A DNA stretch of 64,000 nt from a bacterium. GTDB taxonomy: Bacteria > UBA8248. The notes beneath the pieces are model-generated. The model did no database searches, had not been told where the DNA came from, and saw nothing but the letters and a program-made list of their open reading frames with translations. The position numbers were made by a program, and so were the translations under genes. Shown here one piece after another: positions 1 to 64,000 of this stretch. The stretch covers positions 384,001 to 448,000 of the forward strand of contig OZ241326.1 of assembly GCA_965199855.1 (NCBI GenBank), read 5' to 3'. Numbering within the stretch: position 1 is the stretch's first letter; each line of letters opens with the position of its first letter.

Positions 1-65
1 TGACGGCCGTCCTGCACGGCTGGAACGGGAGCAGCCGCTCCGTCTCCCGCGCCTTCGGGGCCTGA
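1..65 (+). CDS. 3' end of a further paralog of the uncharacterised ~340-aa 'WSDGLPVV' family (partial, runs off window)
   Basis: Frame from base 3 reads TAVLHGWNGSSRSVSRAFGA* (TGA 63-65), matching the C-termini of the next genes (SAVCHGWSGGSRAVHGTYEV; TAVMPGWVDGSEAVSVSYRP). Confidence 0.8.
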   Translation, partial: TAVLHGWNGSSRSVSRAFGA

Positions 66-97
66 GCCGTCCGCATCGCGCGGCGAGGAGAAAGGCG

Positions 98-1126
98 TTG
101 AGCGATTCGCCGGATGAATTCGAATTCTTTCTGGAAAAGCCCTGGTCGGACGGTCTGCCCGTCGTCACGCCCTCGGAGGAGCGCGTCGAGCGGATGCTCT
201 CGGGCGCGCGAAGAGGCCCGGAGGAGGCGATAGGCCCCGTCCCCCCCGCCATGGGCGAGGCCACCGTCCGCAGCGTGGCGGTTCACGCGGTCATGGCGGG
301 CTGCAAGCCGGCGTATCTGCCCGTCGTCCTGGGCGCCGTCTCCCTCATGCTGCGGGAGGAGTTCAACGTGAACGGCGTGCAGGGGACGATGCACGGCGTG
401 GCGCCCCTGATGATCGTGAACGGCCCCTACGCGGAGGAGATCGGCGTTCACGGGGGCAACGGCTGCTTCGGCCCCGGCTTTCGCGCCAACGCGACCATCG
501 GCCGCGCCATTCGCCTGATTCTGATGAACCTGGGCGGCGGCATCCCGGGCGTCTCCTCGATGACGATTTTCGGCACGCCGCTACGCTACACCGCGTGCGT
601 CGCGGAAAACGCGGAGTTTCACCCCTGGGCGCCGCTCGCCTGCTCCAGGGGATACGGGGCGGAGGAGAACGTGATCACGATGGCGATGGTGGAAAGCCCG
701 CGCCTCACCTTCGACGACGTGAGCGAGGAGCCGGGGCGCCTGCTGCGGGGAATCGCGGACGCCATGACGGGCCTGGGCTCCTGGAACATGCACGCGCCCA
801 GAACCGACATGGTGGTCGCCCTGAACCCCCAGCACGCGAAAATCTGCGCGGACGGCGGCCTCGGACGCGAGGAGGTTCACCGGCGGCTTTGCGCGCTGGC
901 CGGCCGCCGGGTGAAGGAGCTCAGGCGCGGCGGCAACTGGCGGCGCGAGCGCGCCCTGGCCATGCCGATCGACGTCGATCCCGACGATGGGGAGTTCTTC
1001 GTTCCCGTCATCAAGGATCCGCGCGACCTGCACCTCATCGTCGCGGGCGGCTGGGGTTCGGGAAGCGCCGTCTGCCACGGGTGGAGCGGCGGAAGCCGCG
1101 CCGTTCACGGGACGTATGAGGTTTGA
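98..1126 (+). CDS. Uncharacterised protein, UGSC-associated 'WSDGLPVV' family, first complete copy
   Basis: 342 aa, TTG start after AGGAG. Motifs KPWSDGLPVV, AVHAVMAGC, IVNGP, GPGFRANATIGRA, NLGGG, CVAEN. Confidence 0.85.
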   Translation: MSDSPDEFEFFLEKPWSDGLPVVTPSEERVERMLSGARRGPEEAIGPVPPAMGEATVRSVAVHAVMAGCKPAYLPVVLGAVSLMLREEFNVNGVQGTMHGVAPLMIVNGPYAEEIGVHGGNGCFGPGFRANATIGRAIRLILMNLGGGIPGVSSMTIFGTPLRYTACVAENAEFHPWAPLACSRGYGAEENVITMAMVESPRLTFDDVSEEPGRLLRGIADAMTGLGSWNMHAPRTDMVVALNPQHAKICADGGLGREEVHRRLCALAGRRVKELRRGGNWRRERALAMPIDVDPDDGEFFVPVIKDPRDLHLIVAGGWGSGSAVCHGWSGGSRAVHGTYEV

Positions 1127-1168
1127 CCCCGGAGTCGGCCGCGAGGAGCGAAGCGGCGGGGCGCGCCC

Positions 1169-2185
1169 ATGGATGAGTTCGAGTTCTTCTTCGGGAAGCC
1201 CTGGTCGGACGGCCTGCCCGTCGTTCCCCCCACCCCGGAGCGGGTGGCCGCCATGCTCGCCGGCGCGCGGCTGGAAGCCTCCGAAGTCGTCGGCCGCGTG
1301 CCGCCCCTCATGGAGGAGGCGAGCGTGGAGGCGGTCGCTGTCCACGCCGTCATGGCGGGGTGCGCGCCCCCGTTTCTGCCCGTCGTGGTCGCCGGCCTCC
1401 GCGCCGTTCTCGCCCCGGCGCTCAATCTGAACGGGGTGCAGGGGACGATGCACGGCGCCGCCCCCCTGCTCATCGTGAACGGCCCCTACGCGAGGGAAAT
1501 CGGCCTGCACGGCGGCGCGGGGTGCTTCGGCCCCGGCTTTCGGGCGAACGCGGCCATCGGCCGCGCGATTCGCCTGATTCTGATGAACCTGGGCGGGGGC
1601 GTTCCCGTCTCCGCCTCGATGAGCACCTTCGGCTCGCCCGCCCGATACGCCTTCTGCGTCGCCGAGAACGAGGCGGAAAGTCCCTGGGCGCCGCTCTCCG
1701 CCGGGAGGGGGTTTCGGGAGGAAGAGGACGTCGTGACGGCCGTCATGGCCGAGGCGCCCCAGGGCTACATCGACGACCGCTCGAAGGAGCCGGAGGCCCT
1801 CTTCGTGGGGCTGGCCGACAAAATCTCCACCCTGGGGTCGCTGAACATCTGGCTGAAGACCCAAGTCGCCGTCGCCATGGGCCCCGATCACGCGCGTATG
1901 TGCGCGGCCGCGGGGATGGGCAAGGAGGACGTTCGCCGCAGAATCATCGAGCTGGCGCGCAGACCCCTGGGCGAGCTCAGGCGCTCGGGCTACTGGCGCG
2001 AGGAGCTGCCCGCCGGATGGCCGCTCGACGCCGACCCGCGCGATGATTCGTTCCCGGTTCCGGCGATCAAGGACGCGGACGATCTCATCCTCATCGTGGC
2101 CGGCGGGACCCCCGGGCCGGTGACGGCCGTCATGCCCGGCTGGGTGGACGGAAGCGAGGCGGTCTCGGTTTCCTATCGGCCGTAA
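1169..2185 (+). CDS. Uncharacterised protein, UGSC-associated 'WSDGLPVV' family, second complete copy
   Basis: 338 aa, full-length colinear with 98..1126. Shares the exact DNA run attcgcctgattctgatgaacctgggcgg with it. Confidence 0.85.
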   Translation: MDEFEFFFGKPWSDGLPVVPPTPERVAAMLAGARLEASEVVGRVPPLMEEASVEAVAVHAVMAGCAPPFLPVVVAGLRAVLAPALNLNGVQGTMHGAAPLLIVNGPYAREIGLHGGAGCFGPGFRANAAIGRAIRLILMNLGGGVPVSASMSTFGSPARYAFCVAENEAESPWAPLSAGRGFREEEDVVTAVMAEAPQGYIDDRSKEPEALFVGLADKISTLGSLNIWLKTQVAVAMGPDHARMCAAAGMGKEDVRRRIIELARRPLGELRRSGYWREELPAGWPLDADPRDDSFPVPAIKDADDLILIVAGGTPGPVTAVMPGWVDGSEAVSVSYRP

Positions 2186-2238
2186 GCCCCGCCGGGGCGC
2201 GGCATCTTGGCCGCGGGCGGGCTTCGGAGGAGGCGCGC

Positions 2239-3258
2239 ATGGACGAATTCGAGTTTTTCTTCGACAAGGAATGGTCGGACGGCCTGCCCGTCGTGCCGCC
2301 CACGGAGGCGCGAATCGCCTCGATGCTTTCGGGGACGAGGAGAGAGCCGGAGGAGGTTCTCGGCCGCGTCGCCCCCGCGGGGGGCGAGCTCAGCGTCCGG
2401 GGCGCGGCCGTCCACGCCGTGATGGCGGGCTGCAGGCCCGAATACATGCCGGTGCTGCTCGCCGGGCTGGAGGCGCTTCTCGACGAGCGCTTCAACGTGA
2501 ACCTGATTCAGGCCACGACGAGCGCGGGCGCGCCCTTTCTGCTGGTCAACGGCCCCTACGCGCGCGAGATAGGGATGCGCGGCGGGGCGGGCTGCATGGG
2601 CCCCGGCTTTCGCGCGAACCTCACCATCGGGCGCGCCGCGCGGCTCGTCATGATGAACGTGGGCGGCGGCGTCCCCGGCGTCACCTGCCTCGGCGGCTTC
2701 GGCGGCCCCTGGCGCAGCTCGTTCTGCCTCATGGAGAACGAGGAGGAATCCCCCTGGGAGTCCTACGCGGAGGCGAAGGGGTTTTCGCGCGAGGACAACG
2801 TGGCGACCATGATTCCCCTCGAGGGCCCCGCGCAGGTGTGGGACGACGCGAGCCGGACCCCCGACCGCCTGCTCGTCGCCGTCGCCGACATGATGTCCGC
2901 CCTGGGCGCGCCCAACGTGTATCGGCAGGCGGACATGGCGGTCGTCCTGGGCGCGCAGCACGCGCGCCTTTGCGCGGAGGCGGGGCTTTCGCGCGCCGAG
3001 GTTCACCGCAGGCTGATGGAGACGGCCGGGCGCCGCGTGGGGGAGATCAGGCGCGGCGGCATCTGGCGCGGCGCGGAGGGGGCGAGCCGCTGGCCGTTTC
3101 CCGTGGACGTGTCGGATGACGACTTCTTCGTGCCCGCCGTGGGCGATCCCGACGACCTGCACCTCATCGTCGCCGGAAGCCCGGGTTCGCCCTCGAGCAT
3201 GGTCATGCACGGCATCACCGTCGCCTGCCGCGCCGTGAGCAGGAAGTTCGAGGCGTGA
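2239..3258 (+). CDS. Uncharacterised protein, UGSC-associated 'WSDGLPVV' family, third complete copy
   Basis: 339 aa, GGAGG RBS, same motif series (EWSDGLPVVPPT, MAGC, VNGP, GPGFRANLTIGRA, ENEEESPW). Confidence 0.85.
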   Translation: MDEFEFFFDKEWSDGLPVVPPTEARIASMLSGTRREPEEVLGRVAPAGGELSVRGAAVHAVMAGCRPEYMPVLLAGLEALLDERFNVNLIQATTSAGAPFLLVNGPYAREIGMRGGAGCMGPGFRANLTIGRAARLVMMNVGGGVPGVTCLGGFGGPWRSSFCLMENEEESPWESYAEAKGFSREDNVATMIPLEGPAQVWDDASRTPDRLLVAVADMMSALGAPNVYRQADMAVVLGAQHARLCAEAGLSRAEVHRRLMETAGRRVGEIRRGGIWRGAEGASRWPFPVDVSDDDFFVPAVGDPDDLHLIVAGSPGSPSSMVMHGITVACRAVSRKFEA

Positions 3259-3260
3259 GG

Positions 3261-4208
3261 CTAATATCCCCCTGAAGGCTTCGCCTTGTTTGCGCTGAAG
3301 TCGAGCAGATAGGTCTCATCGTCTATCTTGAAGAACGTCACATCCGTTCTTCCATGCTTCTCCAGATGCTCTTTTGTTACATACTCTCCCGAGGGCACTC
3401 CCAGCCGCTTTCGGAGATACGCGCCAAGCAGGCTGTTGTCTCTGGTGGTATGAAGTCCTTTTCCGCTGTCCTGCGCCCGAACGAAAATAAAAGCCTCGCC
3501 GTCGTCCGTATGGACGGTAAAAGGCGCATGGCGTTCGGGGAAGAAATCGCCGTCTCCTATCCTGACGGGAATGTTGATGTAAGCCTGGTTTTTGTTTCGT
3601 CCCCGGCGCTGTCCCCAGTTGACGCCTGATCTCTTGGGCGTCTCTTTGGTCTTGCTGTCGAGCAAGGACAGCGTGACTTCCTCAAGGCCCCTCGCTTCTT
3701 TCTGGGCGATGCTTTGGGATATGAGCATCCGTCTGCGTATGCTGGATTCCCTGCAGTCCGTAGTGTGCTTGAGCGCGCGCTCATAAAACTGATTCGCCCC
3801 AGCCGGATCGGAAGAAGCCATCCCCTCGATCTGATTTCCCCCGAACCCCGCCATGGTGTAGTTCGCCGAGCCGCAGAAGGCGCTCTCGGGCTCGCCTTTG
3901 TCATTCAGCCATACATACGATTTGACGTGGACGGGATTTCCCCGCGTCACGTATCGGCACTGAAATTCGATCCCGCCCTGGGGGGCGTCAGCCAGTTTGC
4001 GAAACGCGGAATGCTGCGCCTCCTGCATTCCATACGCGACGGTCATTCCCACGATAAGATCGATGGAAACCTCAAGATTTTCTTTGCGCAGATGCTCCAT
4101 GTGGCTATCCGCCATTCCCGCGGTGGCGAATCCGCTGACAATGCGCAATTTGCGAAACTTGCGGGCCGGCTCCAGCAGAACGCGCTGAAGCAGGCTGTTG
4201 CTGATCAC
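3261..4208 (-). CDS. PLD-domain restriction endonuclease (NgoFVII/CglI R-subunit-like)
   Basis: HVK...GSANYT PLD-nuclease motif, C-terminal region resembling a B3-type DNA-binding domain. Start overlaps the MTase stop by 4 nt. Visibly lower GC. Confidence 0.8.
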   Translation of the reverse strand: MISNSLLQRVLLEPARKFRKLRIVSGFATAGMADSHMEHLRKENLEVSIDLIVGMTVAYGMQEAQHSAFRKLADAPQGGIEFQCRYVTRGNPVHVKSYVWLNDKGEPESAFCGSANYTMAGFGGNQIEGMASSDPAGANQFYERALKHTTDCRESSIRRRMLISQSIAQKEARGLEEVTLSLLDSKTKETPKRSGVNWGQRRGRNKNQAYINIPVRIGDGDFFPERHAPFTVHTDDGEAFIFVRAQDSGKGLHTTRDNSLLGAYLRKRLGVPSGEYVTKEHLEKHGRTDVTFFKIDDETYLLDFSANKAKPSGGY

Positions 4209-5215
4209 AGGGAACGCCTGGAGACGTGATGCCTGACGAGCGCGTCAAGAACGCCCCGGAAAATAACTTCCGCGCCCCTTGGAGGAACGGCCATTCCGAT
4301 TTGTCTGCGGACGGATTCCTTGCCGCCCCGGAAAACGAAGTCGTCGGGAAAAGTCTGGAGGCGGGCGCGCTCCCTGTTCGTCAATGCGCGGTTCTCTTTC
4401 CAGTGGTAGATGTGGGTTCCGCCGCCGCCCGAGCCCGTCACGGTGTAGCTTGGCGCGTCGGGCTTCAGCCGCTTGTATATCTGGCTTATTTTTGCGCCTT
4501 TGACGCGCAACTTCAGATGCTCCGGCAATTCGGCGGTAAAGGCGTTTTCTCCCGGGCGGATGTATCTCAGCCGCTCGACCACGTTCTTCGATTGTCTGGT
4601 CAGCTCGTTGTTGGGAGCGGTCGCGGGAATTTTCGAGAGCGCGCGTTCAGCCGCCACGGGCTTTTTCTTGTGGGTTGGAGCGGGATGCCTGAAATGCCGG
4701 ATATCCAGATCCTTGCGAAAGCCGACGATGATAATCCTGTGGCGGGTTTGCGGGACGCCGTATTCCTCAAAGCGGTACGTGTGGGGAAACAGGCGGTATC
4801 CCGCTTTTTCCAGCGACTCGAGGATGGTGTTGAAATCTCGCTTCCCTCCGCTTGACTTGATGCCGTTCACGTTCTCCGCAACAAAGAAGGAGGGCTGTTT
4901 GATCTCGAGCGCCTTCACCCCCCAGGCGTAAAGCCCCCCGTATCGCCCGGATATGCCCTGCCGCTCTCCCACCACGCTGAAGTCGTTGCACGGGAAGCCG
5001 AACACCAGTCCATCGATGTCGGGCATCTTCTCCAAATCGATCTCGGCGACATCCCCGCATATCACCGATGGTATGGGGACGTTTCCTCTGAGCGTCCGGC
5101 AGGCGTCCTCGTCGTTGTCGTTCGCCCAGACGCAGGAAAATCCCGCCCTGTGCGCTCCGAGCGCCATGCCGCCTGCGCCGGAGAACAATTCAGCTATTCT
5201 ATAGGGCCTGTTCAT
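4205..5215 (-). CDS. dcm: DNA (cytosine-5)-methyltransferase
   Basis: Motif I ELFSGAGG, catalytic FPC, ENV, QTRHR, RERARLQTFPD, QIGMAVPP. Confidence 0.95.
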   Translation of the reverse strand: MNRPYRIAELFSGAGGMALGAHRAGFSCVWANDNDEDACRTLRGNVPIPSVICGDVAEIDLEKMPDIDGLVFGFPCNDFSVVGERQGISGRYGGLYAWGVKALEIKQPSFFVAENVNGIKSSGGKRDFNTILESLEKAGYRLFPHTYRFEEYGVPQTRHRIIIVGFRKDLDIRHFRHPAPTHKKKPVAAERALSKIPATAPNNELTRQSKNVVERLRYIRPGENAFTAELPEHLKLRVKGAKISQIYKRLKPDAPSYTVTGSGGGGTHIYHWKENRALTNRERARLQTFPDDFVFRGGKESVRRQIGMAVPPRGAEVIFRGVLDALVRHHVSRRSL

Positions 5216-5654
5216 TTTTTCGTCTTGAATCGCCGGGCGCCCACTCCTCGGATTCTCTGATTTTTCTCGCGAGTTTCGTGATCTTCCGGGGCTCCGCTTC
5301 GCACTCCCATAGGACGAAAACCCTCCATCCCATCTTCTTCAGGATAACACGGACTTTCTGGAAGCGATCGATGTTTCTCTTCAGTTTGGGGCGCCAATAG
5401 TCCTGGTTCGATTTTGGCATTGCGGCCCTCTTGCAGCCCTTGTGCTGATGCCAGAAGCATCCGTGAATGAATACGATCGCCCGATGCTTCTTCAAGACAA
5501 TGTCGGGGCTGCCGGGAATATCCTTTTGGTGCAGACGAAATCGAAGCCCCCGTCGATGGAGTCCCGAGCGAACGGAAATCTCGGGCTTCGTATTCTTTGA
5601 GCGAATCCTGGACATAATCCGGCTTCGCTCTTCCTTGGTGAATGCGTCGGCCAC
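5199..5654 (-). CDS. vsr: Very short patch repair endonuclease
   Basis: GTG start at 5654. RSRIMSRIRSKNTKPE, PGSPDIV, FIHGCFWHQH, GWRVFVLWEC. Confidence 0.93.
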   Translation of the reverse strand: MADAFTKEERSRIMSRIRSKNTKPEISVRSGLHRRGLRFRLHQKDIPGSPDIVLKKHRAIVFIHGCFWHQHKGCKRAAMPKSNQDYWRPKLKRNIDRFQKVRVILKKMGWRVFVLWECEAEPRKITKLARKIRESEEWAPGDSRRKNEQAL

Positions 5655-5719
5655 GGAAATCTTCGCCTCCAGGGGCCCGCGCGTTCTTGAATGCCCCGCC
5701 CCCTCCGATCCACGCCGGG

Positions 5720-7969
5720 CTACCCGCCCCTTTTCTCCCTCATCGCCCGGCAGACGCGCTCGGGGGTGATGGGCAGGTCGCGGACCTCCGCGCCGATGGC
5801 GTCGTTGATCGCAAGCGCCACGGCGGCGGGGGCGTTGTTGCAGGGGGGCTCGCCCACGCCGCGCGCCCCGTAGGGCCCCGCCCCCTCGCCGCATTCGAGG
5901 ACGACGGATTCAACCTCGCCGATGTCGGACGACGTGGGGATGAGATACTCGTGGAAGCTCTGGGAGCGGCAGTCTCCCTCGACCATGGTGATTTCCTCGT
6001 GCAGCGCGTAGCCGATGCCCATTACCGCCCCGCCCTCGAACTGCCCCTCCACGCTCACGGGGTTGAGGGCGCGCCCCACGTCGTGGGCGGCCACGTGCTT
6101 CAGGAGGTTCACCTCGCCGGTCTCCGCGTCCACCTCCACCTCGCTGGCGTGGACGCCGAAGGTGTAGTCCGACCAGCCGCCCATGCCGTTCAGGTAGCGC
6201 CCGGGGTTCTCGTAGTCGTGTCCCGGCATGTTGTAGCCGTGCGTGCAGTGGAGCGATTCGCCCATCCTCTTCGCCTCGCCGGCCGCGGCGCCTATCCCGA
6301 TTCTCCGCTCGGGCGCGGAGGCCACCCACGCCTCGCCGCCGCCCATGCGCACGTCCTCCTCCGCCGCCTCCAGCAGGGAGGCCGCGCCCCTCGTCGCCGC
6401 CTTGCGGACCTCCTCGGCCGCCAGCCGGACGGCCTGCCCCGCCATGAGGGTCTGGCGCGAGCCGGCGGTGATGCCCGAGAGCGGCGTGGTGGCGGAATCG
6501 GAGAGGCGGGTGGAGACCTGATCGAGCCTGAGCCCCAGCGCCTCGGCGGTGATGCTCTGGAGCGTGGCGCCCTGGCCCGCGCCGATGTCCGGCGCGCTCA
6601 CGCGGACGACGGCGCTTCCGTCGGGCTCGAGGTGAACCGCCGCGTTCGCGTCGTCGTGCGGCCTTCCGTAGCCGGTGATGTTCGCCGCCGCCGCCCGGCC
6701 GACCCGCTTGCCCGGGCGCGGCTTCGAGGGTTCGCCCAGGGCGCGGAAGGCGCCCTCCAGGCACCCCTCCAGGTTCGGCTCGTAGGGGATCTTCTGGCCG
6801 GTGGGCAGCGCCTGCCCCTTCTGGATGAAGTTCTTCCGCCGCAGCTCGTATTTGTCCATGCCGAGGGCGTCGGCGACCAGGTTCATCTGGTTCTCGTAGG
6901 CGAAGCAGACCTGGTTCGAGCCGACGCCGCGCATGGCGTTGGTGATGGGGTTGTTGGTGAGGTAGCCGTGGGCGCGAATCGCCGCGTTGGGCACGTCGTA
7001 GGGCCCCGCGGCGATGCACATGGCGCCCAGGAGGAACAGGTTGGACTTGTAGGGGTAGGCGCCCGCGTCGCCCACGATGTCCGCCTGCACGGCCAGGATT
7101 TTCCCGTCTTTCGCCGCCGCCGTCCTGTAGTTCATGTAGAAGGGGTGCTTCTTCGAGGTGTTGCGGATGCCCTCCTCCCGGCCGAGAACCATCACGGCGG
7201 GCCGCCGCGTCAGCCAGGTGAGCAGCGCCAGATAGGGCTCGACGGTCAGCATCCCCTTGGCGCCGAAGCCGCCGCCGACGTAGGTTCCGAGGTGGCGGAC
7301 GCGGCTGTGGGGAATCCCCAGAATCGCCGCGACGGCGCGGTAGTATTCGATGAGCTGCGTGCCTACGCGGATGGTGAGGACGCCGTCCTCCTCCATCCAG
7401 GAGGTGCCGGAGGCGGGCTCCAGAAAGGCGTGCTCGGCGAGCTGGGTGGTGTAGGTCTTCTCGACCACCGCGTCGGCTTCGGCGAACGCGGCCTCCGGGT
7501 CGCCGCGGCGCACCTCGAAGTCGCAGGCCTGGCGCTTCTCCGCGCTCGCCTCGTCGTGGCGCGTCGTCCACACCCCCTCCTGCGCGTCTATCTCCACCTC
7601 GATGGCCGCGATGGCGGCGTCGAGCGCCTCCCTCGTTTCCGCGCCCACGACGGCGAGGGCGTCTCCCGTGAATTCGATCCTGTCCTCCACCAGCACCGGC
7701 TGATGCGGCAGGCCCGGCGAGCCGGAGCCGAACCGCGCGTTCTGGCCGGGGATGTCCTTCGCGGTCAGGACGGCGGCGACGCCGGGAATTTTCTCGGCCG
7801 CCGAGGCGTCGAGCCTCCTCAGGCGGCCCACGGGGACGGGCGTGAACAGGACGCCGCACTGAAGGGCGTTCGCGGGCGCCGCGTCCTCGCCGTAGGGCAT
7901 GGAGCCGTCCGCCTTCGGGATGGAGTCGTACCGGACGTTCGGCTTGCCGATGATGTCGTAGTCAGCCAT
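5720..7969 (-). CDS. Xanthine dehydrogenase/aldehyde oxidase family molybdopterin-binding subunit
   Basis: ATG 7969 with AAGGAG RBS. EHAFLEP, VGGGFGAKG, AMRGVG, DIGAGQG, AGSR, GQFEGG, GARGVGEPP. Confidence 0.93.
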   Translation of the reverse strand: MADYDIIGKPNVRYDSIPKADGSMPYGEDAAPANALQCGVLFTPVPVGRLRRLDASAAEKIPGVAAVLTAKDIPGQNARFGSGSPGLPHQPVLVEDRIEFTGDALAVVGAETREALDAAIAAIEVEIDAQEGVWTTRHDEASAEKRQACDFEVRRGDPEAAFAEADAVVEKTYTTQLAEHAFLEPASGTSWMEEDGVLTIRVGTQLIEYYRAVAAILGIPHSRVRHLGTYVGGGFGAKGMLTVEPYLALLTWLTRRPAVMVLGREEGIRNTSKKHPFYMNYRTAAAKDGKILAVQADIVGDAGAYPYKSNLFLLGAMCIAAGPYDVPNAAIRAHGYLTNNPITNAMRGVGSNQVCFAYENQMNLVADALGMDKYELRRKNFIQKGQALPTGQKIPYEPNLEGCLEGAFRALGEPSKPRPGKRVGRAAAANITGYGRPHDDANAAVHLEPDGSAVVRVSAPDIGAGQGATLQSITAEALGLRLDQVSTRLSDSATTPLSGITAGSRQTLMAGQAVRLAAEEVRKAATRGAASLLEAAEEDVRMGGGEAWVASAPERRIGIGAAAGEAKRMGESLHCTHGYNMPGHDYENPGRYLNGMGGWSDYTFGVHASEVEVDAETGEVNLLKHVAAHDVGRALNPVSVEGQFEGGAVMGIGYALHEEITMVEGDCRSQSFHEYLIPTSSDIGEVESVVLECGEGAGPYGARGVGEPPCNNAPAAVALAINDAIGAEVRDLPITPERVCRAMREKRGG

Positions 7970-8099
7970 CTGCTCGCTCCTTGAAGATGAAGAGGGCATT
8001 CGCGGGATCGGGCCTGATCTTGCCAGAATTCGGCGAGGGCGGGAAGCGGGGCGGCTTCGTCCGCGCCTCGCGCGGGCGCGGTTCCGCCTTCGGGCGGCG

Positions 8100-8129
8100 T
8101 GGACAAGGGCGCGGTTCGCGGGCTATGAT
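8100..8129 (+). promoter_or_regulatory. Putative sigma70 promoter of the UGSC operon
   Basis: TGGACA-N18-TATGAT about 40 nt upstream of ATG 8171. Confidence 0.45.
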
Positions 8130-8170
8130 TCGCGGGCCTTTTGAGTTCACCCATTCTATTGGAGAGCGCC

Positions 8171-8701
8171 ATGGCGAACGATATGGGATTCATCGACCCC
8201 ACGGCGGGCGGCTCGGCCGCGAAGGTCGAACCCGCGCCCCGCCCCGCCGACCTTTCCGGCAAGGTGGTGGGGCTCCTCGACAACACGAAGGAGCAGGCGG
8301 ACATCATCCTGGACGCCCTGGGGGGCGCGCTTCGCGAGCGATACGACGTGGCGAAAGTCGTCTCGATGCGCAAGGAGCACTACTCGAAGCCCGCCACGGA
8401 CGAGATGATCGAGGAAATGTCCCGGGAGGTGGACGTGGCGATAGCCGCGCTCGGGGGCTGAGGCTCCTGCACGTTGTGCAGTGTGCACGACACGGTGGAA
8501 TTCGAGAAGCGGGGCGTTCCTTCGACCACCATCATCACCGAGGCGTTCAGGAACGCGGCGGACTTCCAGTTCCGGGGCAAGGGCATGGAGGGACACCCCT
8601 ACGTTCAGCTGCCCCACCCGGTCAGCAATCTCCGGCCCGACGAGATGCGCGAGACGACGCTGAGGTTCGTCGAGGAAGTCGCGAGCCATCTGAAGGGCTG
8701 A
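8171..8701 (+). CDS. UGSC-family selenoprotein (176 aa, Sec at codon 97, TGA 8459-8461)
   Basis: ORFs 8141..8461 and 8474..8701 are in the same frame. Read-through gives AIAALGG-U-GSCTLCSVHDTVEFEKRGVP. GGAGAG RBS before ATG 8171. Hairpin follows the TGA. Confidence 0.9.
8470..8497 (+). promoter_or_regulatory. Candidate bacterial SECIS element
   Basis: gttgtgca (8473-8480) pairs with tgcacgac (8484-8491), one G-U pair. Apical loop GTG starts 20 nt after the UGA. Confidence 0.65.
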
Positions 8702-8744
8702 GGCGAGGCGGGGGGCGGGAAGGCGTTTTCCGGGAGGGGCGCGC

Positions 8745-9527
8745 GTGCGCGGGTTCGAGACGATAGGCTATGAGGAGAAAGACGGGCTGGCGGTCGTCAG
8801 GCTCGACCGCCCGGAGAGCCTGAACGCGATCAGCTCGAAGATGGCCGAGGAGTTCGTGGAGCTGGCGGAAGCGCTGGCCGGGGCGCGGCGGACGCGCGTG
8901 GTCGTTCTCACCGGAGCGGGGCGCGCCTTCAGCACGGGTCGGGACCTGAAGGAGAGCGCGACCCACTCGAAGGAGACGGCCGACCGCTACCAGCGCGACG
9001 TGATGGCGACGACGACGCTTTGGGAGCGCCTGCCCATGCCCACCATCGCCGCCGTCAACGGCCATGCGTTCGGCTGGGGGGTGGAGATCACCCTGGCCTG
9101 CGACATCCGGCTCGCCGCGGAGGAGGCGACCCTGTGCCTGCCGGAGTGCAGCCTGGGCATCTTTCCCGGAGCGGGCGGCGTGGTGAGGCTTCAGCGCATC
9201 ATGCCGGCCGGCCAGGCGAAGGAGCTGGTCTTCACGAGCAGGCGCGTCGACGGAAAGGAGGCCGAGCGCATCGGTCTGGCGAACAGGGCGCATCCGCTCG
9301 CCGACCTCATGGCCGAGGCCATGGCGACGGCGGAGAAGATAAGGGACAACGGCCCCCTGGGGGTTCGCGGCGCGAAGAAGGTGATCGACCAGACGCTCGA
9401 CATGCCGCTCGCCCAGGCCGTCGAGTTCTCCAACGCCCTGCGGCTGCCGCTCAACCAAACCAGGGATTTCGCCGAGGCGCTGGCGGCCTTCAGGGAGAAG
9501 AGAAAGCCCGTTTTCACGGGGGAGTAG
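8745..9527 (+). CDS. Enoyl-CoA hydratase/isomerase (crotonase) family protein
   Basis: LDRPESLNA, AFSTGRDL, IAAVNGHAFGWGVE, LPECSLGIFPGAGG, FREKRKPVFTG. Confidence 0.93.
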   Translation: MRGFETIGYEEKDGLAVVRLDRPESLNAISSKMAEEFVELAEALAGARRTRVVVLTGAGRAFSTGRDLKESATHSKETADRYQRDVMATTTLWERLPMPTIAAVNGHAFGWGVEITLACDIRLAAEEATLCLPECSLGIFPGAGGVVRLQRIMPAGQAKELVFTSRRVDGKEAERIGLANRAHPLADLMAEAMATAEKIRDNGPLGVRGAKKVIDQTLDMPLAQAVEFSNALRLPLNQTRDFAEALAAFREKRKPVFTGE

Positions 9528-9603
9528 AAGTGCCGGCCGCCTCGCCCGGAACGGCCGGGGCCCCTCCTCCCGGCGCGCGGGCTTTTTCCGGGGGCGGCGC
9601 GGC

Positions 9604-10305
9604 ATGAGCGGGGGTATCCTCGTCACGCGGGTGGAATCGGGCGTCGCGCGCCTCACCCTCCATCGGCCCGAGGCGCGAAATGCGTTCAACACGCCGCTCA
9701 TGGAGGCCATGCGCGCGGCGATGGCCGAGGTCGGGCGCAGGCGCGGCGTCAGGGCTCTCGTCGTCACGGGCGCGGGCGAGGCCTTCTCCGCGGGGCGCGA
9801 CCTCAAGGAGAGCGCGCGTCACACGCCGGAGCAGGCGGCGCGGTTCATGGCGCTGGGCGAGAGGTGGAGCGCGGCGCTTCGGGAGTTTCCCGTTCCCACG
9901 ATCGCGGCGGTGAACGGGCCCGCCTTCGGGTGGGGGATGGTCCTGATGCTCTCCTGCGACCTTCGCCTCGCGGCGGAGGGCGCCGTCCTGGGGTATCCCG
10001 AAGCCGCGCTGGGGGTGTTTCCGGGCGGGGACGCGACCGTTCGCCTGACGCGGCAGATCTCCGTTCCCGCCGCGAAGGAGCTGACGCTCACCGGGAGAAG
10101 GTTTGACGCGCGGGAGGGATATCGCCTGGGACTGGTGAATCGCGTCGCGCCCGGAGAGAGCCTGCTGGTGGAGGCCCGCGCCCTGGGCGAGGCGATCGCG
10201 CGGCGCTCGCCCGAAGAACTGAGGGCGATGAAGGCGGAGTTTCTGAAAGTCGAGGCGATGCCGCGCTTCGGGCTTCTGTCGGCGGCGGAGAGAATCGGGC
10301 GGTGA
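9604..10305 (+). CDS. Crotonase family protein, paralog of the upstream gene
   Basis: AFSAGRDLKESA, IAAVNGPAFGWGMV (first catalytic Glu position is Val), YPEAALGVFPG. C-terminus shorter. Confidence 0.9.
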   Translation: MSGGILVTRVESGVARLTLHRPEARNAFNTPLMEAMRAAMAEVGRRRGVRALVVTGAGEAFSAGRDLKESARHTPEQAARFMALGERWSAALREFPVPTIAAVNGPAFGWGMVLMLSCDLRLAAEGAVLGYPEAALGVFPGGDATVRLTRQISVPAAKELTLTGRRFDAREGYRLGLVNRVAPGESLLVEARALGEAIARRSPEELRAMKAEFLKVEAMPRFGLLSAAERIGR

Positions 10306-10324
10306 GGGCGCGGGAGGGGGTTCG

Positions 10325-11521
10325 ATGGAATTCACGCTGAGCGAAGAGCAGACCAGAATCCGGCAGATCGCCAGAAAATTCTCCTACGAGGAGCTGGCGC
10401 CGGTCGCTCCCGAGCGGGACAGGATTCAGGACTGGGAGGAGCGGATGCCGTGGGATCTCACGGAGAAGGCGAGCGCCCTGGGCCTCCGGCAGCTGCCCTA
10501 CCCCAGGGAATACGGCGGCATGGGCGCGGACGTGCTTTCGTGCTGTCTGGCGGGGGAGGAGCTCGCCGTGGGCGATCTGGGCTTCGCGGTGAACCTGGAT
10601 CAGACCTGGAAGCTCTCCCACATCTTGGAGAAGGTGGACCCCGGGATACGCGACCCCTGGATGAAGCGCCTGTGCGAGGAGCCGAGGTTCCTGGTGGCGA
10701 TCTCCATGACGGAAGAGGGAGCGGGAACCGACCATCAGGGATATTACGACGATCCCTCCATCGCCCTTTACGCGCGCGCGGAGAAGAAGGGCGGCAAGTG
10801 GATCGTCAACGGGAAGAAGCGCTACATCAGCAACGGCCCCGTGGCCTCGCTGTACGTTCTGGCGGCGCGAACCGACCTCGCCAAAAGCCTGCGCGAGAGC
10901 CTCACAGGCTTCCTCGTTCCCCGGGACGCCCCCGGCGTCTCGATCGGCCGCGTGCACGAGAAAATCGGCCAGCGCCTCTCCATGAACTCGGAGATATTCT
11001 ACGAGAACGTCGAGGTTCCGGAGAGCCACGTGATCCTGGGCGAGGGGAACATGTTCGAGATCAGGGGCAACCTCCTGGCGATGGGAAAGCCCGAAGCCGC
11101 CGCCACGGCCCTGGGCGTCGGACGCGCCGCCTTCGAGAAGGCGCTCGCCTACGGCCGCGAGCGCGTCCAGGGCGGCAGGCCCATCGCGCGGCATCAGGCG
11201 ATAGAGACCATGCTCGCCGACATGGCGATGAGCCTGGACGTCGCGCGCACCTACATCTGGCGCACCGCCTGGGCGGTGGATCACCAGAAGCCCTACGACT
11301 TCACCCAGGGGTGGAAGTGCAAGGTTTTCGCCTCGGAGGCCGCCTTCGAGTGCGCGCGTCTGGGGATGGAGATATTCGGCGGGGCGGGCGTCATGCGGGA
11401 CGCGCCCATGGAGAAATACCTCCGCGACGCCAGCACCTTCCTGCATTCGGACGGCACGAACCAGATATTGAGGCTGAGGACGGCGCAGGCGTACGTGAAC
11501 GGGGCGGCGACGGCGTTCTAG
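10325..11521 (+). CDS. Acyl-CoA dehydrogenase family flavoprotein
   Basis: PREYGGMG, SMTEEGAGTD, NGKKRYISNG, ERVQGGRPI, EIFGGAG, EKYLRDA, HSDGTNQI. Confidence 0.93.
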   Translation: MEFTLSEEQTRIRQIARKFSYEELAPVAPERDRIQDWEERMPWDLTEKASALGLRQLPYPREYGGMGADVLSCCLAGEELAVGDLGFAVNLDQTWKLSHILEKVDPGIRDPWMKRLCEEPRFLVAISMTEEGAGTDHQGYYDDPSIALYARAEKKGGKWIVNGKKRYISNGPVASLYVLAARTDLAKSLRESLTGFLVPRDAPGVSIGRVHEKIGQRLSMNSEIFYENVEVPESHVILGEGNMFEIRGNLLAMGKPEAAATALGVGRAAFEKALAYGRERVQGGRPIARHQAIETMLADMAMSLDVARTYIWRTAWAVDHQKPYDFTQGWKCKVFASEAAFECARLGMEIFGGAGVMRDAPMEKYLRDASTFLHSDGTNQILRLRTAQAYVNGAATAF

Positions 11522-11546
11522 CGGAACGACGGGGAGGCCGGGCGGA

Positions 11547-12101
11547 ATGACGCGCCGGCGGGACGCGATGCGGCAGGGCGGGCTGTTCCGGGAAGGCGGA
11601 GAGGCGCTCCGGGAGGACGCCGCGCGCTGGCTGGCGAGGGTGCGCGCGGAGTTTCGCGTTTTCGTCTCGGAGGCGGGCGTCTCGGAAATCAGGATGCTGA
11701 ACGGCGTGGAGAAGCCCCGGGCGGCGCCGCGCGCGCGGGGAGAATCGTCGCCGCTCATCCGCCGGGCCGTCAGGCAGATAGAAGAATACCTGGAGGGGGC
11801 GCGGACGCGCTTCGACCTCAGGACGGACCTCTCCTCCCTCACGCCGTTCACGGCGAGGGTTTTGCGGGAGACGGAGAAGATTCCCTACGGGCGGACGCGC
11901 TCCTACGGATGGGTGGCGAAGCGGATCGGCGCTCCCAGGGCCGCGCGCGCCGTCGGTCAGGCGCTGCATGGAAATCCCGCGCCGCTCGTCATACCCTGAC
12001 ACCGCGTCATCGCGGGCTCGGGCGAGCTCGGCGGCTTCGCCAGCGGCCTCTCGCTGAAGGCGGCGCTCCTCGCCCACGAGAGGCGCCGCCGGGCCCGATG
12101 A
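11547..12101 (+). CDS. ogt: Methylated-DNA--protein-cysteine methyltransferase, selenocysteine form (TGA 11997-11999)
   Basis: IPYGRTRSY, AARAVGQA, NPAPLVIP-TGA-HRVI...LGGFASG...KAALLAHE. The TGA replaces the Cys of PCHRV and the frame continues to TGA 12099-12101. Confidence 0.88.
12002..12034 (+). promoter_or_regulatory. Candidate bacterial SECIS element
   Basis: cgggctc (12013-12019) pairs with gagctcg (12024-12030) around loop GGGC starting 21 nt after the UGA. Lower stem ccgc/gcgg. Confidence 0.65.
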
Positions 12102-12140
12102 CGCGCGCCCGCGCTTAGCGAACGCGCAGGAGGAGGGAGC

Positions 12141-12722
12141 ATGTCCGAACGCATGAGCGAGTTTATCGGCCAGGTGCGCGAGATCGCGCGCGCGGGAGGC
12201 TCCGAGGGGGAAATCACCGCCCGGGTGGCGGCGCGCCTCGAGCCGATTCTCGAGGAGCCGCGCCTGCTGAGCGAGGAGCAGCTGCTGGTGAAGAGCCGCG
12301 GCTTCACGCTCAACCGGATTCACGTCGAGCCGGACGAGAGCTTCTCCGTCGGCGCAGGGATATGGGACGTGGGTCAGACCACCCCGATTCACGATCACGG
12401 CACCTGGGGGGTGATAGGCATCTACCGCGGGGTGGAGAGCGAGGAGAGCTTCCTGCGCGAGGGCGCGCGCGAGAGCGGCGCCCGCGTCCGACTCACCCCG
12501 AAGGGGAGGCGCCTGGCCGGGCCCGGCGAGGTGTTCGTCTGCTGCTCGCGGGATGAGGACGCGCACCGCGTCAGCTGCGCCTCGGCGGAGCCCGTGGTGG
12601 GAATCCACGTCTATGGCGGGAATCTCGCCAACATCCCGCGCTTCAGGTATGACGAGGAGACCGGCGAGGCGCGGCCGTTTCAGACCGGCTGGGACTACGC
12701 GAGGACTTCGGCCGACTCGTAA
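12141..12722 (+). CDS. Cysteine/3-mercaptopropionate dioxygenase-like cupin
   Basis: WDVGQTTPIHDHGTWG, DAHRV, GIHVYGGN: 3-His cupin pattern of thiol dioxygenases. Confidence 0.8.
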   Translation: MSERMSEFIGQVREIARAGGSEGEITARVAARLEPILEEPRLLSEEQLLVKSRGFTLNRIHVEPDESFSVGAGIWDVGQTTPIHDHGTWGVIGIYRGVESEESFLREGARESGARVRLTPKGRRLAGPGEVFVCCSRDEDAHRVSCASAEPVVGIHVYGGNLANIPRFRYDEETGEARPFQTGWDYARTSADS

Positions 12723-12757
12723 AAAGAGGGCGGCTGCGAATCTCCGGCGCGCGCCGC

Positions 12758-13462
12758 CTACCAGGGCATGGGCTTCCGCTCCTGGAAGTAGCCTCCGGTG
12801 GGGCCGTCCTCCGGCAGCAGGGCGAGCCACGCGGGCGTGTCCGCCCCTTCGTCGATGGATTTCGCGGCGCCCCTGCCGCCCATGTCGGTTCTCACCCACC
12901 CCGGATGGCAGCAGTTCACCAGCACCCCGCTTCCGCGGAATTCGTCCGCGAGAATCCGCGTCATCGCGTTCAGCGCGGTCTTGGAGATTCGATACGCGGG
13001 CGAGCCTCCCCCCATGCCGGCGAGGGAGCCCATGCCGCTCGATACGTTCACGATTCTGCCCGCCGCGCTTTTCCTGAGGAGCGGGGCGAGGGTCTGGCAA
13101 AGCATGAGGGGGCCGTAGAGGTTGGTCTCCATCATCTCGCGCATGATCTCGACGGGGACGTCCAGTCCTTTCATCCCCGCGTCCAGGCGGATGGCCGCGT
13201 TGTTGATCAGGATGTCCAGCCGGCCAAATTCCTTGGTCAGGAACTCGCCCAGGGCGTCGATGGCGCGCGGATCGGCCGCGTCCAGAGGATGAAAGGCGAC
13301 CTCCAGCCCCTCTTTTTCCAGCTTCGCCCCGGCGGCTTCGCCCCGGGAGGCGTCGCGCGCCGTCAGGATGACGCGGACGCCCCTCTTCGCCAGCGCGCGG
13401 CATATCCCGAAGCCGATGCCTTTGTTGCCGCCCGTCACGACGGCGATTTTCTCATCGGGCAA
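12758..13462 (-). CDS. SDR family oxidoreductase (carbonyl reductase-like)
   Basis: TGGNKGIG, NNAA, YRISK, HPGWVRTDMGG. Confidence 0.92.
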   Translation of the reverse strand: MPDEKIAVVTGGNKGIGFGICRALAKRGVRVILTARDASRGEAAGAKLEKEGLEVAFHPLDAADPRAIDALGEFLTKEFGRLDILINNAAIRLDAGMKGLDVPVEIMREMMETNLYGPLMLCQTLAPLLRKSAAGRIVNVSSGMGSLAGMGGGSPAYRISKTALNAMTRILADEFRGSGVLVNCCHPGWVRTDMGGRGAAKSIDEGADTPAWLALLPEDGPTGGYFQERKPMPW

Positions 13463-13582
13463 CTCTCGCCTCCTCTCCTCGGCGCGCGCGCCTTCGGCCG
13501 CCGACCCGTTCGGGCGGGGATTCTGGAATCGCCCCCGCCGGCTATTGTATCATGGCGCGGAATTTTCCCGCGCCCCGCCTGA

Positions 13583-14308
13583 ATGCGAGACGGAAAGAGA
13601 CGATTGGGCCCCATTCACCTGCTCCTCTTCGACGTGGACGGAACGCTGCTCCTGAGCGGCGGGGCGGGCGCGGCGGCGCTGAACGCGGCTTTCGCGCGCC
13701 TCCACGGCGTCCCGAACGCGATGCGCCGCGTTGAGCCGCACGGAAAAACGGACGAGCTCATCGTCCGGGAGATGTTTCGCTCCCGCCTCGGGCGTCCCGG
13801 AAGCGGGCGCGAGGTGGAGGCGCTCCTGCGGGAATACGCGGAGATTCTGCCGGAGACGGTGCGGGAGTCCGGGAACTTTCGCCTGATGCCGGGAATCCCC
13901 GGCCTGCTCGCGCGGCTGGAAGGCCGCGAGGACGTTCTCATGGGGCTGGGGACGGGCAACATCGAGGAGGGCGCGCGGCTCAAGCTCGCGCGCGGCAGGC
14001 TGAACCGGTTTTTCTCGTTCGGCGGCTTCGGCTGCGATTCCGCGGACAGGGCGGAGCTGCTGGAGGCGGGATTCCGGCGCGGCGAGGAGGTGATGAAGAG
14101 GAAGTTTCCGCGCGAGCCGATTCGCCGCTGGGTGATAGGCGACACGCGGCGCGACGTGTCGGCGGGCCGCGCCTGCGGCGCGAGGACGATGGCCGTGGCC
14201 ACCGGCGGCGATTCGCTTTACGGGCTGGCGGAGGCGCGGCCGGATTTTCTTTTCGCCACCCTGGAGGAGAAGGAGAGGTTCTGTGCGATTCTCGACGCCG
14301 GCGGCTAG
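13583..14308 (+). CDS. HAD family hydrolase (phosphoglycolate phosphatase-like)
   Basis: LFDVDGTLL, GKTD, TGN, IGDTRRDV. Confidence 0.88.
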   Translation: MRDGKRRLGPIHLLLFDVDGTLLLSGGAGAAALNAAFARLHGVPNAMRRVEPHGKTDELIVREMFRSRLGRPGSGREVEALLREYAEILPETVRESGNFRLMPGIPGLLARLEGREDVLMGLGTGNIEEGARLKLARGRLNRFFSFGGFGCDSADRAELLEAGFRRGEEVMKRKFPREPIRRWVIGDTRRDVSAGRACGARTMAVATGGDSLYGLAEARPDFLFATLEEKERFCAILDAGG

Positions 14309-14311
14309 GGG

Positions 14312-14992
14312 ATGAAGGAGTCTTCCCGTCCGGCCGCGCCGGAGGAAGTCGCCCGCGCGTATCGGCGAATCCCCGAATGGACCCGGGACGAGCTCGCCGG
14401 CCTGTCCGCGGCGCAGCTGGACAGAACGGGCGCGGAGGAATGGGCGCGCTGGTCTCCGAGAAGGCAGCTCAGCCACATGGCCTACGTCACGACGCGGTGG
14501 TTCATGGTTCTCTACGGCGCGGCGGGCCTGCCGTGGCGGCCCGTGGACATGAGCCAGTTCGCCTCCTTCATCAACTCGAGGGAGGACGACCGCCGCTTCT
14601 CGGTGGCGCGGTATTCGGATGTGGAGTGGCTGCATCTGCGCTTCGCCGAGGCGTGCGGGGCGGCGGCGGAGCGAATCGAGAACCGGGAGGCGGAGAGCGC
14701 GGAGGCGTCTCTCCTGTTCGTTTTCACGGACGCCTCCGTCGTGGGCGCGACCGGGGAGCGCGCCGTCGATTTGTGGAATCGCTGCGTGAGGCGCCATCCG
14801 GATGGATTCGAGGCCGACCCCGACCACGCCCATGCCTTCCGGCTGACGCCCCTGGCGGCGCTGCGGCACGCGCTCTGGGACGATTTGATTCACCTGCGCT
14901 CCATCCGGCTTCACCGGGAGGCGATGGGCCTCCCGCCCGTCCATCCCGACGCCCCCCCGGGCGGCTACGCCTCCGCCTATCCGGTCTCCTGA
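14312..14992 (+). CDS. DinB/YfiT-like protein
   Basis: WSPRRQLSHMA ... LRHALWDDLIHLRSI His pattern. Paralog of 16441..17130. Confidence 0.65.
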   Translation: MKESSRPAAPEEVARAYRRIPEWTRDELAGLSAAQLDRTGAEEWARWSPRRQLSHMAYVTTRWFMVLYGAAGLPWRPVDMSQFASFINSREDDRRFSVARYSDVEWLHLRFAEACGAAAERIENREAESAEASLLFVFTDASVVGATGERAVDLWNRCVRRHPDGFEADPDHAHAFRLTPLAALRHALWDDLIHLRSIRLHREAMGLPPVHPDAPPGGYASAYPVS

Positions 14993-15495
14993 TGGGAGGC
15001 GGCCGCCCGTCCCGGACGCATCTTCTCTTCTGGCTTTCGTTCGCCTCCTTCGCCCTCGCCGCGCTCGCCCTTCTGTTTTTCTCCGAGCCGCTGTTTCTCC
15101 GCGAAACCGGCGCGAAGGCCTCCCTGACGGCGGAGGCGAGGAAGTGGAGGGGCGCGCCCCGGGCGGCGATCATGAAAAGCGCGGGCGAGGCGCTCGCGCG
15201 GTATCTGGGCGCCTCGAGGCGCGTCAGCCGCGCCGTCGTTCGCGTTTCGGAGGCGACCTCTGATAGATTGTCCATCGAGGTCCGGCTGCCGTGGGCGGAG
15301 GTGAGCGCCAGGAAAAGAAGACAGAGAGCCGGGCTGGCGTGCCGTCTCGGCGCGGATATGCTCGAAGCCGCGGGGGCGAGGGACGCGAGCCTCCTCGTGA
15401 GCCTCCGCCGGACGCGAAAAGACGCGTCGGCCAGCGATCCCGCGGGCGCGATGGCGTATTCCCCGAAAAGCGGGAAATGCGAGTGGAAGGAATAG
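14992..15495 (+). CDS. Hypothetical membrane-anchored protein
   Basis: ATG overlaps the upstream TGA. N-terminal hydrophobic helix LLFWLSFASFALAALALLFF. Confidence 0.6.
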   Translation: MGGGRPSRTHLLFWLSFASFALAALALLFFSEPLFLRETGAKASLTAEARKWRGAPRAAIMKSAGEALARYLGASRRVSRAVVRVSEATSDRLSIEVRLPWAEVSARKRRQRAGLACRLGADMLEAAGARDASLLVSLRRTRKDASASDPAGAMAYSPKSGKCEWKE

Positions 15496-15541
15496 TTCGT
15501 TCGGACGCGCCGGCCGCCCCCCGGGCGGAAAGGAGCGATTC

Positions 15542-16444
15542 ATGGCGCTTGAGACCGTCGCCATCCTCAGCCCGGGAGACATGGGCCACGCGGTGGGCCG
15601 CGCGCTGGGTTCGCATGGGGTGGAGGCGATCTCCTGCCTCTCGAACCGCAGCGAGCGCACGAGGCGTCTGGCCGCCGAAGGGGGCGTGCGCGACTGCCCG
15701 ACGATGGCGGAGACGCTCGAGCGCGCGGACGTGGTTTTGTCCATCGTGCCGCCGGGCCTGGCCGTCCGGGCGGCGGAAGAGGCGGCCGGAGCCATGAGGG
15801 CTTCGGGCTTTCACCCGCCCTACGCGGACTGCAACGCCGTCTCGCCGGAGACGGCGCGCGCCATCGCGCGGAGAATTTCGGACGCCGGGGCGGACTTCGT
15901 CGACGGGGGCATCCTGGGGCCTCCGCCGGGCGCGGGGCGGAGCGCGACCAGGCTCTACTTCAGCGGGGAGCGCGCGGGGCTGCTCTCGGAGCTGGACGGC
16001 AAGGGCGTCGCCGTTCGCCTGCTCGGGGAGGAGATCGGCCGCGCCTCCGGCCTCAAGATGTGCTACGCCGCCCTCACGAAGGGAACCCACGCCCTTCAGA
16101 CCGCCGTCCTGACCCTGGCGGAGGCGCTCGGCCTGGGCGAGGAGGCGTGCCGCGAGTTCCGGGAGAGCCAGGAGGCTTCCTGGGGGCAGATGGCCGCGAG
16201 CGCCCCGCGCCTTCCCGTCGTGGCGTGGCGCTACGTGGACGAGATGCGGCAGATCGCGCGGACGTTCGAGGCGGCGGGCGTCACCCCGATGTTTCACCGC
16301 GGCGCGGCGGAGGTGTACTCCCATCTCGCGGCGACGCCCCTGGCGGAGCAGACGCCGGAGGCGATGGACGGGAGCCTCTCGCCGCGGCGGGCGGCCGCCG
16401 CGTATGCGGAGCGCCTGCCGATGAAGACGGAGGAGGGCGGATGA
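15542..16444 (+). CDS. NAD(P)-dependent oxidoreductase, 6PGDH/3-hydroxyisobutyrate DH-like (DUF1932 type)
   Basis: SPGDMGHAVG, DCNAVSP, VDGGILGPPP, ASGLKMCYAALTKG, AWRYVDEM. Confidence 0.85.
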   Translation: MALETVAILSPGDMGHAVGRALGSHGVEAISCLSNRSERTRRLAAEGGVRDCPTMAETLERADVVLSIVPPGLAVRAAEEAAGAMRASGFHPPYADCNAVSPETARAIARRISDAGADFVDGGILGPPPGAGRSATRLYFSGERAGLLSELDGKGVAVRLLGEEIGRASGLKMCYAALTKGTHALQTAVLTLAEALGLGEEACREFRESQEASWGQMAASAPRLPVVAWRYVDEMRQIARTFEAAGVTPMFHRGAAEVYSHLAATPLAEQTPEAMDGSLSPRRAAAAYAERLPMKTEEGG

Positions 16445-17130
16445 TTCGGGGAGGCGAGGCGGGGGACGACCTTTCCGCCCCGGGGCTTCGCGCATTCCCG
16501 GAATATGAAAGCCTGGCGGATTCGTTTCGGGCGGAGACCGAAGGGTTGCCCGAGGCGCTGTGGGAGTGGAGGCTGCCGGAGAAGAGCTGGGGCGCCTGGT
16601 CGATAAGGGAGCAGGTGAGCCACGCGGCGTGGATACCCTATCTTTTCTTCCTGGAGTTCTGGCCGCCCGTTCTGTATCCGGACGCCCTGCCGCGCGACAA
16701 ATCCCTGGCGGATACGGGCGGGGCGGACAGGATGCTCGACCCCGCGCGGTTCCCTGGAGCGTCCGCCGCGCTCGCCGCCCTGGATGACGCATGCGCCCTG
16801 TGCCGGGAGATTCTCTCGAACGAGACGCTGGCGACGCTGAGAGAGAAGGAACTGCCCAGGAAATACTCCCCGGAGAGGAAGTGGGCGAACGGCGAGCGGG
16901 TGATGGACTATCTTCAAAATCTCGTTTTGCCCGCCCACGAGCGGGGCTTTCGCAGGGACGAGGACGATCCGCATCTTTACTACCAGACGCTCGAATGCTC
17001 GTTTCGCCACATCCTCTGGGAGGCGCATGTCCACTTGATCACCATTCAGGAGTTCAAGCGGGTCAAGGGGCTGCCGGTCCGCGCCAGCGTCCCCAGAGAC
17101 GGATACGCCGCGCGGCTCGCATGGGAGTAG
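16441..17130 (+). CDS. DinB/YfiT-like protein
   Basis: ATGA overlap. WSIREQVSHAA ... FRHILWEAHVHLITI. Confidence 0.65.
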   Translation: MIRGGEAGDDLSAPGLRAFPEYESLADSFRAETEGLPEALWEWRLPEKSWGAWSIREQVSHAAWIPYLFFLEFWPPVLYPDALPRDKSLADTGGADRMLDPARFPGASAALAALDDACALCREILSNETLATLREKELPRKYSPERKWANGERVMDYLQNLVLPAHERGFRRDEDDPHLYYQTLECSFRHILWEAHVHLITIQEFKRVKGLPVRASVPRDGYAARLAWE

Positions 17131-17407
17131 AGGCGCCCGCTTCCTTGGGCGGGGCTTTCGCCGCCCTGAGACTCAAACCCTCGCCTGGTCGAAGCGGGAG
17201 AGCGCTCATGGAGGCTCCTCCACGGGGAATCGGCGCGTTGCGGGAGTATTTCTTGCGGCGAGGATATCGGCCGGGCGTCCGCGTCGCCCGGTCGTGGTCG
17301 GCAGGACGGGCCGGTGGCGGATCGCCCGCCGGGTCGGGCCGCGCGAATCGCGCGCGGCGGGGCGCCTGATGCGGAGCGTTTTCGGAACGGGGTTCCAGGG
17401 CCAGGGG

Positions 17408-18187
17408 TCAGGCGTCGGACCGGGGATATACCTCGATGCAGGGAAACACCTTTTCCGCGTTTTCCTTGAGTCCGAAGAATACGGGGCCTTCGGCCTTGCG
17501 GCCGTCCGCGAGCCGCCGCAGGTCGAGGGCGCGGCCGTCCGGGTGATGCGCGCCGCCGCCCACCTCGCTCAATACCGCCAGGGGGCCGAGGATGTCCCAT
17601 ATCCGGGGCCCGTCCACCAGCGCCGCGATGACGCCCCCGGCGGCCGCGTAGGCCACGTGCGCGGAGGCGCTTCCGTAGGCGGCGGACTTTCCCGGGTAGT
17701 CCAGCCTGTAGAAGCGCTTTCGGGAGGAGGGGCCGAGCATCACGGTCTGGTTGGTGATCTCCATCTCCTCCAGGGGCGGAAGCGCCCGCCCGCTTCGCGT
17801 GGCGCCCTCGCCTTCGAGGGCGAGGAACATCTCGTCCGCCACGGGCATGTAGAACCCCCCGGCGAGGGGCCTCCCCTCCTCCATGACGCCCAGGGAGACG
17901 CCCCAGACGGGCAGACCGTTCAGAAACGGGTTCGTTCCGTCGATGGGGTCGACCGCCCAGAGGCGCGAGCCTTCGCGGGAGGGCGCCTCTCCGCCCCCGA
18001 GCTCCTCTCCGATGACGCCGTCGTCTGGAAATGACGCTCTCAGGCGGGAGACGATGAATTTCTCCACCTCGAAGTCGGCCTCGCTCACCAGGCTCCTGTC
18101 CTGCTTCCGGACGCCCTTGGCGCCGTCCGCGAACGAGAGGGCCAGCCTGCCGGCCTCCCGAAGGGTTTTTTCGATGAAGTCGATCAC
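17408..18187 (-). CDS. Inositol monophosphatase family protein
   Basis: VSEAD, IGEE, WAVDPIDGTNPF, IWD. Confidence 0.9.
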   Translation of the reverse strand: MIDFIEKTLREAGRLALSFADGAKGVRKQDRSLVSEADFEVEKFIVSRLRASFPDDGVIGEELGGGEAPSREGSRLWAVDPIDGTNPFLNGLPVWGVSLGVMEEGRPLAGGFYMPVADEMFLALEGEGATRSGRALPPLEEMEITNQTVMLGPSSRKRFYRLDYPGKSAAYGSASAHVAYAAAGGVIAALVDGPRIWDILGPLAVLSEVGGGAHHPDGRALDLRRLADGRKAEGPVFFGLKENAEKVFPCIEVYPRSDA

Positions 18188-18341
18188 GGGTGCGCCTCGG
18201 GCTCCGGCGGGGCTGAGCGTCTGTAAATCGTTCGGAAATCAGCCTATCTTGCGGCGGGAGAAGTTTCCAGCCGCCCGGGGGAAGCCGCCCGGCGGACGCG
18301 CCGGGGCGTTCGCTTCGCCCTGATCGGGACGGGACGCGCGC

Positions 18342-19733
18342 ATGGCTCGCTCGCGGGCGAAGGCCGCCGGAAAATACGACTACACGAAGGGCTCCATCGG
18401 GCGCGGGCTGCTTCGCCTGGCCGCTCCCTCGTGCCTGGAGCCGATAGCCTGGAACGCCGACACGCTGGTCGAGATTTTCTGGGTGGGGCGGCTGGGGCCG
18501 GAATATCTGGCCGCCGTTTCCCTGAGCTTCATGATCATCTTCTTTTTTCGCGCGGTCGGCTTCGGCATACGAATCGCGGGAAGCGCCCTGGTCGCCCAGA
18601 GGGTCGGGGCGGGGGACGCCGGTCGGGCGAGCCGCGCGGCGGGCCAGGCGCTCCTGTTGGCGGGGGCGTATTACGTCCTCATCAGCGCGCTGGGCTGGCT
18701 CTGCGCCCCGCATCTGCTCGGTCTTCTCACCCCGGACGCCGTCGTCGCGCGCGTGGGAGCGGACTATCTGCGGGCCTCGTTTCTCGCCTTCGCGTTCGTG
18801 GACGGAATCTTCACGGCGTCGCATCAGCTGAAGGCGGCCGGCGAACCCGGAAAGTCCCTGATCGCCCTCGGAGTTTCGACGCTGGCGGCGGTCGCCCTCA
18901 TCCCGCTCCTCGTTTTCGGCCCGGGGCCGCTTCCCGCGCTGGGGCTGCCCGGGGCGGCCTTCGGCATCGGCGCGGGCCGCGCGATCGGGCTTTGCGTCGC
19001 CTTGTGGATTCTGGCCTCGGGGCGCTCCCGCCTCCGCGTCGGGTGGGCGCACCTCAGGCCCCATCCGCCGACGATTCGGCGCATCGCTTCGCTGGGCTGG
19101 CCCGCGGCGGCGCAGAACATGATCGAGCGCGGCGCCCTTCTCGTCCTGCTGAAGCTGCTCGCGCTGTTCGGGCCGGTGGCGCTGGCCGCGTGGTCGATCG
19201 GGAACCGGCTGGGGACGGTCTCCCGCCTGCCGGGCTTCGGCGTCCAGTCCGCCGTGCGGACGATGGTGGGCCAGAACGTGGGCGCCGGCCTCCCGGAGCG
19301 GGCGCGAAGAAGCGTTCACCTCGCCATGGCCGGCCTGTGCGTCGTCATGTGCGGGGTTACGCTTCTCCTGTATTTCTACGCCGAGGAAATTGTTTTACTC
19401 TTCGGAATGCGGGGCGAGGGAATCGGCGTCGGCGCCGCCTGCGTCCGCATTCTCTCGGTCGGGACGCTGTTCGAGGCCGTCAGGCGGATGCTCGCGGGCG
19501 CGTTTCAGGGAGCGGCGAACACGAAGCCCCCGATGATCGTGGAGGCCTTCACCAGGTGGGGCCTCCAGCTGCCGCTCGCGTATTTCGCCGCCCTGCCCCT
19601 GGGATACGGCGCCGCCGGCGTGTGGGGGGCGATGACGATGAGTCACCTGGCGGGCGGCGCGTGCCTGCTCGTCTGGTTCCTCCTCTGGAGCCGCAGAAAG
19701 GGAATCGGCTCGCACGCGGAGGCGAGGCGCTGA
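18342..19733 (+). CDS. MATE family efflux transporter
   Basis: About 12 hydrophobic helices. VGRLG, VAQRVGAG, LGLPGAA, VGQNVGAG. Confidence 0.9.
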   Translation: MARSRAKAAGKYDYTKGSIGRGLLRLAAPSCLEPIAWNADTLVEIFWVGRLGPEYLAAVSLSFMIIFFFRAVGFGIRIAGSALVAQRVGAGDAGRASRAAGQALLLAGAYYVLISALGWLCAPHLLGLLTPDAVVARVGADYLRASFLAFAFVDGIFTASHQLKAAGEPGKSLIALGVSTLAAVALIPLLVFGPGPLPALGLPGAAFGIGAGRAIGLCVALWILASGRSRLRVGWAHLRPHPPTIRRIASLGWPAAAQNMIERGALLVLLKLLALFGPVALAAWSIGNRLGTVSRLPGFGVQSAVRTMVGQNVGAGLPERARRSVHLAMAGLCVVMCGVTLLLYFYAEEIVLLFGMRGEGIGVGAACVRILSVGTLFEAVRRMLAGAFQGAANTKPPMIVEAFTRWGLQLPLAYFAALPLGYGAAGVWGAMTMSHLAGGACLLVWFLLWSRRKGIGSHAEARR

Positions 19734-19863
19734 CGGACGGGGGAGGCGAAAGAGCGGAAAGCCGTGCTTCCCGCGCGCGGGCAGAGAGGCCGGCCCGCCG
19801 CGCCCGTCCGGATCGCTTCGGCGCGGGCTCGCGGCCCCGAAAGACGCGAAAGCGGGAGATTCC

Positions 19864-22230
19864 ATGAACCGCAGACTCGGCTGCGCTTTTCTTGTTCTGG
19901 CGACGTGGCTTCTCGCCGCGCCTCCCGCGCGGGCGGCGGCGCCCGCCTCCTCCGAGGCGGCGGAGGCGGCGGATTGGGCCATCGTCCTGCGCGAGGCGGC
20001 GCAGTACCTTCAGGGCGGCGAGAGAACCCCCGGCCTCACCCGGGGGCATTTGTCCCTGGTGCGGCGGATTCGCTCGCGGGCGAACGACGCCAAGGCCAGG
20101 CTCCGGGAGGAGCTTCGCCTCTCCGGGAAACTGCTCGGCGCCCTCGGGCCCCCGCCGTCTGAGGGCGGCGCGCCCGAAGCGAGGGAGATAGCCGGGAAAA
20201 GGGAGCGCTACGGCCGCCGAATCGCGGCCGCGCGCGCCCGCGTCGCCGAGGCCGACCTGGCGATTGTCCGCGCGGGGGAGCTGGAGGAGGCCCTCTCCGC
20301 CGCGAGGCGCGAGCAGCTTCTGGAGGACATCTACCGGCGCGCGCCCATCCCCGTCTCGCCGGGCGTGATCATCAAGGGCGCGCCGGAGCTGACGGCCGCG
20401 CTCGGGCGCGTTCTGCGCTCTCCGCTGGACTGGGGCGCGGGGCTGCCCGCCGGCGCCGCCGCCTCCGAGCTGCTGCCGGGAGTCGTGGTTCTGATTCTGG
20501 GGGCGGCGCTGGGGTGGGGCATACGGCGCAGCGCGCTGGATCTGTTCGGGCGCGACCCCGGCGTTTCGGAGCCCGCATACGCGCGCCGGCTCGGCGCCGC
20601 CCTCGCGCAGGGAGCGGGCGGCGCCGCGCGTCCGGGCGCGGCCCTGGCGGTGCTTTATCTGTGGACCACCCGCCCCGGCGCCCTGGCGAGCGGCCTCTTC
20701 GCCGAGGCGTTCGCCTCCTTTCTCGTCTCCGCGCTACTCTTTTGTCTGGCGGCGGCGTTCGCGAGGGCGCTTCTCGCCCCCGATCAGCCGGTCTGGCGGC
20801 TCACGGCGCAGTCCCCGGAAAGCGCCCGAAGCGCGCATCGCCTGATTCTCGCTCTGGCGGCCGTCTTTTTCATCGACATGTTTTTCTCAAGCCTCGGAAT
20901 CGGGAAGGAAGGCTCCGCCGAGTCGGGCGCCCTCTACGGCGCGGCGTTCGGCGCCCTGGAGGGCTGGCTTCTCATCCGGCTGGGGCGGGCGGAGCTCTGG
21001 CGGGCGGAGGGGGCCGCGGAGGGCGAAGCCCCGCCGGAGAGCAGGGCGTGGCGGCTCGCGCGCCGCGCCGCGAGAATCCTCGCCGCGCTCGGCGTGGCGG
21101 TGCTGCTCGCAGGCTACGTCGCCTTCGGCAAGCGGCTCCTCGACAATCTCGTTCTGACGAGTCTTCTCGTCGCGCTCCTGGCGCTGCTGCGCGAGCTCGC
21201 GCGCGAGGCGGCGTCCTGGGCCGCGCGGTCCGGCTTCGTGCGGGAGAAGCTGCACGTCCCTCCCCGCGCGATGGAGGCGCTTCGCTCCTGGGAGCGGGCC
21301 CTCGCCGCGCCGCTCGTCCTCGCCGCGGGCGTCCTCGTCATTCTGCCCGTCTGGGGGGTGCCGCGGGACGACCTCGTTCGCTGGACCCTCCACGGGCTTT
21401 CCGGCTTCCACGTGGGCAGCATCCGCGTCTCGGTCGTCGATATCGCCTCGGCGATCCTCGTGTTCTTCCTCGCCATGGCGGGGGCGCGGTTTCTGCAGAG
21501 GCAGCTGTCCGAGCGCCTGCTGGGGCAGATGCGCCTGCCCCCCGGCATACGCGACTCCCTGAACGCGGGGCTGGGCTACGCGGGCGTCATCCTCGCCGCG
21601 CTGCTGAGCGTCTCGGTGACGGGCATCGACCTCTCGAACCTCGCCCTGCTCGCCAGCGCGCTCTCGGTGGGCATCGGCTTCGGGCTGCAGACCGTCGTCA
21701 ACAACTTCGTCTCCGGCCTCATCCTCCTGGTCGAGCGGCCCATCAAGATCGGCGACTGGGTCCGCGTGGGCGACAGCGAGGGCATCGTGAAGCGGATACA
21801 GTTCCGCGCGACGGAGCTCGAAACCTGGCGGCGCGCCTCGGTCATCATCCCCAACGCGGAGATTCTCTCGACCTCGGTCGTCAACCTGACGCATCGGGAC
21901 GACTACGGGCGCGCGGAGGTCGAAATCGGAGCGGCGTACGGCTCCGACGCGGCGAAGGTTCGGGAGATTCTGCTGGACGCGGCCGCCGGCAACGAGCGGG
22001 TGAGCGAGCGTCCCGCGCCCTGGGTCGCGTTTCGGGACTTCGGCGCGAGCAGCCTGGACTTCAAGCTCTACTGCTACACCTCGAACGTGATGGGCCGGCT
22101 CCAGGTCGAGAGCGACCTGCGGTTCGAGATCGAGCGCCGCTTCCGGGAGGAGGGCATCGAGATTCCCTTCCCGCAGCGGGTGGTCCACCTCGCGTCCCCG
22201 GAGGAAGGAGGCCGGGAAGAGGGGGCGTGA
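19864..22230 (+). CDS. Mechanosensitive channel MscS family protein with long N-terminal domain
   Basis: SALSVGIGFGLQTVVNNFVSGLILLVERPIKIGD, IIPNA, DFGASSLDF, GIEIPFPQR. Confidence 0.92.
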   Translation: MNRRLGCAFLVLATWLLAAPPARAAAPASSEAAEAADWAIVLREAAQYLQGGERTPGLTRGHLSLVRRIRSRANDAKARLREELRLSGKLLGALGPPPSEGGAPEAREIAGKRERYGRRIAAARARVAEADLAIVRAGELEEALSAARREQLLEDIYRRAPIPVSPGVIIKGAPELTAALGRVLRSPLDWGAGLPAGAAASELLPGVVVLILGAALGWGIRRSALDLFGRDPGVSEPAYARRLGAALAQGAGGAARPGAALAVLYLWTTRPGALASGLFAEAFASFLVSALLFCLAAAFARALLAPDQPVWRLTAQSPESARSAHRLILALAAVFFIDMFFSSLGIGKEGSAESGALYGAAFGALEGWLLIRLGRAELWRAEGAAEGEAPPESRAWRLARRAARILAALGVAVLLAGYVAFGKRLLDNLVLTSLLVALLALLRELAREAASWAARSGFVREKLHVPPRAMEALRSWERALAAPLVLAAGVLVILPVWGVPRDDLVRWTLHGLSGFHVGSIRVSVVDIASAILVFFLAMAGARFLQRQLSERLLGQMRLPPGIRDSLNAGLGYAGVILAALLSVSVTGIDLSNLALLASALSVGIGFGLQTVVNNFVSGLILLVERPIKIGDWVRVGDSEGIVKRIQFRATELETWRRASVIIPNAEILSTSVVNLTHRDDYGRAEVEIGAAYGSDAAKVREILLDAAAGNERVSERPAPWVAFRDFGASSLDFKLYCYTSNVMGRLQVESDLRFEIERRFREEGIEIPFPQRVVHLASPEEGGREEGA

Positions 22231-22232
22231 GC

Positions 22233-23249
22233 CTACCTGTAGGTGTAGGGCCTGGGCGCGGGCCTCTGGCCGATTCTGTTCCGCATCACCCCGAGCGGCC
22301 CCATGTCGATTTCGACGACGTCGCCCGGCTGAATCCAGCGGTCGATCTCCATGCCGCATCCTCCGGGGACGGTGCCCGAGCCGAGCAGGTCTCCCGTGAG
22401 GAGATTCTCGTCGCGCGCGGTGTAGGCGATCATCTGCTCGAAGGTCCAATACATCTCGCCGGGCGTGGTCTCCACCCACGTCTCTCCGTTCACCCGCGCG
22501 GCCATGGGAATGCTCCTCGGGTCGCCGATCTCGTCGGGCGTGGCGATCCAGGGGCCGAAGCTCCAGCACCAGTCCTTGCTTTTGTAGGGCCCGGTTCCCA
22601 TGGCCATTTCGCCCCCCTGCGCGTCCCGCGCGCTCCAGTCGTTCAGTATCGCGTAGCCGAAGATGTGCCGGCCCGCGTCTTCTTCCGCGACGTCGCGGCC
22701 CGGGACGCCGACCACGCAGCAGAACTCGAGCTCGAAGTCCATCTTTTCGGTGAAGCTGGGCCAGGGAACCTCCTCTTCGGGCCCGGCCATGTGGGCGCAG
22801 CTCGCCTTGAAGGCGAGGGGGCGGTCGTACCACGTTTGGGGAATTTCGAGGCGCATCGCCGCGAAGGTTTTCTTGAGGTGGCGCTCGAAGCCCGCGAAGC
22901 CCCGGATGAGCGGGGGGCGCCTTATCGGCGCGAGAAGCCGCGCCTCGTCCGGCGCGTAGATGACGCGCTCCCCGCGGGGGCCCGCCGCGTCTCCGCGCTC
23001 GAGGGCGAATGCGAGCGCCTCCGCGGCCGCTTCGAGGCCGCTTGGGCCCGACGCCGCGAACGCCAGCATGTCCGGGGGAATCAGGGCGTCCGCCATGGCC
23101 TGGGGGCGCGAGGAGCCGCGCTGGCTGAATTCCGCCGCCGCGGCGAAGTTCAAATCGACGTATCGGAGCGCGCCGCCCTCGGACACCACGGCCCCCAGCC
23201 GCTCGAACGGGCCGACCGGCGTTCGGACTTCAAAGGAGCAAAGCTTCAT
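22233..23249 (-). CDS. Fumarylacetoacetate hydrolase family protein
   Basis: FERH, MDFELE, IFGYAILNDWSARD, KSKD, GSGT. Confidence 0.92.
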   Translation of the reverse strand: MKLCSFEVRTPVGPFERLGAVVSEGGALRYVDLNFAAAAEFSQRGSSRPQAMADALIPPDMLAFAASGPSGLEAAAEALAFALERGDAAGPRGERVIYAPDEARLLAPIRRPPLIRGFAGFERHLKKTFAAMRLEIPQTWYDRPLAFKASCAHMAGPEEEVPWPSFTEKMDFELEFCCVVGVPGRDVAEEDAGRHIFGYAILNDWSARDAQGGEMAMGTGPYKSKDWCWSFGPWIATPDEIGDPRSIPMAARVNGETWVETTPGEMYWTFEQMIAYTARDENLLTGDLLGSGTVPGGCGMEIDRWIQPGDVVEIDMGPLGVMRNRIGQRPAPRPYTYR

Positions 23250-23318
23250 GGCGTCTCTCCGTGGTCGGGGGAATCCGGGCCGCGCGCGCCTTGAGAAGCG
23301 AGCCGCGGGGGCGCGCCG

Positions 23319-23840
23319 CTACAGGTCAACCTTGTCCCTTTCGTCCGTTTCGGGAAAGGGCCCCTCCTTGATTTCGATGAGCTTCGAGTCGTCTTCGAGA
23401 AACTCGACCTCGTGTCCTTCGTACATCAGGATGAGGTCGTCCCGGCGCAGAATCGCGTCGCCCAGATGCTCCCCTTCCTTCGTGAACACGCCGATCCGCG
23501 CGCTGCCCCGCTGGCACAGGAGAATCTGGTGCCGCGTGGCGTTCGCGCACCGCTCCTCCACCACGTGGTAGTGCGCCTTGGTGATGGCGCCCCTGGGCCT
23601 GTTCAGGACGATGATTTGCAGGGGAATCGCGTCGTCCGTCACGTGGGCCTTGGTGTTGCGCTCTGCCTCGACGTCCTGGCCGGCGTATGCGGCGCGGACG
23701 TGCTCCCGCGCCTCCTCGGTGTCCAGATAGGGGGGAAACCGGGCGTAGTCGTCGAAGTCTCCCTTGACGTGGACGGCGATCATCCGCCCGTCGTCGGCCT
23801 TGTAGTAGTCCACGCTTTCGGAATCGATCTCCAGGGACAT
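23319..23840 (-). CDS. Hypothetical cupin-fold protein
   Basis: ATG 23840 with GAGGAG RBS. KAHYH ... GHEVEFLED...IEIKEGP. Confidence 0.65.
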   Translation of the reverse strand: MSLEIDSESVDYYKADDGRMIAVHVKGDFDDYARFPPYLDTEEAREHVRAAYAGQDVEAERNTKAHVTDDAIPLQIIVLNRPRGAITKAHYHVVEERCANATRHQILLCQRGSARIGVFTKEGEHLGDAILRRDDLILMYEGHEVEFLEDDSKLIEIKEGPFPETDERDKVDL

Positions 23841-24017
23841 CGCGCTCCTCCTCGAATGCGGCCGAAGCGGGAAAAGGCGCCTGCGCAGCGGCGTCTTCAG
23901 GTTCGCTTTCTGCTTCTTCTTTCTCCTTTCCGCTGCTGATATTTCACGCTGACGGCGCCCGTGAACGCCTCGAAGAAGCACTTGATGTTCAATTCTGCTT
24001 CAAGAGCCCGGAAGCTC

Positions 24018-25520
24018 TCATCCGAAAGCTCGGGCAAATCCCTTCTTTCGCACAGCCGGCGAGCGAGCCTTCGCCCTTTCCGACAACGGAAAATCCTTGA
24101 TGAACGACTTCGCGTAGGAAAACCAGCCGTTCCTGTACGGACGGGACGCCAGGGCGATATACCACTCCATGAACGGGCTGTTCAATTCCTCGAGCAGATC
24201 GTCCAGGCTGACGCCCGGATGCGGTTTTACGCAGTAGCCGCCGTAGAACAGGGAATCGGCGTCATCGCAGTATTGAAAATCGGGCTTCGGGTTCATGCCG
24301 GAGGTCAATATCTTTTTCCCAAACCCCTTGACGATGGATACGTCCCTGCCGAAGCCGTGCCACCTGTCGGGGGGAAACGCGCCCTTGTCTCTGCCCAGCA
24401 GCCTCTTCCTGTGCCTGAGCAGCCATTCGTAAGCCTTTGGAAATCGCCCTTCAAATTCATCCTCCGGCAGCAGTTTTCCGTTTTCATAAGGGTATATCAC
24501 TACGCGGTTCACGGCGTCTTTTCCCTTCTTCATGGCGGAGGCTTTGTAGATTCGCCTCACCGCCTTTGGCTCAAGGTCGACGGCTCCTTCGGGAAGGACG
24601 AACACGTCATCGGCGAGAGTCTGGACGCCTACGTGAATGTCGGCGATATCCGACAGCTTCAGGGAGCTTCTACGGCGGAGCGCCGTTCTGTCGGCTTTCG
24701 ACATCGCCCGCCATTTCTCATCCGTCAAATGGACGCGATACCCGTTGCGCCATTCCGGCGCCCCGTTCGTTATGGAAACGCATTTTTCCACGTTTGCGAC
24801 CCTGGAAGGCTTCGCGTCTTTTTCTATGGCCGCAATGGTGGTGTATGTCGTGGCGTTCTGGAAAACCTGATGCCGTCCAAAATCGAACAGGGCGGATATG
24901 CGGTGATTGCGCCGCAGATGCTCGCGAAAAGCCTTGCCGGAATCACTCGTCATCCAGCTGCTGGGCGTAATGAATGCCATCTTGCCCCGGCTTTTCAGAA
25001 GCCGGAGACCCATATCGAAAAAGAGCAGGTATAAATCGCAGGCGCCCCGCATGAAGTTCCACGAGCCGTTTTTTATCTTGTCGCGCCTGTCTTTCTCCAG
25101 GCGCTGGACGCGAACGTAGGGAGGGTTCCCGACGACGTAGTCGAATCTTCCGATCCACCGCTCCCATGAGGGAGCGTCTATGGCGTCTATGCGGCGCAGA
25201 TTCCACGCGACCGGCCCCAGGCGGTTTTTGTCGATCACCGCATCGAGGCGCTTCCTGCATTCATCGAGAGCCGTTCCGTCAATGTCGAACCCGGTTAGAC
25301 TGTTCAGCGTCCGGTAATGCCCGCCCCTGTTTTTTCCGGCCTGCTTAATCCGTCGGCAAACGCGCTCCGCGAGAGGGACGAGAAACTCCCCGTCTCCGCA
25401 CGCCGGATCGCAAATGCGCACGTCGGCGAGAGCGCCTCCCGGACACGCGTCCAGCATCAGATCCACAATGGGTCTCGGCGTATAGACTACGCCGAAATGC
25501 TTCTTGGGATTGGCGGCCAT
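24018..25520 (-). CDS. N6-adenine DNA methyltransferase (Eco57I/TaqI-like, gamma order)
   Basis: GVVYTP, DPACGDGEFL, FDYVVGNPPYVR, DLYLLF, FITPSSW, C-terminal TRD-like region. Lower GC. Confidence 0.9.
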   Translation of the reverse strand: MAANPKKHFGVVYTPRPIVDLMLDACPGGALADVRICDPACGDGEFLVPLAERVCRRIKQAGKNRGGHYRTLNSLTGFDIDGTALDECRKRLDAVIDKNRLGPVAWNLRRIDAIDAPSWERWIGRFDYVVGNPPYVRVQRLEKDRRDKIKNGSWNFMRGACDLYLLFFDMGLRLLKSRGKMAFITPSSWMTSDSGKAFREHLRRNHRISALFDFGRHQVFQNATTYTTIAAIEKDAKPSRVANVEKCVSITNGAPEWRNGYRVHLTDEKWRAMSKADRTALRRRSSLKLSDIADIHVGVQTLADDVFVLPEGAVDLEPKAVRRIYKASAMKKGKDAVNRVVIYPYENGKLLPEDEFEGRFPKAYEWLLRHRKRLLGRDKGAFPPDRWHGFGRDVSIVKGFGKKILTSGMNPKPDFQYCDDADSLFYGGYCVKPHPGVSLDDLLEELNSPFMEWYIALASRPYRNGWFSYAKSFIKDFPLSERAKARSPAVRKKGFARAFG

Positions 25521-25651
25521 CGCGCACTCAGATCCTCGCATCGCGGCCTTCCGCCGACTGCGGGGCCGGGCAGGGACACGATACGATCAATCGGCTCCGT
25601 TCCGCAATTTCCCTCGCCTTGCCGGAAGGCGCATTCGTCAACGTAGCGCCC

Positions 25652-26536
25652 TCACGAATCCGCGCCTACGATCTTCATGTGGAAATCGAGCGGCGGCGCG
25701 GCGCGGACGAGCGCGCTGGTGGAGATGTAGTCCACGCCCGTCCGCGCGACGCCTGCGAGGTCGCTCGCGCCGACGCCGGAGGCCTCGAGCTCGTAGGGCT
25801 TTCCCGTCCGGGAGGCGCGCCCGGCCGCCCGCGCGAGGGAGACGGCCTCCCGCAGCGCGTCCGGGCTCATGTTGTCGAGCAGGATCATGTGGACGCGCCC
25901 GTCCTCGATGACTTCTTCGACCTGCGCCGGATTCTGCGTCTCGATCTGGATGTCCGTCATGTAGCGGCGGCCGAAATGCCTGTCGATGGCGGCGGGGATG
26001 GAGCCCGCGGCGGCGATGTCGTTGTCCTTGATGAGCTCGCCGTCGAAGAGTCCCAGGCGGTGGTTTCGTCCGCCGCCCGCGCGAACCGCGTATTTCTCGA
26101 AATAGCGAAGCCCCGGCCGGTTCTTTCTCGTATCGACGAGCCCCTTGAAGGCTTCGGGCGGATCGCCCAGGCGCGCCAGCGCGTCGGCCGTGTGCGTGGC
26201 GATTTCCGAGACGTGCGAGAGGAGGTTGAGCGCGGTGCGCTCCGCCTTCAGGATGGTCTGCGCGTGGCCGCGGACGCGCGCCAGCAGGTCGCCCCCGGCA
26301 ACCCTCGCGCCTTCCTTTTTCAGCCACTCGACTTCGGGCGGGCGGCTCGCGCCGAGCGCGAGCAGGCCCTGCGTCTCCTCCAGCGCGAGGAGGAAGAACG
26401 GGGCGCCCGCGAGAACGGCGTCGCTTTTCGAGCGCAACTCGGCCGCGCGCCAGGGGTCGCTTCCGGCGTCGTAGTGGAGGGGCGCGCTCCCGAAGTCCTC
26501 CAGGAGCCATTCGCGGATTTTCGAGCGGATGTCCAT
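25652..26536 (-). CDS. nadC: Quinolinate phosphoribosyltransferase
   Basis: ERTALN, DTRKNRPGLR, NHRLGLFD, IKDN, LLDNM, EASG, VDYIS. Confidence 0.93.
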   Translation of the reverse strand: MDIRSKIREWLLEDFGSAPLHYDAGSDPWRAAELRSKSDAVLAGAPFFLLALEETQGLLALGASRPPEVEWLKKEGARVAGGDLLARVRGHAQTILKAERTALNLLSHVSEIATHTADALARLGDPPEAFKGLVDTRKNRPGLRYFEKYAVRAGGGRNHRLGLFDGELIKDNDIAAAGSIPAAIDRHFGRRYMTDIQIETQNPAQVEEVIEDGRVHMILLDNMSPDALREAVSLARAAGRASRTGKPYELEASGVGASDLAGVARTGVDYISTSALVRAAPPLDFHMKIVGADS

Positions 26537-26561
26537 GCGCGTCGGGCGGGGCGGATTCGCG

Positions 26562-27674
26562 CTAGACGATTTCGAGCATCCGCTCGATGGGGACGCGCGC
26601 GCGCCGGGCGAGCTCCGGGTCCACGGTGATTTCGTGCTTCATGTCGCGCAGGCACTCGCGCAGACCCCGCAGGGTGTTCTGCTTCATGTAGGCGCAGAGC
26701 GCCTCCCGGCTCGCGGGAATGAGCGTCTTCTCCGGAACCGCCCTGGACATGGGATGGAGGTTTCCCACCTCGGTGGCCACGATGACCTCGGAGTGCGGAA
26801 CCTCCTCGACCAGCTTGATCATGCCCTGGGTGGAGCGGAACTGGAGCATGTCCTCGGGCACGAGGCCGTCGCTCACCTGGCGCATGCAGGCGCTGGTGCA
26901 GCCGCATTCGGGATGCACCACGGTGATGGCCTCCGGGTGTAGCCGCTGCTGCTCCCGGACGTGGTGCGGGCGAATTCTCTCGTGGACGTGGCACGCGCCC
27001 ATCATCAGATGGAGGCGGTCCAGGGAGTGTCCCTCCCTCTCCAGCAGCTTGGCCGCGTAGAAGCCCAGGAACACGTCGGGCAGGAAGAGGATGGGCTGAT
27101 CCGGCGCGGAATTCTCGAGGACGTGGAGGGTGACCTTGCCCGCGTTGGCGGACGCGCAGCAGTAGTCGCTCTCCGCCTTCACCTCCAGATAGGTGTTGAC
27201 GTAGCTGATGACGACGCCCCCGGGATGCGCCTTTTTCCATTCGCGGATTTTGCCGGCGTCGGCGTGGGCGGCGAGGGAGCAGAGCGCGTCGAGGCTGGGC
27301 GCCAGGACGGTCTGATGCGGCTTTTTGAGGGCGGCCAGAATCTGGTTCATGAACAGCACGGACGGCTCGACCAGGAGGTCCGCGTCCGAGGCGGCGCCCC
27401 GCCGCGCCAGAAACAGCGAATCGCCGATGACGTCGGATACGTCCTGAATGTCCCTGGGCACGTAGTTGTGCGCCAGGACGAGCGCGTTTTTCTCTTTCTT
27501 GAGGCGGCGGATCTCGCCCTGGAGAAACTCGCGCTCCTCCTGCGGGACGTTTTCCGGGTGCGCGTCCTCGGGGATTTCGGGAACGGCGATGGAGGGCCCG
27601 AGGTCGGTTTGATCCATCAGGGCGATGGCTTCTCTCGCCGGAAGGATGTCGCCCGCGTCAACGTCCGCGATCAT
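26562..27674 (-). CDS. nadA: Quinolinate synthase
   Basis: LAHNY, GDSL, CSLA, SYVNT, FLPD, CHVH, HPEC, CAYMK. Confidence 0.93.
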   Translation of the reverse strand: MIADVDAGDILPAREAIALMDQTDLGPSIAVPEIPEDAHPENVPQEEREFLQGEIRRLKKEKNALVLAHNYVPRDIQDVSDVIGDSLFLARRGAASDADLLVEPSVLFMNQILAALKKPHQTVLAPSLDALCSLAAHADAGKIREWKKAHPGGVVISYVNTYLEVKAESDYCCASANAGKVTLHVLENSAPDQPILFLPDVFLGFYAAKLLEREGHSLDRLHLMMGACHVHERIRPHHVREQQRLHPEAITVVHPECGCTSACMRQVSDGLVPEDMLQFRSTQGMIKLVEEVPHSEVIVATEVGNLHPMSRAVPEKTLIPASREALCAYMKQNTLRGLRECLRDMKHEITVDPELARRARVPIERMLEIV

Positions 27675-27882
27675 TTCGGGCTCCGTCAGGGGCGGCGGCG
27701 CTTCGCGCCTTCGCCTTGCTTGCGCAAAAAATCACAAGCAGGGGCGAAAAAGAGGGAATCTGGTTGAATCGACATTCGCGCTCCCGGGAAACAAGGCGCC
27801 AAGCGGTTCATGGGCTTTTCGCGCTCCCCCTTCGTTCCCCTATTATTCCACGCCTTCGGGTTCCAGGCAAAACGGAAATACG

Positions 27883-27930
27883 GAAAAAACATGATTTTTT
27901 CTTGCCGATCCGCGCTCTTTTTGCTAGGTT
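27883..27930 (+). promoter_or_regulatory. Sigma70-like promoter with an upstream A/T inverted repeat
   Basis: TTGCCG (27902-27907)-N17-TAGGTT (27925-27930). GAAAAAA-CATGA-TTTTTTC at 27883-27901. Confidence 0.5.
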
Positions 27931-27935
27931 GCGTC

Positions 27936-28042
27936 GTCAGGGCATTTTTCAGGGATTATTGACGGGGGGCGAGCGGCGCGGCTCACCCTCGGTCAGCCGG
28001 ATCGAATCGCGGGTCGCCGGGCGAGACGACCCGCTTTTGTTT
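27936..28042 (+). ncRNA. Candidate ~105-nt structured RNA (sRNA or attenuator leader)
   Basis: Between a predicted promoter and a terminator. Hairpin 27960-27995 has 13 of 15 positions paired. No convincing ORF. Confidence 0.4.
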
Positions 28043-28046
28043 ATTT
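28009..28046 (+). terminator. Intrinsic terminator
   Basis: gcgggtcg / cgacccgc perfect 8-bp stem followed by ttttgtttattt. Confidence 0.75.
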
Positions 28047-28114
28047 GAAGCGGCGCGGCGCCTCCGACCGGGCGCGCCTCATGCGATGGAGCCGGCCGCT
28101 TTGGAGAGTTCGCC

Positions 28115-28297
28115 ATGACCCGCGGCGTGGTCTGGTTGCTGGGCGCGCTGGCCCTGTCGGGTCTTCTGATTTTCGCGCTGAACGGAATCTGCTCGAAACC
28201 GTTGATTTTTCCGAGGCTGAGCGGATATTTTTGCCCCAGGCCCCTGCCGGAATCCATGACGCCGCGCCCCGCGTCCGAGGGGGCGGAGCGGCGATGA
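28115..28297 (+). CDS. Small hypothetical membrane protein
   Basis: GGAGAG RBS, N-terminal hydrophobic helix, two Cys, 60 aa. Confidence 0.5.
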   Translation: MTRGVVWLLGALALSGLLIFALNGICSKPLIFPRLSGYFCPRPLPESMTPRPASEGAERR

Positions 28298-28337
28298 GAG
28301 GCGATCGACGCCGGGGATTTTTCAGAAAGGTGAGGAT

Positions 28338-29744
28338 ATGACGGACTCAGATTCTCTCGTCACGGACGCCGTCGTCGAGTTCGTCCTCGGGACGGAATAC
28401 GAGGACGTTCCCGAAGACGTGCGGGTCATCATGCGCCGCTGCTTCGTGGACGGCGCCGGCCTGATGGTCGCGGGCTCCACGGAGGAGAGCGGCCGCATCA
28501 TCCAGAACTACCTCCGGGAGATCGGCGGGGAGCCGGAGGCGCGGGTGTTCGGCACCTCCATGGTGGCGCCCGCGCACCTCGCCGCCCTGGCGAACGGCGT
28601 CGCGGGCCACGCGATGGATTATGACGACACGCAGCTCAGCAGCTATCCGGATCGCGTCTATGGCCTGCTGACGCACCCCACGTGTCCGGTGATGCCGGCG
28701 GCTTTCGCCCTCGCCGAGGCGCTGGGCGCGACGGGACAGGAGCTGCTCGCCGCCTTCGCGCTCGGCTTCGAGGTGGAGTGCAAGGTGGCGGAGGCGATTC
28801 GGCCGGATCACTACGTCAAGGGCTTTCATTCCACGGGAACCATAGGCGCCATCGGGGCGGCGACCGCCGCGGCGAAGCTGATGGGGCTGGACGAGTGCCA
28901 GCTGCGCATGTGCTACGGCATCGTCTGTTCGGAGAGCGCGGGCCTTCGGGCGAATTTCGGAACCATGACGAAGCCCTACCACTGCGGCCGCGCGGCGGAA
29001 AACGGCGTCGTGGCCGCGCGGCTGGCGGCCGGCGGCTATTCGGCCGATCCCGCGATATTCGACGGGCGGTGGGGTTTTTTCCAGATCATGGGCGGCGGCC
29101 GAGACGAGGATCACATCGTCGGAAAGCTCGGCGCCCCCTGGTCGGCGGTCGATCCGGGTGTCTCGATCAAGCCCTACCCCTGCGGCTCCCTCTCGCACCC
29201 CGCCATGGACGCCGCCAGGGACCTGATTCTCGAAAACGACGTCCGGCCCGAACAGGTCAGGGAGCTGCGCTTCGGCACCACCTCGCGCGTGCTGGAGCCT
29301 CTGCGCTACGCCGAGCCGCAAAACGAGCTCGAGGCGAAATTCTCCTTGCAGTTCGGCTTCGCCGCCCTTCTGCTGGAGCGCGCGGCCGGCATCGCCCAAT
29401 ACAGGGACGAGGTCGTCAGGCGGCCCGACGTCGTGGAGATGATGAAGAAGGTGCGCGCCTTCATGGACGAGGACATCGAGGCGCAGGGCTACGCCCTCAT
29501 TCGCGGCAGGGTGGAGATAGAGCTCGAGGACGGGACCGTGCACGAGAAGATGTCGGAAATTTCCCGGGGGACGCCCCAGCGGCCCATGGACCGGGAGGAG
29601 CTTTTCGGGAAGTTCACCGAATGCGCGGGGCTGGCGTATGAGAGCGATCAAATCGCCCTGATCGAGGCGATGCTCTACAAAATCGACACGCTCGAGAACA
29701 TTCACGGCCTCATCGAGCTGCTCGGCGAGAAAATGGAGGCGTGA
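28338..29744 (+). CDS. MmgE/PrpD family protein
   Basis: ANGVAGHAMDYDD, THP, GFHSTG, GTMTKPYHCGRAA, KPYPCGSLSH, EAKFS. Confidence 0.92.
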   Translation: MTDSDSLVTDAVVEFVLGTEYEDVPEDVRVIMRRCFVDGAGLMVAGSTEESGRIIQNYLREIGGEPEARVFGTSMVAPAHLAALANGVAGHAMDYDDTQLSSYPDRVYGLLTHPTCPVMPAAFALAEALGATGQELLAAFALGFEVECKVAEAIRPDHYVKGFHSTGTIGAIGAATAAAKLMGLDECQLRMCYGIVCSESAGLRANFGTMTKPYHCGRAAENGVVAARLAAGGYSADPAIFDGRWGFFQIMGGGRDEDHIVGKLGAPWSAVDPGVSIKPYPCGSLSHPAMDAARDLILENDVRPEQVRELRFGTTSRVLEPLRYAEPQNELEAKFSLQFGFAALLLERAAGIAQYRDEVVRRPDVVEMMKKVRAFMDEDIEAQGYALIRGRVEIELEDGTVHEKMSEISRGTPQRPMDREELFGKFTECAGLAYESDQIALIEAMLYKIDTLENIHGLIELLGEKMEA

Positions 29745-29789
29745 GGATTCCTCCCCCGCCCGAGGGCGCGCGGCGCGCTCGTCGGGCGG

Positions 29790-30200
29790 ATGACGCGGGA
29801 GAATACATTGGGCTTTCATCGCTGGCGGGACATTCCCGAGACCCCGCACCTCCGCAAGGGAACCATGCGCCGTGCGGCCGCGCTGGAGGGGCTGACGATG
29901 CAGCGCGGCGAGATGGCGCCCGACGCGGCCTTCGATGAGCGAACGATGCACCGCCACCCGGAGGATCAGTTCATCGTCGTGCTGGAGGGCAGACTGAGGA
30001 TGCGCGTCGGCGAGGAGGAGGAATGGCTGGAGCCCGGCGGCTTCGCGGCCATTCCGGGCGGCGCGTTCCACAGCGCGACGGGCGTGGGGCCCGAGGGGGC
30101 GGCATACATCGAGGTTCTCGCCTCGGGGCGCATCGACTATCTGCCGGGCTACGTGGGCGAGTCGAAAAACGAGTTCCTGCGCGAGCGGGAGCGCGGCTGA
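29790..30200 (+). CDS. Cupin domain protein
   Basis: HRHPEDQ...G...IPGGAFHS. Confidence 0.8.
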   Translation: MTRENTLGFHRWRDIPETPHLRKGTMRRAAALEGLTMQRGEMAPDAAFDERTMHRHPEDQFIVVLEGRLRMRVGEEEEWLEPGGFAAIPGGAFHSATGVGPEGAAYIEVLASGRIDYLPGYVGESKNEFLRERERG

Positions 30201-30601
30201 TGGGGCGGGAGGCGGGGAGGATTTTCCTCGTTTGCGATGATTTGATGTTCTCCGCCGGCGTCCGGGAGGCGGCCGCCGCCGAGGGCGCCGCGCTGGAGAT
30301 CATCGACTCGGAGGAGAAGTTCGAGGAGGCGCTCGAAAGGCTTCGCCCGACGCTGTTCCTGGCGGACCTGCATCACCGGCGGCTGGGCGGCGAGGAGGCG
30401 GGCGAACTCGTCAGGAAACTGAGGGCGGACGAACGGACCAGGGACGCCTTCGCCGTCGCCTGGGGCAAGCACACCGAGCCCGGACTGCTCAGGTCGGCGG
30501 GGCGGGCGGGGTTCGACCGGGTGATGCCGCGCTCCCTGTTCGTGGAGGAAATGCCGGAAATCGTCCGGCGGGCGGCGGCGCGGACGCGGGCGGGCGCGTG
30601 A
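30200..30601 (+). CDS. Stand-alone receiver-like domain protein
   Basis: DDLMFS, FLADL, AGFDRVMPRSLF. ATG overlaps the upstream TGA. Confidence 0.6.
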   Translation: MGREAGRIFLVCDDLMFSAGVREAAAAEGAALEIIDSEEKFEEALERLRPTLFLADLHHRRLGGEEAGELVRKLRADERTRDAFAVAWGKHTEPGLLRSAGRAGFDRVMPRSLFVEEMPEIVRRAAARTRAGA

Positions 30602-30921
30602 CGCGAAGCCGGGAAGGGGAGAGGCCCAACCCCGAGCCGCGCGAGGGTTCTCTCGTCTGGTGGGCGCGCGTCCCGACCCCGGAGCAGAATTACCTCCAGG
30701 CCGTCCTGGAAGGCTACGACGATCTGGGATACTGCCAGACGTTCGGCTCCCGCGCCGGGAAAGGCGGGAGCGGCGAATCTGCCTCGCTCGTTCGGCTCAC
30801 GTCATCCGTCGACGCGGAGGCGCGGATGCGGGCGCTTCTCGAAGCTCTCTCCCGTGAAATCCATCTTGAACTGCCCGGCTCCGCGCCTTCGTTCGACGCC
30901 TCGGAGCAGCCTGAGCCGTAA
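30598..30921 (+). CDS. Small protein, DUF4911-like
   Basis: YLQAVLEGYDDLG motif, GTGA overlap. Confidence 0.55.
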   Translation: MTRSREGERPNPEPREGSLVWWARVPTPEQNYLQAVLEGYDDLGYCQTFGSRAGKGGSGESASLVRLTSSVDAEARMRALLEALSREIHLELPGSAPSFDASEQPEP

Positions 30922-30973
30922 GGGACGTCCGAACGGCGGGGCGCTCTCCCGCGCCGGCGCGGAAAAGAACAGA

Positions 30974-31807
30974 ATGCCGCATGATCGTTTCCCGCTTTCT
31001 TCGGTAGTTTCCGCGATCCTGCTGGTCCTGGGGCTTTGGGCGGACGCTCCCGCCGCGGAGCGCCTGAAGCTGGCGACCACGACGAGCACGGAGAACTCCG
31101 GCCTGCTCGATAGGCTGCATCCGGCGTTCGAGAGAAGGCGCGGCGTCCGCGTGCATGCGATAGCCGTGGGCACGGGAAAGGCGCTCAGGCTGGGGCGAAA
31201 CGGCGACGTGGACGTCGTGCTCGTTCACGCGAGGAAGGCGGAGGAGCTCTTCGTGGCGCGAGGCTACGGCGTCCGCAGAAGATCCGTCATGTATAACGAC
31301 TTCGTGATCGTGGGCCCGGCTTCGGACCCCGCCGGGGTGTCGGGCGTGTTCGACGCGGTCGAGGCTTTGCGCAGGATCAGGAATTCGGGAAGTCTCTGGT
31401 TCAGCCGGGGGGACGATTCCGGAACGCACAGGAAGGAGATGCAGCTGTGGGAGAAGGCCGGCGTCGGCGCGTTCGGCCCTTGGTATCGCGCCCTGGGCCA
31501 GGGAATGGGCAGGACGCTGATGGCGGCGGACGAGAAGGGCGCATACGCGATTACGGACAGGGGCACCTACATCGCCCTCGCCGCGAAGGGGAGAATTTCC
31601 CTCGAGATTCAGGGGCCGAGAGGAAAGCGCCTGCACAACCCCTACAGCGCGATCGCCGTGAACCCCGAGCGGCATCCGCACGTGAAGTTCGGCCTGGCGG
31701 TGAAATACATCGATTTTCTCACCTCCGCCGAGGGTCAGCGAATCATCCGCGATTTCCGGCTGATGGGGCGGCCCCTCTTCTATCCGGACGCGAAAGAGGC
31801 GCGCTGA
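30974..31807 (+). CDS. tupA: Tungstate ABC transporter substrate-binding protein
   Basis: Signal peptide, LATTTSTENSGLL, MYNDF, SRGDDSGTH, TDRGTY. Confidence 0.92.
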   Translation: MPHDRFPLSSVVSAILLVLGLWADAPAAERLKLATTTSTENSGLLDRLHPAFERRRGVRVHAIAVGTGKALRLGRNGDVDVVLVHARKAEELFVARGYGVRRRSVMYNDFVIVGPASDPAGVSGVFDAVEALRRIRNSGSLWFSRGDDSGTHRKEMQLWEKAGVGAFGPWYRALGQGMGRTLMAADEKGAYAITDRGTYIALAAKGRISLEIQGPRGKRLHNPYSAIAVNPERHPHVKFGLAVKYIDFLTSAEGQRIIRDFRLMGRPLFYPDAKEAR

Positions 31808-31832
31808 GGGATTCTCCGGGAGGGCAGGCGTC

Positions 31833-32519
31833 TTGGAATATCTGCTCGAGGGGTTCGCCGATGGATTGATGCGGGCGCTCCAGGCGGACCCCCAGGTCAT
31901 GCGCGCCGCATGGGTCACCGTCAAGATAGGGTTCGCGGCCACGATTCTGGCGTCTTTCCTGGGCCTTCCCGCCGGCTTTTTGCTGGCGACGGCGCGCTTT
32001 CGGGGGCGCGGGCTGGCCATCACCCTGCTCCAAACCTCTCTCGGCCTGCCGACCGTCGTCATCGGGCTGCTCGCCTACGGCTTTCTCTCCCGGCGCGGGC
32101 CGCTGGGATTCGCCGACCTGCTGTTCACCCCCTCGGCCATCGTGATCGGGCTGGTCGTTCTGGCGATTCCGCTCGTGGCGGTGTTTTCCATGACGTCCGT
32201 CGCCTCCGTGGACGAGCGGGCGCGGGAGACGGCGCTCACGCTGGGCGCTTCCGGCCGGCTCGCGGCGTGGACGGTGCTGCGCGAGGCGCGCTTCGGGCTG
32301 GCGGCGGCGGTGCTGGCGGCGTTCGGCCGCGTATCCTCGGAGGTGGGCATCGCCATGATGCTCGGAGGGAACATCGAGGGCTACACCCGAACCCTGACGA
32401 CGGCCATCGCGCTCGAGAGCATGAAGGGGGAATTCGGCTTCGGCATCGCGCTGGGTGCTGTGCTGCTGGCGATCATCCTGGCGGCGAATCTGCTTTCCCG
32501 CTTCATCCAGAGGCTCTGA
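31833..32519 (+). CDS. tupB: Tungstate ABC transporter permease
   Basis: LPTVVIGL, SRRGPLG, FGRVSSEVG, GGNIEGYTRTLTTAIALE. Confidence 0.92.
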   Translation: MEYLLEGFADGLMRALQADPQVMRAAWVTVKIGFAATILASFLGLPAGFLLATARFRGRGLAITLLQTSLGLPTVVIGLLAYGFLSRRGPLGFADLLFTPSAIVIGLVVLAIPLVAVFSMTSVASVDERARETALTLGASGRLAAWTVLREARFGLAAAVLAAFGRVSSEVGIAMMLGGNIEGYTRTLTTAIALESMKGEFGFGIALGAVLLAIILAANLLSRFIQRL

Positions 32520-32520
32520 G

Positions 32521-33165
32521 ATGAGCGCCTTTCTTCTGGAAAACATAAAGTTCCGCTTCGAGAGCGACCTGGTTCTCGACATCGACCGCGTCGAGGCGCC
32601 CGCCGGCGCGGTGACGCTGCTCACCGGAGCGAACGGCTCCGGGAAGACGACGCTCCTGCGCGTGATGGCGGGCCTGCTCGCGCCCGAGGCCGGCCTGGTC
32701 GCCTACAAGGGCGCGCCCGTCCTCTTCGGCAAGGCGGGGCTCGGCCACAGAAGGCGGGTCTCGCTCCTCGCCCAGGATCCCTGGCTTTTTCGCGGAAGTG
32801 TCCTTCAGAACGTCTCCTACGGCCCCCGGGCGCGGGGGATGAACGCGCTGCGGGCGAACAAAAGAGCCGAGGAGGCCCTCCTCAGAACGCGGTGCGAGAG
32901 CCTGGCGCGCCGCGACGCCGCGAAACTCTCGGGCGGGGAGAAAAAGCGCGCGGCGCTCGCCCGCGCGCTGGCGGCGGGCGCGGAGACCTTGCTGCTGGAT
33001 GAGCCCGTCTCTCACGTGGACGAGGAGAACAGCGCGCTCATCGCGGGGATTGTCGAGGAGCTGGCCGCCTCGGGAGTCACCCTGGTCGTGAGCGCCCACG
33101 CGCTGGAATGGGCGGCCTCCCTTCCCGTCAGGAGGGTGCGGCTCGCCTACGGCCGGACGGCGTAG
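32521..33165 (+). CDS. tupC: Tungstate ABC transporter ATPase
   Basis: GANGSGKTT, LSGGE, LLLDEP. Follows tupAB. Confidence 0.85.
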   Translation: MSAFLLENIKFRFESDLVLDIDRVEAPAGAVTLLTGANGSGKTTLLRVMAGLLAPEAGLVAYKGAPVLFGKAGLGHRRRVSLLAQDPWLFRGSVLQNVSYGPRARGMNALRANKRAEEALLRTRCESLARRDAAKLSGGEKKRAALARALAAGAETLLLDEPVSHVDEENSALIAGIVEELAASGVTLVVSAHALEWAASLPVRRVRLAYGRTA

Positions 33166-33166
33166 C

Positions 33167-33919
33167 TCAGGGCAGTTCGCTTTCGTCGGCGTGGCGGGAT
33201 TCGCCGAACAGGTCGGCCTCAAGGGGACCGCCGCGCCAGGGGGGCCAGCGCCTGCTGTAGTAGTCCACCAGCCCCGCCTCGAACGCCCCCGGCCGCGCGT
33301 AGTCCGTCGCCGGCCTTTGGGAGCGGTGGCATTTCTGGGCCTCCAGCCTCGCGCGCGGCAGGCTTCTCCCGTCCACGATGGTGGTGTAGTCGTCCCGATA
33401 GGCGAGGTCGGAGCGATTGAAGAGGGCGCGCCTTTTCCCGGGCGTCGCCCGATGATAGAGGCGTCGGGGGGCGGTGCCCGGGCTTTCCCGCGCGAGCCTG
33501 TGAAAAGCCTTCGTGGCCCAGCCGCCGACGGCTACGTGATCCGGATGGCCGGTGACGCCGTCCTCTCCATACGTCACGACCACGTCGGGCCGGAAGTCCC
33601 GGATGAATCCTTCGACGCGCGGCAGGATGTCCGGCTCCCGCATGAATTTCAGCTTTCCGTCGGGACAGCGCCAGAGCGTCATGCTTTCGACGCCGAGCGC
33701 GCGGCAGGCGTCCTTCAGCTCGGCCTCTCTCACGTCGCCCAGCTCCTCGGGCCTGCACGCGCCGTTCGTGAGGCCCGCCTCTCCGCGCGTGAGGGTGAGG
33801 AGGCCCATGCGGACGCCCCGGCTCGCGTAGAGGGCGATGGTGGCCGGATTGCCGAAGGACTCGTCATCCGGATGCGCATAGACGTGAAGGATGGAGCGTC
33901 TGGAGTCCGGCTCGTTCAT
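33167..33919 (-). CDS. PIG-L/MshB family deacetylase
   Basis: AHPDDES, TRGEAG, GHPDH, HRSQ. Confidence 0.9.
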   Translation of the reverse strand: MNEPDSRRSILHVYAHPDDESFGNPATIALYASRGVRMGLLTLTRGEAGLTNGACRPEELGDVREAELKDACRALGVESMTLWRCPDGKLKFMREPDILPRVEGFIRDFRPDVVVTYGEDGVTGHPDHVAVGGWATKAFHRLARESPGTAPRRLYHRATPGKRRALFNRSDLAYRDDYTTIVDGRSLPRARLEAQKCHRSQRPATDYARPGAFEAGLVDYYSRRWPPWRGGPLEADLFGESRHADESELP

Positions 33920-34196
33920 GGCGCGGCGCGTGGGTCGGCCTCCATCGAATCGGGACGGGCGCGCTGCTTCGGATGAGCGGCTCGGGAGTCGCCGACCCCC
34001 TTCCGCCTCCCCGGCGGCTCCCGCGCTTCGGACGGCGCGCGAGGGGCGTCCCGCAGGGACTCCTCCCCTTGCCCCGCGCCCGCCTTTGGTTTATATGAAA
34101 ACTAGCCCCTGAATGCAAAGTTTGATACGCTGGGCCTTTCGGTTCATGCCGATGGATGATTCGCAGGGTCTCGCCCCATTACAAGGAGTCCGCATC

Positions 34197-35294
34197 GTGG
34201 AGCTAGCCATCGCGAGGGATACGCTGTTCAAGGCCCTTCAAACGATACAGGGCGTCGTGGAAAGCAGGAGCAGCGCGATGCCGATGCTGCAGAACGTGCT
34301 CGTCGAGACCGAAGGGAAAAAGAGCATCCGCCTCTCGGGCACGAATCTCGACATCAGCGTACGGGGAATGTTCGATGCCGAGGTGGGCAAGGAGGGCAGG
34401 GTTACGCTGAACGCGAGGAGGCTGTTCGAGAGCGTTCAGGAGCTCCCTGACGCCGAGATTCGCCTGACCGAAGAGGAGGGGCAGTGGATTCGGATGCGTT
34501 GCGAGCGCTCGAACTTCCGCTTTCCGGGGCTTCCCCCCTCGGATTTCCCCGAGCTTCCCGACGCGAAGGAATCGAAGGCGCACGCGGTTTCCGCCTCGGT
34601 TCTCTCCGAGATGGTTCGCAAGACGATGTTCGCGATATCCACGGACGAGACGCGCTATACCTACAACGGCGTCTTCATGGAGACCGAAGCCGACACGCTG
34701 CGCCTCGTCGCCACGGACGGCCACCGGCTGGCGATGATCGAGCGCGCGGGCGGGGGGCTCGCGTTCGAGGAGGGCGTCATCGTCCACAAGAAGGCCCTGG
34801 GAGAACTCGTGAAGCTCCTCCACGACGGCGAGGGGGAGGTCTCCGTGGGCCTCACCCAGAACCACATCATCTTCCAGAGGGGCAACATCGAGCTCTCGGC
34901 GCGGCTGATAGACGGCGAGTTTCCGAACTACAGGCAGGTGATTCCGGCCAGCAACGAGCATTCCATCCTCATGGATCGGGAGAGCCTGACGCGCGCGGTG
35001 CGGCGGGTCTCCCTTTTCACGAACGAATCGCGGATGGTGAAGTTCGAGTTCTCCTCCGGTCAGCTGAAGCTGACGGCGCACAGCCCCGAGGCCGGAGAGG
35101 CCGAGGAGGTCATCGAATCGAACGCGCAGACCGACCTGACGATCGGCTTCAATTCGCGCTATTGCCTCGACGCGCTCTCCATACTCGATGAGGAGCAGGT
35201 CTGCATGGAGCTCAAGGATTCGCTGAGCCCCGGCGTGATGGCCCCGAAGGACGCGGAGGGCTATACGTACGTCGTCATGCCGATGCGCGTCTGA
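34197..35294 (+). CDS. dnaN: DNA polymerase III beta sliding clamp
   Basis: GTG start after AAGGAG. FAISTDETR, VATDGHRLA, RLIDGEFPNY, IGFNSRY, YVVMPMRV. Confidence 0.95.
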   Translation: MELAIARDTLFKALQTIQGVVESRSSAMPMLQNVLVETEGKKSIRLSGTNLDISVRGMFDAEVGKEGRVTLNARRLFESVQELPDAEIRLTEEEGQWIRMRCERSNFRFPGLPPSDFPELPDAKESKAHAVSASVLSEMVRKTMFAISTDETRYTYNGVFMETEADTLRLVATDGHRLAMIERAGGGLAFEEGVIVHKKALGELVKLLHDGEGEVSVGLTQNHIIFQRGNIELSARLIDGEFPNYRQVIPASNEHSILMDRESLTRAVRRVSLFTNESRMVKFEFSSGQLKLTAHSPEAGEAEEVIESNAQTDLTIGFNSRYCLDALSILDEEQVCMELKDSLSPGVMAPKDAEGYTYVVMPMRV

Positions 35295-35411
35295 CGCTCG
35301 TCAGAGGTTTTTTGGTTTCGCGCGGCGGTTCCGGCTTCGCCGGGAATCGCCGCTTCCGGGGCGCCTCCTCGACGGGGGCGCCCGCGTCGTTTCCGCCGCG
35401 GGTTCAGCCGG

Positions 35412-36683
35412 ATGATCTCCCGTTTCTCCGAGGGGGCGAGCGAGCGCTCCGGCCGCTATTACGGCTGGGTGATCGTCGGCCTCACCTTTCTCACGATGGC
35501 CGTGGGCGGCTCCATCGTCGGAACGTTCCCCGTTTTTTACGTGGCCTTTCTGGAGGAGTTCGGGTGGTCCCGGGCGGACACCGCCCTGGCGTTTTCCTTT
35601 TCGATGGTCACCTTCGCGGCTTCCGCCGGCTTCATCGGCGCGATGGTGGACCGCTGGGGGCCGAGGCTCATCATCCCCGCGGGAATCGCCATTCTGGGCG
35701 TCGGCCTCGCCCTGATGTCGATGGTCTCCAGTCTGCCCGCCCTGTATGTCTTCTACGGGGGCGTCGTGGCCCTGGGCGTCACGATGTTCGGGTTCATCCC
35801 CACGAGCACCGTCGTGAGCCAGTGGTTCACGCGGCGCCGCTCCACGGCGATGGGCGTAGCCCTGTCGGGGAGAAGCTGCGGCGGCGTCCTCATGGTTCCG
35901 CTTTCCGCCTGGCTCATCGCGGTTTTCGGGTGGCGCGGCGCCTACCTTCTGCTGGCCGTCGGGGTCGTCGTCCTGCTCGTTCCCCTGAACCTGGCCCTGC
36001 ACCGCGCCCGCCCCGCCGCGGCGGGAAGAAGGGCGGCGGACGGCTCCGGCGCGGACTGGACCTTGCGGGAGGCGCTGGGCGATTCGGCCTTCTGGCTTTT
36101 GTTTCTCGCGGGGATGTTCAACGGCGTCGGCTTCAGCGTGGTCGGCGTGCATCAGGTCGCGCACATGGTCGACGTGGGGATGAGCCCGCTCAAGGCCGCC
36201 TCCCTCATCGGGGGGCTGGCGGTCGTCAGGGCGGCGGGAGGCGTCTTCGGCGGCTGGATGGGAGACAGAATCGGCCGAACCCGCACCTTTCACCTGCTCA
36301 GCCTCCTCGCCATGGCGGGCGTCTTCCTGCTGATGAACCTCTCCGCGCGCCATGCCTGGCTGGGCTATCTCTACGTCCTGGCGTATGGAGTCGGCGCCGG
36401 CGCCCGAGGCGCGATTTTCGTGTCGATCAAGGCGGACGTCTTTCCCGGGGGGAGCTTCGGCCGCATCCTGGGCTTCAGCCAGATGGGCGGGGGACTGGCC
36501 TCGGCCGCGGGCCCCTGGCTGGCGGGGTATTTCTTCGACGTGTGGAGAAGCTATTACTGGGCGTTCATTCTGGTGCTGACCGTTCAGGCACTCTCGATGC
36601 TGGCGGTCGCGGCGGCGGCCTCCGGCGCCGGGAGGAGGAAAGGCGGCTTTCGGGGAGGCGCCGCGGGGGCGCCTCGATCATGA
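35412..36683 (+). CDS. MFS transporter (OFA/MCT-like)
   Basis: YYGWVIV, DRWGPR, WFTRRRSTAMG, GWRGAY, DRIGR. About 12 TM helices. Confidence 0.9.
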   Translation: MISRFSEGASERSGRYYGWVIVGLTFLTMAVGGSIVGTFPVFYVAFLEEFGWSRADTALAFSFSMVTFAASAGFIGAMVDRWGPRLIIPAGIAILGVGLALMSMVSSLPALYVFYGGVVALGVTMFGFIPTSTVVSQWFTRRRSTAMGVALSGRSCGGVLMVPLSAWLIAVFGWRGAYLLLAVGVVVLLVPLNLALHRARPAAAGRRAADGSGADWTLREALGDSAFWLLFLAGMFNGVGFSVVGVHQVAHMVDVGMSPLKAASLIGGLAVVRAAGGVFGGWMGDRIGRTRTFHLLSLLAMAGVFLLMNLSARHAWLGYLYVLAYGVGAGARGAIFVSIKADVFPGGSFGRILGFSQMGGGLASAAGPWLAGYFFDVWRSYYWAFILVLTVQALSMLAVAAAASGAGRRKGGFRGGAAGAPRS

Positions 36684-37250
36684 GGCCGCCCTCTCCTTCT
36701 CCGCGATCATCGACTCGATGAGGGCGATCATGCTCTCGGGCGGCATCTGCTCGATGTTCAGGATGCCGTGGTAGAGCGTCGGGTCGGCGAAGTCGACGTC
36801 GAAAAAATACTGGGCGAACAGGGCGTGATCCCGATCGGTTCTCTTGATGGTTTCCTCCGAGGCCGTTCTCGTGACCCCGGAGGACTCCATGAAGTGGCGG
36901 ATGCGCGCCTCCGCGCTGCCGACGATTCGCAGGTGAAGGGCGTCGGCCCGATCCCTGAGGAGCACCTGTCCTCCCCATCCGCCGATGACGACGCCGCCCC
37001 TGTCCGCCGCCTCGTTCATGGCCTCGGACAGGACGCCGCGCAGGCTGTCGCGCCGCACGCCGAAGGTGCGCTCCATGATCGTCGGCGCGCGCCCTTCGAT
37101 TTTCTCCAGGTCCAGATTGAGGCCCCGCGCGCCGCAGATTTCGACGAGTTCGTCGCGTCCGAGAAAATCGTGGTTCAGCTTCTCGGCGAGCTGCCTTGCG
37201 ATGAAAATTCCGCCGGTTCCGTATTGACGCGAGATGGTGACGACGGCCAT
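36678..37250 (-). CDS. Cytidylate kinase-like family protein
   Basis: VVTISRQYGTGG, GGVVIGGWGG, DPTLYHGILN. Confidence 0.8.
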   Translation of the reverse strand: MAVVTISRQYGTGGIFIARQLAEKLNHDFLGRDELVEICGARGLNLDLEKIEGRAPTIMERTFGVRRDSLRGVLSEAMNEAADRGGVVIGGWGGQVLLRDRADALHLRIVGSAEARIRHFMESSGVTRTASEETIKRTDRDHALFAQYFFDVDFADPTLYHGILNIEQMPPESMIALIESMIAEKERAAS

Positions 37251-37445
37251 GGGGAGCCTCCTTGCCGGATGGAATGCCACTTTCAGTATAGCCTTCCGCC
37301 CGGATTTTATCAAAAGCGAATTTTCGCGGGAAATCCTTGCGAGGGACGCCCCGCCCCCGAACGCCGGGGGAGGTGAACGGCGCCTTCGGGGTGGGGTATT
37401 CTTGAGGCGAGGGCTTTCGGCGCGCCCGCGCGTCCGGTCGTTTGG

Positions 37446-38027
37446 ATGGAGGGGAGCTTCGTGGCGATTCCACCCGATGAACTTCTGAGGCGTCTCGGCG
37501 TTCATACCCCGCTTTACGCCGCGGATGCGGAGGGAATCTTCGCCGTCCTGAACGATCAGGAAAAGGGCCATTTCTTCGCGGTGGACCGCGGAAGCGGCGA
37601 TTTCCGCTGGCGCGTGGCGAATACGGCGGGCTGGGTCATCGCCCCGCCCCTCATCTGGGAGGATTTGTATATCGTGGGCACGAGCCGGGCGGAAATGAGG
37701 CGGGAGGAGAGGGGCGGGCCGTTCGCGAGGGTGGACTGGAAGCGCGAGGGCGCGGTGTATGCCTTCGGCGCCAGGGACGGCGCCGCGCGGTTCTGGGATG
37801 AGAGAACGGGGGTGGTGCGGGAGTCGCCCCGGGTGGAGGACGGCGTCCTGATCGTGGAGGGAGAAGTCCGGGTGGGCGGCTTTCGGGACGGGGATCCCTG
37901 GTCCTCATCCGCCGAAGTCGAAAGCCGCTTTTCGCTCAGGGAGGGGCGGCTGCTCTCCCGCCGCGCGCGGGGGGAGGCGCCCCCCGGCTACTTCCGGGGA
38001 GAGGCGCCGCCCGCGGCGTGGGCCTGA
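37446..38027 (+). CDS. Hypothetical protein with PQQ/BamB-like beta-propeller repeats
   Basis: FFAVDRGSGDFRWR, VYAFGARDGAARFW. Start uncertain. Confidence 0.5.
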   Translation: MEGSFVAIPPDELLRRLGVHTPLYAADAEGIFAVLNDQEKGHFFAVDRGSGDFRWRVANTAGWVIAPPLIWEDLYIVGTSRAEMRREERGGPFARVDWKREGAVYAFGARDGAARFWDERTGVVRESPRVEDGVLIVEGEVRVGGFRDGDPWSSSAEVESRFSLREGRLLSRRARGEAPPGYFRGEAPPAAWA

Positions 38028-38906
38028 GCGCCTCGTTTTTTCCTTTTCAGCTCCCTCGCCATCAGCAGCGCGTTTTGCGGAACGAGGTTCGGGCGGAACC
38101 AGTTGCGGTATTCATCCATGCGGACGCGCGAGGCCGCCTTCGCCGGAGTCGGGCTTTCCTTCAGGGCGGCGGCCGTGCGCGAGCGCAGCTTCGTCATGTA
38201 GCCCCGGAATTCATCCCACGCGCCCGAAGCGGGCCGGGCGGGAACCGGCCCGTGGCCGGGGATGAGGCGCTTCGCGGGCAGTTTCTTCAGCCCGGGAATC
38301 GCGTCCATCCAGTTGCCGAAGCTGCCCAGCCGCGCCACCGGATGCGTCCGGTAGTCGAGCAGGTCTCCCGTGAACAGAATCCTCTCTTCCGGCATCCACA
38401 CGACGGCGTCTCCCTTCGTGTGGCAGTGGCCGACGTAGATCATCTCGAACAGCCGCCCGCCGTAGCGGATGGATATTTTCTCGTCGAACGTCACCATGGG
38501 CGGCGCGGCGCTTGCCGATCAGGTGCTCCACCTTTTGCGGCCTGCCCGCCATCTGGGTCACCCAGATGCCTTCGCCTTCTTCGCGCTCCATCTCCCGGCG
38601 GACGTTCTCGTGGCCGACGGAGACGGCGCCCCGCCCGTGGTAGTAGCCGTTGTCCGAGGTGTGGTCGAAGTTGTGGTGGGTGTTCAGCGCGAGCCCGGGC
38701 GATTTTCGGGTGATCTTTCTCATGCCGTCAAGGAAGTCTTTGCGCGCGCGGATGTCGTTGTCGATGAGAACGGGCTTCTCCTCCGTGAGGACGAGGCCGA
38801 AATTCGTCGCGCCTCCTCCTCCGATGAATGCGTGGACGCCCTCGGCCACTTCGACGAATCCCCGGGTCCTCGCCGGGCCCGGAAGCGCCTTCGCTTTGCG
38901 CGGCAT
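37988..38906 (-). pseudogene. MBL-fold metallo-hydrolase (cyclase-like), frameshifted near 38510
   Basis: N-half (NFGLV, IDND, NTHHNFDH) and C-half (PPMVTF, HTKGD, FTGDLL, PGHG) are in different frames. Confidence 0.8.
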
Positions 38907-39028
38907 CGCGTTCTCCTTGCGGGTCGCGGGGGATGGCGATATGGTTGCGGAAGCCGGCGGAGAAGATAGCAAAGTCCTCTCGAAGCGGCAACGCCGCGCC
39001 ATGAAGCCTCACGGACGAAGGTGCCAAG

Positions 39029-40249
39029 GTGGCCTCCTATTCCGCGTTCATCGGTCTGGAATGCTCGAAGACGGGCGAGCGGCTCGCCCCCGGCGGCCTG
39101 ATGAGCCTGAGCGCCTGCGGCGCTCCCCTGCTGGCGCGATACGACGCGGAGGCCGCCGCGCGGACGCTGCGCCTCGGGGACGTGGCGGGCCGCCCCCGCT
39201 CGATGTGGCGCTATCACGAAATGCTCCCGGTGCCCGACGCGGCCGCCGTCGTCACCCTGGGCGAGGGCATGACGCCCCTGCTCGAGGCCCCCCGCCTGGG
39301 AAGGTCGCTGGGGTTCTCCCGCCTGTTCGTGAAGGACGAGGGGGCGAACCCGACGGGGAGCTTCAAGGCGCGGGGGCTCTCCGCGGCGATCACGATGGCG
39401 CGCCATCTGGGAGCGGAGAAGGTCGCCATGCCCACCGCGGGAAACGCGGGCGGAGCGGCGGCGGCCTACGCCGCGCGGGCGGGAATCGAGGCGTCCGTCT
39501 TCATGCCGGAGCAGGCCCCGGCCGTTCACAAGGCGGAGTGCGCTCTGGCGGGCGCGGACCTGACCATCGTTCGCGGCTATATTCATCACTGCGCGGAAAT
39601 CGCGGCGGAGCGGGCGCCCGCGGAAGGCTGGTTCGAGCTGTCCACCTTCAAGGAGCCGTATCGCGCCGAGGGCAAAAAGACGATGGCCTACGAGCTGGTC
39701 GAGCAGTTCGGCGGCGACCTCCCCGACGCGATCCTCTACCCGACGGGCGGCGGGACGGGCCTGGTGGCGATGTGGCGCGCCTTCGGCGAGCTCGAGGCGC
39801 TGGGCTGGATAGGCGAGAGGAGGCCCCGCATGATCTGCGTTCAGGCCGAGGGCTGCGCGCCGCTCGTTCGGGCATACGAGAGAGGGGAGGAGGCCGCCTC
39901 CCCGTGGGAGAACCCCGATACGGCGGTGTCCGGCCTGCGCGCGCCGAAGGCGCTGGCGGATTTTCTCTGTCTGCGCGCCATCCGGGAGAGCGGAGGAACG
40001 GCGATCGCCGTCCCGGACGAGATGATGTTCGACGCCCAGAGGCGGGCGGGCGCGGCCGAGGGAATGCTCATCTGCCCGGAGGGCGGCGCCTGCGTCGCGG
40101 CGCTGGAGGCGCTGCGCGAGCGGGGCGACCTCGGGCGCGATGAGCGCATCGTGGCGTTCAATACGGCGAGCGGCCTGAAATACGCGGAGATGGTGGAGGC
40201 GGAGCCTCCCCTCGTCGATCCGCTTCCGGCGCGGGGGCGGAGCGCGTGA
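39029..40249 (+). CDS. thrC: Threonine synthase-like PLP enzyme
   Basis: LGEGMTPL, NPTGSFKARG, TAGNAG, EGKKTM, PTGGGTG, CPEGG. Confidence 0.85.
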   Translation: MASYSAFIGLECSKTGERLAPGGLMSLSACGAPLLARYDAEAAARTLRLGDVAGRPRSMWRYHEMLPVPDAAAVVTLGEGMTPLLEAPRLGRSLGFSRLFVKDEGANPTGSFKARGLSAAITMARHLGAEKVAMPTAGNAGGAAAAYAARAGIEASVFMPEQAPAVHKAECALAGADLTIVRGYIHHCAEIAAERAPAEGWFELSTFKEPYRAEGKKTMAYELVEQFGGDLPDAILYPTGGGTGLVAMWRAFGELEALGWIGERRPRMICVQAEGCAPLVRAYERGEEAASPWENPDTAVSGLRAPKALADFLCLRAIRESGGTAIAVPDEMMFDAQRRAGAAEGMLICPEGGACVAALEALRERGDLGRDERIVAFNTASGLKYAEMVEAEPPLVDPLPARGRSA

Positions 40250-40674
40250 TTGAAATCACGAGGCGAGAGGAGTTCTCCGCGGCGCACCGGCTGTTCCGGC
40301 CCGACTGGAGCGGCGCGCGCAACGAGGCCGTCTATGGAAAATGCGCGAATCCGCACTATCACGGCCACAACTACGTCTTCGAGGTTACCCTGCGCGGCCC
40401 CGTCAGTCCCGAAACGGGCATGGCGCACAATCTCGCCGATCTCAAGAGCGTCATGCGGCGCGAGATCGTCGAAGCGCTCGATCACAGGAATCTGAACGAG
40501 GACGCGGCGGCGTTCATGAAGAACCGCATCCCCACGGCGGAGAACATAGCGGTTTCGATCTGGGAGCGCCTGACCGAACATCTGGACGCGGGGCTTCTGT
40601 TCCGCGTCCGCCTGTATGAGAACGATCGGAATTTCGTGGACTACTACGGAGAAGGCCCCGATGGGGTTCGGTGA
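40246..40674 (+). CDS. 6-pyruvoyl-tetrahydropterin synthase family protein (C-X5-HGH type)
   Basis: FSAAHRL, GKCANPHYHGHNY, LDHRNLN, PTAENIA. Confidence 0.9.
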   Translation: MIEITRREEFSAAHRLFRPDWSGARNEAVYGKCANPHYHGHNYVFEVTLRGPVSPETGMAHNLADLKSVMRREIVEALDHRNLNEDAAAFMKNRIPTAENIAVSIWERLTEHLDAGLLFRVRLYENDRNFVDYYGEGPDGVR

Positions 40675-41392
40675 TACCGGGCGGCTGGAGAAAAGGCGAA
40701 TCGTCCTCACCGGCGCTTCCCGGGGAATCGGCCGCGCGAGCGCGCTTCGCCTCGCCAGGGCGGGCGCGAGGGTGCTCGCCGTCTCAAGGGACCCAGACGC
40801 TCTGGCGAGGCTGGCGTTCGAGTCCGGGGGATGCGCCGGCCAGGTTTTTCCGCACGCCTGCGACGTGACGAAGACCGATGAGGTCGAAGCGCTCGCCGAG
40901 GCGGCCGAAAAGCGGCTGGAGGGCGTGGACGCGCTGGTGAACAACGCGGGCGCGGGCGTCTTCAAGGAGATGGGCGCCCTCTCGCCGGAGGAGTTCAACG
41001 CGACGCTCTCGGTGTGCCTCACCGCCCCCTTCATGCTGACGCGGGCGCTTTGCCCCATGCTCGAAGCGGCGGGCGGCGAGGTCGTCAACGTCTCTTCCAT
41101 CAGCGCGGTCTCCGGCTTTCCGGGCGCCTCGGCCTACTGCGCCGCCAAGGCGGGCCTCGAAGGATTGTCGAGGGCGCTGGTGGAGGAGCTCAGACCCAGA
41201 GGGATACGCCTCACCATCGTTCGCCCCGGCGCCTGCGCGACGGACATGTGGAAGTCCATTCCGGGAGAGTTCGACTTCGACGAGATGATCCCGCCCGATC
41301 TGGTGGCGGAATCCATCGAGTTTCTGCTGTCCCAATCCCGAAGGGTCTGGACGGAGTCCATGGTGGTTCTCCCGCCGAAGGGCGCGCTCTAG
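40661..41392 (+). CDS. SDR family oxidoreductase
   Basis: TGASRGIG, NNAG, YCAAK. Confidence 0.9.
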   Translation: MGFGDTGRLEKRRIVLTGASRGIGRASALRLARAGARVLAVSRDPDALARLAFESGGCAGQVFPHACDVTKTDEVEALAEAAEKRLEGVDALVNNAGAGVFKEMGALSPEEFNATLSVCLTAPFMLTRALCPMLEAAGGEVVNVSSISAVSGFPGASAYCAAKAGLEGLSRALVEELRPRGIRLTIVRPGACATDMWKSIPGEFDFDEMIPPDLVAESIEFLLSQSRRVWTESMVVLPPKGAL

Positions 41393-41510
41393 CTTCTCCG
41401 CCGCCCGGGGCGCGTCCGCCGCGCCCGTTGAAGAAGGCGGAGAAAGAGAATACATTCGGTCGCTGGACGACGGAACTTCTGAAAATCCGCACCCGCGCGG
41501 GAGGCCGGCC

Positions 41511-41810
41511 TTGGGCGTCATTCGATACGAAAACCTGAACGTCGAATACGAGGCGGAGGCGGGCGGCTCCATTCTCGACGCGGACTTGGACAACGGCGTC
41601 GATCATGCGAGCGATTGCGGCGGGAACTGCGCCTGCTCCACCTGCAAGGTGATCGTGGTGTCCGGAGCCGAGCTCCTCTCCCCGCAGGGCGAGGACGAGA
41701 GGGATACGCTGGACGCGTATGGATGGAGCCCGGACGAGTATCGCCTGGCCTGCCAGTGCGTCGTGGAGGGAGAGGGCCGAATCGTCCTGCGAATGCCGGA
41801 GCCGGAATAG
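41511..41810 (+). CDS. 2Fe-2S ferredoxin (adrenodoxin type)
   Basis: CGGNCACSTC ... RLACQ. Confidence 0.9.
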   Translation: MGVIRYENLNVEYEAEAGGSILDADLDNGVDHASDCGGNCACSTCKVIVVSGAELLSPQGEDERDTLDAYGWSPDEYRLACQCVVEGEGRIVLRMPEPE

Positions 41811-41813
41811 CGC

Positions 41814-42464
41814 TCAGGAAGCGCGCTCTCCCGCCTCGCTCCAGGCGCGAACCACCGACCCGAAATCGACCGCCCCCTCGCGCATGAGTTCCGGCTCCTC
41901 CCCCCTCGCGTCCACCACGGTGGAGGGCGGGGCGCTTCCCGCTTCCCCTCCGTCCAGAACCAGCGCGACTCCAGCCTGAAACCGGGCGGAAATTTCCCGG
42001 GCGCTGGTGAGCGGAGGCTCGCCGGGGGGGTTCGCGCTCGTCGCCGCGAAGGGGCCGACGCGCACGGCCAGCGCGCGGCAGAGCGCGAGAGCGGGCATCC
42101 GAACGGCGACGCCCCGCCCGCCCTCCGAGAGCCGGGGAGAAAGCCCCGGATGCGCGGGCAGAACCAGGGTCAACCCCGAAGGCCACAGGGCGTCCATCAG
42201 ACGCGCCGCGCGCGGGGAGACGCCGCGGGCGAGGTCTTTCAGCTGGGAGCGATGCCCGATGAGAACGGGCGCGCCCTTCTCCTCTTCTCTGCCCTTCGCT
42301 TCGTAGAGCTTCTCGACGGCCTCCCCGTCGAGGGCGCGGGCGCACAGCCCGTAAATCGTATCCGTGGGCAGGGCGATGACGCTTCCCGCAAGCAGCTCCT
42401 CGCCGGCTCGCCGAAGCGCGCCTTCTTCCGGCGCGTCCGGGGTCACCGGAACAACGCCGCTCAC
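41814..42464 (-). CDS. tsaC: Threonylcarbamoyl-AMP synthase
   Basis: GTG start overlapping the purE stop. LPTDTIYGL, KGR, LWPSGLT, TSAN, PSTVVD, REGA. Confidence 0.9.
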   Translation of the reverse strand: MSGVVPVTPDAPEEGALRRAGEELLAGSVIALPTDTIYGLCARALDGEAVEKLYEAKGREEEKGAPVLIGHRSQLKDLARGVSPRAARLMDALWPSGLTLVLPAHPGLSPRLSEGGRGVAVRMPALALCRALAVRVGPFAATSANPPGEPPLTSAREISARFQAGVALVLDGGEAGSAPPSTVVDARGEEPELMREGAVDFGSVVRAWSEAGERAS

Positions 42465-43096
42465 TCCTGTTTTTCCCGGCGGACTCTTCTGGAGCGGCTT
42501 CGCTTCGGCCTGGACTTCTGAGCGGATTTTTTTTCGGCGTCTCCGGCGGGCTGGCCGGGCTTGTCCTTTTGAATCCGCGCGGGCGGCGGGGAGATTTCCT
42601 GCTGGAGCGCTTCGTCCGCGGCCAGCGCCTTCTCCGTCTGCTCCCGCGCGAAGCGCCGGTATTCCTTCGCCAGCCTGGAGTCGCTCAGGGCGAGGATGCG
42701 GGCGGCGTGGAGGGCCGCGTTCCTCGCGCCGGCCGCCCCGATGCCCATCGTCGCCACGGGGATGCCGGGGGGCATCTGCACGGTGGAGAGCAGGGAGTCG
42801 AGGCCGCCCAGCGAGGAGCTGTCGAGGGGAACGCCTATCACGGGCAGATCGGTGGCGGCGCTCACGACGCCCGCCAGGTGCGCCGACATGCCCGCGCCCG
42901 CGATCAGCGCGCGGATGCCGCGCCCGGGCGCCGTTTTCACGTATTCGTGAACGGCCTCGGGCGTGCGGTGGGCCGACAGAATCCTCATCTCCGAGGGAAC
43001 GCTGAGGCCGTCCAGCGTCTTGGCGGCTTCCTCCATCACGGGCCTGTCCGATGCGCTTCCCATCAGTATTCCGACCTGGGGTGCTCTCGTGGCCAA
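42461..43096 (-). CDS. purE: AIR carboxylase/N5-CAIR mutase with C-terminal basic tail
   Basis: MGSASD, SAHRTP, AGMSAHLAG, PVIGVP, VQMPPGIPVAT. Confidence 0.95.
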   Translation of the reverse strand: MATRAPQVGILMGSASDRPVMEEAAKTLDGLSVPSEMRILSAHRTPEAVHEYVKTAPGRGIRALIAGAGMSAHLAGVVSAATDLPVIGVPLDSSSLGGLDSLLSTVQMPPGIPVATMGIGAAGARNAALHAARILALSDSRLAKEYRRFAREQTEKALAADEALQQEISPPPARIQKDKPGQPAGDAEKKSAQKSRPKRSRSRRVRREKQE

Positions 43097-43111
43097 GGGC
43101 TCCTCCTCTTT

Positions 43112-43501
43112 TTATTGGGGAATGAACGCGAGCAGTTCGATTTCGAGCTTCGCGCCCGCGATGATTTTCGCGGCCTGGAACGTCGTGCGCGCCGGCGGGT
43201 CTTCCGTCCCGAAATACTCCTCGAAGACGGCGTTCATCTCCTGGAGATCCGCCAGATCCTCCATGAAGATGGTGACCTTGACGGCGTTTTTCAGGGATGT
43301 CCCCCCCGCCTCGCATACGGCTTTGAGATTCTCGATGACCTGGCGGGTCTGCCCGGCGACGCCGCCCGGCGCCAGCGCTCCCGTCGCGGGGTCGATGGGC
43401 AGCTGTCCGGAGCAGTGGAGCCACGCCCCGACGCGAATGGCCTGGGAGAGCGGCACCTTGCCCGAGGCCGCCTTGTCCGTCCGGACGACTTTCTTCTCCA
43501 T
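43112..43501 (-). CDS. ridA: RidA family enamine/imine deaminase
   Basis: SQAI, SGQLPIDP, VKVTIF, MNAVF, PPART, EIE. Confidence 0.88.
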   Translation of the reverse strand: MEKKVVRTDKAASGKVPLSQAIRVGAWLHCSGQLPIDPATGALAPGGVAGQTRQVIENLKAVCEAGGTSLKNAVKVTIFMEDLADLQEMNAVFEEYFGTEDPPARTTFQAAKIIAGAKLEIELLAFIPQ

Positions 43502-43788
43502 GAGCGCCTCTGAATGCCGAAGAGCGGCCCGCCCGGGCGCCCGCGCCTTGGGGGCGCGCCGCGCGCGAAAAGGGGTTTTCGGGGAACCTTCCCCCGCGTC
43601 CACGCCGGGGCCGCGCGGCCGGCGGGGACGCCTCCCTACTATCCCACAGAAGCCGCTCGTTAGAAACCGCCGGCGCCTTTTTCGACACCGGGAGAGCCGC
43701 CTGAATCCTTCGGGGGCGAGGCGAGGCTTCAAAAATCCGGAAAGCGGGTGCTACAATGAAGCGGCGTCTTTTCAGAGAGGAGTTCGCC

Positions 43789-45234
43789 TTGGAGAGAGGC
43801 TTGTTCGAGCCGGCGGAGAGCGGCGCCGGCGGGGCGGGGGAGACCCGCGTCGATCCGCGCGCGCCCTTGGCCGAGCGCATGAGGCCCAAAACGCTCGACG
43901 AGGTTCTGGGGCAGGAGCGTCTGCTCGGCGAGGGCCGCGCGCTCAGGCGGGCCGTGGAGGAGGACGCCCTGCGATCGCTGATTCTCTGGGGCCCGCCGGG
44001 GACGGGGAAAACCACCCTGGCGCGCATCATCGCCGGTCGGACGAAGGCGCGCTTCATCACCCTGAGCGCGGTGCTTCACGGGGTGAAGGAGTTGAGGGCC
44101 TCCGTGGGCGAGGCGAGGCGCACGGCGTCCGGGGGCGTCAGGACGATTCTGTTCGTCGACGAGATTCATCGCTTCAACAAGGCCCAGCAGGACGGCCTCC
44201 TGCCGCACGTGGAAGACGGCACGGTGACGCTGATCGGCGCGACGACGGAGAACCCCTCCTTCGAGGTCATCGCTCCCCTCCTCTCCCGCGCGCGCGTGTT
44301 CGTGCTGGAGGGACTGAAGGAGCCGCACGTCGTCGCGCTGCTCCGCCGCGCCCTGCATGACGCGGAGCGCGGTCTGGGAGGCATGGGGCTGGACGCGGAG
44401 GAGGAGGCGCTTCGCCGCATCGCGCGGATGAGCGGCGGGGACGCGCGCGCCGCGCTCAACGTCCTGGAGGCGGCCGCCGCTCTCGCGGGCGGGGGCGGCC
44501 GCATCGACGCCCGTCTGGCGGCGGAGGCGGCCCAGCGAAAAACGCTTCTTTACGACAAGTCGGGCGAGGAGCACTACAATCTCATCTCGGCGCTTCACAA
44601 AACCATGAGGGCCTCCGATCCCGACGCCGCCCTCTACTGGCTCGCGCGAATGCTCGAGGGGGGAGAGGACCCCATGTATATCCTGAGGCGCCTCGTGCGC
44701 TTCGCCTCCGAGGACGTGGGCATGGCCGATCCGCGCGCGCTGGGCGTGGCGACGGCAGCCCAGCAGGCGTTTCACTTCATCGGCTCCCCCGAGGGGAAGC
44801 TCGCCATCGCGCAGGCGGTGGTCTATCTCGCCCAGGCGCCCAAGAGCGACGCGGTCTATCTCGGCTTCGGGGCCGCCGAGCGCGCCGCGCGCGAGCGCGA
44901 GGCGCCGCCCGTGCCTCATCACTTGAGAAACGCGCCGACCGGCCTGATGAAGGATTTGGGCTGCGGCGAGGGCTACCAGCACGCGCACCGGTTCGACGAC
45001 GCGGTCGTGGAGATGGAGGGAATGCCGGAGGGGCTGGAGGGAACGCGGTTTTACCGTCCCACCTCCCGGGGGTATGAGGCGGAAGTGCGGAAAAGGCTGG
45101 CCAGACGCGAGGAGATATTGAACGAGCGTCTGAGGGAGCGGCTGCGGATGCCCGACGAGGCGCCCCTGGACGACAGGCGCCCCGCTGACCCCGCGATGCC
45201 GGGGAGAAGGGGCAGGCGCAGGGATTCCTCCTGA
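43789..45234 (+). CDS. rarA: Replication-associated recombination protein A
   Basis: TTG start after GAGGAG. PLAERMRP, WGPPGTGKTT, DEIHRFNKAQQD, ATTENPSF, ASEDVG. Confidence 0.95.
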   Translation: MERGLFEPAESGAGGAGETRVDPRAPLAERMRPKTLDEVLGQERLLGEGRALRRAVEEDALRSLILWGPPGTGKTTLARIIAGRTKARFITLSAVLHGVKELRASVGEARRTASGGVRTILFVDEIHRFNKAQQDGLLPHVEDGTVTLIGATTENPSFEVIAPLLSRARVFVLEGLKEPHVVALLRRALHDAERGLGGMGLDAEEEALRRIARMSGGDARAALNVLEAAAALAGGGGRIDARLAAEAAQRKTLLYDKSGEEHYNLISALHKTMRASDPDAALYWLARMLEGGEDPMYILRRLVRFASEDVGMADPRALGVATAAQQAFHFIGSPEGKLAIAQAVVYLAQAPKSDAVYLGFGAAERAAREREAPPVPHHLRNAPTGLMKDLGCGEGYQHAHRFDDAVVEMEGMPEGLEGTRFYRPTSRGYEAEVRKRLARREEILNERLRERLRMPDEAPLDDRRPADPAMPGRRGRRRDSS

Positions 45235-45292
45235 GAGAGCGGGCGGCGCGCCGCCGGCGAGGAGGCGTTCGCTCTGGTGAAGGGGTGATTTC

Positions 45293-45546
45293 TTGAGAAT
45301 CGACGGGTTCGACCACGTCCGCTCCCGGCTCCGCGGACGTATGCCTGATCGCGAAAAACGGACCCGGGCGAGGCGATGGCGCGCGTCGAAAGCTGCGGGG
45401 TGGAGATTCTCGAGGGCGTCTGCGGGAAGAGCGGCGCCAGGGGGGCGATTCTCTCTTTTTATTTCCGCGATCCCTACGGGAACCCGATTGAGGCGTCCGG
45501 CTGCCCGGAGGAGGCGGAGCGGCCCGCCTCGCCCGCGCCTAGCTGA
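45293..45546 (+). pseudogene. VOC/glyoxalase family gene remnant
   Basis: MRIDGFDHV, then PGSADVCLIA in another frame, then GVEILEG...SGARGAILSFYFRDPYGNPIE in a third. The middle of the protein is absent. Confidence 0.7.
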
Positions 45547-46399
45547 AAAGCTCTATCCTGGCTTCTTGTTCTCCGTGATACACCGCCTTCGCCTTGAGCA
45601 GATCGTCCATCACCACCCGCTTGTCGCGCGGATTTCTGAGCAGATAGGCGGGATGATAGGTCGAGAGGCAGGGAATTCCCTGGTAGCGGCCGAATTTCCC
45701 CCGAAGCCTGCCGATGGGCGTCTTCGTCTGGAGGAGCCACTGGGCGGCGAATCTTCCGAGCGCCAGAATCAGCCTGGGCCGGATGATGGCGAGCTGCTTG
45801 TGAAGGTAAGGCTCGCAGCAGTCGATCTCGTCGGGTTCGGGGTCGCGGTTGCCCGGCGGCCTGCACTTGAGGATGTTGCAGATATAGACCTCTTGGCGGG
45901 GAACCTCGATCACGTTTTCGATCATCTTCGTCAGCATCTGTCCCGCCCGGCCCACGAAGGGGACGCCCTCCGCGTCCTCGCTGGCGCCCGGCGCCTCGCC
46001 GACGATGGCGAGGTTCGCGTCCGGGTTTCCCACCCCGAACACGAGGTTCGCGCGCGTCTCGCCCAGCTTGCAGCGCAGGCAGCCGTCCACGGCGGCGTGA
46101 AGCGCGTCGAGGGGCATATCCGCGTCCGGATCGAAGGGCAGGGGCGGCGGCGGCGGCCCCTGGCTTCTGCGCTTCGCCATGGGCGCCAGATTGGCCTGTG
46201 GTCCCGCGGATGGCAGCAGGGACGGCTGGGCGGAAGTTCCGGCGGATTCCGGCTCCGGCGCGCGGGCGGGCTCGGGGCTCTCGGCGCGCGCAGGCGCCGC
46301 CTTTCGGGGAGCGCCCAGGCTCGCGTAGCGGACGCCGGCGGCCTTCTGGCTTCGCAGATGTCCCAGCAGGCCCCGAAGGAGCTCTTCCCGCTCGCTCAT
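45539..46399 (-). CDS. Uracil-DNA glycosylase, family 4
   Basis: CLRCKL, GEAPGASED, PFVGRAG, KCRPPGNRDP, YHPAYLLR. Confidence 0.93.
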   Translation of the reverse strand: MSEREELLRGLLGHLRSQKAAGVRYASLGAPRKAAPARAESPEPARAPEPESAGTSAQPSLLPSAGPQANLAPMAKRRSQGPPPPPLPFDPDADMPLDALHAAVDGCLRCKLGETRANLVFGVGNPDANLAIVGEAPGASEDAEGVPFVGRAGQMLTKMIENVIEVPRQEVYICNILKCRPPGNRDPEPDEIDCCEPYLHKQLAIIRPRLILALGRFAAQWLLQTKTPIGRLRGKFGRYQGIPCLSTYHPAYLLRNPRDKRVVMDDLLKAKAVYHGEQEARIELFS

Positions 46400-46433
46400 C
46401 GCCGCGGCCGCCGGGCTTCGGAAGCAGGCGGAT

Positions 46434-47675
46434 TCATGCGTCGCCGCTCCGCCACATTCCCGCGATCCTGTCGAGAATGCGGCCGGCCAGAACTTCCTTC
46501 GGCATCGCGGGGAGCGCCTCGACCGCCTCGTCGGAGCCGATGAGCCAGGCGCGGGAGGAATCCGCGCCCATCGCGTCCTCTTCGCCGGATACCCTGTTCG
46601 CCACAATCAGGTCGAGCCCCTTTCGCTCGAGCTTCTCCCGCGCGCGCTCGACCACCCGCTCGGTTTCGGCGGCGAAGCCGACGAGGATTCGCCCCCCCTT
46701 GTCCGCTCCCAGCTCGGAGAGAATGTCGGTCGTTCGCTCGAGCGGGATGGCGAGCGCGCCGTCCTCTTTTTTGCGCTTGCGGGCCGAGGGCGCGGCGGGG
46801 CGATAGTCCGCCACGGCGGCCGCCATGACGAGGGCGCGCGCCCCGGCCCACAGGCGCCTCACGGCCTCGCGCATGTCGGCGGCCGATTCCACGTGAACCA
46901 CCTCCACGCCCGGCGGATCGGCGAGGGCCACGGGGCCGCTCACGAGGGCGGCGTCCGCCCCCCGTCGGGCGGCTTCCTTCGCCAGGGCGAAGCCCATCTT
47001 TCCGCTGGAGCGGTTCGAGAGAAAGCGCACGGCGTCCCACCTCTCCCGCGTCGGCCCCGCCGTGACGAGCAGCCTCATGCCGGCGAGGTCCGCGGCCGGC
47101 GTCAGGATGCGGCGCGCGGCCAGCAGGATTTCGCGCGGCTCGGGCATTCGCCCCCGGCCGACGCCCTCCTCCGCGCGCGCCATGCGGCCCGCTCCCGGCT
47201 CCATGACGACGTGGCCGCGCCCCCGCAGGGTCTCCACGTTCTCCCGAACGGCGGGCGACGCCCACATCCGGGGGTTCATGGCGGGCGCGAGAAGCGCCGG
47301 CGGCTTCGCAGAGAGCAGCAGGGCGGAGAGAAAGTCGTCGCCCACCCCGTGGGCGAACTTCCCGATGAGGTTCGCCGTGGCCGGCGCGACGAGGATGAGG
47401 TCGGCGCGATCCGACAGGGAGACGTGCGGCATGTCTCCCGTGAATGCGCCGCCTTCCACGGGGAACATCCTTTGTATGGGCGTCTTGCCGGTAAGCACCT
47501 CGAAGGGCAGGGGCCGGACGAACGAAGAGGCGTTTTGGGTGAGAACCGTCTGCACCTCGGCGCCGTCCAGGACGAGGAGGCGCGCCAGCTCGACCGATTT
47601 GTAGGAGGCGATGCCGCCCGATACGCCGAGAACCGCCCTTTTGCCGGAAAGGGGTGCCGAGTCGCGCTCGCTCAA
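46434..47675 (-). CDS. coaBC: Phosphopantothenoylcysteine decarboxylase/ligase
   Basis: GGIASYKS, APATAN, PAMN, TAGPT, NRSSGKMG, AAVADY, GFAAET. Confidence 0.95.
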   Translation of the reverse strand: MSERDSAPLSGKRAVLGVSGGIASYKSVELARLLVLDGAEVQTVLTQNASSFVRPLPFEVLTGKTPIQRMFPVEGGAFTGDMPHVSLSDRADLILVAPATANLIGKFAHGVGDDFLSALLLSAKPPALLAPAMNPRMWASPAVRENVETLRGRGHVVMEPGAGRMARAEEGVGRGRMPEPREILLAARRILTPAADLAGMRLLVTAGPTRERWDAVRFLSNRSSGKMGFALAKEAARRGADAALVSGPVALADPPGVEVVHVESAADMREAVRRLWAGARALVMAAAVADYRPAAPSARKRKKEDGALAIPLERTTDILSELGADKGGRILVGFAAETERVVERAREKLERKGLDLIVANRVSGEEDAMGADSSRAWLIGSDEAVEALPAMPKEVLAGRILDRIAGMWRSGDA

Positions 47676-48253
47676 CGGGGATTCTCCCCCCCTCGCCGCG
47701 CGAGAAGCAGTTTTCTGAATTCCCGGAAGGCGGCCCCGAAATCGTCGTTCACGATGACGTGGTCGTAAAGATGGCTCTGGGCCATCTCCTCCTCCGCCTC
47801 GGAGAGCCGCAGCGCGACGGCATCTTCGGATTCCGTGCCCCGGCTCCTGAGCCGGACGCCGAGCTCCTCCAGCGAGGGCGGCGTGATGAATACGAGTATG
47901 GCGTCCGACTGCGCTTTCCTGACCCGGAGGGCGCCCTGCACGTCCAGGTCCATGATGACGTCCTCTCCCCCGGCGAGACGCGCCTCGACCTCGTCCCTGG
48001 GCGTTCCGTAGAACGCGTCGAAGACCCGCGCCCATTCGAGGAATTCGCCTTTCGCTATCATGTCCTGAAACTCCCGCTTTTCCACGAAATGGTAGTGAAC
48101 CCCGTCTTCCTCGTAGTCGCGCCTGGGCCGGGTAGTCGCGCTTATCGAATGCCAGACGCCGGGAATCTCCTCGCATGAGCGGGCGATCAGCGTGGACTTG
48201 CCCGTTCCCGAAGGCGCGGAGAGAACGAAAAGACCACCCTGTCGGCGCGTCAT
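47672..48253 (-). CDS. gmk: Guanylate kinase
   Basis: SAPSGTGKST, SATTRPRR, FLEWA, YGTP, DVQGA. Confidence 0.95.
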   Translation of the reverse strand: MTRRQGGLFVLSAPSGTGKSTLIARSCEEIPGVWHSISATTRPRRDYEEDGVHYHFVEKREFQDMIAKGEFLEWARVFDAFYGTPRDEVEARLAGGEDVIMDLDVQGALRVRKAQSDAILVFITPPSLEELGVRLRSRGTESEDAVALRLSEAEEEMAQSHLYDHVIVNDDFGAAFREFRKLLLARRGGENPR

Positions 48254-49122
48254 TCGACGTTCTGCGCCTGCTCGCGGATTTTCTCGATGGCGCTTTTCAT
48301 CTCGACCGCGCATTGCGTGAGCGTCAGGTCGAAGGATTTCGAGGAAATCGTGTTGGCCTCGCGGTTCATCTCCTGGACGAGAAAATCGAGTTTGCGGCCG
48401 GTGGGCCCCTCGCCCCCGAGCATGTCCCGGAACTGGGCGATGTGGCTGTCGAGGCGGCCCAGCTCCTCGCTGATGTCGCCGCGCTCGGCGGCGTAGAGCA
48501 TCTCCTGCTCCAGGCGGCCTTCGTCCGCCTCGACCTCTTCGGCGAATTCGAGAATCCGCCCGCGCATCCGCGCGGCGAGCAGTTTTTGCGCCTCGGGCAG
48601 GCGTTTTCGGACTTCCCCGCACCGCTTTTTCAGGGCGCGAAGGTGGGCGTTCATGTCTTTCGCCAGCGCGCGCCCCTCCTTTCGGCGCATCCGCCCGAGG
48701 GCGTCCAGCGCGTCGCCCAGGGCCTCCATGAGGGGCGCCCGGATGTCGTCCGCCTCCGGCTGCGGCTCCGCGCTTTTGAGCAGGTCCCGAAAGCCTGTGA
48801 GCGTGGAGAAGTCCACCTCGCCGGGGATTTTCAACTCCTCCTTCACCGACTTCAGGGCGGCGAACAGAGATTTCGCGGCGCGGACGTCGATGGGCGGCGC
48901 GCCGTTCGCGCCCTCGCCCATGTGGATGAAAATGTCGAAGCGCCCGCGGGAGAAGCGCCTTTTCACCGTCTCGCGCACTTCTCCCTCCAGCGGGAGCGAC
49001 CAGCGGGGCCCCCGAATCGAAGCCTCCAGGTAGCGGTGATTCACCGAGCGCGCCTCGACGCTGACGGAGGCGCCGCCCAGCCGCCTCTCTCCCGCGCCGT
49101 AGCCCGTCATGCTGTCCGTCAT
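48250..49122 (-). CDS. yicC: YicC/YloC family endoribonuclease
   Basis: SMTGYG, RSVNHRYLE, GRKLDFLVQEMNREANT, EKIREQAQNVE. Confidence 0.93.
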   Translation of the reverse strand: MTDSMTGYGAGERRLGGASVSVEARSVNHRYLEASIRGPRWSLPLEGEVRETVKRRFSRGRFDIFIHMGEGANGAPPIDVRAAKSLFAALKSVKEELKIPGEVDFSTLTGFRDLLKSAEPQPEADDIRAPLMEALGDALDALGRMRRKEGRALAKDMNAHLRALKKRCGEVRKRLPEAQKLLAARMRGRILEFAEEVEADEGRLEQEMLYAAERGDISEELGRLDSHIAQFRDMLGGEGPTGRKLDFLVQEMNREANTISSKSFDLTLTQCAVEMKSAIEKIREQAQNVE

Positions 49123-49240
49123 CGTTCGCCTCAGGATGCGTTGCGCGTTGCGGCCGCGCCGAAAGAGTCTACAATAAATTTCCGCTTTTGGCCTATGGGC
49201 TCGCGCGCCTCCGGCGATATGCGAGGATTCGGACGGCATC

Positions 49241-50998
49241 ATGGACGCTTTCGCGCTTCAGGCGATTGCCGGGGAGTTGAGCGAAGTCCTTTCGGGGGCG
49301 CGCCTCGACAGAATCTCCCAGGCCGACGCGCATACGATAGTCCTCTTTTTCTCCGGCGCCCGGGCGCGGGGGCGCCGCCTTCTCGTCAGCGCGGACCCGG
49401 CCTTCCCCCGGGTTCACCTCGCCGCCGACCCGCCCGCGAGCCTGCCGGAGGCGCCCGCGTTCTGCCGGGTGCTCAGAAAGCGTCTCGTCGGCTCGCGCCT
49501 CACCCGCGCCGCGGCCGGAGAATGGGAGAGGGTTCTCCAGTTCTCCTTCGAGCGGCGGGGCGGCGCCTTCGCGCTGATGGCGGAGATGATGGGCCGATGG
49601 AGCAACCTGATCCTGCTGAAAGGCGCGACGGGCGAAATCCTGGAAGTCCTGAGGCCGGCTCCCCGGAGCCGGAATCCCCGGAGGCCCCTGGAGCGGGGAG
49701 GCCGGTATCGGCTTCCGCCGCCGCAGGAGAAGGCGAACCCGGATGCGCTGACGCCGGATGCGATTCGCAAAATGTTCGAGGAGTCGAACCTCCGCTCCGC
49801 CGCGCCGGAGGAGTTCGCGCGCTGGCTGGTTCGCTCGGTTGGCGGGTTGAGCCCGGCGGTCGCCCGGGAGCTCGCGCGCGCCTCCCGCGCCGATGAGGGA
49901 TGGGCGGGCGCGGCGGACGCCCTGACGCGCGCGATTCTGGGCTATCGGCGCAGGGAATTCGCCCCCGCCTGGGTTCTGGGGGCCGACGGGAGCCCCGTGG
50001 GGCTGAGCGCGGTCCGAATCCCCGGCGCGGAGCCGGCGTCGCGCCGAGCCTTCGGCTCCATGAACGAGGCGGCGGATGCGTTTTACGAGAAAATCCTGCG
50101 GGACGCCCGGCTGGAGGAGCGGAAAAAAGGCGCGTCCAGAATTCTCCGCCGCGCGCGGGAGCGCGTCCGCCGGGCGATTGACGCGGCGCGGGAGGATGCG
50201 GCCGCCGACGCGGAGGCGGGAGACGCCTTGCGCAAAGGCGAGCTGCTGCTGGAGCGTCTGGACGAAGCGGGGGAAGCGAGGGTTCTTCGCGTCCTTGACG
50301 GGGACGATCCGGTCGAAATCGCCCTCGACCCGAGGCTCACGCCCTCTGCGAACGCGCAGCGATACTTTCGCCGCTACAAGAAGCTGAAAAGGCGGGCGTC
50401 CTCGGCGCGGGCGCGCCTTCGGGAGATGGAGAGCGAGGAGGCTTTCGTTGAGGGGCTCATGTTCGACCTCGAGGCGGCGGATGACGGGGAGGGCGTATCG
50501 GGCGTGGAGGAGGCGCTCGCCCGGGCGGGCGTCCCCATGCGGCGAGAGGAGGCGAAGCCCGGGCGAGGCGGCGGCGCGCGGGGCCGGCGACCCGAGCCCG
50601 CCAGGCGCTACAGGCGGTTTCTTTCGCCTTCTGGCTGGGAGGTGATCGTCGGCAAAAACGCCATGGGCAACGAGGAGCTGCTCAGGCGCGTGGGCAGGAG
50701 GAGCGATACGTGGCTCCACGCCCGGGACGCGCCGGGCAGCCACGCGCTCCTTCGCCGCGCGGAGGGGGCGCCGGCCGAGCCGGATGAGGAGACTCTGGTT
50801 CAGGCGGCGGCCTTCGCCGCGTATTTCAGCCGCGGGCGCGCGGACTCGAAGCTCCCGGTCGCCTGGCTTCCGTTCGCCTCCCTGAGAAGGCCGAAGGGGG
50901 CGCGTCCCGGCCAGGTTCTGCTCGGCGCCCACCGGACGATTCTGGTCGATCCCGCCCTGGGCGAGCGCCTTTGCGGCGAATGGGAGGAGGTTTCCTGA
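49241..50998 (+). CDS. rqcH: Rqc2/RqcH (NFACT) ribosome quality control protein
   Basis: EMMGRWSNLIL, NAQRYFRRYKK, VGKNAMGNE, WLHARDAPGSH, AAYFS. Confidence 0.88.
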   Translation: MDAFALQAIAGELSEVLSGARLDRISQADAHTIVLFFSGARARGRRLLVSADPAFPRVHLAADPPASLPEAPAFCRVLRKRLVGSRLTRAAAGEWERVLQFSFERRGGAFALMAEMMGRWSNLILLKGATGEILEVLRPAPRSRNPRRPLERGGRYRLPPPQEKANPDALTPDAIRKMFEESNLRSAAPEEFARWLVRSVGGLSPAVARELARASRADEGWAGAADALTRAILGYRRREFAPAWVLGADGSPVGLSAVRIPGAEPASRRAFGSMNEAADAFYEKILRDARLEERKKGASRILRRARERVRRAIDAAREDAAADAEAGDALRKGELLLERLDEAGEARVLRVLDGDDPVEIALDPRLTPSANAQRYFRRYKKLKRRASSARARLREMESEEAFVEGLMFDLEAADDGEGVSGVEEALARAGVPMRREEAKPGRGGGARGRRPEPARRYRRFLSPSGWEVIVGKNAMGNEELLRRVGRRSDTWLHARDAPGSHALLRRAEGAPAEPDEETLVQAAAFAAYFSRGRADSKLPVAWLPFASLRRPKGARPGQVLLGAHRTILVDPALGERLCGEWEEVS

Positions 50999-51035
50999 GG
51001 CGGCCTCGCCGAGCGGGCGAAAAAAGCGCTTTCCC

Positions 51036-51464
51036 TCACGCGCCGCCGCCCCCCTCCAGAATTCTCTTGAGGTTCGCCAGCTCCCGGATGTTTCGCAGCG
51101 TGCCCTCCCGGTGCTTCGCCTGGCTTTCGTATTCGTCCGCCTCCACCGTGTGGAGGACGTGGGTGTGGCGCCCCTCCTCCTCGAAGCGGTAGCCGATGAT
51201 CATGACGGGCGCCTCCGCGCCGTCCTCGAAGTTGCGCCAGACGATTCTTTCGTTCGGCTCCCAGACGGTGATTTCGGAGAGGTGCTCGACGCCGTTCGCA
51301 TAGACCTGGCGAAACCGCGTTCCCGCCCCGCTTTTTTCCTCCGACACGATTCGGACGCTTCGGCAGAAATCCGCGATTCGCGGATGCGTTTCCACGCGCG
51401 CGATGAAGTTGAACACCTTTTCGGCGGGCGCGCGTATTTTCTCGATGACCGCTACGGGAGGCAT
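51036..51464 (-). CDS. SRPBCC family protein
   Basis: IRAPAEKVF, GAGTRF, WEPNERIVW, LANLKRILE. Confidence 0.8.
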   Translation of the reverse strand: MPPVAVIEKIRAPAEKVFNFIARVETHPRIADFCRSVRIVSEEKSGAGTRFRQVYANGVEHLSEITVWEPNERIVWRNFEDGAEAPVMIIGYRFEEEGRHTHVLHTVEADEYESQAKHREGTLRNIRELANLKRILEGGGGA

Positions 51465-51477
51465 GAGTCGATCTCCT

Positions 51478-52641
51478 CTACAGGAATTTCGCCAGAACCT
51501 GGTTGGCCAGAAGCGTCCCCTTCTCCGAGAGGCGGAGACGGCCGCGCGCCCGCACCGCCAGGCCGGCGTCTTCCAGCTGCCGGAGGAGCTCCCCGAACGC
51601 CTCTTCGGGGTTCGCGCCGGACTCCCGCGCGATTCGATTCAGCGAGACGCCCTCCTTCATGCGGAGTCCGAGCATGAGCGCCTCGCCCATCGCCTTTCGA
51701 GGCGCGTCCACGCGCTCTTCTCCGGCGGTGGGGTCGCCGGCGTTCGCCGCGTAGACGTCCGGCCGGGCGTGGTTCCAGAAGCGCCTTCCGGCCATCAGCG
51801 AATGCGCGCCCGCGCCGACGCCCAGACAGTCTCCCCGCCGCCAGTAGTTCAGGTTGTGCCTGCACGCGAAGCCGGGCCTGGCGAAGTTGCTGATTTCGTA
51901 GCGCTCGTAGCCGGCGGCGGCCAGCGCCGAATCCCGCATCTCCCACATGCGAAGGGCCGTCTCCTCATCGGGTAGGCCGCCCAGCTCTCCGCGCGCCCGC
52001 TTCGCGTGAAACGCCGTGCCCGGCTCTATCGTGAGCTCATAGGCGGAGAGATGCTCGGGCGCGAGCCGGACGGCCTGCTCCACGTCCCGGGCGGCCGCCT
52101 CGGCCGTCTGATGCGGGATTCCGAACATGAGGTCGAGCGAGAGGTTGGAGAAGCCGGCGCGGCGCGCGGCGCGAACCGCCTCCCGGGCGTCGTCTCCGGT
52201 GTGGACCCGATCCAGCCTTTTCAGCGCGTCGTCGTCGAAGGTCTGAACGCCGACGCTGATCCGGTTGACGCCGGCTTCCCCGAGCGCGCCGAAGCGCTCC
52301 GCCTCCGCCGCGCCGGGGTTCGCCTCGATCGTGATTTCGCAGCCGGGAGACACCTCGAACAGCTCATGGATGAGGCGCAGGACGCGCCCCGTTTCCTCCG
52401 GCGGAAACAGCGAGGGCGTGCCTCCGCCGAAAAATATCGTGTCCACTTCGCGCCCCTCCAGGGAGAGGCGCTTCGCGCGGCCTCTCAGCTCCTCCGTCAG
52501 CGCGTCCGCGTAGCGGCGCGCCCAGTCGCCGCCCGCGCGGCCCTTCTCCGTCAGGGCGTCCAGGGCGTAGGAGTTGAAGTCGCAATATCCGCATTTGACG
52601 ATGCAGAAGGGAATGTGCGCGTAGAGGGAGAGGGGCTTCAT
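51478..52641 (-). CDS. hemW: Radical SAM heme chaperone
   Basis: YAHIPFCIVKCGYCDF, FFGGGTPS, EANP, YEISNF, HNLNYW. Confidence 0.9.
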   Translation of the reverse strand: MKPLSLYAHIPFCIVKCGYCDFNSYALDALTEKGRAGGDWARRYADALTEELRGRAKRLSLEGREVDTIFFGGGTPSLFPPEETGRVLRLIHELFEVSPGCEITIEANPGAAEAERFGALGEAGVNRISVGVQTFDDDALKRLDRVHTGDDAREAVRAARRAGFSNLSLDLMFGIPHQTAEAAARDVEQAVRLAPEHLSAYELTIEPGTAFHAKRARGELGGLPDEETALRMWEMRDSALAAAGYERYEISNFARPGFACRHNLNYWRRGDCLGVGAGAHSLMAGRRFWNHARPDVYAANAGDPTAGEERVDAPRKAMGEALMLGLRMKEGVSLNRIARESGANPEEAFGELLRQLEDAGLAVRARGRLRLSEKGTLLANQVLAKFL

Positions 52642-52736
52642 GCCGCGGCCTTCCCGCTGAAGGGTTGATGGGCCTCAGAGCCTTTCCTGTATGATAGCCT
52701 CTCTTTCAATCGCTTTGCAGGCGGGGAGGCGCGGGG

Positions 52737-54299
52737 TTGGTCGTTCACACGCTGTCCATCGAGGAGAGGCTGCGCGTCATCCAGCGGGTGGGCCACGTGC
52801 TGAACTCGAGCCTGGACATGGAGGTCGTCCTCAGCCGCGTGGCGCGCGAGGCGAAGGCGATATTCCCGCTGGATCACTTCGTTCTGTATCTCCTGAATCC
52901 GGACGAGAAGACCTACACCATCCGCGCGCTCGCGTCGAGCGATGAAATCCTCGAGCCCCCCCGGGAGGACATCCCTCTCGAGGGCGGCGCGCTGGGCTGG
53001 CTCATCGAGCATCGGGAGAAGCCTTATGTGATTTACGAGGATCTGGACAGCGAGCGTCCCTTCGCCGAGGACGAGGCGGTCTTCCGGCGCGGGATGAGGA
53101 GCGGGATTCGCGCCCCGCTCGTCATCGGCGACGACGTTTTCGGCGAGGTCGCCGTGGCCAGCAGGATGCCCCGTCAGTTCACCGAGGAGATGGCCGGGTT
53201 TCTCTGCGAGCTCACGCCGGCCATCGCCACGGCCGTGGCGAACGCGCGGGCCTACGCCCGGCTCGAGGCCGCGAAGGACGATTTTCATCAGGAGGCGCTG
53301 CATCTTCGGGATCAGATCAAGGAAATCCACAACCCGGACGAGCTCATCGGCTCGAGCCGCGCCGTGGAGGACATACGGAGCCTGATCGCCCGCGTGGCGC
53401 CCACCGAGGCCACGGTGCTCATCCTCGGCGAGACGGGAACCGGAAAGGAGCTGGTCGCGCGCGGCATCCACCATCTGAGCGCGCGGCGCGACCGCGCGCT
53501 GGTGAAGGTGAACTGCGCCGCCCTCCAGGAGGGGCTGTTGCTGAGCGAATTGTTCGGCCACGAGAAGGGCGCGTTCACGGGGGCGGTGAGCAGAAAGCCG
53601 GGAAGGTTCGAGATCGCGCACAGAGGCACGATTTTTCTTGACGAGATCGGCGAAATCTCCCCCGAGGCGCAGGTGAAGATTCTCCGGGTCATGCAGGAGC
53701 GGGAGTTCGAGCGGGTCGGCGGCAACGAGACGCTGAAGGTGGACGCGAGAATCATCGCCGCGACGAACCGCGACCTGGGAAAGGAGGTGCGCCGGGGGCG
53801 GTTCCGCGACGATCTCTACTTTCGCCTGAACGTGATCCCCATCGAGACGCCGCCGCTCCGGGAGCGCAAGGAGGACATCCCTCGCCTGGTCGATTATTTC
53901 GTCAGCAAGCACGGCCCGCGCATGAACCGCCAGATCGCGTCCGTGGATCCGAAGGCGCTGGAGCGGCTCATGCGATACGACTGGCCCGGCAACGTCCGCG
54001 AGCTCGAAAACGTGGTGGAGCGCGGCCTCGTTCTGGGGCGCGGCCCGGTTCTCAGGTTCGACAGGCAGCTGCTGGGCGAGCCGCCGCCCTCGTCGAGAGA
54101 GGATGAGTTCGCCTCGCTCGAGGAATACGAGAGGCGCTACATCCTGCGGGTGCTGGCGCATACGAACGGCCTGGTTTCGGGCCCCCGCGGCGCCGCCCGC
54201 GTCCTGGGGCTGCGGCCCACGACGCTTCAGAGCCGGATGAAGAGGCTGGGCATCGAATCCCGCCGGGAGCACGGGCCGGCGATCCGGGGGACGCGATGA
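52737..54299 (+). CDS. GAF-domain sigma54-dependent activator (FhlA/NifA-like)
   Basis: N-terminal GAF, GETGTGKE, ELFGHEKGAFTGA, WPGNVREL, C-terminal HTH. Confidence 0.93.
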   Translation: MVVHTLSIEERLRVIQRVGHVLNSSLDMEVVLSRVAREAKAIFPLDHFVLYLLNPDEKTYTIRALASSDEILEPPREDIPLEGGALGWLIEHREKPYVIYEDLDSERPFAEDEAVFRRGMRSGIRAPLVIGDDVFGEVAVASRMPRQFTEEMAGFLCELTPAIATAVANARAYARLEAAKDDFHQEALHLRDQIKEIHNPDELIGSSRAVEDIRSLIARVAPTEATVLILGETGTGKELVARGIHHLSARRDRALVKVNCAALQEGLLLSELFGHEKGAFTGAVSRKPGRFEIAHRGTIFLDEIGEISPEAQVKILRVMQEREFERVGGNETLKVDARIIAATNRDLGKEVRRGRFRDDLYFRLNVIPIETPPLRERKEDIPRLVDYFVSKHGPRMNRQIASVDPKALERLMRYDWPGNVRELENVVERGLVLGRGPVLRFDRQLLGEPPPSSREDEFASLEEYERRYILRVLAHTNGLVSGPRGAARVLGLRPTTLQSRMKRLGIESRREHGPAIRGTR

Positions 54300-54470
54300 G
54301 CCGCCCGCGCCCCCGCCTTTCACGATATGTTTTCTCTTTATGCGGGATAATGTATCTTCAACGCGCATTCCGCGCAATGGAGAAGATGCGGGGCTGAACC
54401 GGAAGGCCCGGAGCTTGCCCGTTGCGGGCGCGGATTCTTTGGGCGAATTCCCGAGAGGAGGCGAGAGGAG

Positions 54471-54854
54471 ATGAAGCTGGCATTCGATCACGTGCACTGC
54501 GTTCACGCCGACGTGGAGGCGGCGGCGCGCTTCTACGTCGACGTTCTGGGAGCGACCGAGACGAACCGCATCGAGCGCGGCGGGGCGCCGCAGGTCTATC
54601 TGGACGTTCACGGGGCGGGCGTCATCCTTCGCGGCAGGCGGGAGGGGGAGGAGCTCGCGGCGGCGCCCGGCGGCTGGCCGCGCTACGGCATCGATCACTA
54701 CGCCTTCCTCGTGGAGGGCAAGCTGGGAGACGCCCTCGCCGAGGTTCGCGCGCGGGGCGGGAAGGTCGTCGCCGAAGGCGAGGCGGAAGAGCTCTACTTC
54801 GCCTACCTGGAGGCGCCGGACGGCGTCGTCATCGAACTGATGGAAATGAAGTAA
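54471..54854 (+). CDS. VOC family protein
   Basis: FDHVH, FYVDVLG, GIDHYAF, APDGVVIEL. GAGGAG RBS. Confidence 0.85.
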   Translation: MKLAFDHVHCVHADVEAAARFYVDVLGATETNRIERGGAPQVYLDVHGAGVILRGRREGEELAAAPGGWPRYGIDHYAFLVEGKLGDALAEVRARGGKVVAEGEAEELYFAYLEAPDGVVIELMEMK

Positions 54855-54882
54855 GAACTCGAGGGCGCGGGCGGCCGGGGAC

Positions 54883-55110
54883 GTGGGCCATGTTTCAGAG
54901 GATTTTTTCTCGGCCGTCATGGCGGGCGCTTTCGCGGGCGCTTTCGTCTTCGCCGCCTCGGGCGCGGCCGCCGGCCTGCTTCTGCTGGCCTTCAAGCGGG
55001 GCGCGGCCTTCAAGGTGCTGGCGGAGCAGTTCGCCCTCGCCTCGGCCCCGTTCTGGATCGTCCCGGGCCTTTGCGCGGGTTATTTCTTCAACCGCCTGGG
55101 CAGGGAATAG
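54883..55110 (+). CDS. Small two-helix membrane protein
   Basis: 75 aa, two hydrophobic segments, typical codon use. Confidence 0.5.
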   Translation: MGHVSEDFFSAVMAGAFAGAFVFAASGAAAGLLLLAFKRGAAFKVLAEQFALASAPFWIVPGLCAGYFFNRLGRE

Positions 55111-55234
55111 CATCGCCCCGGGAGTCCGGGCGCGTCCGGAAGATTCAACGCCCGCTTGGTGATCGCGCGCCGCCTTTTCCCGCAGGAATCTCCGGCGGCG
55201 ACGTTCCTCTCCTGAATCCAGTCGCTTTCGCCCA

Positions 55235-55272
55235 CCGAAATATACGACAAATAGTAAATTAACGATATATCG
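55235..55272. promoter_or_regulatory. Candidate upstream activator sites for the sigma54 activator
   Basis: ccgaaatatacg (55235-55246) and palindrome cgatatatcg (55263-55272) in an AT-rich tract 90-130 bp upstream of a -24/-12 promoter. Confidence 0.5.
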
Positions 55273-55363
55273 CTTGTTTTATGCGTTCTTCACCCCCTCC
55301 TTTTCTTATCTGAATTCGCTCGCAAGCCTTTGTATGCCCACGGATTCACGATTTTTCATGTTT

Positions 55364-55379
55364 TGGCATGAGTTTTGCT
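55364..55379 (+). promoter_or_regulatory. Sigma54 (-24/-12) promoter
   Basis: TGGCATGAGTTTTGCT, GG-N10-GC, one mismatch from TGGCAC-N5-TTGCW. Confidence 0.8.
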
Positions 55380-55439
55380 AAATATAATAGCGAATGTCGC
55401 ATCCCGACTCTCCCGAACGCGGGAGAAAGGAGGCATGAG

Positions 55440-55625
55440 ATGGAATTTCTCAAGGTGTCCGCCATGACGGCGCTTCCGGCGCTTCTCGCCTTCGCCGCGA
55501 TCTGGCGGTTTATGACCGTCAGCCTCGTCGCGCGTCCTCCGGCGGGGGCGGCGCGCGGGAGCGAAGCCGAGGCGGATTCGCCGGAAGCCCGCGCTGAGGC
55601 GACGGGACTCCGAAAAGCCGCCTGA
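55440..55625 (+). CDS. Small single-TM protein
   Basis: AAGGAGG RBS 6 nt upstream of ATG 55440, 61 aa. Confidence 0.6.
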   Translation: MEFLKVSAMTALPALLAFAAIWRFMTVSLVARPPAGAARGSEAEADSPEARAEATGLRKAA

Positions 55626-55663
55626 GCGTCCACGCCATGAATTTGGAGAAACGGAGCGAAAGC

Positions 55664-56134
55664 ATGTATCAGCGAATCCTGATTCCCCTGGATGGCTCGG
55701 AGGAGGCGGAAGCCGCCGTGGACGAGGCGGCTCGCCTCTCGCCGAACCCGGAGATCGTCCACCTCCAGCTGGTGGAAAGCGGCGTCATGCAGTCGAGGCA
55801 GCTGGAGGGCTACGCGATGTATGCCGATCAGATCGACGACGCGAGGAAGCGCTCGGGCGAAGCCTATCTGCGGCCCCTGCGCCGGAAACTCGAGGCGCTG
55901 GGTCTGCGCGCTTCGATTTCGTCGTCGTCGGGCGATCCCCTTCTTCAGATCGCCGAGCAGGCGAAGGCGCTGGACGCCGACCTCATTCTCCTGAGCGGAG
56001 AGGAGGGCGGATGGTTCAGGCGGCGCGCGGGACTGGCGCGCCTCGCCCCGCTTCTGGCGAAAAAGGTGAAGGCCCGCCTCCTGCTGATTCGGGGGCCGGC
56101 GAGACCGCCCGAGGCTCTCGACAGAGCCGCGTAA
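55664..56134 (+). CDS. Universal stress protein
   Basis: MYQRILIPLDGSE, GDP...IAEQA...ADLIL. The C-terminal ATP-binding motif is degenerate. Confidence 0.85.
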   Translation: MYQRILIPLDGSEEAEAAVDEAARLSPNPEIVHLQLVESGVMQSRQLEGYAMYADQIDDARKRSGEAYLRPLRRKLEALGLRASISSSSGDPLLQIAEQAKALDADLILLSGEEGGWFRRRAGLARLAPLLAKKVKARLLLIRGPARPPEALDRAA

Positions 56135-56321
56135 AGGAAAAACCCGCCGTGGCCCAATTCCTGGGCCGCGCCCCACATGCCTCCCCCCTGGCGGCCCACG
56201 CTGTCCGGCACCGGGCCGCCAGGCGGGGAATCCTCACTTTCCCGAAGCCGCGCGCCGTTCCGCGTCCCTCCGGCGGGATGGTAGAATTCGCCTCGCCCAT
56301 GGAAGTCGCGGGGAGGGGCGG

Positions 56322-57218
56322 ATGAGAATCGGCATCCTGTGTCGGGACGCGAAGCTGCACGGCGTCCGGAGAATCTGCGAGGCCGCCAGGCGCAGGAAGC
56401 ACCGCGCGCGCGTTCTGGATCCCTATCGCTTTCTGCTCAAGCTGAACGAGGAGGGCGCCTCGCTCGAGTTCCGCGGCAGGCCCTTTTCGGGGGCGGACGT
56501 CTTTCTGCCGCGCTTGGGGGCGAACATCTCGGAGCACTCCCTCGCCCTGGTGCGGCACCTGGAGGCGGCCGGCGCCCTGGTCGTCAACGGCGCCGGGGCG
56601 ATCGAGACGGCGCGGGACAAGCTTCGCACCCTTCAGCTGCTGGCGCGAAGCGGCCTGCCGGCGCCGCGGACGGCCTTCGCGCCGGACCCGGCGTATCTGC
56701 CCGCCGCCCTCCGCAGCGTGGGCGGCGCGCCCGTCGTCATCAAGCTGCCCCGCGGCGCGCGGGGCGGGGGCGTGATGCGCGTCCGCGACCCCGAGGAGGC
56801 GCAGGCCGTCGCCGACGCGATGTGGAGCCTCCGGCGCGACGCCATCGTCCAGGAATACGTCGGGGAGGCCCGAAAGGGGGAGTTGAGAATCATCGTCATC
56901 GGCGGCGAGGTCGCCGCCGCCTTGCGGAGGCGCGCGCCCAGGGGCGGGTTTCGCGCGAACCTGCATCGCGGCGGCTCCGCGCGGCTGGCCTCTCCCTCCC
57001 GGGAATGCGCGGAACTCGCCGGAGACGCCGCGCGGCTGTGCGGCCTGGAGATCGCCGGCGTGGACTTGCTGGAGACCGGGCGGGGGCCTCTCGCGCTGGA
57101 GGTGAACGCCGCCCCCGGCTTCGAGGGCGTGGAGCGCGCCGGCGGCCCGGACGTGGCCTCCCTCATCGTCGATTACGTCGAGCGGCGCCGCGCGGCGCGG
57201 GAGAGGGGCGAGGCGTAG
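56322..57218 (+). CDS. RimK family ATP-grasp ligase
   Basis: ARDKLRTLQLL, PVVIK, QEYV, FRANLHRGG, AGVDLL, EVNAAPG. Confidence 0.9.
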   Translation: MRIGILCRDAKLHGVRRICEAARRRKHRARVLDPYRFLLKLNEEGASLEFRGRPFSGADVFLPRLGANISEHSLALVRHLEAAGALVVNGAGAIETARDKLRTLQLLARSGLPAPRTAFAPDPAYLPAALRSVGGAPVVIKLPRGARGGGVMRVRDPEEAQAVADAMWSLRRDAIVQEYVGEARKGELRIIVIGGEVAAALRRRAPRGGFRANLHRGGSARLASPSRECAELAGDAARLCGLEIAGVDLLETGRGPLALEVNAAPGFEGVERAGGPDVASLIVDYVERRRAARERGEA

Positions 57219-57223
57219 TTCGT

Positions 57224-57253
57224 TTGCCGATGTTTTCGCGGCGGGTCTATAAT
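57224..57253 (+). promoter_or_regulatory. Sigma70 promoter for proA
   Basis: TTGCCG-N18-TATAAT. Confidence 0.55.
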
Positions 57254-57278
57254 CTCCCGCCCGTCCCGAAGGGCCGAA

Positions 57279-58607
57279 GTGGAGAGATTCGACTTGAGCG
57301 AGATGGACGCCGTATGCCGGGCGGCGAGAGCCGCGGCCCTCGCGCTCGCGCCGCTGGACGATGGGGCGAGAAGCCGCGCGCTCTCCGCCATGGCGGACGC
57401 GATGGAGGCGGAGGCGCCGCGCATCCTGGAGGCGAACGCGGAGGACGCGGCCGCCGCCGCGCCGAGCGGAGAGATGTCCGCTCCCCTGCTCCGGCGCCTG
57501 GAGCTCGACGAGCGCAAAATCGCGCGGATGGCGGCGGGCGCGCGCGCGGTGGCCGCGCTGTCCGACCCCCTGGGCGTCGCGCGCATGGCCACCCTGCTTG
57601 ACGAGGGGCTTACGCTCAGGCGCGTCACGTGCCCTCTGGGCGTCGTCGCCGCCGTGTTCGAGTCGAGGCCCGACGCCCTGGCGCAAATCGCCTCGCTCTG
57701 CCTGAAGTCGGGAAACGCCGCCATCCTGAAGGGCGGCCGAGAGGCCGCGCGCACGAACCGCCTCCTCGCCGATCTGCTTCGGCGCGCGGCCGCCTCGGAG
57801 GGCGAGGTTCCGGCGGACGCCCTTCAGCTCATCGAGGCGCGCGAGGACGTGCAGGCGCTGCTCTCGCGCGATGACGCTGTCGACCTGCTCATCCCGCGCG
57901 GGAGCAACGAGTTCGTCCGCCGCGTCAAGGAGCGATCCAGCATTCCGGTGCTGGGCCACGCGGACGGGGTCTGCCATCTCTACGTGGACGAGGCGGCGGA
58001 GGTCGAAATGGCCGTTCGCCTCGCCGTGGACGCCAAGACGCAGTATCCCGCCGTCTGCAACGCGATAGAGACCCTCCTGGCGCACGAGAGGATAGCGCGG
58101 GCGTATCTCCCCCGGGTCTCCGCCGCGCTGGGAGAGAAGGGGGTCGTCATCCGGGGCTGCGAGGCGACGAGGGCGATTCTCGAGGACGCGCGGGCGGCGT
58201 CCCCGGAGGACTGGGACGCGGAATATCTCGACCTGGTTCTCTCCGTGCGGGTGGTGTCGTCCCTGGACGAGGCGATAGAGCACGTCAACCGGCACGGCTC
58301 GCGCCACACGGAGGCCATCGTCACCTCGGACGAGGCGGCGGCGCGCACGTTCTTCTCGCGGGTGGACGCCGCCAGCGTCATGTGGAACGCCTCGACGCGC
58401 CTGGCGGACGGCTTTCGCTACGGCTTCGGCGCGGAGGTGGGAATCGCCACCGACAAGATTCACGCGCGCGGCCCCGTGGGGCTCGAGGGCCTGGTGACGT
58501 ATAAGTACCAGCTCGCCGGAGAGGGCCACCTGGTCTCCGATTACGAGGGGCCCGGCGCGCGCGCGTTTCTCCACCGGCCGCTTCCCGTGAACGACGAAGC
58601 TCTCTAG
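57279..58607 (+). CDS. proA: Gamma-glutamyl phosphate reductase
   Basis: FESRP, KSGNAAILKGG, IPRG, VCNAIETLL, NASTRLADG, HARGPVGL. Confidence 0.95.
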   Translation: MERFDLSEMDAVCRAARAAALALAPLDDGARSRALSAMADAMEAEAPRILEANAEDAAAAAPSGEMSAPLLRRLELDERKIARMAAGARAVAALSDPLGVARMATLLDEGLTLRRVTCPLGVVAAVFESRPDALAQIASLCLKSGNAAILKGGREAARTNRLLADLLRRAAASEGEVPADALQLIEAREDVQALLSRDDAVDLLIPRGSNEFVRRVKERSSIPVLGHADGVCHLYVDEAAEVEMAVRLAVDAKTQYPAVCNAIETLLAHERIARAYLPRVSAALGEKGVVIRGCEATRAILEDARAASPEDWDAEYLDLVLSVRVVSSLDEAIEHVNRHGSRHTEAIVTSDEAAARTFFSRVDAASVMWNASTRLADGFRYGFGAEVGIATDKIHARGPVGLEGLVTYKYQLAGEGHLVSDYEGPGARAFLHRPLPVNDEAL

Positions 58608-58621
58608 GGACTTTTCCGCGT

Positions 58622-58948
58622 TTGGGCAAATGGCTCCTCGTTCTCCCGTTTCTCGCCCTGGGCGGCGCCCTCGTCGCTTTTTTGCTCTCCTTTCAAAGCC
58701 CGAAGCGGGAGGAGGCTCTCCTCACCCGGGGCGAGGGCGCGGCGGTCTATCGCCGGACGTGCGCCCGCTGCCACGGCGCGCGGGGCGAGGGGGTGGGCGG
58801 TCTCGGGCGGCCGCTGGCGGGCCGCGCGCTTCCCGTCGCCCTGATCAAGGAGATCGTCAAAAGGGGCAAGAACAGGATGCCCGCCCTTCCCCACCTCCGG
58901 GGCGAGGCGCTGGAGAACGTGGCGCGATACGTGAATCGGCTGCGCTGA
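58622..58948 (+). CDS. Monoheme cytochrome c, membrane anchored
   Basis: N-terminal hydrophobic helix, CARCH, distal Met in RMP. Confidence 0.85.
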   Translation: MGKWLLVLPFLALGGALVAFLLSFQSPKREEALLTRGEGAAVYRRTCARCHGARGEGVGGLGRPLAGRALPVALIKEIVKRGKNRMPALPHLRGEALENVARYVNRLR

Positions 58949-58979
58949 GCGCCGCGGCGGGCGCTCGTCCCGCCGGCGT

Positions 58980-59759
58980 CTAGCCTTCGCTCCGCTCCGC
59001 CGTTCGCGCCGCCAGGAAGAAGGCGGCGAGGGCGAAGGCGGCCATGACGAGAAGGGAGGTCCCCGCCTCCGGAAGGTCGGGGGCGGCGTCGGGCGCGCCC
59101 ATGTAGAGCGCTCGCCTCAGAGCCGCCACGCCGTAGGTGAGCGGATTGACCCGCATGACGAACCCGATGAGCGGATGCGCGCCCGAGGCCGGGAACACCG
59201 CGCCCGAGAGCAGCCACAGGGGGATGAGCAGCAGGTTCATGATGGAATGAAAGCCCTGGGTGGATTCGATGCGCCAGGCGAACGCAAGCCCCAGCGCGGT
59301 GAGCGCGAAGCCGATGAGCCCCATCACGAGAGCGGAGGCGAGCGCCGCCGCCGGGGTGAGGGGGACGCCCGCCAGGGGGGCGGCGGCGAGCAGGAGAACC
59401 CCCTGGAGGAGCGCCAGCGTGGCGCCGCCGAGCGTCTGGCCCAGCGCGATGGCGGCGCGCGGGGCGGGCGCGGCGAGCGCGCCCTGCAGAAAGTGCGCCT
59501 TGCGGTCGTCCACCACGGCGAAGGTGGAGAAAATGGCCGTGAACAGCACCACCATGGCGATGATGCCCGGATAGAAGTATTCCAGGTATCCCTCCCCGCC
59601 GCCCGGATAGCGGAAGCTGCGCCCGAAGCCGCTGCCCAGGAGCAGCCAGAACAGGACGGGCTGGCCGAGCGCGCCGATGACGCGGCTGCGCTGGCGCAGA
59701 AAGCGGACGATCTCGCGCTGCCAGATCGTTCCCGCGCAGAGGAGGAAGGAGGACGTCAT
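58980..59759 (-). CDS. ABC-2 type transporter permease
   Basis: WQREIVRFLRQRSR, FYPGI, LSGAVFP, NPLTYGV. Confidence 0.9.
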   Translation of the reverse strand: MTSSFLLCAGTIWQREIVRFLRQRSRVIGALGQPVLFWLLLGSGFGRSFRYPGGGEGYLEYFYPGIIAMVVLFTAIFSTFAVVDDRKAHFLQGALAAPAPRAAIALGQTLGGATLALLQGVLLLAAAPLAGVPLTPAAALASALVMGLIGFALTALGLAFAWRIESTQGFHSIMNLLLIPLWLLSGAVFPASGAHPLIGFVMRVNPLTYGVAALRRALYMGAPDAAPDLPEAGTSLLVMAAFALAAFFLAARTAERSEG

Positions 59760-60724
59760 TTTTTCGCCCCCGCGCCGGAGAGGGCCGCGTCCGCGTCGAG
59801 GAGGCGCCTGCCCGTTTTCCGGATGAAGACGTCCTCGAGCGTGGGCTTGCCCAGAGCGATGGATTGGATCTCGCCGGGAAACGCCTCCGCGATTTTCGGG
59901 ATGGCCGCGTGGGCGCCGCGCGTCCCGGCGCGCAGGACGCCCCCCACGCTTTCGACGGCGCAGGAGAGCGCCTCCTCGAGCTTCGGGCGCAGGCGTTCGG
60001 GGTCCCGCGCTTCGATGGTCAGCACCTCGCCGCCCACCTCTTCCTTGAGCGCGTCGGGGGCGCCGATGGCCACCAGGACGCCCTCGTGGAGGACGCCCGC
60101 GCGGTCCGCGCGATCCGCCTCCTCGATGAAGTGGGTGGTGAGCGCGACCGTGGCGCCCGTCTCCTCCCGCAGTCTTCGCAGTTCGTCTCTGAAGTCGATT
60201 CTGGCCCCGGGGTCGAGTCCCGCGCCGGGCTCGTCCAGGAGCAGCACCTCGGGCCGGGGCAGAAGCGCCTTGGCGAGCTCCGCCCTGCGCTGGAGTCCGC
60301 CCGACAGGGTTTCGACCAGCTCCTTTTCCCGATCGCCCAGGCCGAACCGCGCCAGGAGTTCGGAGGCGGCGGCGCGCAGACGCCGCCCGCGCATTCCGTG
60401 GAGCCTTCCGTGGTGGATCAGGTTTTCGAGGACGGTGAGCTTCGGGTCGAGGCCCGGCTGCTGAAAGACGACGCCGATTTTCCTTCGCGCCTCGCGGGGC
60501 GCGTCGCGCACCGAGCGGCCGAGAACGCGGGCGTCGCCCGAGGAGGGGCGCATGAGCGTGGCGAGGATGCGGAACAAGGTGGTCTTGCCGCCGCCGTTGG
60601 GGCCCAGAAGCGCGAATATCTCGCCCCTCTCCACCTCGAAGCGCGCGTCCCTGAGCGCGACGCGCTCCCCGTAGCGGTGGGTGACGCCCTGAACGGCCAG
60701 GGCGGGGCCGGCGTCCGGCTTCAA
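59756..60724 (-). CDS. ABC transporter ATP-binding protein
   Basis: GPNGGGKTT, LSGG, LLLDEP, TTH, PTLEDVF. Confidence 0.92.
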   Translation of the reverse strand: MKPDAGPALAVQGVTHRYGERVALRDARFEVERGEIFALLGPNGGGKTTLFRILATLMRPSSGDARVLGRSVRDAPREARRKIGVVFQQPGLDPKLTVLENLIHHGRLHGMRGRRLRAAASELLARFGLGDREKELVETLSGGLQRRAELAKALLPRPEVLLLDEPGAGLDPGARIDFRDELRRLREETGATVALTTHFIEEADRADRAGVLHEGVLVAIGAPDALKEEVGGEVLTIEARDPERLRPKLEEALSCAVESVGGVLRAGTRGAHAAIPKIAEAFPGEIQSIALGKPTLEDVFIRKTGRRLLDADAALSGAGAKK

Positions 60725-61095
60725 CGCGGGGCGTCCTCATCGCCGCGCGAGAATTTTTGGCTGAAAAAATAATCCACGTTCAGCCAGATCGCCCGGGAAT
60801 GGCGAAACGAGAGCAGGGGAATCAGGACGCAGAGCCCGCCCCAGGCGATGAGCTGCGCCGTCAGCCCGGGGGCGATGAGCGCCTCGGCGAGAAAGTAGCC
60901 GCCCAGGCAGATGAATATGGTGATGGCGTAGTTGACGTAGATGGCGCCGACGAAGTAGCCCTGCTCGCGCTCGATGAGGTAGCCGCAGGCGGGGCATTTC
61001 CCGCGCATCCGGAAGGGGCCGGTGAACAGGGGTTCGGGACACCTCGGGCACGTAAGCCTGACCCCGCGCCCGAGGGCGCGCAGAAATTCTCTCAT
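60721..61095 (-). CDS. DUF983-like membrane protein
   Basis: CPRC...CPAC...REQGYFVGAIY, two TM helices. Confidence 0.8.
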   Translation of the reverse strand: MREFLRALGRGVRLTCPRCPEPLFTGPFRMRGKCPACGYLIEREQGYFVGAIYVNYAITIFICLGGYFLAEALIAPGLTAQLIAWGGLCVLIPLLSFRHSRAIWLNVDYFFSQKFSRGDEDAPR

Positions 61096-61517
61096 GGCCG
61101 GGGATAGACCACGTAGAGGAGCCAATAGACCATGACGCCGGTGAAGGAGACGTAGAGCCAGACGGGATACGTCCAGCGCGCGATGCGGCGGTGCCGCGCG
61201 AAGTCCCCCCGCCACGCCCTGTAGAGGGTGAGGATCGCCATGGGCGGCACGAAGGCGGCGAGGACGGAATGCGTGATGAGGATGAAGAAGTAGATGGGGC
61301 GAACCCAGTCCGGGCCGGCGAAGCCGACGGAGCCCGCGTGAAAGTGATACAGGAGATAGGAGGCGAGAAACAGCGTGGAGACGAGAAACGCGCCCGTCAT
61401 CAGACGCTTGTGGGCGCGGACGCGCCTCGCGCGGATTCGCCTGACGCCCAGGATGAGCAGGAACGCGCTCGCGGCGTTCAGCAGGGCGTTCAGCGTGGGG
61501 AGATCCCGGAGCGACAT
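61092..61517 (-). CDS. DUF420 family membrane protein (oxidase assembly associated)
   Basis: LPTLNALLN, HKRLM, ILITH, HRRIARWTYPVWLYVSFTG. Confidence 0.85.
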   Translation of the reverse strand: MSLRDLPTLNALLNAASAFLLILGVRRIRARRVRAHKRLMTGAFLVSTLFLASYLLYHFHAGSVGFAGPDWVRPIYFFILITHSVLAAFVPPMAILTLYRAWRGDFARHRRIARWTYPVWLYVSFTGVMVYWLLYVVYPRP

Positions 61518-61543
61518 GGATTCTCGGGGCGCCCGGCGGCGGT

Positions 61544-61840
61544 CTAGAAGTCCGGCAGCACCATCAGCACGACGAACACGCACAGGATGAGCGGAATCAA
61601 CGCTATGAAGCCCAGGGCGATCTTCTCGAATTTCAGGTGCATGAAGTAGAGCGCCACGAGCGCCGCCTTTGCCAGCGCCATGAGGACGAGGAGCGCCCCC
61701 TTGAGCAGCTGCGGATAGGCGGGGCTCGCTTGGGGAATCCCCGCCAGCACCTCGAGTATCGTGAGCGCCAGCAGCCACCAGAAGATGGCCATGTAGTTCA
61801 CGTGATGATCCTGGTGCTCGGCGCGGCTTGCGCTGGCCAT
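61544..61840 (-). CDS. Cytochrome c oxidase subunit IV family protein
   Basis: YMAIFWWLLALTILEV, KAALVALYFMHLKFE. Confidence 0.88.
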   Translation of the reverse strand: MASASRAEHQDHHVNYMAIFWWLLALTILEVLAGIPQASPAYPQLLKGALLVLMALAKAALVALYFMHLKFEKIALGFIALIPLILCVFVVLMVLPDF

Positions 61841-61900
61841 GGCGTGTATTCTCTCCCTCGGACGAAGCCGGGACGCGCCTCCGGGCGGCGCGCCGGACGG

Positions 61901-62524
61901 CTACAGCAGATAGATGAACGTGAACACGAGAATCCAGACGAGGTCCACGAAGTGCCAGTAGAGGCCCGCGATTTCCACCTCGCTCCACCTCGTCGCCGAA
62001 TAGGCGCCCCGCGCCCCGCGAACCGCGATGACGGCCAGGTAGATGACGCCGCCGGTGACGTGCATCCCGTGGAAGCCCGTGATGATGTAGAAGGTGGTGC
62101 CGAAGAGGCCGTCGCCCCACTTGTTGGCGGAAAGGCCGAGGCCCGCGTGAATCAGGTGGGTCCACTCGTAGGCCTGGAGACCCAGAAAGATGACGCCGCC
62201 GCCGACGGTGAGCCACAGGAACTTCACCAGCCCCGCCTGATCGCCGCGCTTCACGGCGTCCAGCCCCTTCACCATCGTCACGCTGCTGCAGATGAGCAGG
62301 AACGTCATGAACGCCGTCAGGGAGATGCCCAGCACCTCCGTGGGGACGGGCCAGTCGGCGCTTCCTCCCCGCATGATGGCGTAGCCCGCCAGCAGGGTGC
62401 CGAACGACATGGCGTCGCCCGCCAGGAATATCCACATCCCCAGCTTGCCCCAGCTTTCGGGGGTCAGGGGGGTTTCCGCAGGTTCTGGGCCGTGGGCGTG
62501 ATCCACGGCGGCGGCTTCACTCAC
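61901..62524 (-). CDS. Heme-copper oxidase subunit III
   Basis: KLGMWIFL, FLGLQAYEW, TGFHGMHV, GLYWHFVDLVW. Confidence 0.93.
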   Translation of the reverse strand: MSEAAAVDHAHGPEPAETPLTPESWGKLGMWIFLAGDAMSFGTLLAGYAIMRGGSADWPVPTEVLGISLTAFMTFLLICSSVTMVKGLDAVKRGDQAGLVKFLWLTVGGGVIFLGLQAYEWTHLIHAGLGLSANKWGDGLFGTTFYIITGFHGMHVTGGVIYLAVIAVRGARGAYSATRWSEVEIAGLYWHFVDLVWILVFTFIYLL

Positions 62525-62543
62525 TGCGCCCTCTCCTTTCCGT

Positions 62544-62777
62544 TCATGTAAAGTCTCTTTCCTCGCCGGCGCTCCCTTTGCCGCGCCTGGCGCCGTAAAG
62601 GAAGCAGCCGCCCGCGATCGCGGCGATGGCGAACGGCATGGCGATCAGAAAGCCCATGCTCCAGAGAAAGCCCGGCTCGGCGTCCAGCCCGCAGACCGCG
62701 CAGGCGAGGGCGGCCTCCCGCGCCAGGAATTCGACGCCCGCGGCCGCTGCGATGAAGATGCGAGCGATGCGCTTCAC
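62544..62777 (-). CDS. Small CxxC membrane protein in the oxidase operon
   Basis: Signal-like N-terminus, ACAVC, one TM helix. Confidence 0.6.
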   Translation of the reverse strand: MKRIARIFIAAAAGVEFLAREAALACAVCGLDAEPGFLWSMGFLIAMPFAIAAIAGGCFLYGARRGKGSAGEERDFT

Positions 62778-62843
62778 CGGAATCTCCTCGTCCCCGAGTA
62801 TGCCACCGCCTTCCCGATGGCGTCAACGGCGGGGCGGATGGCC

Positions 62844-63533
62844 TCAGAGCAGATAGACCAGACAGAACAGCACCGGCCAGAGTCCCACCACCAGATGCCA
62901 ATACATGGCGCACGCGACGACGCCCTCGGGGTTTCGCGCGGAATATCCGCCCATGCGGGCGCGGACGAGAACCGCGAGCAGCCAGACGACCGCGCTCAGC
63001 ACGTGGACGCCGTGCGTTCCGATGATCGCGTAGAATATCGAGCCATAGACGCTCCCCGACGCGGTGAGGCCGAAGTTGACCAGACGCGCCCACTCGTAGC
63101 CCTGGACGGCGAGAAAGAGGACGCCCAGCGCCCCCGCCGCGGCGAGGAATCGCGGAAGTGCCTCCGGCTCGGCCCGCCTGAGCGCGCCCTGGGCGCGGGC
63201 CATGAACCAGCTGCTCAGAAGCAGAAGCCCCGTGTTGACGGCGGTGACCTCCACCGGCAGGCGCGGCTGGAACGGGGGCGGCCAGGGCTTCCCGCTGAAG
63301 CGGAAGACGAGAAAGGCCCCGATGAGGCCCGAGAAGAACATGATCTCGCCGGCGATGAGCACCAGCATGGCGAGCTGGGCGTTTCCGATGAGCGGCTTGC
63401 GGGCGGGGGGCGAATCCCCGGAGTCGTCCCGCCCGCCGTCCTCCCCGGGCGGCTCCGGCGGAGGGGGCGGGGGCGGCGCGTCCTCCCGCCGCTCCCGCGC
63501 TTCTTTCGGCGGGGCTTCCAGAACGGGGTTCAA
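62844..63533 (-). CDS. Heme-copper oxidase subunit III, second paralog
   Basis: EIMFFSGL, NTGLLLLSS, QGYEW, HGVHV, YWHLV. Confidence 0.9.
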   Translation of the reverse strand: MNPVLEAPPKEARERREDAPPPPPPPEPPGEDGGRDDSGDSPPARKPLIGNAQLAMLVLIAGEIMFFSGLIGAFLVFRFSGKPWPPPFQPRLPVEVTAVNTGLLLLSSWFMARAQGALRRAEPEALPRFLAAAGALGVLFLAVQGYEWARLVNFGLTASGSVYGSIFYAIIGTHGVHVLSAVVWLLAVLVRARMGGYSARNPEGVVACAMYWHLVVGLWPVLFCLVYLL

Positions 63534-63549
63534 CGAGAGCCTCCCGCCT

Positions 63550-63660
63550 TCAGTTCCTGATGAGGGCCACGGCCCAGGCGAAGCCCGCCAGGCACGCGAT
63601 GAAGAGAACGAGGAGGAAGCCGGTGCGCCGGTTCCTGTTTTTGACGCGCGTCTCGTCCAT
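63550..63660 (-). CDS. 36-aa single-TM protein (below the ORF-track cutoff)
   Basis: MDETRVKNRNRRTGFLLVLFIACLAGFAWAVALIRN* fills the gap between two operon genes. Confidence 0.6.
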   Translation of the reverse strand: MDETRVKNRNRRTGFLLVLFIACLAGFAWAVALIRN

Positions 63661-63668
63661 CGCCGCGG

Positions 63669-64000
63669 CTACCCGAAAATCATGGCCAGCAGAAGCGCCG
63701 GCAGATAGATGAGCGAGAAGCAGAACAGCCGCCTCGCGGAGACCGCGCCCCTCTCCCTCGCCATGTGAATCGCGTAGCCCAGGTAGATGAGGCCCAGGAC
63801 GGCGGAGAGGGCGAAATAGGCGAGGCCCGCCATGCCGATGAGCGCCGGGGCCATGCCCGCCGGAATGAGTGCCATGCAGTAGGAGACGGCCTGCCTGCCC
63901 GCGCTCGCGCCGCCGGGGTCCTCGACGGGCAGGAGCTTGATGTCCGCCCTGGCGAAGTCCTCCCGATACATGACGGCAATCGCCAGCGCGTGGGGAATCT
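63669..64000 (-). CDS. ctaB: Protoheme IX farnesyltransferase, 3' part (partial)
   Basis: IPHALAIAVMYREDFARA, ARRLFCFSLIYL. Oxidase operon context. Confidence 0.85.
   Translation of the reverse strand, partial: IPHALAIAVMYREDFARADIKLLPVEDPGGASAGRQAVSYCMALIPAGMAPALIGMAGLAYFALSAVLGLIYLGYAIHMARERGAVSARRLFCFSLIYLPALLLAMIFG

Follow-up and report, generated by a model that had tools for sequence, protein, structure and literature searches.

The stretch of DNA analysed here (hereafter the window; 64,000 nucleotides) contains a gene that standard table-11 ORF calling cuts into two pieces, 8141..8461 and 8474..8701, and the question raised by this locus is whether both pieces belong to one selenocysteine (Sec)-containing protein and what such a protein might do. 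An earlier sequence-only reading had taken them for a UGSC-type selenoprotein split in two by ORF calling. The UGSC family was described from the Global Ocean Sampling selenoproteome, where Table 2 counts 255 Sec against 21 Cys forms, and a fusion with 'Unknown_1' is printed in the same paper (Zhang and Gladyshev 2008; PMC2398784). A 2026 review places UGSC among the selenoproteins of largely uncharacterised function (PMC13188914). Here, the split gene is identified as a member of this family, and a conserved partner family, which was absent from the first reading, is the main clue to its function.

A single gene read through an internal UGA

Translated with TGA as Sec, a single frame runs from the ATG at 8171 to the stop at 8699–8701 with one internal TGA only, and it encodes a protein of 176 residues, as had been predicted, in which ALGG-U-GSCTLCSVHD surrounds residue 97 (Table 1). 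Sequence and translation confirm that two in-frame ORFs are joined by the TGA at 8459–8461. A search against UGSC family models, which had been suggested as a check, gave scores above both curated cut-offs over a nearly full profile. The read-through protein reaches 177.2 bits against a cut-off of 25 for PF24696 (Pfam; residues 8–175 on positions 3–171 of the 172-position profile) and 147 bits against 125 for the equivalog NF041046, 'UGSC family (seleno)protein' (NCBIfam). Since one HMM covers both ORF 'halves', they form a single gene. The U/C-G-S-C site is occupied by GG-U-GSC (residues 95–100), aligned with the paralogues and orthologues. Judged by these profiles and motifs, 8171–8701 is an ordinary member of the known UGSC selenoprotein family, and nothing essential differs. 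That it heads an operon, as had also been proposed, is plausible given the promoter-like site, the Shine-Dalgarno-like GGAG and a gene order kept in 15 relatives; only one such promoter-like site was found in 7900–12400, where 0.1 were expected.

Table 1. Positions in the window of the UGSC gene, its signals and the genes around it
Feature	Position	Strand	Basis
Partner gene P0, 3' end (starts before the window)	1..65	+	own-genome search, C1:383049-384059; ORF L027:1486-2514
Partner gene P1, 342 aa	98..1126	+	own-genome search; AF2 model, pLDDT 87.8
Partner gene P2, 338 aa	1169..2185	+	own-genome search
Partner gene P3, 339 aa	2239..3258	+	own-genome search
NgoFVII-type endonuclease	3261-4208	-	
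C5 methylase	4205-5215	-	
Vsr	5199-5894	-	
Mo hydroxylase large subunit (xanthine dehydrogenase/aldehyde oxidase)	5720..7999	-	MoCoBD_1, MoCoBD_2, Ald_Xan_dh_C (Pfam); divergent from UGSC
Promoter-like TGGACA / 18 nt spacer / TATGAT	8100..8129	+	consensus match only, 5' of UGSC
Shine-Dalgarno-like GGAG	8161..8164	+	6 nt before ATG; read from sequence
UGSC family selenoprotein gene, 176 codons + stop	8171..8701	+	read through internal TGA; PF24696, NF041046
Sec codon, in-frame TGA, residue 97	8459..8461	+	orthologue, paralogue and phylum-wide conservation
SECIS hairpin, stem 8473-8480/8484-8491, loop GUG 8481-8483	8473..8491	+	folds, pair counts, synonymous freeze
Enoyl-CoA hydratase/isomerase	8745..9527	+	ECH_1, 202 bits; 43 bp after UGSC
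Second enoyl-CoA hydratase/isomerase	9604..10305	+	ECH_1, 164 bits
Acyl-CoA dehydrogenase	10325..11521	+	Acyl-CoA_dh N, M and C domains (Pfam)

A scan for relatives, with one genome per species, found 581, and the best 79 loci, with 61–92% identity, were fetched. Their labels include Nitrospinota, Tectomicrobia, Chloroflexota, Burkholderiales/Betaproteobacteria and Alphaproteobacteria. Homologues encoding the halves as separate genes with TAA or TAG stops had been named as the finding that would speak against a selenoprotein; what these loci carry at the aligned Sec site is an internal TGA in 79/79 (best 79 of 581), or in 80/80 when a second copy in locus L066 is counted. A TGC hit in L064 was rejected as an unrelated motif match. 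The terminal stops of the orthologues are TGA in 52, TAG in 11 and TAA in 15 (n = 78), with two more genes running off the locus, and the window gene itself ends in TGA as well. Within the window's phylum the family is found in 43 of 51 genomes, with 2–9 copies each, and exactly one TGA is present in all 150 phylum matches listed, beyond which there are 89 further matches. The genome to which the window belongs has four UGSC paralogues, again with one TGA each.

The same genome encodes the machinery for Sec insertion. A tRNA-SeC(tca) lies at C1:744698-744793 (ARAGORN), and SelB (371.9 bits), SelA (548.3 bits) and SelD (344 bits) all score above their cut-offs. A genome without tRNA-Sec or SelB, which had likewise been named as contrary evidence, was looked for here, and tRNA-Sec, SelA, SelB and SelD were all found. 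As a separate observation, the SelD gene of this genome has one in-frame TGA of its own.

In bacteria, a SECIS element is a stem-loop that closely follows the UGA and has G(U) in its apical loop. An 8-bp stem with a GUG loop had been noticed about 20 nt downstream of the TGA, and it is indeed present, with the stem starting 11 nt and the loop 19 nt after the TGA. Its single-sequence fold energy is no better than chance (z -0.18 for 72 nt and z -0.33 for 48 nt), and the reality of the hairpin was therefore judged by comparison. Across 87 aligned sequences (73 distinct), pairing holds in 98.3% of the cells for the eight pairs, three of which show changes on both sides, a result reached in 0 of 500 shuffles, with slid controls far lower. 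In 81 distinct orthologue rows, the hairpin codons +4 to +10 (ACG TTG TGC AGT GTG CAC GAC) have a synonymous entropy of 0–0.23 bits, against 0.61–1.93 bits for the neighbouring codons from -10 to +20. Two orthologues have A-U in place of pair G18-C30, through paired codon changes of TTG to TTA and CAC to CAT. Pair C21-G27 is replaced by G-C in paralogue D and the L109 fusion, where Cys has given way to Trp, and Val either to Ile or to a different Val codon. The fusion at L085 has a wholly different stem sequence with the GUG loop unchanged, and in all seven divergent family genes (7/7) a hairpin whose loop contains GU lies about as far from the UGA. No Rfam family was matched in the whole window at gathering thresholds, nor in 8300–8700 at E ≤ 10. 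The Rfam null and the plain fold energy do not outweigh the comparative signal, and the frozen synonymous sites and compensatory changes identify the hairpin at 8473–8491 as the SECIS element. Comparison across genomes thus shows the UGA at 8459–8461 to be a codon read as Sec by the predicted SelB and tRNA-Sec, directed by this hairpin. The UGSC-type selenoprotein of the sequence-only reading is borne out by HMM cut-offs, TGA conservation, SECIS element and Sec machinery together.

Predicted fold and the selenocysteine motif

The AlphaFold (AF2) model of UGSC, built from a 26-row alignment, has a pLDDT of 91.6 and a pTM of 0.85. Its element order is b-a-b-a-b-a-b-a-b (b1 32–37, a1, b2 62–67, a2, b3 89–95, a3 98–113, b4 118–123, a4, b5 145–147, then two helices), which gives an all-parallel beta-alpha arrangement of five beta-alpha units. 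Sec97 is predicted to lie between the end of b3 and the N-terminus of a3, with Cys100 one helical turn on and Cys103 another. The best PDB matches found by Foldseek are flavodoxin-like domains (E from 8e-5, TM 0.4–0.5), and in a VIA-align comparison with 48,161 chains the highest Z was 11.3, with many Rossmann, TIR and CheY-like chains behind it at Z 9–10; flavodoxin chains are likewise among the best rows. Thioredoxin-fold chains occur neither among the best 50 VIA-align rows nor among the Foldseek matches listed. When the PDB was searched by sequence, the single protein had no match and the 26-row profile had chance-level matches only (E ≥ 0.44). UGSC is thus predicted to be a small alpha/beta domain of flavodoxin/Rossmann-like type.

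A thioredoxin-like fold for UGSC is a published suggestion (PMC2398784). The parallel beta-alpha topology and the lack of a thioredoxin-fold match leave this suggestion unsupported by prediction. The sequence-only reading had described a recognised family of no known function with a thioredoxin-like redox motif and had proposed structure prediction as a check; the recognised family without known function stands, and 'thioredoxin-like' is not borne out for the predicted fold, the model being all-parallel beta-alpha of flavodoxin/Rossmann type. In being placed at the start of a helix, the motif is similar to redox motifs generally.

Sec is invariant among the aligned UGSC members, and the Cys at +3 is present in at least 90% of 26 aligned sequences. 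Two forms have Ser instead, namely the fusion at L085 (UGTS) and the variant L086 (UGSS), and a Sec-Cys100 redox pair can therefore not serve the whole family. The Cys at +6, which completes UxxCxxC, is invariant only in the orthologue group of the window gene, and this position is Trp in paralogue D, L109 and L086 and Ile in L085. The UxxCxxC cluster that had been pointed out is accordingly real in the window gene and its orthologues, but its third Cys is not a family-wide feature. Next to the motif, His106 and Asp107 are nearly invariant. Five long fusions, all of the same type, have the Cys form C-G-L-C; one of them is labelled Alistipes.

A conserved partner family

Genes for a second protein, from a family of about 340 residues, accompany UGSC in this genome and elsewhere. 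Nine copies of this partner are encoded in the window's own genome, four of them in tandem at C1:383049-387261 (window -951 to 3261; P0–P3 in Table 1). Three of the four UGSC paralogues abut a partner of about 360 residues, and these three neighbours are 39–43% identical. Among the best 79 of the 581 loci, the partner lies within 300 bp of UGSC in 52, in the flank beyond a Mo-hydroxylase gene in 17 (the clade of the window) and further off in two, at 881 bp and at 1302 bp, the latter with an intervening IS110 transposase. The flanks of the remaining eight contain no partner; five of these flanks are short, and L033, L046 and L063 have full 6-kb flanks. The two proteins are also found fused in single ORFs, at L085:229-1827 and on the minus strand of L109, and PF24696 is present on 9 of 34 partner homologues of at least 600 aa. 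A partner homologue joined to an FAD-dependent oxidoreductase was also seen. A supposed thioredoxin fusion, P0147, was rejected: its N-terminal extension contains CPTC, but no Pfam thioredoxin domain at E ≤ 0.01.

A search with P1 placed the partner in the very 43 of 51 phylum genomes that have UGSC, with matching counts for every family and genus, and the eight genomes without the partner are 93–100% complete. Kin genomes are not independent, and the 43/43 co-occurrence reflects few evolutionary events. Among the tandem copies, P1 is the closest to the UGSC-adjacent partners of Burkholderiales/Betaproteobacteria loci, with 64–77% identity against 43–57% for P2 and P3; L087 and L095, whose partners are closer to P3, are exceptions.

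The partner family is large: of 8,000 clusters scored, 6,572 match at E ≤ 0.001. A search of Pfam and NCBIfam at E ≤ 1 returned nothing beyond one chance-level DsbG match (E 0.091), and among the 120 clusters listed, none has a Pfam domain and the only name given is 'hypothetical protein'. The nearest Atlas cluster that bears a Pfam domain (417 aa, score 0.88) has PF24696 on 16% of its members, which is a lead only. The AlphaFold model of the partner has a pLDDT of 87.8 and a pTM of 0.88. Foldseek found no PDB match for it at E ≤ 0.001, the top rows being class-I fumarate hydratase and Toblerone-fold cyclic amide hydrolases with TM < 0.3, and the best of 48,161 chains in VIA-align reached Z 3.9, none being at 5 or above, which does not by itself prove a new fold. 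By sequence, phmmer against the PDB gave only matches with E ≥ 0.54. Cys69 of the partner is nearly invariant.

A name for this family comes from the published fusion. The alignment in Fig. S1A of the paper that describes 'Unknown_1' fused to UGSC contains the motif AVNGVMAGCRPEYMP (PMC2398784). This is the most conserved motif of the partner family, and P0–P3 carry it as A-V-N/H-A-V-M-A-G-C-x-P-E-Y-x-P. Going by this motif, the partner is the 'Unknown_1' of Zhang and Gladyshev 2008. Near-universal adjacency and co-occurrence are not reported alongside the fusion in that paper (PMC2398784). The genomic associations strongly suggest that UGSC works with this partner, and it is from fusion, adjacency and co-occurrence that we infer a two-part enzyme.

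Genomic neighbourhood

Downstream of UGSC, the two enoyl-CoA hydratase/isomerase genes and the acyl-CoA dehydrogenase gene are followed by one for a methylated-DNA-protein-cysteine methyltransferase (MGMT) with the active site IP-U-HRV. Fifteen close relatives (L031–L045) share the order UGSC-ECH-ECH-ACAD-MGMT, and an ECH match lies 3' of UGSC in 22 of the best 79 of 581 loci. Around the other paralogues of this genome, a family-III CoA transferase and an aminotransferase neighbour paralogue A, and two acyl-CoA dehydrogenases and a RidA-like protein neighbour paralogue D.

Upstream, the region between P3 and the Mo-hydroxylase is occupied by a restriction-modification (R-M) island with a GC content of 0.55–0.62, against about 0.70. 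The same gene order without the island is seen in 14 of the 15 closest relatives (L032, L034–L045, more distant L047, L071), and the island is therefore regarded as an insertion. Its genes were considered as members of the system and rejected, on account of their lower GC and their absence from this place in close relatives. A match to the XDH family was found in 23 of the best 79 of 581 loci; 17 of these have it in the interval that separates the partner array from UGSC.

The wider context was scanned in 12 loci, for 72 of their 143 candidate ORFs. In five of the nine Burkholderiales/Betaproteobacteria loci scanned, a gene for a TctC-family receptor lies directly upstream of partner-partner-UGSC in the same direction, and TrxR-sized flavoprotein genes are nearby in two of those nine. 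TctC genes are very numerous in Betaproteobacteria. Because of these numbers, the adjacency to partner-UGSC may be partly due to chance and is treated as a lead only.

A probable two-part selenoenzyme and the alternatives

We consider it probable that UGSC is the selenium-bearing part of a two-part enzyme that it forms with Unknown_1, with the Sec residue on a predicted flavodoxin/Rossmann-like domain. The position of the own partner genes is a point against this reading, as they lie 4.9 kb upstream, past the R-M island and the divergent Mo-hydroxylase. The chemistry of UGSC is something that we only infer, by analogy. In this genome, the tandem genes P0–P3 would supply the partner, which might bind a small substrate of carboxylate type. 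The selenolate of Sec97 could then attack or reduce the substrate, and an Se-S bond would form with Cys100 where this residue is present. In variants without Cys100, Cys69 of the partner is a candidate counterpart. A thiol or flavoprotein reductase might re-reduce the Se-S bond, and the product may enter the downstream acyl-CoA enzymes, i.e. the two crotonases and the acyl-CoA dehydrogenase.

An alternative is that UGSC acts as a free-standing, thioredoxin-like selenol/thiol oxidoreductase or antioxidant and that its neighbours are incidental. The UxxC at a helix N-terminus resembles redox motifs, and three of the best 79 of 581 loci have full flanks and no partner gene, both of which would fit such a protein. 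However, the model is all-parallel beta-alpha with no thioredoxin fold among the best 50 VIA-align rows or the Foldseek matches listed, the Cys at +3 is missing in some members, and the linkage to the partner by fusion, adjacency and co-occurrence is strong, and we regard a free-standing role as unlikely.

It has also been considered whether UxxCxxC might be a metal-binding or sulfur/selenium-carrier site, for example one serving the neighbouring Mo-hydroxylase. Such a role is suggested by three chalcogen ligands spaced as in CxxCxxC, by the nearly invariant His106 and Asp107 beside the motif and by the lone Mo-hydroxylase large subunit whose gene separates the partner array from UGSC in 17 of the best 79 of 581 loci. 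Against it, paralogue D and the fusions lack the third Cys, the 56 loci that fall outside the clade of the window (best 79 of 581) have no Mo-hydroxylase, and no metal-binding family was matched in Pfam or NCBIfam, which makes a site of this kind improbable.

Finally, that the TGA is a true stop, leaving two small genes or a pseudogene, would agree with the two ORFs from table-11 calling, the lack of an Rfam family and the unremarkable single-sequence hairpin energy, but it is already contradicted by one HMM spanning both halves, by TGA in 79/79 of the best 79 of 581 loci while terminal stops vary, by the conservation of both halves as protein in one frame, by the synonymous-site freeze at the SECIS element and by the Sec machinery, and hardly any credence can be given to it.

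The two-part enzyme thus remains the reading that we favour. The window gene itself is nothing new in kind, and the UGSC-Unknown_1 fusion is already in print (PMC2398784). The context of the family is clear in this genome, with its four Sec-bearing paralogues, nine partner copies and acyl-CoA enzymes downstream, complemented by the fusions elsewhere, and it turns the 'function unknown' of UGSC into a testable two-protein hypothesis. For annotation, standard ORF calling splits UGSC and truncates the selenoprotein MGMT, three genes further downstream, and the protein set of this genome therefore needs Sec-aware annotation.

Comparison with known systems

Within the UGSC family (PF24696/NF041046; PMC2398784), the window gene resembles the members described in its motif, its length of about 175 aa and the predominance of Sec over Cys. 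It differs from the family at large in the invariant third Cys of its orthologue group (UGSCTLCSVHD). Likewise, P0–P3 share the Unknown_1 motif with the UGSC/Unknown_1 fusions (PMC2398784), and in contrast to these fusions the window has separate genes, with four tandem partners 4.9 kb upstream.

Among characterised enzymes, the closest parallel may be selenoprotein B of glycine and D-proline reductase, and UGSC may be said to work like this protein rather than to be one. GrdB has a UxxCxxC motif (PMC13188914). The GrdB and GrdH models match UGSC residues 75–165 weakly, with E-values of 0.004 and 0.009, and an hhalign comparison with the three PrdB-like selenoproteins of the same genome places Sec on Sec over 37 columns (probability 6%, E 0.006). 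The scores stay far below the selenoprotein B cut-offs, with 16.1 against 602.2 bits for TIGR01917, 11.3 against 65.45 bits for TIGR01918 and 14.9 against 775 bits for NF040795, and PF07355 does not match the UGSC protein at E ≤ 1 (Pfam). No GrdB or PrdB chains were found in the PDB by sequence search.

It is conceivable, and is put forward here tentatively, that UGSC and Unknown_1 constitute a widespread undescribed two-component selenoenzyme, an environmental-bacteria counterpart of the Stickland reductase 'protein B', in which a TctC-delivered carboxylate would undergo a reductive or group-transfer selenolate step, the product would pass to crotonase and acyl-CoA dehydrogenase, and the partner paralogues (nine per four UGSC) would set specificity. 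GrdB, GrdF, GrdH and PrdB (PF07355, TIGR01917, TIGR01918, TIGR04483) and UGSC have in common a Sec in UxxC(xxC) after a beta-strand, followed by E-x-x-G-[IV]-P-[ST]-[TV] after the motif, and selenoprotein B works with a second, substrate-binding protein, as is proposed for UGSC. In contrast to GrdB, UGSC is limited to about 175 aa, with nothing that corresponds to the N-terminal region of that protein. Its partner is an unrelated, unnamed family, whereas selenoprotein B systems have the GrdE/PrdA proprotein, and the lineages of the UGSC loci differ from the clostridia in which the Grd and Prd reductases were characterised.

UGSC variants and partner gene dosage

In two variants of the UGSC family, the UGSC–partner fusion L085 and the protein L086, the motif reads U-G-T-S and U-G-S-S, respectively. 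Since these forms lack the +3 Cys (Cys100 of the UGSC motif), a Sec–Cys redox pair within UGSC is, judging from their sequences, ruled out for them. The genome carries four UGSC genes but nine copies of the unnamed partner family. Among relatives of the same genus, most have 10–15 partner matches to 6–9 UGSC matches. A ratio of about 2:1 points to a partner that is heteromeric, or to one UGSC protein that is common to several partners.

Surroundings of the UGSC gene

At the 3' end of the UGSC gene, 26 of 78 orthologues have TAG or TAA in place of the terminal TGA, which is therefore a true stop. The hairpin that follows may contribute to RNA stability, or to attenuation ahead of the crotonase gene. 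Upstream of UGSC, a lower-GC island encodes an NgoFVII-type restriction endonuclease, a C5 cytosine methylase and a Vsr mismatch endonuclease. Close relatives in which the partner array has stayed beside the Mo-hydroxylase gene lack the island at this place, so it was probably inserted between the two.

Features in the window and elsewhere in the same genome (G000; C1, its contig), and UGSC variants at other fetched loci
Feature	Location	Strand	Remark
Four tandem partner-family paralogues	window 1-3258 and G000:C1:383049-384059	+	
Lower-GC island	window 3261-5894	-	GC 0.55-0.62 vs about 0.70
G+C-rich hairpin, 9 bp	window 8709-8732	+	starts 8 nt past UGSC terminal TGA
Methyltransferase gene	window 11547-12101	+	in-frame TGA 11997-11999
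SelD gene	L010, G000:C1:2985603-2986568	-	one in-frame TGA
PrdB-like selenoprotein	L110:1105-1992	-	own genome, outside window
PrdB-like selenoprotein	L111:1408-2313	+	own genome, outside window
PrdB-like selenoprotein	L112:1402-2151	+	own genome, outside window
UGSC variant (fusion)	L085:229-1827	+	Sec kept, +3 Cys missing
UGSC variant	L086:1089-1670	+	Sec kept, +3 Cys missing

Other selenoproteins

Its in-frame TGA marks SelD as a predicted Sec-containing selenophosphate synthetase. Three PrdB-like selenoproteins each contain one in-frame TGA, within PV-U-PLC or PA-U-GLC; the two scanned against TIGR04483 scored 125 and 164 bits, under the cut-off of 300, and none of the three belongs to a recognisable proline reductase operon among those examined. 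Three genes 3' of UGSC, the gene for a methylated-DNA-protein-cysteine methyltransferase is a second selenoprotein gene cut short by standard ORF calling. Its TGA falls within the active-site motif IP-U-HRV, and the read-through protein spans positions 1–80 of the 81 in PF01035, scoring 107.8 bits versus 62.6 for the truncated ORF. This methyltransferase family figures among known selenoproteins in PMC13188914.

Follow-up and report, generated by a model that had tools for sequence, protein, structure and literature searches.

The gene analysed here lies at positions 11547–12101 on the forward strand of the window, the whole 64,000-nucleotide stretch of DNA that was analysed, and its complete coding sequence of 184 residues contains one in-frame TGA. 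It begins with the ATG at 11547, located 9 nt downstream of GGGGAGG (11531–11537, forward strand), which from its sequence is a likely ribosome-binding site, and the start codon belongs to a conserved M-[AT]-R-R N-terminus whose position is identical across 20 of 20 loci. Under translation table 11, the open reading frame (ORF) spans 11547–11999, yielding 150 amino acids and ending at the TGA of 11997–11999, whose context reads N-P-A-P-L-V-I-P-[TGA]-H-R-V-I-A-G-S-G-E-L-G-G-F. In the same frame, NPAPLVIP-TGA is followed by HRVIAGSGELGGF, and the frame past the TGA stays open for 33 codons (HRVIAGSGELGGFASGLSLKAALLAHERRRRAR) until a second TGA is reached at 12099–12101. The first-pass annotation had remarked that the ORF track closes at IP* while the frame continues to 12101; re-reading of the frame and its coordinates confirmed this, as did a PF01035 match that spans the TGA. 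Both this gene and that of the nearest relative (G001) have TGA as their terminal stop; in 18 of 20 relatives it is TAG. Within this gene, two UGA codons stand 100 nt apart and appear to meet opposite fates.

One domain is clearly recognized in the read-through product. Residues 100–179 (11844–12083, forward strand) form the C-terminal alkyltransferase and DNA-binding domain with the active site; they match PF01035 with an E-value of 2.5e-31 and 107.8 bits (cut-off 27), covering model positions 1–80 of 81 across the TGA, and TIGR00589 (ogt) is matched at 100.4 bits against a cut-off of 46.4. An N-terminal ribonuclease-like domain is matched weakly at residues 41–95 (11667–11831, forward strand; PF02870, 17.9 bits, E-value 0.0045, below the cut-off of 21). 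By domain homology, the assignment of 11547–12101 to the Ogt family is unambiguous. The UGA at 11997–11999 (forward strand) falls in the column of the alkyl-accepting Cys and would be read as selenocysteine (Sec) at position 151 (U151), within a P-U-H-R-V motif at 11994–12008 in which Sec is the putative nucleophile. Alignment with a solved OGT places this codon opposite the Cys of PCHRV, in agreement with the first-pass identification of PCHRV as the methyl-accepting motif of Ogt/MGMT.

A single-base difference would suffice to turn TGC or TGT into TGA, and a relative (L058) carries a probable homopolymer error nearby, so a sequencing or assembly error was considered. However, contigs assembled from four runs of four studies (X3, X4, X5 and X12, the last at a depth of only 3.7) cover 11997–11999 and show no other letter there, neither the TGC nor the TGT that the first-pass annotation had named as the mark of an error; the same contigs differ from the window at nine other places. 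Because the TGA recurs in the contigs of four independent runs, and 42 other genomes likewise have TGA at this position, an error is the least credible of the explanations weighed here, with almost no probability left to it. As to habitat, 73–87% of sampled words from positions 11500–12150 of the window occur in sponge or marine metagenome runs of several studies, and contigs of four such runs lie on this segment at 90–99% likeness or more, which suggests a sponge-associated marine lineage. No RNA run was among those matching the segment.

Conservation of the active-site codon among relatives

Related genes were collected by protein search in 41 related genomes and subsequently in all 51 species genomes of the phylum, and the loci were read individually. 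In most of these genomes the orthologue contained one in-frame TGA and no more. An active-site TGA within P-TGA-H-R-[VI] was found at 43 loci, one per genome, corresponding to 43 of the 51 species genomes. The Sec form is present in 23 of 23 genomes of the genus (own genome included), in 12 genomes from other genera of the same family (f1), in one genome of family f2 and in 7 of 7 genomes of family f4. Elsewhere in the phylum, the active site is encoded by TGC in G047, G049 and G053 and by TGT in G026; G048 carries a Cys-type orthologue (L072) split across two frames, G024 and G056 hold more distant Cys matches only, and the protein search gave no match in G042, a genome that is 67% complete. 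In one Sec form (L058, from G028), a G run just past the hairpin loop is one base shorter, which shifts the frame to HRVIGSRGI*. The frame breaks of L058 and L072 reflect either homopolymer assembly errors or decaying genes.

In the same alignment column, 43 Sec sequences carry TGA and 17 Cys sequences carry TGC or TGT. The TGA is retained at the active-site codon down to 40% identity, and it is followed by a conserved tail, HRVIAGSGELGGFASSVSLKxALLxHE. Among the 23 genus genes, the pooled Nei–Gojobori dN/dS was 0.161 over the 32 codons after the TGA and 0.154 over the 100 codons before it, and this equality indicates that the tail is translated. The first-pass annotation had asked whether relatives keep the TGA with a conserved frame behind it, or whether the codon is unique to this genome with relaxed selection downstream; the 43 genomes and the dN/dS values clearly favor the former.

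These data bear directly on the reading in which the TGA is a true stop, leaving either a pseudogene or a 150-residue truncated product without an active site, perhaps an ATL-like damage binder. Such a reading agrees with the ORF called under table 11, which ends at 11999, and with the weak match of ATL proteins (3gva, E-value 3.1e-07). Some termination at a Sec-UGA is, moreover, expected in any selenoprotein gene. Nevertheless, the 32 codons after the TGA are constrained as strongly as those upstream, the PF01035 match runs on past the TGA as far as position 80 of the 81 in the model, and no pseudogene would retain TGA at one codon in 43 genomes with identities as low as 40%; a truncated product would also be deprived of H-R-V and of the C-terminal helix with its conserved Glu. 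We therefore regard a true stop as very improbable. Identification as an ATL protein was likewise rejected, considering the apparently recoded UGA, the selection acting on H-R-V and the full C-terminal helix, and the weakness of the 3gva match.

Selenocysteine machinery and the hairpin behind the UGA

The host genome, a single contig of 3.04 Mb, contains selA, selB, selD and tRNA-Sec, each scoring above its curated cut-off, so that all four components named for checking in the first-pass annotation were recovered. The selA gene (548 bits) adjoins a full-length selB (372 bits), selD scores 344 bits and has one in-frame TGA in GGUGSK, and tRNA-Sec (79.4 bits) bears the anticodon TCA. SelD (L010:1480–2550, reverse strand, outside the window) is itself a selenoprotein, with U39 in the GGUGSK motif. 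Genes of this genome also use TGA as an ordinary stop, the Sec-Ogt gene (12099–12101) among them.

A second alkyltransferase is encoded outside the window at L023:661–1791. It is a full-length Ada that combines a zinc-finger region at its N-terminus and an AraC-type HTH with Cys in the active site (PCHRA), and a Cys paralogue accompanies Sec-Ogt in every genome of the genus. The presence of this Cys-type Ada implies that alkyl transfer in the cell does not depend on Sec-Ogt alone; the Sec protein would be the stand-alone Ogt next to an inducible Ada, an arrangement common among bacteria. The division of labour between Ada and Ogt is established from E. coli.

Within the coding sequence, a predicted bacterial SECIS hairpin occupies 12013–12030 (forward strand), with a stem formed by 12013–12019 and 12024–12030 and a GGGC loop at 12020–12023. 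It comprises 7 bp and a 4-nt loop, has a folding energy of −11.2 kcal/mol and leaves 20 nt between the UGA and the loop. The stem begins 14 bases after the TGA and the first loop G is the 21st base after it, consistent with the G-led loop reported in the first-pass annotation. The bacterial SECIS model of Zhang and Gladyshev (2005), as summarized in the Fig. 2 legend of PMC13188914, calls for a loop of 3–9 nt and a stem of 4–16 bp, and further for a G in the first two loop positions, a UGA–loop distance of 16–37 nt and a minimum free energy of −7.5 kcal/mol or lower; the hairpin in the window agrees with this consensus, as worded in that legend, on all four criteria.

Taken by itself, the hairpin shows no excess over chance in this G+C-rich DNA: its 22-nt fold gave a z-score of −1.5, with 16 of 200 shuffles as good, and the fold of the 74 nt after the TGA gave a z-score of 0.13. 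When the same peptide was resampled synonymously with the codon usage of five window ORFs, six or more Watson–Crick pairs arose at the hairpin place in 9.9% of 20,000 trials. A search of the whole window against Rfam at gathering thresholds yielded 0 matches, to catalogued SECIS or to any other RNA family. The case for a SECIS element consequently rests on comparison with relatives.

In this comparison, Sec and Cys forms could not be told apart by the longest hairpin anywhere in nucleotides 17–38, since chance alone produces GU-rich stems. A position-restricted count was therefore used, considering contiguous Watson–Crick pairs in a stem whose loop starts 21–25 nt from U. At least six pairs were present in 40 of 43 Sec forms, the others having four (two forms) or five (one form), whereas 14 of 15 Cys forms had three or fewer; two further Cys loci (L076 and L079) were dropped from this count by the filter. 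The remaining Cys form, the paralogue L083, has six pairs, which arise by chance. The stem of family f1 (CGGGCUC-GGGC-GAGCUCG) is replaced at the same place by GGGUCCC-GGG-GGGACCU in f4 and by GGCCUCC-GGC-GGAGGCC in f2, giving three unrelated sequences that pair at one position.

Aligned without gaps, 35 sequences of f1 (31 of them distinct) have standard pairs in 217 of 217 pair cells, and compensatory changes occur at two pairs, 18–33 (GC/CG/AU) and 21–30 (CG/UA). The covariation score is 0.283 compared with 0.153 for shuffles, and 0 of 500 shuffles reach it, a count that is not a probability because the f1 sequences are kin. Sliding the partners by 1–3 columns collapses pairing to 26–53%. 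Additionally, pS among the genus genes is 0.359 over codons 1–11 after the UGA and 0.49–0.51 elsewhere, a reduction expected when an RNA element overlies coding sequence. A covarying hairpin at SECIS spacing in Sec forms, lost or broken in Cys forms, is the sequence signature of SelB-dependent recoding.

The same evidence addresses a read-through that would place Cys or Trp at the UGA, whether by means of a suppressor or near-cognate tRNA or because the code is reassigned. Here too, an open frame and purifying selection downstream would be expected, and in most organisms the enzyme works with Cys at its active site. This reading does not, however, accommodate the use of TGA as an ordinary stop in the genome, also at 12099–12101, the covarying hairpin that distinguishes Sec from Cys forms, or the presence of a complete Sec system with a Sec-type SelD. 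Non-Sec read-through is accordingly given as little weight as a true stop.

The first-pass inference of a selenoenzyme is thus supported by the Sec machinery, the kept TGA, the constrained tail, the covarying hairpin and the TGA in independent assemblies. With high confidence, 11547–12101 is predicted to encode a two-domain Ogt/MGMT in which the alkyl-accepting Cys of PCHRV is replaced by Sec, inserted via SelB and the hairpin. In the proposed mechanism, SelB carrying Sec-tRNA(Sec) would bind the hairpin at 12013–12030 as the ribosome reaches the UGA at 11997–11999, where Sec would be placed instead of termination taking place; the second UGA (12099–12101), which has no such hairpin behind it, would act as the stop. 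The protein would presumably act like any Ogt, flipping the damaged base out of DNA and taking the alkyl group irreversibly, as a stoichiometric acceptor, onto a selenolate instead of a thiolate. Sec insertion, repair activity and any kinetic gain from selenium are what we infer from the sequence. Gene callers end the protein at residue 150, without its active site, and thereby underestimate what this lineage can repair.

Sec/Cys exchange, distribution and neighbouring genes

The relationship between Sec and Cys forms was analyzed in an unrooted tree of 51 rows (42 Sec and 9 Cys), in which the direction of change is not fixed. The frameshifted L058 and L072, the paralogues L023, L073, L074, L082 and L083, and the loci L076 and L079 were left out. 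Five state changes are needed on this tree, and at least three are forced by well-supported branches. The Cys form L070 (G053, TGC) is nested in a Sec clade with support of 100/99 and retains the SECIS stem of its relatives L055 and L056 except for one C-A mismatch; it looks like a candidate for recent Sec-to-Cys conversion. Judging from the Cys orthologues of G047, G049, G053 and G026, which are nested among Sec forms, Sec is dispensable in the Ogt family. Natural Sec/Cys pairs among such close relatives (L055 and L056 versus L070) offer good material for biochemical comparison.

To survey the Sec form more widely, a degenerate DNA pattern (N-P-x5-P-TGA-H-R-[VIM]-x4-G-x3-G-[FY]) was scanned against a collection with one genome per species. 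As a check, the pattern matched 40 of 43 Sec loci, none of the Cys loci, and the window once. In the collection it matched at least 120 stretches, and all 120 matches listed give an Ogt-like translation whose active-site residue is U; beyond U, the tail is open for 28–70 codons in 117 of them, runs off the contig end in 2 and extends for 239 codons in L202. Record-title labels for 80 of the at least 120 matches name Bacillota or Clostridia groups (23), Desulfo- or delta-proteobacterial groups (21), Dehalococcoidia (10), Nitrospirota (6), Nitrospinota or Nitrospinaceae (6), Planctomycetota (4) and, once each, Tectomicrobia, Sumerlaeota, Gammaproteobacteria and Proteobacteria, with 6 records labelled plainly as "bacterium". 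Matches listed that share the genus-type sequence and the same neighbours are labelled Nitrospinota, Nitrospinaceae, "bacterium" and, once, Gammaproteobacteria.

A shorter Sec form, with one domain and about 110 amino acids (NPYAPEVPUHRVV..SGRIGGF...FRF), accounts for 29 of the 120 matches listed, including L087, L097 and L099, and among these matches it stems mostly from records labelled Desulfobacterales and allies. Its hairpin lies at the same place and has 4–5 bp (AUCC-GGUC-GGAU).

On the same strand as Sec-Ogt, a gene for a 193-residue protein (12141–12722, forward strand) begins 39 nt past the Sec-Ogt stop. This protein has no Pfam or NCBIfam match; language-model features place it with clusters of cysteine dioxygenase type I and 3-mercaptopropionate dioxygenase (score 0.96, 27 of 30 matches). 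The two genes are neighbours at each of 19 loci from the genus and also elsewhere in the family, in other genera, and the 193-residue gene adjoins the Cys form L070 as well; beside Sec-Ogt in the loci examined from other phyla, it was not observed. Other neighbours of Sec-Ogt encode an acyl-CoA dehydrogenase (upstream), an SDR and a HAD hydrolase, and annotation of the flanking ORFs revealed no supportable functional link to Sec-Ogt. Further along the window, a 226-residue ORF at 14312–14992 (forward strand) shows a weak DinB_2 match (E-value 0.0067, below the cut-off).

The Sec form is therefore spread over at least 120 species-level genomes with eight or more phylum-level labels. That Sec in Ogt represents an old, selectively maintained state rather than the recent accident proposed in 2005, with a real functional gain behind it, seems unlikely to us. 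If the state were indeed old, the persistence of the Sec form would imply such a gain. The first-pass suggestions of faster transfer, another alkyl donor or recycling are speculative. One option would then be a selenolate that works without the activation network, allowing faster repair, repair at lower pH or repair of bulkier adducts. The boldest option would be a removable Se-alkyl adduct, such that the protein turns over instead of reacting once. The thiol-dioxygenase-like gene directly downstream throughout the family would be a candidate partner.

Comparison with known systems

By sequence, the nearest solved relative is the OGT of Mycobacterium tuberculosis (PDB 4bhb, 4wx9 and 4wxc), which aligns over residues 70–181 with an E-value of 9e-27. 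Shared positions include the Tyr of RSYG, the Arg of AARAVG, the Asn of NP, P-C-H-R-V and the Glu of the C-terminal LxxE. The two-domain architecture is probably common to both proteins; the mycobacterial enzyme uses Cys and has no recoding signal, whereas the protein predicted here carries Sec and an N-terminal extension of about 25 residues. The supporting residues correspond to what we take to be Y114, R128, N137 and E172 in human numbering.

An experimental precedent for Sec at this position comes from Haruna et al. (2014, PMC4150793), who engineered human AGT with the exchange C145U. In that study, which names N137, H146 and E172, the variant was made by UAG (amber) suppression with EF-Tu and no SECIS, and it shields E. 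coli without ada and ogt from MNNG. The predicted protein resembles it in its fold and in the catalytic position taken by Sec, and the engineered enzyme shows that a selenolate works there in vivo (PMC4150793). The two also differ at the Asn: N137A kills the Cys form of AGT while the Sec form stays active (PMC4150793), so that Asn137 is dispensable in C145U, whereas the Asn of NP is kept in 43 of 43 natural Sec forms. Since the natural Sec forms keep this Asn, they give no sign of a relaxed activation network. The first-pass statement that Sec forms are known only from surveys holds for natural proteins in the literature searched, but it overlooked this engineered enzyme (PMC4150793). For a natural Sec-Ogt, no biochemistry was found in full-text literature outside subscription journals.

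Among natural proteins, a Sec-containing methylated-DNA-protein-cysteine methyltransferase was first predicted in 2005, as CHY0809 of Carboxydothermus hydrogenoformans; its authors describe a stem-loop after the UGA and consider the protein unique and very recent (PMC1287953). Two sequences of the Sec form have been counted for the Olavius symbiont metagenome (PMC1976440) and one for GOS (PMC2398784), and two reviews tabulate it among prokaryotic selenoprotein families (PF01035/COG0350, with ABB14497.1 as example; PMC9312934, 2022; PMC13188914, 2026). As described in PMC1287953, CHY0809 belongs to the Pfam family of the gene in the window, carries Sec where the alkyl group is accepted and has a stem-loop right after its UGA, and both proteins were predicted by Sec/Cys homology only; the lineage differs.

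The gene at 11547–12101 is thus a well-supported further member of a selenoprotein family known since 2005 rather than a protein of a new kind. The question why selenium should be present in a protein that reacts once dates from that year, and no new question is opened here. Three points go beyond the literature found: how deeply the Sec form is conserved (43 of 51 species), how widely it occurs across bacteria (at least 120 genomes) and the natural Sec/Cys pairs with decaying SECIS elements. Whereas CHY0809 was taken as a one-off in PMC1287953, the Sec form is found here in 43 of 51 species of one phylum and in at least 120 genomes of the motif scan, adding a deep, well-sampled clade to the family.
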